A stretch of DNA of 64,000 nt from Amoeboaphelidium protococcarum X5 (lineage: Eukaryota; Fungi; Aphelidiomycota), in assembly GCA_023515725.1 (NCBI GenBank), contig JALDTO010000192.1:124001-188000 (forward strand). The letters run 5' to 3'. How positions within the stretch are numbered: the first letter of the stretch is position 1; every line of letters starts with the position of its first letter. The notes beneath the pieces were generated by a model that worked only from the letters and a program-made list of their open reading frames with translations, did no database searches and had not been told where the DNA came from. A program made the position numbers and the translations under genes. Shown here in pieces: positions 1 through 64,000 of the stretch.

Positions 1-326
1 GAACTCCACAGCAGAAGATGGAACTCACTTTCAAGATGTATGATCTGAACAGAGATGGACGCGTCACTTAGAAGGAGATTGTCAAGTTTTTGGCTCAAAT
101 CTACTCAACGTATTACAATGAAGATCACACTGCTCAAGTGAAGGAAATGGCGAAGCGACTGTTTGATGATCTCGACATTAACGGCGATGGAGAGTTGTCT
201 TTGGAAGAGTACAAGCTGAGTGCATTGAAAGAGCCCATGCTAATGAACTTTGTTGAACAATTCCTTGGCGAAAAGGAGTGGGATGCTAACAACAATGAGT
301 AGTAACTAGTATGCGAAGATGACTGA
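1..326 (+). CDS. EF-hand calcium sensor (neuronal calcium sensor/frequenin/calcineurin-B-like), 5' truncated
   Basis: Table-6 translation ..KMELTFKMYDLNRDGRVT(Q=TAG)KEI..LFDDLDINGDGELSLEEY..: two EF-hand loops. Reads through TAG/TAA at 300-305 to TGA at 324-326. Confidence 0.85.
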
Positions 327-684
327 AATTGTAATTGAATTAAACATGTTTTCATATATATCTTTTTTAAGGTACTGTAGCTTCCTATGTATAGCCTCAA
401 AATTGCCTATAGAATGGCGCGCCACAGCAAGATTACTCTTTCTCTTGAAACAAACACATGGGGCTCTCAAGGACTAAAGTCACTCATTACACACCCGAGA
501 CGCGCGTGAATCCTTTAACAACTCACCAAGCCGAATCATCCCGCAGAATGAAGCACCCCCTGATCACTCACTCCTACTTTGAATCTCGTGACAATACCGT
601 CCTTCAATCTTCTTTTGCTAGTTATTTTTGAAGTGAAATATTATCGTTATACTTTTATCAAATCATCATAAATACCGAGTAATA

Positions 685-909
685 ATGAAGTCTTATATTG
701 TCGTCTTTAAGTAGGGCACCGCTAAAAATACCATCGAATAGGCTGTGGATCAGGTGAAGAAGGAGGGTGGTAAAATTGGTCATCGTTACGACTCTGTGCT
801 ACTTGGCTTTAGCTGTGAGATTCCTGAGCAGTTGACCGACTCCCTCAAGTCTTTGGAAGGTGTCGACTATGTTGAAGAGGATCAGGTTATGACTATTTAA
901 AAAGAATGA
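685..909 (+). CDS. Standalone peptidase inhibitor I9 (subtilisin-propeptide-like, POIA1/PBI2 type), 74 aa
   Basis: MKSYIVVFKQGT..GGKIGHRYDSVLLGFSCEIP..VDYVEEDQVMTI matches the I9 pattern YIVxxK..GF..V.YVE.D..V. Absent from the ORF track because of internal TAG codons. Confidence 0.85.
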
Positions 910-972
910 TCACTCTAAAATCTATATACAATTGGCGTAGAATTCTAACATTTTTTATAATTCATTGATTTC

Positions 973-2514
973 TCAATCTTTTTATACCGGCTCTTAATGT
1001 TACGACTGCTGTTGTTGTAAAAGCTATTGCAATATCTTCTCTATATTGTCTAATCGCTCATCTGTCGTATTAGATTTCGAGGATAACGTTGATTTCTGCA
1101 GGATCTAGGACGACCTCATAGATAGCCGTGGTGTATCATGATCAACGTCAGCACCGTGAGCACTTTCAATATCAGACACGAGACTATTCCGCGAAGATTT
1201 AGTAGTAAGTTTCTTCATTGCAATACCAGCTTTACCATCTACTGCATTATTATCATCAACAACTTCTTCTTCATCATCGTCGTCGCGTTGAATCCACAAT
1301 CCATCTGGAGTCTTATACTTGCTCATCACTGACCACACGGCAATGTAATTTCGACCCACAATGATGGAGGGGAGCGCGATAGAGAGAATACCAAAAGACA
1401 TTGATATGAACGCAACAACCTTACCCCATGCCGTAAGAGGCACCACTTCACCGTACCCAGTCGTGGTCAGAGTTTCAACAATGAACCACATTGACGAGGG
1501 AATAGACATGAAATTGGATTCTATAAAAGGCTCCAGAGATGTGTAAAACTTCTTCTACTCCTGCGAATATGTACCACGCTCAGCAAAGTAAATCAGTGTG
1601 CCCAGACACGTACATATAGTCACAATGAAGAGCATCAAGGCAATCAGAGATTCGGCACTCTTGGCCACAGCAATGAGAAGGACTTCGATAGACAGTTGCA
1701 GCAGAGACTAATACTTGTACACTCTGAACATTCGAAATAAGCGAAATAGACGGAGGATAGAGAATCTCTGAGTCTCCATGTACGGCCTACCGCTGACAAT
1801 AAGTTCAATAAAGAATGGACAGAATGCCAGGATATCAATTATAAACAGTGGACTCTTACAGAAGGACAGAAACTTCTCTAGATTATACGTGTGGCCATAG
1901 AGTCTTACAGCGAATTCCACAGCAAATATTCCCAGTACCACAATCTCTGCATATAGAAAGAACCTCCCCGGAATCGTGTCTTCATTGTTCATGGACGGCA
2001 TAGTCTCAATGATCATTACCAGAGCATTGAGTAGGATAAGTAAGGCGAGTAAAATATTCCAAGAAAAAGCCAGATATGAAGAAGACGGGTCCTCCATTAT
2101 AAGATATGCCCATCGCTTGTATCTGTTCCTGATATAAGCAGCTTCAGAACTCTTAACCATGTACGTGTTGCCGTTATCACTATTACCGTGGCGCGTGTTA
2201 TCCCCACCATCGAGCCGCCAGAATTCATCTTGACTGCTATTTTCAATTAGTCGCCGCTCTTCAGAACGATCGCTGCTATTATTATTATTATAATTATTAA
2301 GCATCATACTCGTACTAGGACGACGATGGGGTTAAGATTATTACTACGCTTGATTATGATCATTGTTAGCTGCCAGAGTCTCGTGGCTGTTCTTGAACTT
2401 GTGAGATTTACGTCTAGCCACTGATGGCTCATTCGCAAGCCCACCACTTTGCACATTTCCTCCATCATAATTATACAAAGGGTCGTCCAATTCCAAATCA
2501 AAATTCTGCTCCAT
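973..2514 (-). CDS. Voltage-gated potassium channel (Kv-like, 6TM), about 513 aa, intronless
   Basis: ORFs 1708-2307 and 1105-1509 are one frame. S4 RFSILRLFRLFRMFRVYKY, pore WFIVETLTTTGYGEVVP, S6 GILSIALPSIIVG. ATG at 2514, TGA at 973. Confidence 0.93.
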
Positions 2515-2693
2515 CTGGTATTATTTTTGATCAGTTTGACTCAAATGCTGTTTATCTTCTCCAGTCAATCAATGTGGTTTTATCAAAAAGAGAAATCACA
2601 AAAAAATATACATCTCTTCGCTTCTTTCACTGTACCAATTGAAAGTCAAATTTAACGCGATTAAAAGACAGTCATCATTATAACAAATAAAAT

Positions 2694-3384
2694 ATGCCAG
2701 CAATTAGGCGCGAAAGAAATGCAGGCAGACAGCTGTCGAACACAATAAGGCAGCCTGATGATTTCGATGACAGCAAGACGAATATCACAATGAACACCAC
2801 AATGTCCATCAGTAAAAAAGAGAAAAGGCGTATGAAGCGCGATCTGTTCATATAGAGTAAGATTTACAGTCTTTCCATAGACACACCTGATAATTATTAA
2901 CACTACCGCCACTCATGTAAATTATGTAGAACTGGAGCCATAGTATGCTTTAATGTAATAGGAGAAGTAGAAGCAAAAGAAGCGATTATCCACAAAAAGT
3001 CAGCCGCTGATGAATGTCGATACTTTGTAAGACGCGTTATATCAGGATGGTATTAGCAGTAGTTTTATAAATTCTAGTAAAGATAAAGAAGTCCAAATTC
3101 CAAGCACTGATATTAAAAGTACGAAATTGACCAAAGATGCTCTGCTGGATTTTGATTAGTAATAGATGGAAGTGGAAATGGCGGTACGACAGAAGATGAA
3201 AGAGTAATCTCATTAGTAGAACCAACCTGCTCCTAAAAATCGCGTCAAGTCTCATAAAGGTCGTTAGAACACACTTAGAAAGGAGTTGGAATAGATGAAG
3301 ATGGTGTATCAGAACGATAGATTCCAGAAGGATCCGGTTGGGTCATTGTAATAACATATAAAGCTGACGGCCAAATACCTGTGA
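2694..3384 (+). CDS. Ribosome biogenesis protein SLX9/FAM207A-like (one intron, 2857-2929)
   Basis: SKKEKRRMKRDLFIQKL near the N-terminus and a C-terminal RKELEQMKMVYQNDRFQKDPVGSLQQHI motif. A GTAAG..TAG intron restores the frame. Confidence 0.7.
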
Positions 3385-3454
3385 TAGATAGATCTCTTAT
3401 ACATTATTACCATTATAATTCGCGTCTCATTTATCATCTTTTGATATAAGTATT

Positions 3455-6400
3455 TCATTATTGCGCTCCCTCCTTGTCGTTATCTCCCACATTGCCCAGA
3501 GATGCACCACTGACAAGGACACTGCTTCCCTGTCCCTCCATGCCTACCAAATAGCTGATATCATCCCACGGATGTCTATACAGGCCCTGCTTTAGACGCT
3601 TCTGGTCGATAAAATGTCCGATGAATCCCAAACTTCTACCCAGAACGAATAGGCCATTCAAAGTGCCAATCTTGATATACTCCTCAGCCTCCTCACGACT
3701 GAATGCACCAGAATGACGGAGAAGATCGACAAAGAGCACGCCAATTGCACCGTCAACATTCAAAATCAGATTGTCCTTCTTGGCGGTCGTAATAAGCTCA
3801 ACTTTACGAGCATAATCCAGGAGGGGAGTCTGCGGGAAAGTTCTTTTGGCGTAATCAGTCAGTATACTAACACGCAAGTCCGGATTAGTCCTGCTCTTGA
3901 TCTTGTGTCCAATGCCCAGGATCAATTTATGCTACTTGCGCAGAGAATCTACAAACTCCTGCGGCGAGAGGCCTTGATCATATGCTGCACTAAATTACTC
4001 TGCAGCTCCATCCAGAGCACCACCAAATCTGTCGCCGATAGTCAGAAGACCAGCTACCAGACTAGACACCAAATCCTTGCCAGCTCTGGCAGTGACGATA
4101 GTATTATGAGCTCCACTGACAGCCGGACCATGATCAGCAGTCAACATCAGCACCATCTCGATGAACTTGGTGGCATATTGCGGCAATCTTCTCTTGAACC
4201 ACAACAAACTCAAAACACCTCCAACTCCAATATCTTCTTCAAACACCTTGGAAATAGGCATTCCTGCATATAACAACTCTTATCCACGATCATCACAGAT
4301 AGTACTAACAAAACTGGCCGGCTTACGTACCAGGCCAAGCTCTTATGCCCAAGCATAATCAATAGGAACTTTAGGCACCTCTGGCTCAGTGAACGGCTTC
4401 ACCAATCCCTTTTCAAGTAGTTGCTTATAAGTCGCCTCTAATGCAGCAGGTAGATCCTCAAATGTCTTTGGCACAATAGCACCAGCTTGGCGTAAAGCAT
4501 CATTTTTGGCCAATGCAGTCTCCAGATTAGAATTTGCCAGAGCACCAGCATGTCCAAACTAGACTTCAGCACCGAACATGTTCGCACACGTACCAATACA
4601 CCATGCCACGACAGGCTTTGTGATTCTACCACTCTTGATAGCCTCAGCCACTTTGTACTCTTCCACACCGCCAACTTCTCCCAGCAGTAATAGCATCTTA
4701 CAGTTAGGATCATCCTGGAATCTAATCAAATGATCAAAGAACGTACTACCAGGATATCGATCACCACCAATGGCAATACCTTCGTAAACTCCATCGGTAC
4801 AGCGTGCAAGCAGATTATTCAGTTCATTACTCATACCACCACTCTTGCTCACATAAGCCACAGATCCAGCACGGTACAACTTACTTCCAATGATATTATC
4901 AATCATACCACCAGTATTACCAATCTTGAAGCATCCAGGCTTAATACCACCCACAGTCGCAGGCCCAATGATAAGGACGCCCTGATCACTGGCAGTCTTC
5001 AAAATCTACTTGGCACGTCTCTCCGGCACACCCTCAGCAATAATGGCAATAGTCTTGAGCTGAGATGAGAACTTCAGCAACTACATTGTGCTGTCATACA
5101 CGGATCTAAACGATGCAAAGTTGATCACTGTATCCACATCAGGGAACTTTTGCACAGCCTCTTCAACACTGGTCATTACGGGAAGAAGCATCTCCTTATC
5201 ACCCCAATAGAATTTCTACACATGAGAACCACCAAAAGGATAAATCATGGCAGCCACGGATGGGGCCTCTCTCTTGCACATGTGGTCAAAGTCCAACATT
5301 CCCTGGACAGCTCGTGGTTACATGCCGTATATGAACGACTTGGTCTACTTGGTGAATGGCTGATACCATGGATGACTCTGCACCGGTGTAGATGGGAAAG
5401 ATGCAATAGGTTGGCTGTAATTCTTATCAGCAGGTGCAAACTCTAGCAATTGGTCCACGCTCTTATTCTTTTTCGTCACCGCACCCGTTGATGTGGAAGA
5501 TTGACCATAGAAAACCTGTTCCGTATAGGAAGATGCGGACTAATTAGCCTGACCTCCCTTCTATGGTGCATTAGAGTCTCCAGAAGTGGACGACTTACCC
5601 AGAGCCATCTCTACAATGGCAGTGATATGCGTCTCGGGTCCATAGACAGCCAGGTCCAAATCCAATTCCTCGCCAACACCACGAATCAACTTCAAACCCT
5701 CCTGCCAATTAGGACCACCTCTTCTAACCCAAATCTTACAACCAACATCCAAAATTCTCTGCTTAAACTCACGCAAAGCGCGTACAATTCCCTTAAAAGT
5801 GGCAGCGACATTTGTGAAATTGGCAATACCACCACCGATCAGTAGTACTTTACTCTCGCTCTTGTGCTTCTACCTAGTCATCAGATCAAGCAGAGTCTTG
5901 GCATACTCATACGTCTGAGTCTCTGACGGAGCACCACTATATTCACCATAATTAGCCAGCTCGTGCGCAAATCCATGAGCAGCAATAGCATCACTATACA
6001 CCACTGATGCACCACCACCAGCCACCATTGTCCATATTCTACCTTCAGGATTCAACACGGTCAACTTCAAAGATGCTCCAGTCTTGGAATCCAATTCTGC
6101 TATATAAGCCTCTTCTGGTGTCAACTCTCTTCCAAAAGGTGCTGGAAAGGTCAAAGATACTGAAGCATTACTGTTATTATTGTTTGGCAACTAGGATTAC
6201 AACTATAGCGGTGATAAAGCTTACGACCAATACTTGCCAGATTCAAATTCTGCAGTCTAATCAATCTTGGCAGCAAGATCCAGATAGATTACCTGAGGAG
6301 GATCCTGTGCAGACTTGGAAGGCAAGAGAACGAGCGGATTAATCTCCAAGTAGGTAAAGTTGAGATCAGCATAAACGGTATGCAATCTGAGAAGGAAATC

Positions 6401-7114
6401 ATACAGCACTGCTCTCTTGTTATCCTACTCCGGAATACCCTTCAACAAATCAGTCACCACCTGATCCTTCATCGATTGAAACTAAACACCGGTAGGAATC
6501 AGCAATTTCTAAGCTTTACTATCCACATCACCAACATCGATACCACCCTTGTCGTAGAAGAAGACGAGATCACCATCCCTGACAGACTAGATGCAGACGT
6601 AGTGTTCAGTCTCTTGAGGGTGAGGCACAAACGGTTCAATAATGAAAGCATTCAGAGTACCGCTAATACCATCGACAGAGATTCTAGTGTCAGCACGTTC
6701 AACAATCCATTACTTTACAGCCTGCCAGTCTAGATTTATACCAAGTAGGCCCAACTTACCACGTCTCTTAATCAGTTGATCAGGCTTAACCACCAACTTC
6801 TCCTAAAGCAACCACGGTTCCTATCGCTCCAGCTGATCAAACAACGGTTACAAGCGAGCTTTCACCTACTCTCTACTTGCACTCTGAGTTGATTAACTCT
6901 TCTACGAGACAGGCTTAGAGTCAGCGGATGGCTTGTAAGAAGTCTTGGGACCAACATCCAACACTACGCGGGCCAACTTACTGGAGCCACTGAATGCACC
7001 ACCAGCACTGAGTTCTTGAGGTTGAGACTACAAGCCAGCAATTGAAGGTGGACACTGCAACCACTTGGCCAACAACTTTTTACCATCATACTCTGTAATC
7101 GCTTTAGCAGACAT
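3455..7114 (-). CDS. ACLY: ATP-citrate lyase, single-chain (both subunits fused), 1219 aa, intronless
   Basis: [79 protein letters not shown]. All track fragments are in one frame; TGA at 3455. Confidence 0.97.
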
Positions 7115-7568
7115 ATTATATTTTCGTTACTATAGTTATTATTATTATGATTATGAACTTGCTAATTGTTGAATGGTTATTATAATGAGGTATAGAACTG
7201 CGAACTTAACGGACAATTTGACGCGAACACCCGAAACGAACGGCGGAGCGGCTGGCTGTAAAATCGATATTGATCGCGAAAGCCACCCACACAGGTCGTT
7301 CATTCTCACTCTAGATGAATTCGTTCTGTTTCGTTAAGGAGAGAGAGACAGACAGAACGTTCTTGAACTCTTTTAGAAATACCGAAAGAACATTCCTAAG
7401 TTGGTTTCAGGACATTTTTCATAAGAGCACATTACTGAGCTTTGAGAAAGTTGTAGCACACGCGTGTACGTACGTATAAAAGCTAGAAATCAAAATGAAA
7501 CAAGCATTAAAGACGCAAATGAATTGATTGCTATTAGTGAAAGACAGCAATTAATGAATAAATGGAAA

Positions 7569-8800
7569 TCACATCACAATCTTTGGCTCAGCAATGTTGA
7601 CAGAGATGGATTTGTGTGGTAAGATAGATCCACCATTGATGTAGAGTTCATCGGCGATTTAGACGTCATCACCGAGCACGGATACACCTTCCACGCGAGT
7701 CCATCTGCCCACTGTGGACTCCCACCCAACGATACTGGAATGGATCCACGCGTGAGACTTTATAGTTGAGTTCTCCATAATGACACACTTTTACAAACGC
7801 ACGCCATCGCCAATTTTCACGTTTGGGCCAATGACAACATTTGGTCCAATTTTACAGTCCTTTCCAATCTGAGCTGATGGATGTACCAGCACTGGACCAA
7901 CTACAGATGCGTGAGAGGAGAGACGCGATGGCTCCTTCTGCTATAGAGAGTTCAGGTACAGACCGGTACCAAGGAGGAAATCACGAGGCTGTCCCACGTC
8001 CATCCAAAATCCATCCAATTCCATAGAGTGAAGCTCACCATCTGCAGCCATCTTTGGAAACACCTCCTTCTCAATAGAGGTTGGACGCAATTCGATACGG
8101 TCCAAAATTTTAGGAGAGAACATGTAAATACCAGCATTAATCTTATTGCTCACATACTCCTGTGGCTTCTCCACAAATCTCTCGATATTAGATGAACCTT
8201 GATGATTGACAACGACACCATACTTGGATGGCTCCTCAACCTTGGTCACCAGGATAGTACCTTCATTACCATGATTCTTATGGAATTTGATCATCTCAGC
8301 AAATGGAAAGTCGCAGATAATGTCACTGTTCAGTACAAAGAACGGTGCACTATCCTTGGTCAAAATCTCACGAGCCAGAGCTAATGGACCAGCGGTACCC
8401 AGAGGCTCAGTTTCAACAGAAAAGGTGATCTTGACACCAAGCTCCTCTTCATAACGCTTCATCTGTGCAACCATCAGCTCCGGTCTGTAATTAACAGCGA
8501 GTACAACATCCTTAACACCAGCCTACACACATTAACTAAGCGATAGATTCAAATACATGATAAATTCATTAATCAATAGGGAGAAAGACATACCTTAACC
8601 AGGGCGGTGATCTGATGCAAAATCATAGGCTCATTAGCAAAAGGTACCAGCGGCTTTGGAACAGTCAATGTCAACGGGCGAAGTCTAGTACCGAAACCTA
8701 CACAAATAATGAGAGAGCATTATTATGATAGTGGGATGACCTAGACTGAGACTGAGACAGACAGATATAACTTACCTCCAACAAGAATTAATGCCTTCAT
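7569..8800 (-). CDS. PSA1: Mannose-1-phosphate guanylyltransferase (GDP-mannose pyrophosphorylase); introns 8698-8775 and 8523-8593
   Basis: MKALILVGG|[44 protein letters not shown], then hexapeptide repeats; ends EPKIVM-TGA. Confidence 0.96.
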
Positions 8801-9405
8801 AGTTTAGTAAATATATATTAAAAAGGTTGAGTATCAAGTATCGAGTAGAAGTGGAGAGTTGACACAGCGATGTTATTAGCAGAAGAGTATAACCAACCAC
8901 GAGCGAGTCGATGAATGAATAGGGCAATACGGCAGTAATAAATGTTTAGCCAAAAAAGGAAATGTTTCCGGGGTGAGAGAGAGAGAGATGTAACCGCCTC
9001 GGCACAAACAAATTTCTTCAACCTGGAGAATGGAGAAAATACTAGGCGAGGATTTGTTTTGAGGACACTTCACGCGCCCTGTCGCGCCGTCACAAGCTTG
9101 GCGTCGCACTGATGAATTGGATTGGTTTCAACGCCTGGCATTAATGCGTCATTCACATACGCGCGTGCTTTGACTTGGATGCATACACGGTAGATCCCAC
9201 TATTGAATAGTGCTCTGTCTATAAAAGCGCTGTTTGGTACCTGCTTGGTTTCCTTTTTGAAGATTTCATACTGTACAAACATCGGCTCCCTTACTTTATA
9301 ACAAACTTTCAGGTCGTCTTGGCAATCAATCGGTCGTCAGGAGTAGTTAGTAAATCACACTTTAACACACTTAGCTACACGCGTTGTAAAGCACTAACGG
9401 TTAAC

Positions 9406-10599
9406 ATGTTAAATGTTGCTCTCATTGGTAGCGGGCTTGTAGGCTCAGCGGTATTTGATCAACTTTTAGCAATTTAAGAAAGTTATAATAATAATGGGTA
9501 GCTGAATAATAACAACTGGTCAATTGTGCCTGCTCTGTAGTCACGTCCCAAGACGCGTTTGGTTCTAGTGGCCAACAGTAAGTCGATTCTCAGTCTAAGT
9601 TCTGACCAAGTTCAATTTACCAAGTCTGCGCTGTCCAACTTGAAAGATTAAAAATAGGTGGATGACCATGTACTGTATGAAAACACTGTTGATAACATAG
9701 TATAATGTATGAGCAAGTTCACCGGCGGTAAAGTGATTGTCGATTGCACCGCTTCCGACACTTTTGGTGATTACTATAGTCAGTTTTTGAGCAGAGGGTG
9801 GCACGTGGTAACTGCCAATAAAAAGGGAATCAGTGGTAAGTGGAATGTATGGAGTGACGTTTTATTATTGAAACAAGGTGATGATGATAATGTGATGCGT
9901 GGTACATTCAAGCATGAAAGTACAGTCGGCGCTGGTCTGCCAGTCATATCCACCCTGAATGATCTACTGGCCACGGGAGATGAGATTATCAAGATTGAGG
10001 GTGTCCTTTCTGGTACGCTGTCTTATGTGTTCAACAAATTCTGTGATACCACCGCGTAAACGTTAAAGTTCTCTGAGATTATCAAAGATGCCAAGTCTAA
10101 TGGATTCACAGAGCCTGATCCTCGCGATGATTTGAATGGTATGGACGTGGGGCGTAAAGTGACTATACTGGCTCGCCTGTGTGGATTGAAGGCGGTGCTG
10201 CCATTGGATGGTGATAAGTAGCTGGAGTCTGATGTAATCCAAGTATCTGTTGCATCTTTAGTACCCGAATCTTTACAGAGTCCTTCAATTACTTCCACCG
10301 AGTTTATGGATCGTCTCGGAGCGGAATTTGATTCAGTAATGTCTGAAAAGAGGCAAAGTGCCACCAAGGATGGTAAAGTTATGAGATACGTTGGTACGGT
10401 GGATGTAAAGTCCAAGTAAGTCTGTACCGAGTTGAAATATTTCCCTAATGATCACCCGCTGGCTTCACTATCCGGGGCTGATAATATGATCATCTTCTGG
10501 ACTAAGCGCTATGGCGATAGTCCTCTAGTTATTAGAGGCTCAGGTGCAGGAGCTTAAGTAACTGCACACGGAGTAGTTGCAGACATTTTAAAATTGTGA
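9406..10599 (+). CDS. HOM6: Homoserine dehydrogenase, 397 aa
   Basis: MLNVALIGSGLVG Rossmann motif, VVTANKK, HESTVGAGLPVI, EGVLSGTLSY, EPDPRDDLNGMDVGRK, RGSGAGA(Q=TAA)VTA. Confidence 0.95.
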
Positions 10600-10673
10600 T
10601 TAAAAAGGATCAATAAGAAAACTTGCGCATATTATAACTAATTTTCATTGACAATCTGATTCAGATAACAGCT

Positions 10674-13118
10674 TCATTTTTCAGCCTTCTTACCCGCTGC
10701 TCCGCCATTGGTTGACCCATTCACCTCCTCCAGATCAATCAGAATATCATTCGCCTTGACACTTCCACCAGGCTTGACACGCACCTTCCTCACTCTTCCG
10801 GCTGCAGTCGTGCGCAAGACATTCTGCATCTTCATCGCCTCCACTACGGCCACCTGACTGCCTTCAATCACAATATCACCTTCCTTTACAGCCACCGATA
10901 CAACTTGACCAGGCATTGGGCTCATCACCATCTTGGATAGATCTAGCTGCTTGATTGGCTTCATAAACTACTTCAATGCCGCTTATTTCTTGGTCAGAAT
11001 GTTAAGATGATACTTGGTGCCGAGATATGACAGCAGCAATCCCTAAGCATTTGAGGCCAAGTATTGGGCCACCTCGTTGTTCTCCTTCTTCTGGGCAATG
11101 TCCTTAACTTTAGCCTCGACAATAGGATACTCTAGCGTCCATGGAGCTTTCACCTTGAACTGCTCACTATCAATGATAATAGTAAATTCAGCCTCAGGAG
11201 ATACTTAAACCACCACATTCTTCGCCTATTATTTCTTGGAGTCTTTGGCACCGTGCTTTGGATCCATATCTCCATTCACCTATACACTTAACTCCCACTA
11301 GGTAGGATATTTCGAGTGAGGACGATTAGTGTCCACAAAGGACCAATCTCTCAAGTCCCTCTGAGCAAATATACAAGCACCAATTGCAATCAACTACTGC
11401 TCTTCTGCTTTTGTCAGATGATGACCTTGGAAACCTTTTGGATACTCCTCAGGCAAGAACTTTGTGGAGATCTTTGAACCATCCAAGAACCGTGGATGCA
11501 CAAGCACTTCTCTCAACAGCGGGATATTGTGAGTGACACCTTTAATTACGTAATGATCAAGAGCCTTCACCATGCCATCAATAGCCTCGCGACGCTCATT
11601 TCCATGAGTGATCAGTTTACAGATGAGCGGATCATAGTACATTGATATCTCACTACCTTCTCTGACACCAGAGTCACAACGAACATTAGGAAACGGCTGA
11701 CCACCGATAAGAGGTGCATCTGGACTGTCAGCGCCCACAGTTGGTTTTGGTTCAATGTACTTGGACAGAGTACCGATGGAGGGTAGAAACTTTGTTGGAT
11801 CCTCAGCGTAGACTCTACACTCCACCGCCCATCCACTAGGCTTCCTAATCTGATCCTGGTTCAGAGCTTCATACACGTAAGGCTTCATACTGCCAGTCTC
11901 TGGATCTGGAATCATTCCCTCATAGCGCTTGGTAAGATCATGCCCTGCAGCCACTCTCAACATCTGCTCGACCAAATCCACACCAGTAATGTACTCAGTA
12001 ATAGGATGCTCCACCTGCAGACGAGTATTCATCTCCAAGAAGTAAAAGTTCTTATTAACATCCACCAGAAATTCCACAGTTCCCGCAGAGAAATAGCCAA
12101 CCTTCTTCGCCAGAGCAACAGCTTACTTGCCCATAGCATCTCTGATCTCCTGAGTCAGGAATGGACTGGGAGCCTCTTCAATGACCTTCTGGTTACGTCG
12201 CTGAATGGAGCACTCTCGCTCCGGGAAGTAAAAGACATTTCCATGCTGGTCGCCCATCAATTGAATCTCAATATGCCTTGGCTGTTCAATAAACTTCTCA
12301 ACCAAAAGTGTTGGATCACCAAAAGAGCTGATCGCCTCATTACGTGCCAACTCAAAACCTTCGCGGACATCCTCATCTGTATATGCAACTCGCATGCCTT
12401 TACCGCCGCCTCCATGGGCCGCTTTGATCATCACTGGATACCCTCCAATAATGTCCTTGGCAATCTAGATGGCATGGTCGGCATCCTTCACAGCTCCAGA
12501 GTATCCCGGGATGGTATTGACTTTGGCCTCGCGCGCAATCTTCTTGCTCGTCAACTTGTCGCCCATCTGATACATGGCACTGTAGGACGGTCCAATGAAC
12601 TTGACGCCCATCTCATTCAGAGCCTTGACAAAGTTGGCATTCTCCGACAAAAACCCATAGCCTCCATGTACAGCATCAGCGCCAGACTCTTTGACTGCGG
12701 CACACACTGCTGGAATGTTCAAGTAACTCTGTGCAGACACTGGAGGCCCGACCCTGTAAGCACCTACATGCAGCGGCGACTAAACAGTGGCATGACGCGC
12801 ATTAACATCAGCATCACTGTATATAGTGGAAGTCTTAATACCCAGTCGGTGAGCAGTCCTTAGTACTCTGAGTGCAATCTCACCTCGGTTAGCGACCAAC
12901 ACATTCTACAAAAGTGGTTTCATTTCAGTGTTCTTCTCACGCTCGCTCAAGAAAGGCAAAGCGCTTGTAGCTCTGTGCTTTCTGTTACGGTCTTGACGAT
13001 GGCTTTTCAATGGCAGAGCGCTTGCTAACTATAATGCGCGGTTTTAACACGAACAAGCGATTCTCAGTGTGTTATCAAGATGGGAAAACGTGTTGAAAAT
13101 GTAGTTCAGTAATTGCAT
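10674..13118 (-). CDS. PCCA: Propionyl-CoA carboxylase alpha subunit (biotin carboxylase plus biotinyl domain); start could instead be 12923
   Basis: [81 protein letters not shown] (PCCA-like), EAMKM biotin site; TGA at 10674. Confidence 0.9.
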
Positions 13119-13280
13119 TATATATTCACTATTTTTTTATCCATATCAATGCATCACAAAAGTCTATAGTTCAAGCTACTCAAATACTACAATTAAATGT
13201 ATAACGCGCCAAGCGATATGATATTACTGCAGAAGCTCTTCAATAAGACTTACAATCGTTGAGACTATTTGCAGGTAGAA

Positions 13281-13927
13281 TCAGATGCCTGTAGAACATC
13301 CCAATAGCAAGACTTTCATAATATCGGCGGCGTTTACGACCAGACAATCATTTTACACCACCCCGCCGACAATTTCAAAGCCCACACAGACCAGATAGAC
13401 ATCTTTTAAGGGTATTTGATGCTACCCGGTCTGTGCGCACTAAAGGAACTCCAAAAATTCAGCAATGTAGTAAGGATTGCCGCTTCCAAAATTATGCGGA
13501 TGGCTCATTCCTATGACTAGAATGTCACCTTTAGAAGGAGCTTGAGCAGATAAATCCGCCGGAATAAAAACGTACGGCTTCCTACTACAGCCAGAGGTTT
13601 TCATCAGCATTGATGCCTCCAACATCCCATTACCGTGGTAATCCCCAACCTTAATAACTACTCTTTCATCCAGGCCAGGGATTAAAGGTCGCACCATAGT
13701 AGTCTTAGAGGTATTACACTTGGTCATTTTGATAATACACTGCTCAGCAGCAGAGATGTCAGGCTCAGACTTAGACCCAGGATTGCTTATTCTGGTCGAA
13801 ATAGCAACCAGAGCCTTCTTTGGAATTGAGATAATATTCACCGGCACACACTTTTGAGATCGAAGTTCAGAGGCGGGGAACTATATCTAGATGCAGACAT
13901 CTCTCCGAACTCTGCCACAGTTGCCGT
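13281..13927 (-). other. Unassigned open frame (about 215 codons), possibly a decayed kinase-like gene
   Basis: Open from about 13927 to TGA at 13281 with no ATG at its 5' end; contains RVVIKVGDYHGNGMLEASML (VxxK..E-like). Confidence 0.25.
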
Positions 13928-14230
13928 TTCATTGCCAACGAAACCTGAGAATGTACTGTAGCTGCAAAGTTGTATTAAACACTTATATCTCACAAATATA
14001 ATCTTAACTCTTCACTTTCTAAAAGAGCAGAAACACTCCAATTGACATCACATTAAAGCAGCACTGAGTTCAATCACTAACACCGCCAGATCACATCATC
14101 GATGTGTCATCATATCGTAACAAGTAGCATTGCCGGCAAAGGCGCGACCAGAAGTACAATATTCAGGAACGTTCTCTTGCAATTGGAATATCTAGTTGCA
14201 TCAAAATCCATAATCCAGTTGGTCAAACTC

Positions 14231-14256
14231 ATATATATATATATATATATATATAT
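14231..14256. repeat. (AT)n microsatellite
   Basis: About 13 AT units. Confidence 0.9.
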
Positions 14257-14844
14257 CTGCATGTTCAAAGATTCAAACTTTTTATCCGACAGACTATATC
14301 CCCGCCTTACCAAAACATCCTTCGCACTACTTTTACGCCTACAAAGTGCAAGCTTTTACTGCTTGATTTCTTTCACGCAGTCATGCCATAAGAGGCTTTT
14401 AAAATACAGCATAGTATACAAAATTGTGCCTTTCGATATCCCAATACGGTTAAAAGGTTTCGCAGCCATATAACACCTAATGTTTCAGTGATAATCAGCA
14501 AGCTAAACTAGCCTGATCACGTTTGGATGAAACTACAAACTAAATACTTAGCCAGCATATCCGTGTGATTCAATGTCCAGTACCAATTTCAACCGGTTTT
14601 ACTGAAGCAATATCTCTACTTCGCTGGTCAGCAGCTTAATAATCTATTGAATGCATAATCAATTAAGCCATGTTTATGCTCACCTGATAGATATAACTCT
14701 AATGCATAACAATGAAAGAGTAATCCAGAATGACTTCAAACTGTTTAAAAACGCGTCAATTCTCTCACAGTTTGAGTGTCACAACGCGTTCATACAGTAT
14801 AACCGACTCTTAATCCACCAAGGTATAATACTTAAAGTTAGAAA

Positions 14845-15903
14845 ATGACATCAAATCTTGGCAATTAGAATAAGATTATAGCGGGATTAATCGTTTTTCC
14901 TCTCGCTTTATTGTGTTATGTTTACTCTGAGTAAGCTCTAGTAACCGCTGTTGGTCTGGCATTACCTGTTACGCCAGCGTTAACTTAGAGTATTGCCGTA
15001 TTGAAAGTTTGCGTATTCAGTTCGTTTTTGTATGGCTTAATTACAGACAATGTATCTTCAACTGACAGGTATTTAAACTACTTTGGTCTCTAGATGTTCA
15101 ACCTTAAGTTTAATACTTTCACTGTAGATTATGGTCTGTCATTCCAATGGTGTTCAGTTGGATTTTTACAATGTCTTCCAATAGTAACGCGGCATTGCTA
15201 TTAACATTATGCATCACAATATGGGGTCTGCGTTTGTCTTTTAATTTCTGGAGAAAAGGTGGCTATGCTTTGAGTTATGAAGATTATAGATGGGAGTATG
15301 TTCGTGTGAAGACGTTCCAAGGATAAAAGATGAAGTCTGATGGTTCCATCTATCACGCGTCATTCATATATGCTCTTCTGTGGGAGGTATTTCATTTGTT
15401 TTTCGTTTGTATCTTTCAGTAGGTGTTATTGTGGATGCTTACTATTCCAGTCTACTACGCCTCGCTCTCTAATCATGCCGTGTCCTGGTTGTAGTTTGCT
15501 CTAGTAGCTCTTGTATTGCTGCTAATAGTAGTTGAGAGTATTGCTGATCAACAGCAGTGGAACTTTCATCAACGAAAGTATTCAGGTAAAAAGTCTGCGG
15601 ATAAAGAAGTTAAAGACGGTTTTGTCCAGAGTGGTCTCTTTGCATATTCGAGACATCCTAACTTCATTTGCGAGCATTTGGGCACTTGTGGCAGTGTATG
15701 GAGTTACTGTTAACGGATTGCCTTCCTAAGCAAATTTGTACACTCTAGCTGCTCTGTTGGCCGGTTCTCTGATTCTAATTCTATTGTTTCAAGGTAGCAC
15801 TACATTGACTGAAGAGATAACATCTTCCAAGTATCCGGCATACAAAAAGTATTAAAAGAGAGTTTCTCGCTTGATACCATGGTGGCCAACTGCGAGTAGT
15901 TGA
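14845..15903 (+). pseudogene. DUF1295 / steroid 5-alpha-reductase C-terminal-like membrane protein, frameshifted near 15675 (intron 15069-15127)
   Basis: DR|LWSVIP..WGLRLSFNFWRKGGY..EDYRW..IADQQQW..GLFAYSRHPNFICE, after which the conserved tail IW..LFQGSTTLTEEITSSKYPAYKKYQKRVSRLIPW lies in the +1 frame. Confidence 0.75.
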
Positions 15904-16010
15904 ATCATTGAACCGTCGCGTATAGTAAAGTGCAAATAGTTCATACAGTATCAGTAGATGCATTTACACCTATATTTAAAATACTAAATGATCATTACTT
16001 AATTTCAGAT

Positions 16011-17322
16011 TCACAATTCTTCATGCGCACGAGCTTTCAGGTATTAAACCAGAGATTCGATAATGTTGGATCTCAGCACCATATCATCTCTACGTGCTGG
16101 CAGAAGGGAATCCTTGTTGGTCAAAATTCTCTTTAGACGTTCCAGTTCCTTGGTTGGATGCTCAAGGTCTTTGCCAGCCTTCTCTAGCAACTTGATGGAA
16201 TACTCAGAGGCGCGTTTAAAGTATGGATGGCCAACGTATTCAGCAGCCACCGATTTGACAATCTTCTTCAAGTCTGCGAGTACACCATCACGAGATTTCT
16301 AATCTGCTGCAGCCATAAACTTTTCAAAGAATGGCACAATATGGTCAAAGACACCAGCAGTGATTAGCAGCTCACCATTATCATCTCTACTAGTCTAACA
16401 TTTCTCGTTCAGGAATTGAATTAAACTGGTCAGATCACGACCCTTTTCATATTCCTCAACCTTGCTCTTATCCTTACCATAAGGGAAGAACTTCAAGGTG
16501 GGATAGCCTTGAATGGAATACAACTCTGCAACCTTTGGACTCACGGTGGCGTCCAACTTGGCCACCTGACAGCCTGGTTCATTTTCAAAAGCTTTGGCCA
16601 ACTTTTCATAAATAGGAGCCAACTATTAACAATGCCCGCACCAACTACATACAACAACTTGAATGAATAAGTATACCGTGTAATTTTAGTAATGAGAATA
16701 TAACTTACGGAGCATAAAACTCAACCAGAGTGGCTACAGACTCGTTCTTGACCACCTTATCGAAATTGTCATCATCCAGCACAATCACAGAAGATTCAGG
16801 CAACTTGGCACCAACACCTACTCATTCATAATCACGTGTATAAATTAAATTCAAGGTTAAGGTGATAATAATAATAAAGCTTACCAGTCTTGTCTTGGAT
16901 AAACTTGGCGAAATCGTCCAATGTACGTCCACCCTTGTAATCCTCCGGATCGCTTGTTACACCCTTTGGGAACCACTTGATTGTCGGGAAGCCTTGAATA
17001 CCAAATCTACTACCTAGATCGCGGTGAGCATCAGCATCCACTTTGGCAATGACAACATCAGAACTGGCAGCGAATGCATCGCCCAACTAATCCCAGGTGT
17101 CTTTCAACTTCTTACAATGTCCACACCTACATAAATTGATAGTACAATTTCTAAATAACATTGAAAAAGCTATAAAACCTACCAAGGAGCATAGAATTCC
17201 ACCAGTGCATTCTTTGAACCATCAACAACCGTGTCAAAGTTTGAAGGTGTCAGATCGACAACACTTTCGCAGAGTGCCAACATTGGAAACAATGCAATCA
17301 ATGACAAGATTACAGTCTTCAT
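16011..17322 (-). CDS. Protein disulfide isomerase with two thioredoxin domains and an ERp29-like helical tail (PDIA6/ERp38/TigA type); three introns
   Basis: Signal peptide, two WCGHC motifs, GFPT/GYPT, C-terminal ER retention signal HEEL-TGA. Introns 17127-17182, 16818-16884, 16645-16708. Confidence 0.93.
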
Positions 17323-17785
17323 ACTTGTTTAGATGTGATAATAAAATTAAAATTTAGAATTTGCCAAATGACCGGCGAGTTAGTAAACGTGGAAAGTTAT
17401 AACGGTCGGCACGCAGGACGAGAGAGCGTAAGAGAGAACTCGCACTCTGATGTGAATGCTTCGCTCATTCATTGTAAAAGCTCCCCTTTGATCGTATTAA
17501 TCACTTGAATACTCATTCTTATGTTTTTACTAAACATTCAATTAACATTTTCTTATTTGGGGATTTTCGATAGCTCCAGGATCGCGTTTGAATAATGATA
17601 TCTTGTTAGTGTAGTATGCCTGATATACTACTCTGCTTAAGAGTGTTTAATTACAAGGTATAATGAGACGATTCATACGTGATGAACAATGTGTTTCAAA
17701 GTGACTAACAATCGCTAAACGCGGTAAAAGTAAGCAATTAAATTACGGTGATCTTTAAAGAACTAACTAATATCCGCTGTTTCTT

Positions 17786-18559
17786 TCACTCAAATATTAG
17801 TGAGTCTACAGACTTGATGTAATCCACAGGATCCACCTCGCTGTCGATAGTCTTTAAACGCGCCGGGCTTTTATCAGTTATAATATTTGATGGAGACTAA
17901 GGCTATATCGTCGGTGTCAAAGAATCTTTTTGTTACTACAGTTGTATTTGTAACTGCAGCCATTGTACGTATTCCACAGCTTTAGCTAGAATTTAAGTCT
18001 TGGTCCATTTATTTCCACTTTCATTGAATGTCTATTGCTATACTTGACCATCTTACTCGTTTGTATACCAATCCAATCCTTGTCGAAGATCAACGGGAAG
18101 CTGGGAGATGCCATCATGAAGCGGATAATGGAGACGCGTTGGTGGTAGTAAAATCGCCAGTTGCTTGTAGCAAGTTGCTATTTCATTGCGATATATTTTC
18201 TCATTTCTATTATACTCTAGTCTTCTCATTTACTTACTACAATAAGTACTCTAATATATAATGTGTTATAGCCTATTAGAACATTAAAAAACTTACTCTA
18301 GTGCAAGCTAATTTTCATCTCTCTTTACACCGTTTGTCGGAGCTATTTCAGTTACAGCGGCGGAGACTTCTCCCAGTTGAAAATCCAAATCTTCAAACAA
18401 CGCACTTTAATCGGGGAATAGATTATAATCGCAATAACCACTTGCACTACTAGATAATGATGATCTTCTAGATGTGCTGCTTCGTATCGAAGATTCGGAA
18501 GATTTTCTGCTTCTAAATGGCTCATGCCTCAACTCTGATAGGCTGTGTCTCTTTTGCAT
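17786..18559 (-). CDS. bHLH transcription factor with an SREBP-type Tyr in the basic region; start could instead be 18679
   Basis: RRLEYNRNEKIYRNEIATCYKQLAILLP..(long loop)..KWTKTQILAKAVEYVQWLQ; continuous frame under table 6; TGA at 17786. Confidence 0.75.
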
Positions 18560-18778
18560 CTGAAATATACAGTTTGTCTTGCACTGCAATAGATAGATAA
18601 AGCTATATACGATTGTAACTAACCAAGATGCGATATAGTAGAAAAGTGTCAAAGAAGCAACTACAACTAAATTATGCATTCTAATGGAAGATCTACGGAA
18701 ACTATTTTTAGCCAGAGACCAAGAGTCTTTAAATCAACATTCTTTTGCATCTATTTATAACAACACATCAATTCGACA

Positions 18779-20485
18779 TCAATCAAATACACTTTCTGCG
18801 GATTAATTAAGCACATTAGACACACCCTCATCGATAACTGCTAGTAGATGGTCTTGATCTCTAAAAGCCAATCTGAGGTCCTTCTCGGAGACAGTTATAG
18901 CAATCTTCACAGACGGATCAAGGATGGACACTTGTCGTTTACGGGAGGAGCTGGGAGTTTTGGGCGCGCGAGCACTCTGAGGAGTGGTAGTTAATTTACT
19001 CTTGTAGCATGCAGATGGAGTATTAAATATACTTGGCATTGTCGCCTTATTCTACTTGAACGGAGTGCTCGAGTTGGACAAAGATCGCCCCACAGCATTA
19101 GCCGTTTTCTTTGCAGGCTCAATAAGACCGGCATTTTCCAGTGACATTATCATATCAACGTACTCACTTCTTGACAGCATGTTCAGAGTTTTCTAACGAT
19201 TGCACACAGTTTTGAATATCTCATACGTGCGCAACATTGAGGTTTCAACTGGCTAATCACTAAACAGAACGGAAGCCAACACTGAAAGGACAGCCTTCTC
19301 ATTAGCACTCAACTCCTTCAACTTTTTAACAGAGGCATTCACTGATCCAAAAGATCTATCAATAACCTTCACCATATGCTAAATTCCGACTTGACGAATT
19401 AATGCTGAAGCATTTTCTTTATCACCATCATTGCATTCCAGTTCTAGCATTTCTAGAGCCATTCTACACAGATCTAACGCGCGTCTAAAATCTCCAAACA
19501 CAGCAACTTTACGTGCACACAATTCAATAGCCGCCGGATGAAATAAATCTCCAGCACTTGGAAACTTCAATTTGATCTCATCCAGTCTATCTGTGATTAT
19601 TGCTTTGATATCTGATGCGGAGTAAGCTGAAAAGGCAACCTGAGTAGGAGCACAATTCAAAGCCTGCAAACGGGCAATTAGGCGCTCACTTAAATCAATG
19701 GAGTTGGCAATACCGATTAGCAAATATCTACTTTTAGGAATACCGATCCAGCTGAACAAGTTGAACAGTATTTCAGCATTCTAGTTGATCAATTGATCCA
19801 CTTCATCCAACATGAGAATAACAAACTACTTGCTTTTACCAGGAACTGTGAGATACCTTTTCACCAACTGCATCGCATCATCTCCTGAATTACGCGTATT
19901 TAAACCAAGAGCTGATGCCAATTTCTCCCAAATAGAGTTGACGTTGTTACCACATATCATGCAATTTAGCTTTACAACTTTTAGTTACTTACTCTTAGCA
20001 GACTAGACATTATTTTCAATTCGGCTCAATATGCTTTCAACCAACATGGTTTTACCACACCCGGGAGAGCCACTGATATAAAGAGATTTGCTAGCTTTTG
20101 CCTTGATGTTATCATTCAGAAAACTATTTATTAACGCTTCCTGTTAATCTCTTCCAACAGCTTATTTTGGCATATATCCAGTTCTGAATGTGGATTTAGC
20201 ATAATGTAGAGCATCCATAAAGGAGTCTTGAGAGGGGTTAGAGGCGGAGTCAGAATCAGACGTCATATCACATTACTTCTGTATAGATAAATCATTCTTT
20301 GCAGACTTGACATTCTAATTCTTCTTGACCAAAGACTTTTTAGAATGAGAAACATCTTTCAATACTGGCAGTGTCTTCTCCTTGATATTAACCTTCTGAA
20401 CAGACCGCACTCTTTTAGTTGGAGTATCATTCTCCGGCAACAGTGGAGCATCATTTTCTCTCAATCGTTTAGACGAACTACACAT
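18779..20485 (-). CDS. CDC6: Cell division control protein 6 (AAA+ replication licensing factor), 568 aa
   Basis: LYISGSPGCGKT Walker A, MLDEVDQL Walker B, LIGIANSIDLSER, AIELCARKVAVFGDFRRALDLCR. Confidence 0.93.
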
Positions 20486-21187
20486 TTTTATATCATGAAA
20501 TCAATCAATTTATCAATAAGCTTGATACTTACCGAGTCTTCATTGTAAATGGGATATTACTGAGTTAATTGCTACAGTGTTATATAGAGAAAGTAAAGCT
20601 GTGTATGTCGTCTTTGTTTTGAAACGATCAAAGGCTCCCGGAGCTGAAACAATGAAACGATCTCTATCTCTCTGTAACTTTCTGTTGTGAAACGTTTCAC
20701 AATTGAATCTATACAGATTGAAATTGCCTTATAACGCGATCAATCACTGATCATCGATCGCAGCATTGGGTTTTAGAGTTTGAGATGTCCACTTTATAGA
20801 TTTAATGATAAATGAAACGCATAGCTTTATAACTTTAACACTTCGATAAAGTATCTATGTCAGTATTTTACATTGTAAAGAAGTACCTGAATCTACTTCG
20901 AGCCTAGTAAGTATGTACAGCGGCTCAAGTGAATATTATGTAGCATAAATCATTGCATCTGCATCGTTAAAATCATTATGAGTGAGTGAGTTGAGCCGTC
21001 CATTGTAAGTAAGATGAAGCGTGTTCCCTCTGTTAGTTATCAGCAGTCAGTTCCGAAGATCGGTGAAACTTTGATCGTCACGATCTCTCTCTTTCTCTCT
21101 TTTAGTTTTCTCTCCTCTCCACGAATTCAAAGAACTCTGTACAGTTTGTACAATCTAGTTTAAATTGCAGATTACACTGAATTCAAT

Positions 21188-22741
<1,554 letters not shown>

Positions 22742-23060
22742 ACAGTATTGTCGTATGTGTCAGAGTTGTGAATTTTTTGAGTATTATAATAATTCTATAT
22801 TGTTGCTATTTTGGTATACTAAGACTATCATTTTTGAGTCTGATTCGAACACTGTTGTTAATTTTAGCATCACTGAAAGTGTCACGCGTTGAATGAAAGT
22901 GATCGACCTTTTCCATGGTTTTGTATTACTGTCTTTCTCACTCAGTTAATAATTACACTGTATATCCATCCTCTTTATTGTAGTGATTGACTATATACAA
23001 TTTTAATATTCGCTGTATTTGGATTTGATTTATTACCAAGATTGTATTTGATAATAGAAA

Positions 23061-23915
23061 ATGGAATACTAAAAAGTGTAACCATCGAGTGAGTAAAATA
23101 GCGTCAGTAATTGTTATTAAAGTGATAATGATGAACGCAGTAGATGCTGGGCGTGCTGGGAGTCTGATAATGGCCCAGATTGCAGAGATCCTCTCGTAAA
23201 AGTGTGTACTGGATGTAAAGATCCTGATCTACAGTATATCCATCAGAATTGCATAGATTTATACGTGACCAACATCATTAAAGACTCTGCGGCACAAGCT
23301 GGATTTCCCATGTTGATTTACGATGTATTTAGTAGTCGGAATATCCTAGATTGTCAAGTGGCTGATTTCGTGTCTTTTAGACAATAATAGCAGAATAAAA
23401 CATAAATAACTCGGGATGATGGTGACATTTATAATGGTGCAAGGATGACATAGTTGGGTCAAAGCACTAGTACAATTCAAAATATCCTGAAAGACATTTA
23501 GCGATTGTTCTATCCACATACGTATGTATTAGATTCCCTCTTGAAATGCACTAGATGTATGCAGAATTATAAAATACACCTCTCACCAATGCGTCCCCTT
23601 AAAGCACTGCGAGCAGATAAGTCCATGCTCTGGCTAGTCTCCATTCTCTCCATATCTGTCGCCGTGTTGTTTGTGGCGTGTCTCTCAATGATCGTGTCTA
23701 GTCACATGGATGCTCTCGCAATGGCTCGTATGAATCCCACCACCAATTACGTTATAGTCATGAACACGTATATCTTCAAAGAACCGGTGGAAATTCGGTC
23801 TTTTGCCTTATGGATGATGGGCATATTTGGCGCGTTCTATACACTGACTATCTCCGCCATTATGTATCACCTTACTGGATACGTTCAAGTTACTGTACAA
23901 AGTTGTAATAAATGA
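23061..23915 (+). CDS. MARCH-like RING-CH membrane protein with two TM helices (short 5' intron near 23093-23140)
   Basis: CWACW..CTGC..IHQNC ...CTRC followed by two hydrophobic helices. The exact splice sites are uncertain. Confidence 0.6.
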
Positions 23916-24192
23916 TTCTGTAAATTAGATTGATGATTATCTTGTATCAATAGATTATTATTATTTTGCGCATTTCGCTGTCTTTAAGTGATGACTGATG
24001 ACTATAATGATTATCTCGCTTTATTCATCCAAAGTGGGCGCAGTGCTGACTCGAAATCTCTCGAGTTTTTCTTCTTTCAACCACAAAAATCTCCCATTGC
24101 GATTAAATTTGAGATCTTTCGCTTTTGGGAAATTTCAGCGTTGTTGTCTCCATTGTTATTGTTTCAGTCAGAGTGTTACTGATAGTAGCGGG

Positions 24193-26070
24193 ATGGAACA
24201 AGATAAATTGAAAGCGTTAACTTAGGTGCAGAAGGAATGCTTTCTACATACAATAGAAATTCTTTTATGGGACACTTTTTGCAATGCCGAGCGATTGAAA
24301 GCTGAGCTCAAGGATGATAATCAACGCGTCAATGCAGATTAATAGTAAGTGGTACAGTCAAACAAGTCTAAATCATCCTTTTTTACCTTCACCGGTAACA
24401 AAAGCAAGGATACAGCTGGTAATAAAGCATAGAACAACGAAAAATTGGATGTATTCCAACTATATATGCAGAGCTACAGGAAATGGTCAGAATCGCTGTT
24501 GATGGGAATCTGCGCAGTAGTCGATATCAAAAGAAGCGCGCAGTTGACTTTGAACGATCTTGATTTAGAAGATTAAGTATTGGATGAGGGCACGTTAACT
24601 AATGGGCTATTTTCAATAGATTCTTCTTTAATTGGTGAATTACTATTCATGGCATCTATATAAAATGGAGCCGTCTATGATGCTCGCTCTCAATGTTTAT
24701 TTCATCAGGTGATGCAACTCGCTAATGTGACGTCCTTAGATGCTATAACTTTGGAAATGAATCTGAGTCGGCAGGTGCAGTTACATGTTTATGCCTAATA
24801 ACTGGCATCATAATCAGGCAATCATGACAAGATTATTGGGGAGCATTCGACGCGTAATAAAAATAAAAGAATGTGGACAATTGGAGCTGGTGTGGCTGCA
24901 GGTGGACTGTTGGTTGGTATTACGGGAGGATTGGCTGCACCATTAGTAGCTGGTGCTCTAATCGGCCTTGGTGGCTCTATTGGAATTGGTGCTGGAACTT
25001 TAGCTTTCCTAGGGGGAACTTCTGGCCTGGCATTAATTGGCTCCGTCTTTGGTGTCACGGGTGCCAGTATTGCCGGGATGAAGATGGAATATAAATCGCG
25101 TGGTATTCAGGAATTTAAGTTTGTCGACGTGGATACTTCTATTCCTGAGGATATGTTGCAATAGAGTGGTGGCTGGTTCTCAAAGAAAAAATAGTAGTAG
25201 ACGTTATAGTCTCCTCTGCCATCTTCTGAAGAGCTTTAAGAGGATCCTTTATCCGCCACCAAATCTCTCTTTGTGACTATAGCCATATCTGGATGGATGA
25301 CTCAGCTGACAGATGCACTCGGTGTGTGGTAATGTTTACTTGCCAGAACATACGCAGATCAATAAAATTAGTGCTTGAATGGTGAATGTCTGTCCTTGGT
25401 GTTTGAGAGTAAAGAGTTGATGGCCATGGGTAATGCCGTTGAAGAGCTGATCAAGACTGAAGCTGTTGGTTATCTGACGCGTCAAGTTTTGATGAGAACG
25501 ATACTGGCTAATGTGATGCTTGCCGTTGCATGGCCACTGTCTCTGTTGAAAATTGCCTCCCTAGTGGATAACCCTTGGTCTATTGTGATGGATCGCTCCT
25601 TCAAGGCTGGATAAATCCTGGGTGACATTTTGTTTGAACGCCTTCATGGTCACAGACCGATTAAACTTATCGGAACTAGCGCCGGTGCAAGAGTTATATT
25701 CTTTGCACTTCTCTAGTTGTATGAGCGTGCTGTCAATAGCCAGGATGTTGATGCGTTCGGTATAGTATCTGATGTTGTGTTGATTGGTGCTCCAATTGCT
25801 GCATCTCAAGATGAGTGGCGTAGAGTGTAGATGATGGTGGCAAACAAGATCTACAACGCATATTCGAATAAAGATTGGATACTGGGATTTCTGTTTAGAG
25901 CCACGTCTTTTGGTAGTATCGCTGGATTGAAGGAGGTTGATACAAAGCCTTCGCGTGGTTATAATTTAGTTAATGTTGACTGTTCGGATATCATAGACGG
26001 TCATAACAATTACAAAGACTCTCTAAAGATTAAATCAATTTTAGAGAGATGTAATGTAATAACTTGTTGA
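24193..26070 (+). CDS. TMCO4/DUF726 family alpha/beta-hydrolase-like membrane protein
   Basis: YDARS, GGLLVGITGGLAAPLV, LVDNPWS, RPIKLIGTSAGARVIF, YSNKDWILGFLFR; one frame to TGA at 26070. Confidence 0.9.
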
Positions 26071-26226
26071 TTCTCGCCAGATAATAATACCAATCATTCG
26101 AGTTTGATGTCTCTTTGATTTCCATTTAAGCTTTCATGTTTCGAGAGCGCTTCATAGTGTATTTTCCATTTTGATCAACCTCAAGTTCTTATCTGAAATT
26201 AATCACATTATCTGTGGCATCAAATC

Positions 26227-27714
26227 ATGAAGAAAATTAATATTCTATTCTTGTCTTGCATTGAGGGAAAGAGCTCAGACTTTTACCTGAAGCTAAAGAA
26301 TCTGTTGAGGTATTATGATGTCTCGCTGGTCTCAGATCTATCTCTATTATGGAAATCTCCGTGGGAAGGATGTTGTGCTGCCTTGATTATGCACCAACTA
26401 CCTGCAATCAACACGCTGTCAAATCTGCGACAGATTTATATTAAGCGACGATTGTAAGCTTATGTCTCTTCTGGTGGTAAAATCTTGGCATCTTCATCGT
26501 GTTAATGGCGCTAATTTGTTAACAATGAAGCGGAAGTCTTACTGTTGGATATGTAAACTGGTGATAACGATGATTATTTTAGAACGCGTCTCATCTAAGC
26601 GGGCCTACTATCGTTGAATGACGTTCCAATTGATGTTGGCACGTCTGCTGAAAGGTCCAGTCTAGCAATGTATTTTAGAAATGGATAGCAACGTCAGTCA
26701 TTCATACAGTCAGTAGACGGCGTATAAATGTTTACAGATTCCGCTGAGAGCTTTCGCTTCTCTCCCCATTATACGTCAACTTTGTCTGGAAGCGATTAGG
26801 ATGAAGGTGATAATGAGCTTAAGATTGAGATTAAAGATGACTTAAAGTAAAGAGGATCAAGCTAGTTTAACGCTGATGTGTTCTTCGAATAGCTGCAGCC
26901 AGATTCAATGATTAAATCCCTTATCACCGCGCGTGAGTTAAAGTCAACTTAATCGCTGCTGGTTGATAATTACAAGTTTCAGTCATTGGTACCTGATGGA
27001 ACTTTGGTGGTTGCCGACAATTAGTCGAATGGCCGAGGTAGAAGCGGGAACAGTTGGATCTCTGACCAGGGAGCACTTTAGTTCTCTTTCATCCACAACT
27101 ACGACTGCGGTGATATGCTCAAGGTGGTATTTCTTTAATACATAATGTCGCTGGCTGTGGTGAAAGCCGTTAAGCAGATTGCGTAAAGTGATGCATTTCC
27201 TATCGCGATCAAGTGGCCTAATGACATCTATGTTGCCGTATAATAACAAGACGTCAATTCTTAACAAATTAAAGTCGGTGGCATTTTGGTGTCTCCGCAA
27301 CTTGGGAATACATGTAAGGTGATTATTGGATGCGGTCTCAACGTATATAATGATAGACCAACTGTTAGTATTCAGTCAGTATTCAAACAATATGATGCCA
27401 CCCAGACACTTGAGCTGAGTAAGGAGGTTCTCTGTGCTGAAATTATGAATTAGTATACTGTAATCTATCGTAGCTTCTTTAGCTCTGGAATAGATCAATT
27501 CAAGTAGGAGTACTATAGACATTGGCTTCATTCTAATTAGTAAGTATCTGTTTAACTCGACGGAGAAGTAGATTAACGAAAAGAAGTCACTATTAAGGGG
27601 ATAGGAGATGATGGGTTTCTGTTGGCTGTAGATGCGACTGGTTAGTAATATCAGCTTTAGCCGGATGGTAATAGATTTGACATTACACGAAATCTATTAT
27701 CCACCAAGCTATGA
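26227..27714 (+). CDS. BPL1: Biotin-protein ligase (holocarboxylase synthetase), 495 aa
   Basis: (Q)SNGRGRSGNSW, IKWPNDIY, KVGGILV, GCGLNV, GIGDDGFL, L(Q)PDGNRFD. Confidence 0.92.
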
Positions 27715-27799
27715 TGAATTGTAAATATGTAAATACACACAAATGCAATATCGGTTATCATATACTCATTATCGTTTCACTCTTAACGTTAGCAGTAAA

Positions 27800-29420
27800 T
27801 CACTCTTCCAAATGCAAACCAGCAGTTGAATCATTGACACCAATAGAAGTTCTGCGCTTATATTCAATATCCACAGGCTTGACCGGCATCACAATCAAAG
27901 TGGTGAAATCAGTGTCTGGAAATCCTTTACCACCAGCAGGGAATTCAAAATCAAACATTCTGATAAATGTAGCAATGATAGTCTTAAGTTGTACATACGC
28001 GAATGCTTCTCCAATACAACGATGACGCCCGGCCCCAAACGGTAAGTAAGACGATGATGCTCCATGACCGAGGCACTTGGACAATCCTGGATTCTGGCAC
28101 TCATTAAAACGGTCAGGGGTGAATTTACTCACATCTTCACCCCACAGAGAGCTGTCAAGTTGAGCCAGCGATGGCGCGACGCAAACATAGTTACCCTCTG
28201 GAATAGTGTAATCCTTGTACTGTACATCGCTCATAACTTTGCGTAATACCGTGATAATTGGAGGCTTCAGACGAAGAGTTTCCTTTACGCAGCGATCCAG
28301 CAATTCCATACTTTTCAATGCTTCATAATCCAGAGGGGCCGATAATTCATCGCCAAGGACTTCCTTCTACTCCTGAAGCAGACGTTGTCTCATCTCCTTG
28401 TCCTGGGCCAAATACGATAGACACCATGTTGCGGTAGTACTCGAAGTATGTTAACCAGCCATCAAGAGAGCAATCATCAGACATGCGACTTCCTTATCAT
28501 TCATCTTTCTACCATCGCGGTACTCACAGTCCATTAGAGATTGCATCATATCACTATTGTCCATCTCACCTCTCTCGCGGCGATCTTTCATAATGCGTAA
28601 GAACAGTTCTCTCATCTTTATATGAGCCTCATCACGCTTACGATAAGACTCTAGCGGCAGCCACTTGAACAGAAAATTAAGAGGCGTGAATCCCTTGTCC
28701 AAATCGCAATACAACTGGGCGACAGTTTCGGACAGCTGCTCACGAATGAAGGAGCCCATTAAGCAGCGAGAGGCAGTCAGAATGGTCAACTCGGCAATCG
28801 CCTCAGCGAGCTCAGCGCGACCAGTGTCTCCCTTCCAACGGGCAAAGTACTCCCTGGTTTCCTTCTCAATCATTGGAACGTACAGACGCAAGTTCTCAGG
28901 TGAAAGACCATGCTTGACGAACCGCTTCTACTCCATCATGACACTGTTCGGAACATCGTAGATAACGCCCTCGCCAAAGACTGGAACGGTCAAATGCTTA
29001 TACGCCTCTTCAGCAGACACTTCCTTGAGTTTGCAGGTGTTCAGGACAAAGTTATTGCCTTCAGCTCCCATCAGGTAGGTCATCTTACGACCAAACATCA
29101 AAAAGGTAAAGCAGTCACCATACTTTAAGCGATTCTCTTCCAAAAACTTTAATGGATTCATACCGAAACTAATCATACTTCCAATGAATGGAACGACATA
29201 AGGGACCATGGGTGGATGTCTTGCTCCATTAGAAGTTCCCAACAGAGATGCAATCTACACACCGCGCAAATGTTAGTGTAATTTATACAACGAAACATGC
29301 AATAAGACTTACAACTCGCGACAGTGTTAGAGCCAGCACCAGCCCGACAGCGATGGTCAGAATAGTGCTCGTGGTTGACTACTGAGCGTAATTGACAACT
29401 TGACTAACTAACTACGACAT
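27800..29420 (-). CDS. CYP51: Sterol 14-alpha-demethylase (cytochrome P450 family 51); intron 29255-29312
   Basis: PPMVPYVVPFIGS, AEEAYKHLTVPVFGEGVIYD, LMAG(Q=TAA)HTSS, KETLRL, FGAGRHRCIGE heme motif. Confidence 0.97.
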
Positions 29421-29727
29421 TATAGTGTAAGGGCGGACTACTGGCAAGAGAAAATGAATACTTTGGAGGCTTAGAGCCGAGGCGTTGTTTCAGCTCGAAA
29501 TCTCGCTTTATGGCTTGACGTTGCGATCAGTACCGTATTTGGAAACGTAACAGCTAACTGTTGACGTTTTGGCTAAAAATAGAAATGCATTAAGTTTAGT
29601 AGCTCGCTGCTTTCATTACTCTTGATGCTTTCATAATATCATCATCATTGCCATTCAAAGTGAGTAATTATATAATTTACTTTGTACATTCGCTCTGCAT
29701 TTTGTGTGGTATCATTCAAGGAGACAG

Positions 29728-30768
29728 ATGGCTTCAGTTTCAGATGAGGCGTTTCTCACTGCGGTGATTATGATGCATTTCTTCAGCCTCATTGGGAGTA
29801 TTGTAGTGATATACTACGTGGGATGTATGTAAATATATATGAAAGGTAATGTTAGTATAAGTGCAATGTCTTTGCTCGTAGTTGTATGTCTTGCATCTGC
29901 AGGTCACCTCCTAAGCATAGCAATAGCTCACATGTCGTATCAAATGTTGGGATAATCTTTGCACTTTATGTTTGACAGCAATGCTCATTTATGGCTCACT
30001 CAAGCTGCTATATCTGGTATCGCTGTAATTCTAGTTACATACTATATCGCTGATCTGCTGATGCGTAATATAGCACTTTTTGCTACTGATTAGCCGGGCA
30101 GCCCTTCATTTAAAGCCTCGCTTAGTCTCGGCACTTCTAAGGTTAATGAAGTCGTGTCATAGTTGGCACTTAAAGTCAGTAATGCATACTATGTGCATCG
30201 TTGGAGAATTGTTAGCGGTGTGATTGCATTTACTATCGTTCAATTCATTGTGCTAATCTCTATGATTCTGACTACGTCTAGGGTGTACTACTTCCTGTTG
30301 CTAACGATATATCTGCAGTCTATATCTATCTTGGTGCCTGGTGTTCTTATTCCGGCAGGATTTCTAGTACTAAATATAATGTTCAAACAACGATTAAATG
30401 CGCTTGCTACTACAGGATCTCGATCTCCGATATCTATATGGTCTATACTTTTCTTTGTTCTGGCTATAATTCAAGCCACAGTTTATGGAGCATCGAAAAG
30501 TTACGCGTTGTATTGTAGTATAGTTCAAGTTTAGTAAACGACTGCTGAACTATAGACCGAATCAAGTCCATTTTGGCGTAGTCCATACGGAATTTTGCTT
30601 ATTTCTCCCTCATTGTCCGGAGTGGTGATGTTTCTCACCGTTTGTGGAAATCATATGATGGAGATGGTCTAGCAAAATCGAAGTAACCAGGAGTAAGTTA
30701 GCATGCCATCAGCCGTGCTGGTTCCGGTTGAGATGTCTGTGGGGTCAGCAGTAATTGCAGAAGCCTGA
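29728..30768 (+). CDS. Orphan seven-transmembrane (GPCR-like) protein, 346 aa
   Basis: Uninterrupted table-6 ORF with seven hydrophobic segments, a short N-terminus and a polar C-tail. No family motif recognised. Confidence 0.65.
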
Positions 30769-31929
30769 CCATATAAAGATCTATATTGACGATAAATACT
30801 CCGCTTGATTTCAACTTAAGCTAAATCGTCGTGTCTCCTTTGTTTCCTCTTTACAGACAATCACCAATTTTGAAACACATCTTGTACCTGAACATTATGT
30901 TTGATCTAGTATAACGCGTAAGATATTCGATTAATACACCCATATATATATATAAAGTTATCTGTTGTACAATTGTAGACGGAGTCTGAAAGTTCCTCAA
31001 GTACATATTTGGAGCCACGTTGTCCTGTGTGTAAAGTTTTGTAAACTCAAGTGCAAGTCTATCCTTGTGGACACGAGTTTTGTGAACCATGCTTCAAGGA
31101 TACTTGCCCTTTGAAAAGAATATTCTTTAGCAAGCAGAAATGTGCTATATGCTCCAAAGTATGTATATCATCAAAATTACTGGAATACTAGTCATCAGGC
31201 TTTCATGTGTAGTTAATAACAATGGTGAAACGTGATTGTTGGAGTTCTGAAACGCTCGGACGCGATCAAATCGCAAACGATCCTCCACAATAAGCTTTGA
31301 TAGTGCCATAAGACATGCCTCTGATTATTTGTCACGATAAATTTACTCATGGTTTATAGTCAACTATATAAGAGATTGACATTGCACATTCATCAAATAG
31401 TTCTGATTCTGTCAACTAGCGCAGTGGTGGTCTTTTCCATCGAATATGTGATCGTATCTTTGGAAGAAAACAGTCTCAGAATAAACAAGACGCGACTTCA
31501 GACGACTCTAATGTTTAAACATCACCGGCGCTGATTATCAATCCTCAGACTGCAGTGCAAGTTCGTCCGATTAATCATTCGCGTTCGTTGTCGATTAAAT
31601 TGAGTAATCCGGTTTCCTCATAGGATAATCTACAACACGGCAATGAAATTCCGGAGAATGGTGTCATAATTGATAGCTTTAGTTATACTTTGTCAAATTG
31701 AAAAGCGTTACGTTACGTGTTTAGTGAATGAGGTTAAATGATCAATGTTTTGTATGAAAAAGCTTTAGTGCGCAGAAAGCTTAAATTAATTTGATGAATA
31801 CAACGCTCAACTAGCAGTAATGCTGGAAAATGTAATGATTCAAATTTTTTAACACAATTTTATTATTCACCTCAATCTCACTTTTCAAATCAATCCTATT
31901 AGTCACACACATTATTCAAAACAGCACAA

Positions 31930-34758
31930 TCACATCGTTAAATAAAACACTCCAAAAAGCAGAACGGTCAGAGCAACAATCACTTCCAACCCAAAGTTAA
32001 AATTGATTCTTAAAGGCTAAGATCCACTGCTGCTGCTAGTCTACTGAGACATCGCTGCGGTTTGTAAACGGTAAACAGAATCCGGATTTGCACACAAAGG
32101 AAAATTCGGACTTAAATTAATCTGCAATGGTCCAGCTGCACTCTCAGCGAATAATGGGCCCCAAACTACACCAGGTCCAGCATTAACCTTAGCAAGTGGT
32201 GCCAAAACCATACCGCGGACACCTACTCCACTAATTTATAGAGATGTGGCATTAGGAAAGTTGAAGATGGCAGGAATATCTTTCAGCGATTCCATGTTCA
32301 TATTGACAAATCCACCAGCGGACCCGAAGATGTTAAACACCAGGATGGTATTGCTAGTAGCACCTTTAATCGCAAAATCATTGACTACTCTATCAGTAAA
32401 CATGGATCCATTCTAGATATTAATCACTTCATAGCGATTAAGACCACCAATCTAGATAGTCATCAAACCATACCTGACATTAACACTCAGAGTAGTGGGA
32501 ACCCAAGATGCCATCATCTGCGACAACTGGATTAACTTCTAATTAATGGTATCGAAATTGATAAAATTAGGAACTTTCCTTAAGCTACACTCCTGCTCCA
32601 AAACATAACCGATATTGTTATTGGGCAAAGAAGGCTTGGCAGTCGAATCATCACCAACAACAATATTACCATAATAGTTACGACCAGTCAACCAATTGAC
32701 CAATTTACCGCCAATGACCAATGTTGCTGATTTACATTCATCAATGCCATACAGCTAGTCAGCGATAGAGAAGCCGCCAGCAAAAGCTGCATCTCCACCA
32801 ACAGCCAATCTTCCTTAAACATCTGAACTAGCAGAATACGAACCACTAAAGAAGGCATTAAAAGGATATGCGCCACCAACATCAATACAAGTAGGAGTAG
32901 GCAGAGGGGTATAGGTGGTGGTAGTGGATGGAATAGTAGAAGTGGAGGTAGCCAGTACAGTAACAGTACTAGTGCTGAAGATAGTCGTAGTAATGGTGGT
33001 ACCAGATTCAGTGATAGTCTACGTCATGGTATAGGTTTGTGTCTAAAACACAGTAGACGTTTGTATAATAGTGGTGGCAGCAACAGTAACAGTCACTGTA
33101 ACCTACGGCAGAGTTATAGACTTGGTCTCAGTAACAGTAACTGGGGCTTGCGTGATCGTGATGTAAGAAGTCACTGGAGGACCACCGCTACCTCCGCTAA
33201 CAGTAACAGTCTCAGTAAGTCTCTCTGTAGTTGTGATGAAGCTGTACAACGTCTACATCACTGTCTAAGTCATAAATGAGGTTACAGTGGTCAAAGCAGT
33301 CTCACCAGGGATAAAGGTAATGATAGTAGTTGGCACCAGCACAGTAGAAGTGACAGTACTAAAGATGGTGGTAGAGATAGTAGAGTACACAGGAGAAGTC
33401 TCAGTCACAGTTACCAAAGACGTCTAAGTGATAGTCAACGCAGTAGTAACCGTGGTAGCAGGCTAATTAACAGTAACAGTCACAGGGCAAGAGGTGACAT
33501 ACTAAATATTAGTTGTAGTCACTGTCTAAGTACCAGTTATAGTAACGATTCCAGTGCTCGTTATGTAGCTAGTAATAACTTGACCATCTTCAGTGACAGT
33601 TAAAGTGGTTACAGTACCAGGCAGAGTGGACGTCTCAGTTATGGTGAAGGTAGATGCAGGCAGATACGTAGTGGTAGTTTCAGTATTAGTAATAAACTGC
33701 GTGTTGGTAATTGTCAGAGTAGTAGTAACCGGAGGTTTTTCAACTGTTACAAAATAAACAGTAATAACCGGCGGCAATGTGATCAGACTTGTGATAGTTC
33801 TCCGTGGCAGTGTGATAGTAGTAGTAACAGGATACGACACGGTTCTAGTAATAAATGAAGTCACAGGCTGAGGACGGATAATTATATTCGAGGTGACAAC
33901 ATGAGAAACAGTTGTCGTCCTAGTTAACGTGACAGGTGGCAGCTAAATGATACTAGTCCTAATAATCGTACTGAATAAAGTACTTACCACAGTCTTAGTA
34001 ATCGTCGATGTGACAGTGACAGGCTGCGGTGGAGTACTTCCACAGTCATCAGAAGCACACAACTCTCCACTAGATACAGCGTGAGCAACTAAGTTCACAG
34101 TACGTTTACTGTCCCAGCCAGTAAAGGTAAACGTCACATCTTTACCATCGCACTAACCAACATCACAATCCTTTCGACAAGCAGGATTATTAGACCAGCC
34201 ATTAGTACTGCAGGAAAATGAGTGCTGATAAACTTCTTTTAAGGGGAAATAGCTAACATAGAGCTCGACTGAGCGGAACGTCTTCTTACACTTCTTATAG
34301 CCAACATAACGGACAGTAATCGTGCCAGAACAGGAGAACTTTACTTGCACAGTGCCAACAGCTCTACCTTTACTAAGGTCATTGTTATCAGCATTCATGT
34401 ACAGAATGTGAGAGTTCCAGCTTTCACTGCATTTCAAATTACTTATTTGCCAGCCAAAGAGATGGTTGGTCAATCTCAGCTAGATGAAAGAGGTATCACC
34501 ATGAGCAAAAATCGTCTACCAATCACACGAAGGGCTCGAAGGAGGACTGAAAGCAGGTGGTGCGCCGACAGGATTCCAGTTGAAGACACGCTTATCCAAC
34601 GAACCATTATTCAGCGGCTTATAAGTCGGAATAGGAGAACGGCGCTTTCTCTGCAGCAGCGGGGAGTCATTGAACCAGTCACTCTTCTCAAAGACAAAGA
34701 CTTGCAAGACAACAGCTATAGCTATTACAAAACCAGCATAAGACCAGTTGAAACCCAT
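31930..34758 (-). CDS. Surface adhesin-like protein, copy 1 (signal/propeptide, Cys-rich domain, Thr/Val stalk, choice-of-anchor-A-like domain, C-terminal anchor), 942 aa
   Basis: One frame. SDVQGRLAVGGDA..FSIADQL..LVIGG..IFNFPNATSL..GMVLAPLA..GVVWG; hydrophobic tail LEVIVALTVLLFGVFYLTM-TGA. Confidence 0.85.
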
Positions 34759-35831
34759 GATTATTATACAGATAGATATCTCACAAAGAAGTTTATACTA
34801 CTATACAAACGGACGGCGGTAGAGAGTATAAATCGATGAAACAACAACAATGGGTCGGAATTTTTGAGCCAAACAAACAAAAGACTGACTAAGCAGCGGG
34901 AGAATTTAAATGCTCGGCCGAGAGCCCATTGTCTGATGCTGAAACAAGCGCGCGAGAGGCTGCAAACAAACCAACTTTCGTTTCTCCTTTCTGCTCTACT
35001 GTGCGGAGGGCCAGTCTGCGTATCGCTTCTTGCTTTACCGAGCGCTACTTGCTCTGCATTCAGTATGCGTATTATATATTTGGGTTCCTTTTTATGTACA
35101 GTAGATACAGGTAGCTACAGGAATATAGTATTCCAAGTCTGCTACATATTCATAAAGAAATTTGAGATTCCTTAAATATGGATTTTATCTACTCATGCAA
35201 GAAAAATTTGTCGCGATTCATTAACCATGAGACGACGCAGAGTAGTATACGCTTTATCTTCGTCTGATTTCCAAATTCCAAAGGATCCGTGGAGTTTACA
35301 GTAGCTTAAATGCCGCAGGAGCATATCTTTACAACCTTTAATTTGTGTAAACAATTGAAAGTTCGAATCAATACAACTATTTAAACAGATGTGTTTGACG
35401 CGTACTATTCGTGATTATTCAAGAGATTGACATTACATACTCACACTGTAAGACTTTTTTCTAACGCCTCGGTTTGTCAAACGGAACAAGGATCGTATTT
35501 CGTTGAATAAAAGACTTCTACTGGGTAAGATCGGACATCAGATGACGTATAGATAAAGACTACCCAGCGCAGCGCCGATTATTAATGCTTAATCTACAGT
35601 CTAATATTGCCCGAAAAGTCATTTGTGTTTTAACTCTATTATATTGAATTCTCCAGTATTACCGTGATACGATGATGATATGTATGGAAACGTCAAAATC
35701 GATGGTTTTGGCTTAAAGTTGCTTAACTAAAATTTGTGTGGCCAGTTTAGAGAATGGAGAATTATGATCAAGTTATTGACCTATAGGTTATCATAAACAA
35801 ACATCATCACACATTTTATACCACAATACTC

Positions 35832-38660
35832 TCACATTGTTAAATAAAACATTCCAAAAAGAAGCACAGTCAAAGCTCCAATCACTTCCAACCCAAAGTT
35901 AAAATTGATTCTTAAAGGCTAAGATCCACTGCTGCTGCTAGTCTACTGAGACATCGCTGCAGTTTACAAGCCGTAAATAGAATCAGGATTAGGACATAAT
36001 GGGAATTCTGGAACCAGATTAATCTGCAAAGGTCCAGCAGCACTTTCAGCATAAACTGGGCCCCAAACAACGCCAGGACCAGCATTAACGTTAGCAAGTG
36101 GTGCCAAAACCATGCCACGGACACCTACTCCACTAATTTATAGAGATGTGGCATTAGGAAAGTTGAAGATGGTAGGAATATCCTTCAGCGATTCCATGTT
36201 CATATTGACGAATCCACCAGCGGACCCGAAGATGTTAAACACCAGGATAGTATTGTTAGTAGCACCTTTAATTGCAAAATCATTGACCACTCTACTAGTA
36301 AACATGGATCCATTCTAAATATTAATTACTTCATAGCGATTCAGACCACCAACCTAGATAGTCATCAAACCATACCTGACATTAACATTGAGAGTAGTAG
36401 GAACCCAAGATGCCATCTTCTGCGACAACTGGATTAATTTTTGACTAATAGCAGTAAAATCTATAAAGTTAGGAACTTTCCTTATGCTACACTCCTGCTC
36501 CAAAACATAACCGATATTATTGTTGGGTACAGAAGGCTTGGCAGTCGAATCATCACCAACAACAATATTACCATAATAGTTACGACCAGTCAACCAATTG
36601 ACCAATTTACCGCCAATGACTAATGTAGCTGATTTACATTCATCGATGCCATAGAGCTAGTCAGCGATAGAGAAGCCGCCAGCAAAAGCTGCATCACCAC
36701 CAACAGCTAGTCTTCCTTGAACATCAGAGCTAGCAGAGTACGAGCCACTAAAGAACGCATTAAAAGGATATGCTCCACCAACATCAATACAAGTAGGAGT
36801 AGGCAGAGGGGTATAGGTGGTAGTAGTGGATGGAATAGTAGAAGTGGAGGTAGCCAGTACAGTAACAGTACTAGTGCTGAAGATAGTCGTAGTAATGGTG
36901 GTACCAGATTCAGTGATAGTCTACGTCATGGTATAGGTTTGTGTCTAAAACACAGTAGACGTTTGTATAATAGTGGTGGCAGCAACAGTAACAGTCACTG
37001 TAACCTACGGCAGAGTTATAGACTTGGTCTCAGTAACAGTAACAGGAGCTTATGTAATAGTAATATAGGAAGTCACTGGCGGTCCACCACCACCTCCACT
37101 AACAGTAACAGTCTCTGTAATTCTCTCTGTAGTTGTGATATAGCTGTACAAAGTCTACATCACTGTTTAGGTCATAAATGAGGTTACAGTGGTCAAAGCA
37201 GTCTCACCAGGGATAAAGGTAATGATAGTAGTTGGCACCAGCACAGTAGACGTTGTCGTACTAAAGATTGTGGTAGAGATAGTAGAGTACACAGGAGAAG
37301 TCTCAGTCACAGTTACCAAAGACGTCTAAGTAATAGTCAACGCAGTCGTAATCGTGGTAGCAGGCTAATTAACAGTAACAGTCACAGGGCCAGATGTAAT
37401 GTACTAGATATTAGTTGTAGTCACTGTCTCAGTACCAGTTATAGTGATTATTCCAGTGCTTGTTATGTAGCTAGTAATCACTTGACCATCTTCAGTAATA
37501 GTTAAAGTGGTTACCGTCCCAGGCAGAGTGGAAGTCTCAGTTATGGTGAAGGTAGATGCAGGCAGATACGTAGTGGTAGTTTCAGTATTAGTAACAAACT
37601 GCGTGTTGGTAATTGTCAGAGTAGTAGTAACCGGAGGTTTTTCAACTGTTACAAAATAAATAGTAGTAACCGGCGGCAATGTGATCAGACTTGTGATAGT
37701 TCTCGGTGGCAGTGTGATAGTAGTAGTAACAGGATACGACACAGTTCTAGTAATAAATGAAGTCACAGGCTGAGGACGGATAATTATAGTCGAGGTGACA
37801 ACATGAGAAACACTTGTCGTCCTCGTTATAGTGACAGGTGGCAGCTAAATGATACTAGTCCTAATAATCGTACTGAATAAAGTACTTACCACAGTCTTAG
37901 TTATCGTCGATGTGACAGTGACAGTCTGCGGTGGAGTACTTCCACAATCATCGCTAGCACACAACTCTCCATTAGATACAGCGTGGGCAACAAAGTACAC
38001 AGTACGTCTACTGTCCCAGCCAGTAAAGGTAAACGTCACATCTTTACCATCGCACTGGCCACCATCACAATCCTTTCGACAAGCAGGATCATTAGATCTT
38101 GCATTGGGGCTGCAAGTAAATTAACTAGGATTCAGAGACGGGCAGCTAGAGTACCCAACATGGAAATTGATCTAGCGAAAAGTCTTCTTACACTTCTTAT
38201 AGCCAACATAACGGACAGTGATAGTGCCAGTACAAGAGAACTTGACCTACACAGTGCCAACAGCTCTACCTCTATTGCAGTCATTGTTATCAGCATTCAT
38301 GTACAGAATGTTAGAGTCCCAGCTTTCACTGCATCTCAAACTACTTCTCTGCCAGCCCCAGAGACTGTTGGTCAATCTCAGCTGGATGAAAGAGGTATCA
38401 CCATAAGCAAAAATCGTCTAGCGATCACACGAAGCGCTCGAAGGAGGCGAGTAGGAAGGTGGTGAGTAGGAAGGAGGCCAGTAGAAAGTACGCTTATCCA
38501 ACGTACCATTATTTAGTGGCTTATAAGTCGGAATTGGGGAACGGCGCTTTCTCTGCAGCAGCGGAGAGTCATTGAACCAGTCATTCTTCTCAAAGACAAA
38601 GACTTGCAAGACAACAGCTATAGCTATTACAAACCCAGCATAAGACCAATTGAAACCCAT
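35832..38660 (-). CDS. Surface adhesin-like protein, copy 2, 942 aa
   Basis: Paralog of 31930-34758 with the same length and architecture. Confidence 0.85.
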
Positions 38661-39487
38661 GACTATTATACAGATAGATATCTCACAAAGAAGTTTATAC
38701 TACTATACAAACGTATGGAGTTAGAAAGTATGAATCTTGTGAAACAACAACAACAATGGGTTGGAGACTTTGCGGAAAACAAAAAGACTGACTCAGCAGC
38801 GGGAGAATTTATATGTTGGGCCGAGCGGCCATTGCCTGAAGCTGAAACAAGCGCTCGCGAGTCTGCAAACAAACCAACTTTCGTTTCACCTCGCTGTACT
38901 GTGCAGCGGGCCAGACTGCGTATCTTCCCGTGCTTTACGCAGCACTACTTGCTCTGCTTGCATTCGGTGTTAGGGAAGATTTGAGCTCCTTTTTCATTTG
39001 ATTACAGGTGGCTACCGAAATGTAGGTTTTCAAGTCTGTTACTCATTCATAGAGTCTATAAAAGATTGACATTGCATACTCAAACTGTTATATTATTTGC
39101 TAACGCTCTAGTTTGTTACAATGCATCTGGGACGCATTTCGTTGAATTGAAGGCTCCAATCGGGTAAAATGAGACATCGGATTACGTATACATAAGCACT
39201 TCCACGTGCCGACTGTTTATTTACAAGCTAGTGTTTATATGGTTTTCGCAAATACTTCTGTGTGTTCAGAGTTTTTTGAATTGAAATATTCGGTTTCACC
39301 ATTAAAGCATGCATACAGTAGTATAATGCTATAAATGGAAGCAGTGTCAAAAAGTAATATATTTAGCTTTAAATTGCTAACCTCAGACTTTTGTGTATAT
39401 AATTAATAGACTGAAGAATTATAATCAAATCACTATTCAATAGTTCTTTATTAATCCACATAATCACACATCATACATACGATACTT

Positions 39488-42433
39488 TCACATCGTTATA
39501 TAAAACACTCCAAAGAGCAGCACAGTCAGAGCGACAATCAATTCAAGTCCAAAATTAAAATTGATTCTCATTGGCAGAGACCCACTGCTGCTATCTGTCG
39601 TCTATGACATCGCTGGGGTTTACAAGCCGTAAATAGAATCAGGATTAGGACATAATGGGAATTCTGGAACCAGATTGATCTGTAAAGGTCCGGCAGCACT
39701 TTCAGCATATACTGGGCCCCAAACGACACCAGGTCCAGCATTAATGTTAGCGAATGGTGCCAAAACCATGCCACGAACAGCTACTCCATTGATATCCAGA
39801 GAAGTAGCATTAGGAAAGTTGAAGATGGTAGGAATGTCAATCATCGCATCCATATTCATATCGATGAATCCACCAGCGGATCCAAAGATGTTAAACACTA
39901 AGATGGTATTATTGGTGGCACCTTCAATCGCAAAGTCGTTAATAATCCTATCGGTAAACATGGATCCGTTCTAAATATTGATGATTTCATAGCGATTTAG
40001 ACCACCAACTTTGATTGTCATAAGACCATACTTGACATTAACACTCAAAGCAGTAGGAACCCAAGATGCCATAGTCTGGGACAATTGAATCAACTTCTAA
40101 CTGATGGTATCGAAATTGATAAAATTAGGAATTTTCTTTATAGAACACTCCGGCTCCAAAACATAACCGATATTATTGTTGGGTACAGATGGCTTCGCAG
40201 TCGAATCATCACCAACAACAATATTACCATAATAGTTACGACCGGTCAACCAATTGACCAATTTACCGCCAATGACTAACGTAGCTGATTTACATTAATC
40301 AATGCCATACAGCTAATCAGCGATAGAGAAGCCGCCAGCAAAAGCTGCATCACCACCAACAGCCAGTCTTCCTTGAACATCAGAGCTAGCAGAGTACGAG
40401 CCACTAAAGAACGCATTGAAAGGATATGCTCCACCAACATCAATACAAGTAGGAGTAGGCAGAGGGGTATAGGTGGTAGTTGTGGATGGAATAGTAGAAG
40501 TAGAGGTTGCCAAAACAGATACAGTGCTTGTACTGAAAATAGTAGTGGTAATGGTAGTGCCAGATTCAGTGATAGTCTACGTCATAGTATAGGTTTGTGT
40601 TTAAAACACAGTAGACGTTTAAATAATAGTGGTGGCAGCAACAGTAACAGTCACTGTAACCTACGGCAGAGTAATAGACTGTGTCTCAGTAACAGTAACT
40701 GGGGCTTGAGTAATAGTAATATAGGAAGTCACAGGCGGTCCACCACCACCTCCACTAACAGTAACAGTCTCAGTAATTCTTTCGGTTATAGTGATGTAGC
40801 TGTACAGTGTCTGCATCACTGTCTAAGTCATAAATGAGGTAACAGTGGTCAAAGCAGTCTCACCAGGAATAAAGGTAATGATAGTAGTTGGCACCAGCAC
40901 AGTAGACGTTGTCGTACTAAAGACGGTCGTGGAAATAGTAGAGTACACAGGAGAAGTCTCAGTCACAGTTACCAAAGACGTCTAAGTGATAGTCAACGCA
41001 GTAGTAATTGTGGTAGCAGGCTAATTAACAGTAACAGTGACAGGATCCAAAGTGATGTATTAAACATTAGTTGTGGTTACTGTCTAAGTACCAGTTATAG
41101 TAACAATTCCTGTGCTCGTAATGTAGCTAGTAATCACTTGACCATCTTCAGTGATAGTTAAAGTGGTTACGGTCCCAGGCAGAGTGGAAGTCTCAGTTAT
41201 GGTGAAGGTAGATGCAGGCAGATAAGTAGTGGTAGTTTCAGTATTAGTAACAAACTGAGTGTTAGTAATTGTCAGAGTAGTAGTAATCGGAGGTTTGTCA
41301 ACTGTTACAGTATAAGTAGTAGTGACCGGCGGCAACGTGATCAGACTTGTGATAGTTCTTGGTGGCAGTGTTAAAGTTGAAGTAACAGGATACGACACAC
41401 TTCTTGTGATATAGGACGTCACGGGCGGAGGGCGGATAGTTAAAGTCGTGGATACAACATGAGTAACAGTCGTGGCCCTCGTTATTGTGACAGGGGGCAA
41501 TTAGATGGTACTAGTCCTAATAATCGTACTAAAAACTGTACTCACCATAGTTTTAGTCAAAGTAGACGTGACGGTAACAGTTTATGGCGGAGAGCTTCCA
41601 CAATCATCAGAAGCGCACAGCTCTGCATTGGATACAGCGTGAGCAACAAAGTACACAGTGCGTCTACTATCCCAACCAGTGAACGTCAACGTTATATCCT
41701 TACCATCACACTGACCGCTATCACAGTCCTTTCTACAGGCTGGGTCATTCGATCTGCCATTAGGACTACATGTAAATAGGCTAGGATTGACAGAGGGGCA
41801 GCTGGAATAACCAACATGGAAATTGACTGAGCGGAACGTCTTCCTACACTACTTCAAACCAACGTAACGGGCGGTAATAGTACCAGAACAAGAGAACTTG
41901 ACTTGTAAATTACCAACAACTCTACCGTTACTAAAGATGTTGTTGACAGCGTTCATATACAGAACACTAGAGACCCAGTTTTCACTGCACCTTAAACTAC
42001 TTCTCTACCAACCCCATAGACTGTTGGTCAATCTCAGCTAGATGAAAGAGGTATCACCATAAGCAAAAATCGTCTAGCGATCACATTATGTAGAAGGAGC
42101 AGGTGGCTAGGGAGCGGGAGGCTAAGGAGCAGGTGGCTAAGGAGAAGGAGGTTAAGGAGGAGGGGGAGGTGGCGGCCTAGTAGGCGGTGGAGGTGGCGGA
42201 GGAGGAGGAGGGCAGTAGGAAGGAGGTCTGTACGAAGGGGGTCTGCAGCCATAATAGTAAGTACGTTTTACCAGTGTACCATTATTCAGCGGCTTATAAG
42301 TCGGGATTGGGGAACGGCGTTTTCTTTAGAACAGTGGAGAGTCAATGAGCCAGTCACTCTTCTCAAAGACAAAGACTTGCAAGACAATAGCTATAGCTAT
42401 TACAAAGCCAGCATAAGACCAATTAAAGCCCAT
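39488..42433 (-). CDS. Surface adhesin-like protein, copy 3, with an extra Pro-rich (PQPPA) segment, 981 aa
   Basis: Paralog; insert RPPSYRPPSYCPPPPPPPPPPTRPPPPPPPQPPSPQPPAPQPPAPQPPAP after the propeptide. Confidence 0.85.
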
Positions 42434-43876
42434 CGTCTATGCAGATATTGATCAAGGGATGGAGTGTTAACGATTAAATACAACGAACGGGCCAGGGATT
42501 GTTTCAAGTAAAACAACAATGATTTTGAGAGCGTTTCGCGAAATTCAACACATTCCATAAACAACAAACAATGGACAGCAGAGCCACGTGATGAATTAAA
42601 AGATAACAAGAATATTAAGAGAGTTTTCGAAGGCAGGCAGATTAGATTGAAAGCACGTCTATTGAAAAGCTTTCGAATAATTCTTACGCTTACAAGATCT
42701 AAGCAGAGGATTGCCAGGCAGGCTTTGTACGCCCGCGCGTGACTGCAGAACACTTCAACATGAGCGTCGCGATTTCCCGTTAACAGATTGCCGAACGGTG
42801 GCGGCTTACTGTATCCTCTTATTAAGTCAATGTTAAATTTTGAGCGTCTATTAAAAGAGATTTAAACGCTTGTAATATCAAACTTTTCTCAATTGGGGTC
42901 TTAAATCAGTGGTTGAAATCAACAATATTACACGTTCATTTTTATGGTATGATCATATAATGAAGGAAAAGTCTTTCTAGTCGAATCAAAGACTTTCGCG
43001 AAGATCATCTGGAATGACGTATTTCTCTTCTTTCGCCTGTGAGATCACTGCTGACCGATAGTATTCAAGCTTATACGGTGATAAGATGATTAGTAAAGGT
43101 TTATTTCTACTAACGCAATAGTCCCGATTTATGTCAGTGTAAAGTGGTCCTCTTCCACCACTTAGAATTGCTAGGGATGGTGAGAGTATTGACATAATGC
43201 GTGCCCGGTTGCTGTATTAATCAAGAAAGAGGGGGATCTTGGAGAGTGATCTGCTTTGCTCTACGTTTGCTTAAAAGCATCTGCACACTCTATCTCATCA
43301 GTAATTACAGTAGTACGACCGATTACTTGATGAAAATGACTGGGACCTGTATTATTGGACTGCTGGATAGAAGGAGGTGCCTGAGCATTTGCGAGATAAT
43401 GCGATTTTGAAAATGATGACGAAACATTTTAAAAATGAAGGCCGCAAGATTTTGAAAATGCCATCGTTAGATGAGTAGAAGAGTTGATCGGCCTACCAAT
43501 AGCAGATTATTGAATTTATGGTATATGAATTAGTTTATGACGGGTTCGATTTTTTAATTAAGATATTTTGTGGCGTTGTCAGTGGTTGATCTATCTAGCG
43601 GTTAGAAGATGACAGTGGTACGCACGGCAATACAATCTACATCATTTTTTGCGCGTCATAACTTGTTCAGACTCCATATCATCAGGCTTAGACTGTTAAC
43701 GCAAATATCGCGTAAGGGACTGGTTTCAGTGGGGAAATTAACTTGTAGTGTCGGAACTTAAACGCGTGCTAAATTTAGACACATCAGTAGTAATTGCTCT
43801 TCAACTGATACTAAAACGATTAGGCATTCAGTTTCTTCGTTGTCAACGTTGCAACCGAAATTGATTGCAGGTAAAA

Positions 43877-44269
43877 ATGCGCTTAAGCATCATATTCATA
43901 TGGTTCATCATCATGGCATTATTGCCATATGTCACTTTGACATTAGCTTAAAACAACACCATGTCCACTGATATGGATATGGACATGGACAATGGCTGCA
44001 TGGCAGTCACTGATACACCGCCAAGTATGCCGGACAAGACGGCCAATATTGAAACAGATTATGATTAGGAGAGTTGGTAGGCTCAACAGGAATTGATGGA
44101 TGCCGCTGCTTAGAAATAGCAGTCGAATGTAAGCATTGCTGCCATTGCTTCAGGCTTAAGCGTGATGGTTGCAGTTGCCGGAATAGTCACCATCGCAGTG
44201 CTGCGGCGTTAGTAACGACCAGTTTAGTATCAACAGTTGAACGAGAGTAACGCAGACTAGAATGCATGA
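43877..44269 (+). CDS. Small type-I membrane protein (signal peptide, Met/Asp-rich ectodomain, TM, YQQL motif), 130 aa
   Basis: MRLSIIFIWFIIMALLPYVTLTLA|QNNTMSTDMDMDMD..IAAIASGLSVMVAVAGIVTIAVL-RR..YQQL..TGA. Confidence 0.65.
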
Positions 44270-44343
44270 AAAAATGAATTCGTATAGAATATTGCCATTC
44301 AATGCATTATTGACATTAATCTTTATAGATATATCATCATTTG

Positions 44344-45552
44344 TCAATCGATGCTAATAGACTTGAACTTTCGCTACAATCCAAGTATCAAATCTTTTCC
44401 AGGGCCTTAGTAACCATCAGACGGCTTTCTTATTGGAGTGCCTACATTCCTTTTTACTATGAGACAATGTCAATTACGATATGCCATTAAGTTAAATTTC
44501 TTACCTCCTGGGCTTCTCTAAATGTTAGTCTTTCTCAAGTATGGTTCCGAAGACTTTAATCTGTTGCTAATAGAGGTCTGTAAATCGGCATTTGATGATG
44601 ATTTATCACCGCGTCTAATTTCAGTCATTTTCATTTCCTCAGTATTGCCCCGTCGGCTGGATGATACTGACGCAAAGCTTGGAGGTGGTGGTGGTGGCGG
44701 TATTCGTGGCTCCACTTTTGGCGCAAGCACTATATCAGCATCCAAGAATTCAGAATTTAAAGTCCCAGCATATTCAAGGAGATCCTACACAATTCATATA
44801 ATCTCAGATTTATATCTTGAGTTGCGACTTACCCTTTTCAAGTCTTCAATCTTGCTTTAAATTTATCGAGCCCGCAATCTGGATGAGCTTTAGTTGTTGA
44901 ATGTATTTCTACGTACTAACATCGCCATTAAAGAGAATTGATTACCGCTATGATTCTATTTGACTAGATCCTGTCTCGTCTCAGACTCTTTTAAGCTTTG
45001 AGAAGTCTATTCCAACTGTTCGATCAGTTGATTTACAGAATCATCTGCTGCTGCCTGAGATTCTTCGTGCGCTTAACCATTTGTGAGTAGTGTTGATTAC
45101 TCTTCTTCATCCCAGCAGCGTGATAGTAAATTCACTTAACTTGATCGCAATTAATCCTTTTCCACCTGTTATTAAATCAGCGCTAGACTTCTTCCCACAT
45201 CAGCAGCAATAAAGCTAGATTCCTCTTTTACTTCTTTGTTAACAGGTCCAGTGAAGAACGACTTTAATTGACTAAAAAATCCCACATTAGACTTTGACTC
45301 TTTGTGCCTCCAGATATATCCAGCAGATTTTTAATCGTCTGCACTGTAAGTATCAGTAACTGCATCTAAAGCTCCGACAATACTGCCTTACTTGACAGCC
45401 TGAAATACATTTGATATCAATTGACTGCCTTTACGGAGCGCCCCGGCAGCCTCATCAGACAACTTCAACGGAGCAGTATGACCTCTTCGCCTCGATCTAT
45501 ACTATCGCTTCTCCTAAATTTATTCAATCTATTCATACACAAAATAATCCAT
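44344..45552 (-). CDS. Proline-rich protein with a PRR11/MTFR-like C-terminal motif (introns near 44785-44832 and 44442-44504)
   Basis: PPPPPPP followed by LRKTNIQRSPG|GTPIRK..GLQRKFKS, resembling the RSPGGTP..ALRRKF motif of PRR11. Confidence 0.55.
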
Positions 45553-45590
45553 GCCTTTTACTGTGATATTTAGTGTTATTTGAGTGTGCT

Positions 45591-45852
45591 GATAACATTA
45601 AAAGAACCCCCGCTCAGAACCATGGAGTTGAAACAACAAAGAAGAATCAGAAATTGTGAAACGCGAAATCAGAAGAGACGGAAACTACTCTATTTTAAGA
45701 GTTGTCTGTGGAGTCATAAGCTATTTGTCACTACTAAATCTAAGAGGTGCAATGAGGACATCTAGATGCTAGAAATTTGACTTGCTCGAGACAATGAGGA
45801 CATACAGCTGATGAGTAGCTGACACTTTCACCCTTGCTAATGTTCATCTCTT
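45591..45852. repeat. Direct repeat, copy A (duplicated MscL 3' end and downstream sequence)
   Basis: Aligns to 51491-51752; about 150 bp core (45663-45811) is identical and the flanks are diverged. Confidence 0.95.
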
Positions 45853-46937
45853 TCAGCACACGGTCATGCGGGTTCAGCGATCACTCGTACACTTTCAAAA
45901 AAGCTCCGGCGATCTTTTCATCGGGGTACCCACATCTCCCCGTAGTAGCAACTGTAATCTTCGAATTGTCCCAACGACGTAACAAAGCCCAAAAACTCAA
46001 CCTGGCATTACACTGGACACCATCACCTTAACCTTGACCAATTTAGCATGACACCTTGCTTAAATTCATTGCATAAGCCCTTCATCATCTGCAGCACCAA
46101 TGAGCGCCTACATAGCTGTACTTAACACGTGTACCAATTTACCCAACTTACCCAGACGCAAAGATGATTACAGTATGATGCAACAACAATGACTAGCAAA
46201 CGAAATACTTATTGAAAAAGCGACCTAACATTAGGTAAAGCGCGATAGTATTTCAACAAGATATGCACATAGACATCAAGTATTTCATGCAAAAAGTCCA
46301 CTGCGCCAGGTGAACTCAACTGCAACCAAAGTTACTTCTCCATCGAATAACTCCGTGACATAACAATGCAAGCTCTTGCTGATTTGCAGGTAACCGGGTC
46401 TTAAATCTTCCTTGGCGGACAGGAAGCTAACCGAAGATGTCCCAGAACATTCGTGGTTATATTACGTGCGCCTGAAAGGAATAAGCATCATTTCTCGGAT
46501 TTTGAGCGTCGTGAGGCTCGTAGACGGAATTTGGATTACAATCTCGCGTACAACCTTTTTGAGAAGGATTGAACTTAACTAGAAAACTGAATTTACATGT
46601 ACGTTACGGTGAAATAAATTCTCAACGTATACCTGTATCTGACATAGTAATTAGTTGTTTTTAAAGAGATAATACTACAGGATGCTTTCATAAATAGCAC
46701 AAAAAGTTGGCATAACAATATATAATGATGCTACAATGAAACCATCGATTATTTGTAACCAATCTTGAAACAGAACGATTCACATGAACTGAATTTCAGT
46801 GTAAATACGAGGGGCTTAAAAGAGGTCCGTCCCTTTCAATTCGACCAATATGATTGAAACTAAGATTCCACTGTACTTGCACATTTCATTTCTTTTTCGC
46901 AGATTTTATAACCTCTGTACATATATACACGAACAAG

Positions 46938-48189
46938 ATGCTTCATGGTCCTAAGTTTAAAAGTGAATAAGAGATCATAAACATCCGAGTCAACTCTGAT
47001 ATTGATAGCTACATTAGTGAAAGCGATGTTGAATCTTAGGTCTCTGTAGAGTCACTCGAGTTACCGGAGGAAATCAATGTGGAGGAAAATTTAAACTAAT
47101 TAATCAGTGCGAAGCTGCAAGCTAATCGCGTGTACCTTGACGAAGAAGCTGGTGTGTGGCAGTTCGTTGAGTCACCTAATGCTACGCTTGGTGATATTTA
47201 GATTGTAAAAAAGCCTACTGCCTCCGCAATGATGCATTTGGTTTTAAATCCTTTTATCTACAGAAGCCTGCAGCCTATAGACTCTCTTGGCGCATTGGCC
47301 GCTATCGTCGGTGCACCATCAAATTGGCTTGATATTGTAAATTAGAAAGTAATGAATAATTCTAAAATTTAACGACTTTATCGCGAATTCGTTAGTTTAA
47401 ATATGTCCGGAAGCGAAAGTATAATATAAGATTCGTTTGATGCTCTTGTGGTGTAAGTTGGTTCATGTCTTGATATTACAGTCAGGGGTTTCCACAATTA
47501 ATCATTTGTCATTGGTGGTATCTTGGCTCGACCACATTACGATATTCGCGGTAGATCTGACACTGTGTTCAGAGGTTGGTCTGGAAATGCTTTGTTGGCA
47601 ACTGAATGTAAGAAAGCATCGGCATTTCCTACAGATAAACCATGGCATCCAGATGATTTCGACGATGTATCGGGCAGGATGCCCTACTATTTTCTATTCT
47701 TAGCTAGCTTTTAAAATATTCGTGGAAAATGATGCCCGTGAAGCTATACACACCTGGCCGTTTGGGAGCAGCGACTCTGCTGACGACAGAGAACCTTACT
47801 CTAGCGAAATGGTGGCTCGTTCTTACTGCATTGAGCAGATGACGAGTGTGATGGTATCTGTAATATCTATTTGTTTGCTAGCTTGCGGTGATGATGATCG
47901 CGACGTATCATTGGAAAACGACCTCTCATAGACGAAGACGCCGTTAAAGTCGTATGAGTTTCAATCCACTGGGATCTCTACTGGTAAGCAAATAGGCAAT
48001 AAGAGAAAGAGGGATGGCGAAGACGATCAGAAAGTAGCTCGTTCTTAAAAGCTCTAGTTAATTTAGCCTAAATTCGTATCAGGATTTATTAATACAGCAC
48101 CTATTTATACGCGTGTTCGTATTATGCCGGACGACGAAGTCCGTGATTTGGAACAGCTGTTGATTGATCTTGATAAAAGGCCTCGTTGA
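46938..48189 (+). pseudogene. Frameshifted PD-(D/E)xK-nuclease-like (possibly Crinkler-type effector) gene
   Basis: Long ORF with RGRSDTVF..LLATECKK; after DKPW the plausible continuation GIQMISTMY..CPTIFYSQLAFKIFVEND lies in another frame (shift near 47645) and runs to TGA at 48189. Confidence 0.5.
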
Positions 48190-50187
48190 ATAAAGCACAT
48201 TTTTAGCCACTGAAATTACATTGATCTTCTCTAACGCTTAAATTTGTGCTAAATACTATTCATTTTTCTAGTTTGAAGTTTTAGCTCCGCGTGCCACTTC
48301 ATAAAATAAGTTTGGGGCATATCCTTTGGCATCCGCGACAAATTTGAAACAATGCGATCGACATTGGAAGTTGCAGAGCTAAAATTAATATTTCACCCCT
48401 CTGCCTTACTATACTCTTTATTTTAAGAGAGTGGCGATTTGATATGGATTTTCATAAAAACAGTATTAAGTGTCTTTGGAAGCCTCGGCATTGTGATATA
48501 AGAAGGAGGGCGGGAGGCACCATCAGTCTGGGCAGAGGCAAAGAAGACATTCCAAGAGTGCAGTTAGCGGCTGGTGCAGGCTTCTGCTTGCTGAGAAAGC
48601 ACGTATCTGATGGCTTACCGTGGATACGTGCATGGAGTTGATAGTTCTACTCCGGCGCAGAACGACACATCTCTTCCAATGGATAAGACTTTTTGTATAA
48701 TCGCGTCAGAGCCTTCACCACAGCAGGAGTACACTCCGGCAGCTACTCGCGGGAGAGAAGGAGCGGAGGCGCCCTAATGTCATTGGTGTACAGCATGTAC
48801 TTGTTTTGGACATGACAGTACGCTGCCACAAGGAGGACATGGTTGGCCGGACCAACCTACCTCTTCAAAATGTATTAGACGAACAACCTTAACTTATCAG
48901 CGGGCATATCCATAGCGACAGGACACTCGACAACCAGATGCCCACTGTAATAGAGGGACTTTTCATACCGCGCGTTGCTGTCACAAAAGGGACAGTAGGT
49001 TTAGTTCGCCTTCCTAATCACCCAGCACCAATCAGCCAATAGCAATGAAACTCGAGAAGCGCGGCAGACGTTGTAATGTATTGATATTGCTCATTGTTCG
49101 GCACGGTACCGTCTCAAGAGTACGAAAAGTTATTTCACTACAGAAAAGAGTTTATTATTGTTCATTATGGACGCGTATTATTAATAGCTTCCAAGTCTCC
49201 GTAAATGATGTGTAAACAGAGATCCAATTATCAAGACTTGCAACAATACTGACACGCTTCCAAACAGAATATAATCTACTCACATTGAGTGTAGTTAGCA
49301 AAAAGATACGTTGCTCTGATTTTCTTACTGGTTGAATTTGTCTAACAATAAACTGGCGTTCTCAGTTGATAAAATTGTGTCACCAGTGTGTAAACTGCAT
49401 TGGCCGATTGCTTTAAAATACACCAAATGGACTGCAACGAAAGCCCGGTAAAACAATATCATGCAGAAGGTTGTTTGTACGCGTCTATATTCTTGTGCAG
49501 TATGTGCAATGTCCCTTTTCCTCAAGTCACATCCAATACGATACGTATTATAATGTATTTCATTAATGAGCGAAGTTTCGTGCGCAGCTCTTTTCAATCA
49601 GTCGCTGTGTTTTGCGCTTATTTTCACAACAATACTTTGATAAAAATTTTGGCATGGTGATTAACTATTTCGTGTTGAAACACTATTCAAATAATGATAA
49701 AATTGAATAAAAATTGGTCATGTAAATATATTCTACACTGGGAAATCGTCTGAACTTTTTAATATTGATTTTTGACACTGTTTTACTTGATTCAATTTTT
49801 TGTGATTTTGTTTTTGCTATTCTAAGTGCTAGAAGAACTCAACTACAAAAATTTTAATTAAAATATTTTAGTAAACTCAATAATAACTCAAAACATACTT
49901 ATGAGACATATATTAAATAAGTACCTTTCGATAGTGGTCTTAATATTGTAAAACATATTCAAAGAGCGTGGATTTTGCGCAGGACAATAACTAATCCAAA
50001 AAGTGGCAAAAAATTTAAACCCACGCGTGATATTGGCGCAATTTACCCCACAACTTATTGAAAAGGGGATTTCATCTCCACATCGCTTGGGGTACACTAG
50101 AAGAACAACATCCATTCATTTTATTTACAATATTGAAAAGTAAATAAGGTAAATAGACAAGTATTTTTGGTCAAAAGCTTTTATCTG

Positions 50188-50691
50188 ATGAAATCGATCC
50201 AAATCATTCCTGATTTAAATGGTGTCTTTTCACTGGCCGCTTATGGGCTTGGATGGATCTATGGAATTTTCTCAACACCTCTCGTTCTTGTATTAAGCTT
50301 TGCGCTGCTATATACTGGATTGCCCGTGATCCTGCCGGTTATTCTCTTGTACGCCATCCTAGCAGTACTTTCCGTGCTTGTGTCAATTTTTTCGCTGATC
50401 CCTTGTTTGATGGACTGGTTCTATTTTTTTCCTTCGAACGTGTTTGGACTTGGAGCCGGCCATGCACTATGCGCTTGGTTTATTCTATTAAGCTTTTGGA
50501 GTCCATATTTTCTGTTCATGTTGATCGGGATGGCTTTTTTAGTGTCAATTACAATCTTCAAGGTCACTTGCGGTGGTATCAATCCTTTACACAATGATTC
50601 GGAAGAACTCGACATCGAGAAGGCTGTTCTGACGGTGGAGAAAAATTTAGAGATTAAGAACTAAGCCGATCTCGTTTTTTAATCAATTTGA
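50188..50691 (+). CDS. Orphan multi-pass membrane protein in an AT-rich context
   Basis: Strongly hydrophobic ORF (about 4 TM) with a charged tail; TAA at 50662-50664, first TGA at 50689-50691. Confidence 0.55.
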
Positions 50692-50949
50692 AAAATCAAT
50701 ATATTTACTCAATTTGTGGCCTTGGACCGCACGTATTCTGTTAGAAATTGAGTTGTGTTATTCTACGCAATCTGATTAGTCGTGTAACAATGTAGTTATA
50801 GAAGCCTCTTATGATACAGTAGGCTGATCACTGATTGTGACACAGATCTTGATTAACAATCTTCTCATTCTCATTGAGGTTAAATACCAAGCTTAACAGC
50901 ACTACATTCTTTACTAAGAAAATCCAAAAGATGTAAAGACAAAAAAATG

Positions 50950-51385
50950 CTTACATTATGATCCTACCTACCATCTTCTCCTGGCAAGAAGGGGAGCTAA
51001 TCTGAATTAGAAAATTTGCAAGTGAAATAGAAGAAATTCTAGCACAATTCGATAAGTCAGAACATACTGACTTTGGTGAAGATTTTTAACTGTGCTCTCG
51101 ACCCATCTATTTACAGATTCTTGGTGGGAGACAGCAGATCTCGCCAAAGTTCTATTAAGCTGAAGTTAAAATAATGCGTCAAATTACTAATGAACAATGC
51201 ATGCATAGACTGATAAATATCTGGAGACTTCTTATCCCAGACAAGAGATGCTTTACCCACTCTGTCTACATTGTAAATGGTGTTGAATCATAATCAAGAA
51301 TAGACTATTTTCTCATAAACTAAAAGAGCATAGCTAGAGTACGAGATTGTAATATTTGTTAAGTACAAGGTAAAAGAGTGAAGTG
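50950..51385 (+). mobile_element. Degenerate non-LTR (LINE) retrotransposon APE-endonuclease fragment
   Basis: LINIWRLLIPDKRCFTH..SQSRIDYFLIN matches the APE pattern D.WR..P....T..SRIDY; eroded GDFN (FGEDFQ); in-frame TGA upstream; no RT seen. Confidence 0.7.
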
Positions 51386-51490
51386 AATATGAGATATAAC
51401 AAGTATGTTTACAGTTGTTTCAACTCTTGTGTGATAAAGAGAGTGAGTGAGTGACTGAAACGCGTCAACATGGTTTCAGATCTTCCTTCA

Positions 51491-51752
51491 GATGACACTA
51501 AAGGACCCCCGCTTTGAACAATGGGGTTGAAACAACAAAAGAAGATAGGGAAATTTGTGAAATGCGAAATCAGAAGAGACGGAAACTACTCTATTTTAAG
51601 AGTTGTCTGTGGAGTCATAAGCTATTTGTCACTACTAAATCTAAGAGGTGCAATGAGGACATCTAGATGCTAGAAATTTGACTTGCTCGAGACAATGAGG
51701 ACATACAGCTGACGATTAGCTGGCACTTTCACCCTTGCTGATTTTCAGCTCT
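51491..51752. repeat. Direct repeat, copy B (overlaps the 3' end of intact MscL)
   Basis: 5900 bp from copy A; identical core 51564-51712. Confidence 0.95.
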
Positions 51753-52216
51753 CGCTCAAACTTCTCGGTAAACGAGGTGTACGCTTTGATCAGCCAGTAG
51801 AGAATGAACACAATAATAAGAAATTAGACGAGAATCTGCAGAAATTGCCCATAATTCTCAGTGAATGCACCATCAGCCACAGCCTCTTCTAAAGTGGTGT
51901 AGTTGTCACGCCCGGATTTGCCAGGTTTCAACACGATGAACAGATTGACGAGAGAATTGCCGAATCCCAATTCTAGAGGAGGCATCAATATATCCTTGAG
52001 GAAGCTTGAAACCAGCTAACTAAATATCCCACCTATTATTATACCCAATCCAACATTGACCGTAGAGCTGCGCGCGATAAATTTCTTAAAATCAATCAGC
52101 CATGTATTAAGAGCTGTGTAAGAGCCCTGCACCACATTGCCCACATCGATCACTGACAATAGTCTTTCATTTTCCTCACTTTGCTAAGTATGTTTATCAC
52201 TCAAATTGTCATTCAT
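51629..52216 (-). CDS. mscL: Large-conductance mechanosensitive channel with C-terminal CxxC-CxxC zinc ribbon, 195 aa
   Basis: DFKKFIARSSTVNVGIGYIIGGIFSQLVSSFLKDILMPP..NYGQFLQILVQFLII..CPHCLEQVKFLASRCPHCTS. Confidence 0.88.
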
Positions 52217-52398
52217 ATCTGATCTCTATATGATATCAATAATGAAGTGCAATTTTAAAAGAAGATACAGTTAAATTGCACAGCACGTTCATCTATAAAA
52301 TAGTGTTTGGTGGTGTAACACTAAGATTTTAAAAGATCCGTTACACAAGATTTACGAAATCAAACTTAAGTATGTTATTAAAAAGCCTAAAAATAATG

Positions 52399-53606
52399 TC
52401 ATAATTTACTCTGATTAGATACATTAGATTTTCCTAGCACGGCAGCAGCGACTTTACTTCCAATAGGACGATTAAGTCTACGCGACATCTGACTACCCAC
52501 CACAGCAACTTTCTTCAGCATGTTGTCTATTGCTTCACGGCCTTAGATATACGCAATCTCACCTTATTGATCATCAAAAATCTCCAGTTTCAATTTGTCA
52601 GATTCAGTTAAATCACGCAGCAAATACAGTACGTCCTCGGTAGCTACATTACCACTTGCTCCCTGAGCGTATGGACATCCACCGAGACCGTTTACACTAG
52701 AGTCTACTGTACGTATTCCCATTATAATAGACTGATGAATATTAGCCAGAGCCTAGCCGTAGGTATCGTGAAAATGAACAGCGATGCGAGACAGGTCAGA
52801 AGATGATGCGGATGACTTAGATTGCAAACAGTCAATCATTTACTCCACTTTAACCGCAGTGCCAGTACCTATAGTATCACCCAGGGAGACTTCATAGCAG
52901 CCCATATCAAGCAATGAAGAACACAGATCGCGAACTTTGGTAAAATCAACATTAAGCCCCTCGTATGGACATCCCAATACACAACTCAAATAACCTCTTA
53001 CGCGTATACCATTATCCTGAGCCATCGAGACTACTTGCTCAAACTTCTTCAATGACTCTTTGACATTAACATTGGTATTCTTTAAATTGAAAGAGTCTGA
53101 CGCTGCAGTGAATATCGCAATCTCGCGTTAGAGAGGCTGTGCGGCATTCTCAGTTGCTACAATAAAGGATTCTAAGCCTTTAACATTAGGCACCAGAGCA
53201 GGGAAATACTATCCAGGAACTTGATTCTTACTAATCTGGGTCATTATCTCAGCCGCGCCTGACATCTACACAATCATCAGTGTAATAAAGACATTACGAC
53301 TTGTCACGCTGTAATAAAAGTCAGGATTGTCTTACCTATGGTACCCATTTAGGCGAGACAAAAGCTGCAGCTTCCACTCTAGACAGTCCAGCTTTAGAGA
53401 GATCTCTAATGAACTAAATTCTCTCCGCAGCGCTCAGCGTAAGTTTTTCATTCTATAAACCGTCTCTCGGCCCAACTACAATAAATGTAAAAGTCAGAGT
53501 GATCAAGACGATCGAATGACTGAATATAACATTTACCTTCTACTATTCGAATGACATTACTCGGACGTGCAGCTGACAGTAAGCGCCTAACTTTGACAAA
53601 ATTCAT
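52399..53606 (-). CDS. HMGCL: Hydroxymethylglutaryl-CoA lyase; introns 53476-53536 and 53266-53335; C-terminal SKL
   Basis: VE|VGPRDGL(Q)[10 protein letters not shown](Q)|M, GCPYEG, SLGDTIG, HFHDTYG(Q)[23 protein letters not shown]. Confidence 0.95.
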
Positions 53607-53914
53607 AATGAAGAAACTTTGTTTTAGGAGATTATAATAACTGACAGGAGATGATGAAATTCAGAGGGTTGGCCACAGCAAATGTAAGTTTTCTAGTGGG
53701 AATTCTCAAAAGCGGTCCAATCGCTACGGGAGAGCTCGAAACTGATCAAACAATGCTCAACATTAGGATAGCTTCACGTCTTGATATACATAGACTTGAA
53801 AAATGCAGAGATAATGAAAAGAAAAAAGATAAAGATATGATGTAGCTCTTAATATCATCGAAAGCAATTATCTAATCACCTAATCAAAAAGTTATATTTA
53901 CCAAAATCAAATGA

Positions 53915-54577
53915 TCAATTTCTACGGAGGCGCATGTATTTAACCTCTTCAACCTAACGAATTGACATATGCATTGCTCGAGCAATTTCAGCATTATTCA
54001 AATGACCCAGTGCATTAACTTGCTCTTTCAACTTGCACTTGACTGCGAATGCAGTTCTTCCCAAACTGCTAGCAACTTGAGCGAAAGATTTCCCACTTGC
54101 AAGCTCAATTTTTAAGGTGGTCAGATCGTTTTTGGTCCAAATTTTATTAGCACGCGATGGAGTTTGTCGCTATGACGGCTGCTGAGCCGGCTACTGAGAG
54201 CTGCTGCTGCTGCTTTGGCTCTAAGCGGCGTTGTAATCTCTTAACTACTACGCGGATGCAATCTCGGCCGGGGATTAAAGGGTAGACGATGCTTGCATTT
54301 GGGAAGCAGACACCGGCGTACTAAAGCCGTCATTGGATCCTTGCAGATCGCTATTGATATTCCTACTACTGGTGCTTCCACCACTGTTAGGGCGCCTGTT
54401 ATTGTTACCCCTGAATTCGATAAAATCCTCAGGTAGGGCTCTCACCAAAGCCATATAAGTCCCAAGGGTGCGCTTATTCATCAGATAGCGAGCAAATTCT
54501 TGTAGATCATCTATGCTTGTATCTTCTGCTAATAGCTGAGCCTATCTTGCCAATGAATCTCTATTTTATTGAGCCAT
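53915..54577 (-). CDS. Orphan protein with C-terminal Myb/SANT-like HTH (paralog 1), 220 aa
   Basis: WTKNDLTTL..SFAQVASSLGRTAFAVKCKL; N-terminal FARYL..MALVRALPEDF shared with its neighbour. Confidence 0.7.
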
Positions 54578-54771
54578 TCAGTAATTGTTAGTATCAAAAG
54601 ATTTCAAAATCCCTCTGGTTTGATTAAAGAAAATAAAGATCGTCAAGGTTTTTACAAGCTATAAATAAGATCAATCATGTTTATTCAACACACACGTCTT
54701 CACGTCTCACCGCCAGATCAAGATCCTATCCCAGATGTCCGTAGTTACTGCCGCTTGCCACATAATAATAT

Positions 54772-55515
54772 TCATCCCACGTTCCTCACGTAATTAAGAA
54801 GGTTCTGATTAATATTCAATGTATTGCAAATTTCAGCATCGGACAAATGGCCAAACTTATTCACCAGAATCCACTATAATTATTTGTTAATAGCCCTGTT
54901 AGTGCGACCCATAGATTACGCGACGTATGAAATTCCTTTCTATTCAGCTAATAATGCAAGTAATTGATCACGCTAAGCATCATCCCAAGGCAAGTTATGA
55001 TGGCTTGGCGATCCAACAGGAGGTGGCTAAGTCTGGGCTGTTGGCCTAGTCGGACTGAGGATGGCAGGTTGGTTAAATATTTCATTCAGCGGCACAGATT
55101 CAAAAGGGGCAGCATTATCTCCGACCTATTGACGCGATTATTCGGACGTGCGCACATTAGCCGGAGGATTAGCATTAACAGGAGGCGGAGTATGGGGTGA
55201 TTAGGACCGCCCACGTTGTTGATTACTAGAACTTTGTTGATGTGATGAAGACTATGCCTGCTACGCGTTTCTTTAAGGAGTCCTGAACAGTTCAGATCTG
55301 CTAATTGGGGCCTAATTAGTGGCTGCCCCAATATGATCCGGACCTTCTTCAGCAAAATCCAGAAATTTCTCAGGCAGAGCGCGCACCAGGGCCATCAGAG
55401 ATCTCATAGTTGGTCTCTACAGAACATAAGCGGCAAACTATTTCAATTGCTCAGGATCCATATCCTCTGCCAATTCTATCGCTCTCTATACAACTTACTC
55501 GCTATCCCTAGGCAT
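54772..55515 (-). CDS. Orphan protein with C-terminal Myb/SANT-like HTH (paralog 2), 247 aa
   Basis: PWDDAQRDQL..ISYVAQSMGRTNRAINKQL..GHLSDAEI; N-terminal FAAYV..MALVRALPEKF. Confidence 0.7.
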
Positions 55516-55733
55516 AATTTATTTAGCTTTAAGATCAATGATAAAATCTGTTGGTTTTTGGTGATAAGAAATTCTCTAATGAAAAAAAAAGATTAAAGCG
55601 ATCACTGATTACGACGTGAGAGGAACATCGTCAACTCCCTTTAAATAAATTATTCAATTAATATCAATAAGAGAGAAAAGCAAAGTGATTCTCAGCAATT
55701 AGAAACTGCTAATTAAAGTACACATACTACTGC

Positions 55734-56942
<1,209 letters not shown>

Positions 56943-57637
56943 TGCTTGTTCGATATATCAAGTACAAGTACAAGTTTAATTTTAATGCAGAAAGGATGAA
57001 CGAATTTGATGAAATGGGAGAAAGACGTAACGAGTGACGAACAGCGAGAGACACAAGAGAGTGAGAAACAACCAATAGTAAGCGCGACTGCAAGTCGTTG
57101 CAGTATAAGGACAATACGTGATATCGAGTGAGATCAATGTAAATGGGAATAATATGTATGTGATTTCTATTATCAAATCAGTAGTTTTAATTATGTAATT
57201 TTGATGATACTCTTGGGAAAATCTCTGTTATAGTGGAGTGTTTTATGAGTTGTGCATTCTCGTGTGGTTAAAGAAACACTGCACTGCCCGTATCATTATC
57301 TAAATCATGTATTAATATCGTCTTTGGCCTAACTGCTATTGCCCTTTATCAAATCATTGTAATACCATGTTGCAGTCACCTATAGTATTTAATTGTGATC
57401 AAAACAGGTGTTACTTCAGCTGGTCGCCTGAGTTCGTCACACGTCAGGGACAGCCAGTGATGTCGCCACAATAAAATGTAACTGTTACATCACGCAGTAG
57501 GTAGATGTGCTATATCTCAGACATCTCTGCAATGGTGCCCTTTTTCTCCCTATTACAAAGACTTAGGTATAATAGTCCATTTTATCATATTATTTATTCC
57601 CTATAGTAAAATATCACTCTAACTGTAATTTTAAATC

Positions 57638-59506
57638 ATGCGACTAAGTAAGATTCCTTGTATAATAACGGTTATTATTATTGCTATTAATATGATTGAT
57701 CTGCATTCAGTTGACGCGTTGCCTGCCGCTGAATCTGGCTCTGCTCCGTCCGTTTATCTCTATAAGAGAGATCCTCAGTCTACGAAATCTGGTGGTGGTG
57801 GTAGTGGTCCTAAGCCTGCTTAAAAGCCTGCGCAAAAGCCCGCACAAAAGCCTGCGCAAAAGACTGCACAATAAAGTTAGCGTAAAGCTGCTTAATCCAA
57901 TCCGCCTCCAAAACCGAAGCCTGCACCTCCCTCTCCTAAGTAGGCTTCCCCTCCCGCACCTGTCAAGTCAGCTGGAAATAATGGCGCTGACACATCTGCT
58001 AGGACTGCTCCTTAGAACACTTAGCCTTAGGACGCAGCACCTCAGTAGCCGCGTGACGAGAGCGCAATGCGCAGGCCAATGAATCCTAATGTCCAATCGT
58101 ATCAACAGCCATAAGCCTTATTTGATACTGATGCTAATCCATTCTAAAGCTTTTTTGGCGGTATGCCATTTTTTGGTGGCGGCAATGGTGGTAATGGTGG
58201 AATTGCGCCAAGTTTCGGCGGCTGGGGAGGCACTCCGCCGGCTCCTGCGCCATAACCACAGTATCAATAGCCGCAAACTTCTCAACGCAGTGGCCCGCCT
58301 CCGTAGTAGGCTCCTAGTCCTGCTCCATAAATCAATGCTGCAAATGGTGGCACCTAATAGCCGTAGTAGCCTTAGCCGCCTGCTGCATAAAATCAATAAT
58401 CTGGTTAACCGCAAAATTACTAGCCAAAGTAATTTGATCCTAATGCTCAAGTATAGGATGCTGCTCCTGGTACTCCTGAGCGCGAGTATATGGATCGAGT
58501 CCGTGATGGCGAGGGCAACATGTAATTCGACCCTGCCACAAAGTAGTGGACTGATTAACAAGGTCGTCAGTTTAAGGAAGTCAATAATCAGCTGTTTGCT
58601 ATGCCTCCTTCTGGTAATTCAAATGGTGGTTCTGGTTCGACACCTGGTTAACAACCTTCACCATCTAATGGTGGCAGTACTTAACCGGGATAACCTGGTG
58701 CTCCTTTTGGATCTACGCCTGGTACACCTGGCACTCCTCCTCCTCCTCCTACACCGGGTACTTCACCTGGAACTCAGCCTGGCGCGCCTGGTTCTAATCC
58801 TCCGCCGCCTGCTGATTAGAGTCCTCCTCCACCAAAAGGACCATCCGCTCCTGGTTAGTACAATTTAGCTCAACCAGGTTCTAAATCCGCGTCTGAAGCC
58901 GGTAGAGGTGGAATCATGAACATGAACAACTACCAAGCCGCTAAAAGTGGTGCTTAGCGAGGCATCAATTCTGAAATCTAAGATCCTGAACAGAGAAGAT
59001 ATGCTAATGCGATGTATTTAGGTGCTGTCGGAACCGAAACTGGAGGTGGTCAGAACATGCCTAATGATGCCGAGTAGCAGCAACGTGGTAAGTTGGGCAA
59101 TGATATGGAAGAAATTGGTCCAGCTAGGATTGGTCGCGGCCTTTGGAAGAGAATGGGCTATTCTGAAGAGGAGATTCAAAGAATCAAAGCTGATGGCAAT
59201 GGAGCTTATGCCAATGAACAATCTGCAAGAGTTTTCGCCAAGGGACCTCAAGAGCTAGGTGGCATGAGAAATTTCATGGCATACTAACGCGGTGGCGTCT
59301 CAATGTACAACAAGGCTAGCGACTACCGTGATGCACCTCAAGACAGAGAGAAATATGGACCTATGACACAACAGGAGCAACAGAGTCTTGATCATCTGAC
59401 TGAAAACTATCGTGAGACTCAATAAGAGGTGATAAATAATCCAAACTTATTGGATCCGTCCAACAATCAGGTTCCTTGGCTAAATCAGGCTGCTCCATAG
59501 ATCTGA
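57638..59506 (+). CDS. Secreted Pro/Gln/Gly-rich protein with KPAQ repeats, 622 aa
   Basis: Signal peptide, YKR processing site, (KPAQ)4, long low-complexity region, non-repetitive C-terminal part; single table-6 frame. Confidence 0.8.
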
Positions 59507-59705
59507 TTGAACTGACCAGGTTGAGAAAGTAATGCAAATGTTTTTTCTAATACAGTTTTGTTTTTCCATCAATTTATTACTCTACTTACCCTTGATCTTG
59601 GCACTGTCCGAGACCCTTCTCATTTTTACTGATAAAGTATAGTTACACAACAATTTTGATACTTTCAATGATAAGAATCACCACTATTTAGGCGCGTTGT
59701 CAGCG

Positions 59706-60335
59706 TCAAAGTTCAGGCGATTTCAGCTTATACAGCTCTTTAATGAGATGTCGTTTAGCAACAAACTTGCGCGTCTGCTCCAATTACTGAATAGCCTTTT
59801 GCATATTGACACGGTTCAGCAGGTCCATGTCAAAGTGAGCCGTGCACTCTCTTAGCTATTGAAGTTGTTACCATTCCTTAATGATAGTTGAATTGTCCGA
59901 TTGCCCTACTATCAACGAAACATGTTGGCTTGAGCAAGCTTTTAGCTAGTTTAACGCCCTTAAAGCTAGGGATTCAGTTTATACTCGTTGCATTTCTTGA
60001 TCCAAACGCTGACTTAATGAATTGAATTCTCTCTCGATAGAACCACGTTCAATCATCCCCTAAATATCAGATATTTCTGTTCTAACTCTGATGTCGCTTC
60101 TATTAAACTTGGCTTCAATCTCAGTCAGCTACTGCAACTATGATTGTAAGTATTATTCAACATCGTCCACAGCGTGATCTGTAATCGAAATAGACTAAGT
60201 CTAAATCTCATTGCCGGATGTAACAAGTTTGTCCTGTGCTGCTCTTAGATATTCTTCGCCAGCTTATCCTTCTTGTGCAGTATGAACGCTGGGCCTTCTG
60301 GATGTCATATCATCACACGAATCACTTTGTTGCAT
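59706..60335 (-). CDS. Hypothetical coiled-coil protein (weak resemblance to the Vps52 N-terminal half), about 209 aa
   Basis: Table-6 ORF with E/Q/L heptad character; the similarity is only impressionistic. Confidence 0.5.
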
Positions 60336-60593
60336 TGTTTTTATTGTATAAACGATATGTATAGGTGCAATTTAATATTTTAAAGCGATTTCTAATCTAC
60401 ACTTCAATGAGTATCAGGTGAGATTGGTAATAATCAGTTGTGAAACAATCTCTATTCGTTGTCAAGCAAGTCCTCGCTAAGGTTGAAGCGATCCCTCACT
60501 CTCATTCAGAAGCGTCTTAAACTATTTCTAATCCTTTTCGCGCATTACTAAGTGACGTTGATATCAAGCAATATAAAATAAACTAAATAAATA

Positions 60594-61421
60594 ATGGCAG
60601 CGGCATAACGCGCATTGGAAAGAATTGGAGTAGCGGCTGTGGTTCTCGGTACTGGTGCTAGTTTGGTATAGTCTAGTATGTATGACGTTCCTGGTGGTCA
60701 CAGAGCAGTGATTTTCGACAGATTTCAGGGTGTGAAGAAGGACGTGATTAATGAGGGTACTCATTTCTTGGTTCCATGGCTATAACGCGCCATCACCTAT
60801 GACGTTCGTACAAAGCCGCGTAATATCAGCACTACAACTGGCTCCAAAGATATGCAGATGATATCGCTGACTCTTCGTGTCTTGCACAAGCCTGATGTCA
60901 AACGCTTGCCTGTGATTTATCAATCGCTCGGCTTAGATTATGATGATCGCGTTCTGCCTTCTATCGGTAATGAAGTGTTGAAGGCTGTTGTGGCTCAGTT
61001 TGACGCTGGTGAATTGATCACACAGCGTGAGATTGTATCTGCTCAGATCCGCGGTGATTTGGTGAAGCGTGCAAAAGAGTTCAACATTCTGCTGGAAGAC
61101 GTGTCCATCACCCATCTGACTTTCGGCCAGGAATTCACCAACGCTGTCGAATAGAAACAGGTTGCACAGTAGGAGGCGGAGAGAGCGCGTTTTGTCGTGG
61201 AGAAGGCTGAGCAAGAGAAACTGGCTGCCGTGATCCGTGCTGAAGGTGAAGCCACCGCTGCCGACCTGATCTCCAAGTCTTTGCAGTCGTTCGGCTCTGG
61301 TCTGATTGAGCTGAGAAAGATTGAGGCGAGCAAAGAAATCGCCGGCACTCTGTCCCAGACACGCAATGTAGTCTATCTACCAACGAAGGGATCCAATATG
61401 TTGTTGAACCTTGGCTAGTGA
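60594..61421 (+). CDS. PHB1: Prohibitin 1
   Basis: [24 protein letters not shown](Q), [34 protein letters not shown](Q)KQVAQ(Q)EAERA. Confidence 0.97.
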
Positions 61422-61646
61422 TCTTATTAGATTTTTATTTTTACGATTTTTTATTTATTAATGTTGATTTCTTATTAAAATGCCTGAAAGTTTGCGCGTT
61501 TGATATGAAAAGGATTCTTCCAACTGCGAAAGTTCTTTTATTGACCCGTCTCCTTCTGTGAGAATTTCAGTTACAAAAGCAACTCAAACACTTGGCACGG
61601 AACGTTAATTAATACTTGTTTGAATAATAGTACTGTAATATTTAGT

Positions 61647-62696
61647 ATGGAAAAGCAGTCGCTATCACCAGAGGGAAGTTTGCCGTAGTAGCATAAACAT
61701 GACAGATCCTTGTCCATAGATAGTCTATCGTCCCATATGTCTCTGAAGAATTCACTGGAAAGTTATGATACTTTGTATACTCAACTGCAGAAGGATCTAT
61801 AGAGCTCTGCGACTGGCGATGAATTCGTGGAGACTAGAAAGTTTAAGGATTTGATCGAGATGCAACACTAGTTAATAAAGAAGTTGAGATTCGATCTGGA
61901 TTGTGAACATGGCCGTGTAAAGATTCTGAGACATGACAATGAGCAGTTGAAGAAGATGCATGCTGAAATCTACTAGGAACATGAGATTGAAGAGGAGTAA
62001 ATCACCAATAAATTGCTCAAGAACATCATGGGCTTGAAGAGGGAGAAGACTGAGATGTTGACTCAGATGGAAAAGGAGGAGGAGTACATTACCAATAAAT
62101 TGCAGAGGAAACTGAAAGAATTGCAGAAGGAGAAGATTGACCTGGAAATAGCCATGGAGCAAGAGCAAGAGTTTATAGTTAACCGATTAACTAAGCAATT
62201 GGATGAGATGAAAAAGAACAGGTCCACCACATCTCCCTATGCTTCCATAAGCAGGTAAGTCTTATTTATATAGTGGATAGTAATGTCAATTCAATTGAAT
62301 TTAAATTATCAATCTTGATTGTGTAGTTTGAATGCGGCAACAACTGGTAAACTGTCTCAGATCTCCCGCAAACCATCAGAGACTCTGTTCTCTAGTCCCT
62401 CTTAGCAATAGATGCAGTAATAGCCACATCAAGTGCCTACGCAGTAATCTAATCATGCTCAGTAAAATCAGCACAGTGTTGGTGCTGGAGGCGCGTCTAG
62501 TCATTCAGTGATGATGAGAGACTCTAATGAAGAGATTGCTCAACTCAAAACTCAATTTGCCCGGATGGAGAGAGATCATGAGTAGAAGATTGCCAAGTAC
62601 CAGACTGAGATTGAACGTCTGAAATCTGATATCAAGTAGTAATAGTAGTAATAATAGTAATAGGTTGTAGTGGAGAAGAAAACTTCTCAAGTGTGA
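61647..62696 (+). CDS. CCDC6/H4-like coiled-coil protein (intron 62255-62326)
   Basis: EEEQITNKLLK..EKEEEYITNKLQRKL..EQEQEFIVNRL repeats typical of CCDC6. Confidence 0.85.
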
Positions 62697-63215
62697 TATA
62701 GTCATCCTCTGTCCTGTCCTGTCTCTAATAATAGTAATGAGTGAATAAATATGCGCGAATTCGTATTTAATGCAGCTTTTGTTAATAAGCGAAATTATTC
62801 TCTTTATACATCTGTTTCTGTAATCTATACTATGTATGGACAAGTCTGACCAATCAGTTAACTGCACTTGAATAAACGCGCGATTTTTAACAGGATATTT
62901 AGTCCATGGATATATATGTACTGCTGGAGTAAATTGCACAAACAGACAGGTCGGATGATGAAACTTAAAACGACAAAACTCGCCTCCGTTTAAAGTCCTG
63001 TCCTTTTAGTCGTTTGTTCACTTTCTCCTTTTGCCGCATTTTCAACTCGCTGCTCTTTCCCTCTCGTTCTCGTTCTCTCATTCTTTCTCCCAATTCAGTG
63101 TGTGTTTCTCTCTCTCTCTCTCTCCCCGTTTTGTCCAAGAAGTAAAGTGGCAAGTTGCTCTTATACTTGAGAAAAAACATCTTTTTACTATTTGAATAAT
63201 CATTTTTAGATAGAT

Positions 63216-64000
63216 ATGAACTTCTTGTCCAGTCTGGTGAAAGCTGCTCCATCACCTGCGTAGTAAGAAGTGTCTCCACATGAAATTATTGAAAAGCTGT
63301 GTGACCGTCTGAGGACATCCACCATGATTGAGGACAAGCGTGCTGCCATTCTCAGTCTTAAAGGACTGTCTAGGTAGTATTAGCTGGAAGTTGGTACTTA
63401 GGCTACTTAATTACTACTGGAAATTCTGCATGATGAGTACTGTATGGAAGATGCGGAGATTGTAAAGTCTGTTCTGGACACTTTTATCAACTTGTGTTAG
63501 GGAGATTATCAAGAGAGCAGTGTTGTTAGCTCATTTAATACAGACACTGCTGGCTAGAGTTCATAACAAAATTTGGGTCTCTAGTTTAGTCAAATTTTAC
63601 TCAAAAACTGCGAAAATGTTCCTTTTATGATTAATACCTTACTGCAGGATTACTCGTTTCATGTCCAGTTTGCTCTGATTGAATTACTGCGGATTTTGGT
63701 GCGTAATGATTTGACTCTGTTCTAGAAGAATATCATTAATGGCGCCGGTTGCATTTCTCATATCATGAATCTGTTGAGTGATAGTAGAGAGGTGTTGAGA
63801 AATGAAGGTATTCTGTTGTTGGTAGACTTGACATCTCCATCATCACATGGATCTTTTGCAGACATTCAAAAGATTATTGCATTTGATAATGCATTCGAAT
63901 AATGTCTACATCTGGCTATTGAGGTTGAGGGTGGAATTTATGGCTAGGTGGTAGTTGAGGATTGTCTCTGCTTGATTTATAACTTGCTGAAAGACAACTC
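63216..64000 (+). CDS. USO1: Vesicle tethering factor Uso1/p115 head domain, 3' truncated
   Basis: MNFL..IEKLCDRLRTSTMIEDKRAAILSLKGLSR(Q)Y(Q)LEVG..DSREVLRNEGILLL..DIQKIIAFDNAFE. Confidence 0.9.

Follow-up and report, generated by a model that had tools for sequence, protein, structure and literature searches.

Described choice-of-anchor A proteins and the aphelid locus

Domains of the choice-of-anchor A (CAA) type have previously been described in Acanthamoeba cyst-wall lectins, diatom adhesives, rotifers, Neocallimastigomycota and Mucor, and their function in other eukaryotes has been addressed (PMC6541295; bioRxiv 10.1101/2024.02.02.578540; bioRxiv 10.1101/2023.03.06.531300). The Jonah lectins of Acanthamoeba, composed of a signal peptide, a Thr-rich region and the CAA domain, are abundant proteins of the cyst wall and bind cellulose and, less well, chitin. 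CAA-containing Trailins of diatoms are located in adhesive trails.

The locus analyzed here lies in a 64-kb window, that is, the whole stretch of A. protococcarum DNA that was examined, and comprises three genes (G1, G2, and G3; Table 1). Like their products, Jonah-1 of Acanthamoeba castellanii (ACA1_164810) is a eukaryotic secreted protein from a multi-gene family, in which a signal peptide and a long Thr-rich region are followed by a single ice-binding-like CAA beta-helix; unlike them, it has neither a C-terminal anchor signal nor a comparable Cys-rich distal domain. Cellulose and chitin are ligands of Jonah-1, a protein destined for a wall; for the aphelid proteins, which resemble it in architecture, such binding is a prediction. 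The analogy is of limited weight because Jonah-1's cyst-wall glycopolymer is undetermined and its beta-helix, which has no linear array of aromatic residues, was not probed by mutation. The Trailins of Craspedostauros australis, which are extracellular adhesives, also combine CAA with Pro/Thr/Ser-rich regions and a predicted IBP-like fold, but they are very large, secreted without a membrane anchor, and nested in bacterial clades in the published tree, whereas every checked member of the aphelid CAA clade is eukaryotic. Bacterial CAA proteins (TIGR04215; Bacillus anthracis BA_0871) belong to the same HMM family (123 bits) and follow the same scheme, in which a surface protein bears a beta-helix of adhesive type and terminates in a sorting or anchoring signal. 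When the full aphelid proteins were scanned with Pfam and NCBIfam, however, no LPXTG, PEP-CTERM, or type IX tail was found (CAA was the sole match); a predicted eukaryotic GPI-type signal stands in their place, and the best identity is 38%.

Fungal GPI adhesins (Als, Flo, and Epa) resemble the aphelid proteins in their N-terminal globular domain and long Ser/Thr stalk rich in beta-branched residues, in their signal peptide and GPI signal, both predicted for the aphelid proteins, and also in being encoded by tandem gene families of variable copy number. They have no CAA module at the stalk base, however, and the aphelid tip shows no relationship in sequence or in recognizable fold to PA14 or the Als Ig-like domains. 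The A. occidentale protein KAI3659413.1 (P0005; 663 aa; "hypothetical protein") has in common with G1–G3 a homologous leader, a Thr-rich segment, a GPI-like tail, and CAA domains from one and the same subclade. It differs in that its CAA domains are two in tandem, its Thr-rich linker is short, and the Cys-rich tip is missing. Thus, proteins of the CAA kind are known from eukaryotes, and what is new is the architecture of CAA base, stalk, and orphan Cys-rich tip.

Gene structure, constraint, and transcription

Read on the minus strand with TAA and TAG as sense codons and TGA as stop, the window contains three uninterrupted, intronless ORFs, whereas the standard or bacterial code yields only short ORFs at G1–G3. 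Each gene carries between 21 and 28 in-frame TAA/TAG codons and a single terminal TGA. Because, in alignment columns with TAA or TAG in one paralog, 50 of the 77 codons of the other paralogs are CAA or CAG, TAR is read as Gln. With this assignment, the three intronless paralogs of 942–981 aa that the first-pass annotation had reported as hidden under the standard code are indeed open; it had given no strand, and all three lie on the minus strand. Although the open frame of G1 continues upstream as far as 35196, all five paralogs share the conserved start MGFNW, which in G1 is at 34758. Between G1, G2, and G3, protein identity is 84–90%. Val-rich ORFs on the plus strand (e.g., 32267–33583) are mirror images of the stalk and were rejected as genes.

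Table 1. Positions of the genes and their features in the window.
Feature	Position	Strand	Remarks
G1	31930..34758	-	942 aa; TAA/TAG = Gln, TGA stop
G1 CAA domain	32119..32877	-	profile matches
G1 stalk equivalent	32881-33984	-	
G1 Cys-rich domain equivalent	33985-34527	-	
G2	35832..38660	-	942 aa
G2 predicted GPI-type signal	35832..35960	-	aa 901-942; candidate omega region rich in Ser/Gly, then a short spacer and a 19-residue hydrophobic end
G2 CAA/pAdhesive_15 beta-helix	36021..36779	-	aa 628-880; HMM + fold
G2 Thr/Ile/Val-rich stalk	36783..37886	-	aa 259-626; lacks repeats and N-glycosylation sequons
G2 orphan Cys-rich N-terminal domain	37887..38429	-	aa 78-258; all-beta by prediction, with 10 invariant Cys
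G2 leader	38490..38660	-	aa 1-57; hydrophobic aa ~5-27, RKRR 37-40, KR 56-57
G3 3' UTR	39430..39487	-	58 nt; poly(T)-bearing contigs of runs X6 and X10
G3	39488..42433	-	981 aa; 39-aa Pro-rich insert
G3 CAA domain	39677..40435	-	profile matches
G3 stalk equivalent	40439-41542	-	
G3 Cys-rich domain equivalent	41543-42085	-	
G3 Pro-rich (extensin-like) segment	42086..42250	-	includes 39-aa insert absent from G1 and G2

Near-identical named A. protococcarum proteins exist in GenBank, where they are still labeled "hypothetical": G2 is identical to P0154 of Amoeboaphelidium protococcarum, and G1 shares 99.6% identity with P0171, which bears the name MP228_006168 in the assembly of another strain. 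The three-gene array is likewise present in another strain's assembly. The sister contig C235 is a syntenic second locus with the same flanking genes, carrying the orthologs of G2 (H2; KAI3632194.1) and G3 (H1), so that the paralogs total five, three on this contig and two on C235. In every domain of the paralogs, dN/dS is 0.05–0.2 at a dS of 0.25–1.0; by this sequence measure, G1–G3 are under purifying selection, that is, functionally constrained.

Public contigs of runs X6 and X10, which are of unspecified kind and organism, bear non-templated poly(T) at 39430, corresponding to a minus-strand poly(A) tail just past the G3 stop, and AATAAA is present on the same strand (39448–39453) upstream of this site. 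Contig depth over both runs was 300–3000 in genic regions versus 4–50 in spacers. Contigs from a freshwater metatranscriptome also match the locus, and no splice joints were reported in the public contigs matching it. G1–G3 are real genes and in use.

Domain architecture of the encoded proteins

The CAA domain matched PF20597 with 131.5 bits (cut-off 23.8) over profile positions 3–252 of 254, and G1-, G2-, and G3-type proteins matched TIGR04215 with 118.9–123.3 bits (cut-off 29). Stop-free pieces taken directly from the window matched both profiles collinearly, and a six-frame read-through search yielded 126–134 bits for the three CAA copies of the window. The AF2 model of the domain (pLDDT 90.9, pTM 0.91) shows a right-handed beta-helix of the ice-binding type, flanked by an alpha-helix, the one long helix of the model (domain residues 116–131). 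It matched FfIBP (4nu2) with a Z of 16.7 (rmsd 3.0 over 198 residues), and further matches were ColAFP (3WP9; Z 16.1), ComZ (Z 15.4), and cellulose-binding Tapirin (Z 8.8). The assignment to choice-of-anchor A, made previously from motifs, is thus borne out both by profile scores above the curated cut-offs and by the ice-binding-protein beta-helix fold. The other elements listed in the first-pass annotation (the hydrophobic N-terminus, RKRR and KR, the Cys-rich domain, the SDVQGRLAVGG...FNFPNAT...VLAP motifs, and the hydrophobic C-terminal tail) were all found.

All five paralogs have a conserved leader, which can also be recognized in A. occidentale P0005 (MxFxW, a hydrophobic stretch, and RNRR). 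It contains no basic n-region or clear AXA cleavage site and, judged from its sequence, could act as a signal anchor instead of a cleaved signal. Hydropathy revealed only two hydrophobic segments, located at the extreme N- and C-termini, and in G2 the latter is followed by no cytoplasmic residues before the TGA stop, which agrees with the anchored, secretory surface-protein layout proposed earlier. Judged by eye, the tail is probably a GPI signal; it could also be a plain C-terminal membrane anchor. GPI-like tails are also present in relatives of the same subclade (A. occidentale P0005 and metagenomic P0006, P0001, P0019, P0157, and P0178). Kexin-type P-domains, PMT O-mannosyltransferases, and the Gpi16 transamidase subunit are encoded in the genome.

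As in fungal-type GPI adhesins, a Ser/Thr-rich stalk is present between the N-terminal domain and the anchor. Over its 368 aa, the stalk consists of 35% Thr, 11% Ile, 10% Val, and 9% Ser; the Thr-rich stalk described before is therefore present, but it is of the Thr/Ile/Val rather than the Thr/Val type and shorter than the ~380 aa given. With a dN/dS of ~0.1–0.16, the stalk is under purifying selection, and it is non-repetitive; a glycosylated segment acting only as a spacer would not usually look like this, and the stalk could fold or self-associate.

The Cys-rich domain was found only in G1–G3 and the two C235 copies. It had no Pfam, NCBIfam, or PDB-profile match, no homology to known adhesin heads (PA14, Als Ig-like, etc.), and no recognizable fold, its best structural match (Z 5.4) lying within noise. 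Across the whole paralog proteins, 14 Cys are invariant. The tip has the highest dN of all domains, and its dN/dS between G1 and G2 is 0.45. Earlier described as "two-headed," the molecule does have this distal tip, but the CAA domain, 20–30 residues from the predicted anchor site, is its base and not a second head.

Origin of the CAA domain and proposed role

In the CAA tree, the seven copies of this genome and those of A. occidentale fall into one clade (SH-aLRT 96), in which 14 sequences were verified as aphelid or as lying on eukaryotic contigs. Named bacteria are absent from it; their CAA domains, 36 in number, all form a separate clade (SH-aLRT 97). An earlier tree similarly placed the aphelid domains apart from the named bacterial ones; Acanthamoeba sequences are not part of these trees. 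A recent transfer from bacteria, of either the CAA module or the complete gene, with subsequent amplification, would fit a family that is mostly bacterial and bears a bacterial name; a bacterial origin has been argued for other eukaryotic CAA domains, and the best bacterial identity (Candidatus Vecturithrix) is little under that of some eukaryotic relatives (39–44%). Such a transfer is nevertheless very unlikely in view of the two separate clades, the TCTP on the contig of one relative, which shares 77% identity with the TCTP of this genome, the use of TAA/TAG for Gln in the CAA domain (even at the conserved SDVQGR glutamine of G1), its GC content, which equals the local one, and the leader and GPI-like tail shared with A. 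occidentale. As far as the sequences tell, the CAA domain belongs to an established eukaryotic radiation and is therefore no evidence of recent gene transfer. The earlier suggestion of a "horizontally acquired" gene thus finds no support as a recent event (an ancient transfer is outside this verdict), and "bacterial-type" was an over-reading, both as a sign of such transfer and as a bacterial peculiarity, given the eukaryotes in which CAA is described; that the family is amplified is evident from the tandem array. Even less probable is an ice-binding or antifreeze function, even though DUF3494 ice-binding proteins account for all of the best matches in structure (Z 16–17): the Pfam scan (E <= 0.01) lists PF20597 only, with DUF3494/Ice_binding absent, so that the similarity is at the level of the fold; ComZ, with the same fold, comes from a thermophile; the diatom CAA was judged an unlikely ice binder in the diatom paper, having no ice-binding motifs or surface pattern; and A. 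protococcarum is a freshwater and pond parasitoid of green algae. The standard code, which hides the genes and leaves only short listed ORFs, might suggest chance ORFs, pseudogenes, or bacterial contamination, but this is refuted to the point of negligible probability by reading frames that stay open for 942–981 codons in the code documented for this organism, a dN/dS far under 1 at a large dS, polyadenylated transcripts, the syntenic C235 locus, and the recurrence of the array in a second strain.

On balance, G1–G3 are likely to be surface glycoproteins of the secretory pathway, built like fungal adhesins but from different parts, and probably serving adhesion to a wall. The analysis shows the structure of the genes and their code, the identity of the domain and its fold, the transcription of the genes and the purifying selection on them, their copy number, and their phylogenetic placement; how the protein is processed, GPI-anchored, and glycosylated, which ligand it binds, and at which life-cycle stage it acts are inferred. 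The protein would enter the ER via the hydrophobic leader, a kexin-type protease would probably trim the propeptide at RKRR and/or KR, and the C-terminal hydrophobic signal would probably be swapped for a GPI anchor. In the mature protein, the CAA beta-helix would be seated on membrane or wall, with the ~370-residue Thr/Ile/Val stalk, probably O-mannosylated, rising from it and the lineage-specific, putatively disulfide-rich beta domain as the distal tip. By analogy with Jonah lectins and Trailins, the CAA module may be the part adhering to a polysaccharide or solid surface, and the faster-evolving tip might, as a guess, be the variable, ligand-selecting part. Zoospores or cysts would thereby adhere to the wall of the host alga, to the chitin wall of the parasite's own cysts, or to both of them. 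Attachment to the host would be a plausible role, and the own cyst wall is an equally good reading of the binding target.

A less probable, though by no means negligible, explanation is that G1–G3 encode lectins with a structural role, which would bind the chitin wall around the aphelid's own cysts or spores, be tied into it by a GPI remnant, and build or coat it rather than recognize hosts. Aphelid cysts have chitin walls, the CAA domain adjoins the anchor, where the wall would form, and the Jonah lectins with their abundance in the cyst wall and their affinities provide a precedent. Jonah lectins, however, have no anchor, and the long stalk and disulfide-rich distal domain, the most divergent between paralogs, suggest outward display.

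Aphelids are the sister group of fungi, killers of cultivated green algae, and agents of algal pond crashes; to our knowledge, nothing is known about the molecules attaching their zoospores and cysts to host cells. As expressed, conserved, and tandemly amplified genes for a surface protein, G1–G3 are a concrete candidate: they combine CAA, for which adhesion and the binding of cellulose/chitin are documented in other protists, with a stalk and a predicted anchor like those of fungal adhesins. More tentatively still than the cyst-wall lectins, these anchored CAA proteins with their fastest-evolving tip might be host-recognition and attachment molecules whose copy number and tip variation shape algal host range. 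If so, they would provide the first molecular handle on how aphelids dock onto their hosts, and the "choice of anchor" logic would reach the eukaryotic GPI anchor.

Gene models, transcription and copy number

Read in the standard or bacterial code, the region 31930-42433 yields only short ORFs. On the minus strand, one frame per gene carries TAA and TAG throughout and TGA solely at its end, and with TAA and TAG read as glutamine three uninterrupted paralogs emerge (G1, G2 and G3). Where one paralog shows TAA or TAG in the alignment, the glutamine codons CAA and CAG make up 50 of the 77 codons of the others. This reassignment has already been reported for Amoeboaphelidium protococcarum (PMC5304391). 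The first-pass annotation had described an amplified tandem array of three long, intronless paralogs hidden under the standard code, and this description was borne out: the three ORFs are uninterrupted, and the same array is annotated in the assembly of a second strain (MP228_006168 to MP228_006170). One database protein (P0154) equals G2 residue for residue, and a GenBank "hypothetical protein" of A. protococcarum is 97.8% identical to it; the gene models of this aphelid, a parasitoid of green algae, are public yet uncharacterised. Across the whole window (1-64000), all long ORFs need TAA and TAG as sense codons and TGA as the sole stop, and the standard code makes the window appear nearly gene-free.

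Plus-strand and standard-code ORFs were rejected as genes. Those rich in Val mirror the Thr-rich stalk on its antisense strand and should not be annotated as genes. The G1 frame stays open for 146 codons 5′ of its conserved start, and an extension of G1 up to 35196 was dropped because the MGFNW start is conserved.

Table. Coordinates of the array, related loci and neighboring features (window positions unless a contig or extracted stretch is named)
Feature	Position	Strand	Description
G1	31930-34758	minus	942 aa, uninterrupted with TAA/TAG = Gln
G2	35832-38660	minus	942 aa, uninterrupted with TAA/TAG = Gln
G3	39488-42433	minus	981 aa, uninterrupted with TAA/TAG = Gln
Open frame 5′ of G1 start	34759-35196	minus	rejected as extension of G1
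Val-rich ORFs opposite Thr-rich stalks	32267-33583, 37849-38733, 41937-42650	plus	mirror images of ACN-rich coding sequence
Short transcript	43122-43542	plus	small ORFs only, 77-175 aa
Sister locus (H1, H2)	G000:C235:523126-530253 (L011 3127-6048; L012 414-3254)		two tandem copies, 973 and 946 aa
Short secreted paralog	C13, L009 3527-4642	minus	signal peptide, CAA domain, Pro/Thr-rich tail, without anchor
Short secreted paralog	C244, L010 3455-4573	minus	signal peptide, CAA domain, Pro/Thr-rich tail, without anchor
HSP70-family gene immediately followed by a CAA gene	L017 5967-11551		uncultured eukaryote
HSP70-family gene immediately followed by a CAA gene	L018 300-9218		a different uncultured eukaryote
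P0010	L014 7617-9860		uncultured eukaryote; ricin-B lectin, ephrin-receptor-like Cys repeats and CAA domain in one protein

In contigs from two public sequencing runs (X6 and X10), the genes stand at a word depth of 300-3000 versus 4-50 in the spacers, while the depth of the DNA run is flat. Directly before window position 39430, non-templated T's (8 and 23) occur in these contigs; the genome has no T-run there, but an AATAAA on the minus strand 18-23 nt upstream. The T's are the poly(A) tail of G3, 58 nt past its stop codon. G3 is also matched at 99-100% by freshwater metatranscriptome contigs. No splice joints were reported in the public-run contigs over the genes, in agreement with their being intronless. 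On the plus strand beyond G3, X10 contigs terminate past 43542 in non-templated poly(A), so that a short transcript ends there.

The genome contains seven domains of the choice-of-anchor A (CAA) type: three in the window, two on contig C235 and one each on C13 and C244. The C235 locus is a syntenic sister region, flanked by the same genes in inverted order. H1 is the partner of G3 and H2 that of G2, at a dS of ∼0.3, which would fit two subgenomes or haplotypes that have diverged, and G1 is the extra copy on the window contig. The duplication unit is ∼3.3 kb long (89% identity) and takes in ∼400 nt 5′ of the start codon; the stretch preceding G1 is 89% identical to the region 5′ of G2. The paralogs on C13 and C244 are short (372-373 aa) and have a counterpart in A. 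occidentale (KAI3658371.1; P0023).

Pairwise dN/dS between the long paralogs was 0.05-0.2 in every region, at a dS of 0.25-1.0. The highest dN was found in the Cys-rich N-terminal (tip) domain (0.09-0.19 versus 0.02-0.07 for stalk and CAA domain), where dN/dS reached 0.45 between G1, the extra copy, and G2. In the stalk, dS was lower between neighbors (0.14 for G1-G2 and 0.05 for H1-H2), pointing to gene conversion. Purifying selection on this non-repetitive sequence could indicate a role for the stalk beyond that of a spacer.

Architecture and the orphan tip

In G2 numbering, the entire protein has two hydrophobic segments, one of them at aa ∼5-27. Downstream of it, RKRR (aa 37-40) and KR (aa 56-57) are kept in all five long paralogs, followed by a brief Pro/Ser/Tyr-rich segment, which in G3 carries a 39-aa extensin-like Pro insert. 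The Cys-rich domain (aa 78-258) has 10 invariant cysteines and caps a ∼370-residue stalk (aa 259-626) at its distal end. The stalk is non-repetitive, lacks N-glycosylation sequons and has a Thr content of 35%, with 11% Ile, 10% Val, 9% Ser and 7% Pro. The C-terminal 42 residues run from a Ser/Gly-rich stretch through a brief spacer into a 19-residue hydrophobic end, with no cytosolic residues beyond it, a predicted GPI-addition signal of classic layout. The CAA domain (aa 628-880) ends ∼20-30 residues before the predicted anchor site and would therefore be located at the base of the molecule. Processing, GPI anchoring and O-mannosylation, all three of which we infer for G1-G3, would need machinery that the genome does encode: there are six matches to kexin-type P-domains, Gpi16 as a subunit of the GPI transamidase, and PMT O-mannosyltransferases.

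For the tip domain, neither Pfam nor NCBIfam gave a match, whether pieces or the full-length protein were used, and a word-indexed protein search limited to aa 60-265 returned the organism's own array alone. No relatives were found in a metagenome scan with the two most conserved tip peptides, nor was anything found in a sequence-profile search of the PDB; an ESM Atlas feature search peaked at 0.79, below the useful level. An AlphaFold2 model from five near-identical sequences was weak (pLDDT 50.7) and all-beta. With this model, Foldseek against the PDB gave no match at E ≤ 0.001, an Atlas shape search no TM above 0.46 and a wide VIA structural search a best Z of 5.4, the matches being noise-level beta-sandwiches. 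In a six-frame search of this genome, the domain was limited to the five long paralogs. As far as can be told, the tip is an orphan, and its fold, though not necessarily new, is unassigned.

Identity and origin of the CAA domain

The motif-based assignment to choice-of-anchor A in the first-pass annotation proved correct. Stop-free pieces of the window matched PF20597 (profile positions 2-41, 55-128 and 163-252 of 254) as well as TIGR04215, and a read-through six-frame search recovered the three window copies at 126-134 bits. Full-length database proteins identical or near-identical to the window genes scored 131.5 bits against PF20597 (cut-off 23.8) and 119-123 bits against TIGR04215 (cut-off 29). 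The AlphaFold2 model of the domain, built on a 71-sequence alignment, was confident (pLDDT 90.9, pTM 0.91) and predicts a beta-helix with one long flanking helix. Its best structural match was the DUF3494 ice-binding protein FfIBP (Z 16.7, rmsd 3.0 Å over 198 residues), followed by another DUF3494 protein, ColAFP (3WP9; Z 16.1), and the pilus-tip protein ComZ (Z 15.4); the cellulose-binding Tapirins were more distant (Z 8.8). An ice-binding-protein-like fold agrees with published descriptions of CAA domains.

A 116-aa stretch of the domain, used as query in an exhaustive HMMER search, yielded 232 representatives, and the nearest relatives were non-bacterial. Among them were a metagenomic protein (P0006; 52% identical, with the same stalk, CAA domain and tail) and the A. 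occidentale proteins P0005 (KAI3659413.1) and P0023. The metagenome contigs of several relatives carry eukaryotic neighbor genes (GINS, RFC1 and a homeodomain gene; TCTP and myosin TH1; HSP70 and Got1; SNAP, a U-box gene and dynamin). The TCTP on one such contig is 77% identical to that of this genome, the RFC1 of another organism only 28-44%. Protein searches for named eukaryotic relatives, with the CAA region or the 71-sequence profile, returned only bacterial or nameless rows, and no hits came from a further metagenome scan based on close CAA sequences. A scan of GTDB genomes with ten sequences added 34 named bacterial domains, the best of which (Candidatus Vecturithrix) was 38% identical.

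The first-pass annotation had considered the domain possibly acquired horizontally. In a maximum-likelihood tree of 87 domains (unrooted, with SH-aLRT support only, sampled by similarity to the query and built from aphelid, metagenomic and bacterial sequences rather than named Acanthamoeba, diatom or fungal ones), all aphelid copies fell within a 24-row clade (SH-aLRT 96), of which 14 rows are verified as aphelid or from eukaryotic contigs, 10 are of unknown source and none is a named bacterium. All 36 bacterial rows were placed in a separate 44-row clade (SH-aLRT 97), and a larger tree of 132 rows, subject to the same limits, agreed. A recent transfer into this aphelid is not supported; an ancient transfer between bacteria and eukaryotes, in either direction, is possible. 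The window genes, P0006, P0005 and several metagenomic proteins fall together in a 15-row subclade (SH-aLRT 97) of the eukaryotic clade, and every checked member with a complete C-terminus has a GPI-like tail. Because P0005 shares this subclade, the tail and a leader recognizably homologous to that of G1-G3, a CAA protein with a predicted anchor predates the divergence of the two Amoeboaphelidium species. A. protococcarum has the long stalk and a new tip domain, whereas A. occidentale has a second CAA domain in that place.

In two different uncultured eukaryotes (L017 and L018), a Peptidase_S9 gene lies close upstream of the HSP70-CAA gene pair, with one or two small ORFs between. In this genome, the best Peptidase_S9 match lies ∼10 kb away from the short paralog on C13, which hints weakly at an old synteny with the Peptidase_S9-HSP70-CAA arrangement. 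Next to P0010 lies another CAA gene, its product ending in a GPI-like tail; the domain combination of P0010 supports a carbohydrate-binding context for CAA in this clade.

A proposed role in contact with the alga

The CAA domain, its occurrence in eukaryotes (PMC6541295; bioRxiv 10.1101/2024.02.02.578540; bioRxiv 10.1101/2023.03.06.531300) and the GenBank gene models are already known. Aphelids were absent from the literature found mentioning "choice-of-anchor A", and their recognition as carriers of the family is new. So are the architecture (an orphan disulfide-rich tip, a Thr/Ile/Val stalk, the CAA domain and a GPI-type signal), the evidence that G1-G3 are expressed and constrained, the two-versus-three copy difference between the sister contigs and the placement of the domain in a eukaryotic clade.

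G1-G3 are predicted to be arranged like fungal GPI adhesins, which consist of a distal ligand domain, a Ser/Thr stalk and a GPI anchor; they differ in having an additional, putatively adhesive module, the CAA domain, at the foot. The CAA-containing Jonah lectins of Acanthamoeba bind cellulose, and chitin less well, and coat the cyst wall, and the CAA-containing Trailins of diatoms are located solely in the adhesive trails used for traction. In aphelid infection, the zoospore attaches to the algal wall and forms a chitin-walled cyst, from which a germ tube penetrates. Because of these roles and this mode of attachment, G1-G3 are read, by analogy, as surface adhesins or lectins acting where zoospore or cyst contacts the alga. 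Either the tip, the CAA domain or both would bind the host wall, or the CAA domain would bind the parasite's own nascent chitin wall and the stalk would display the tip.
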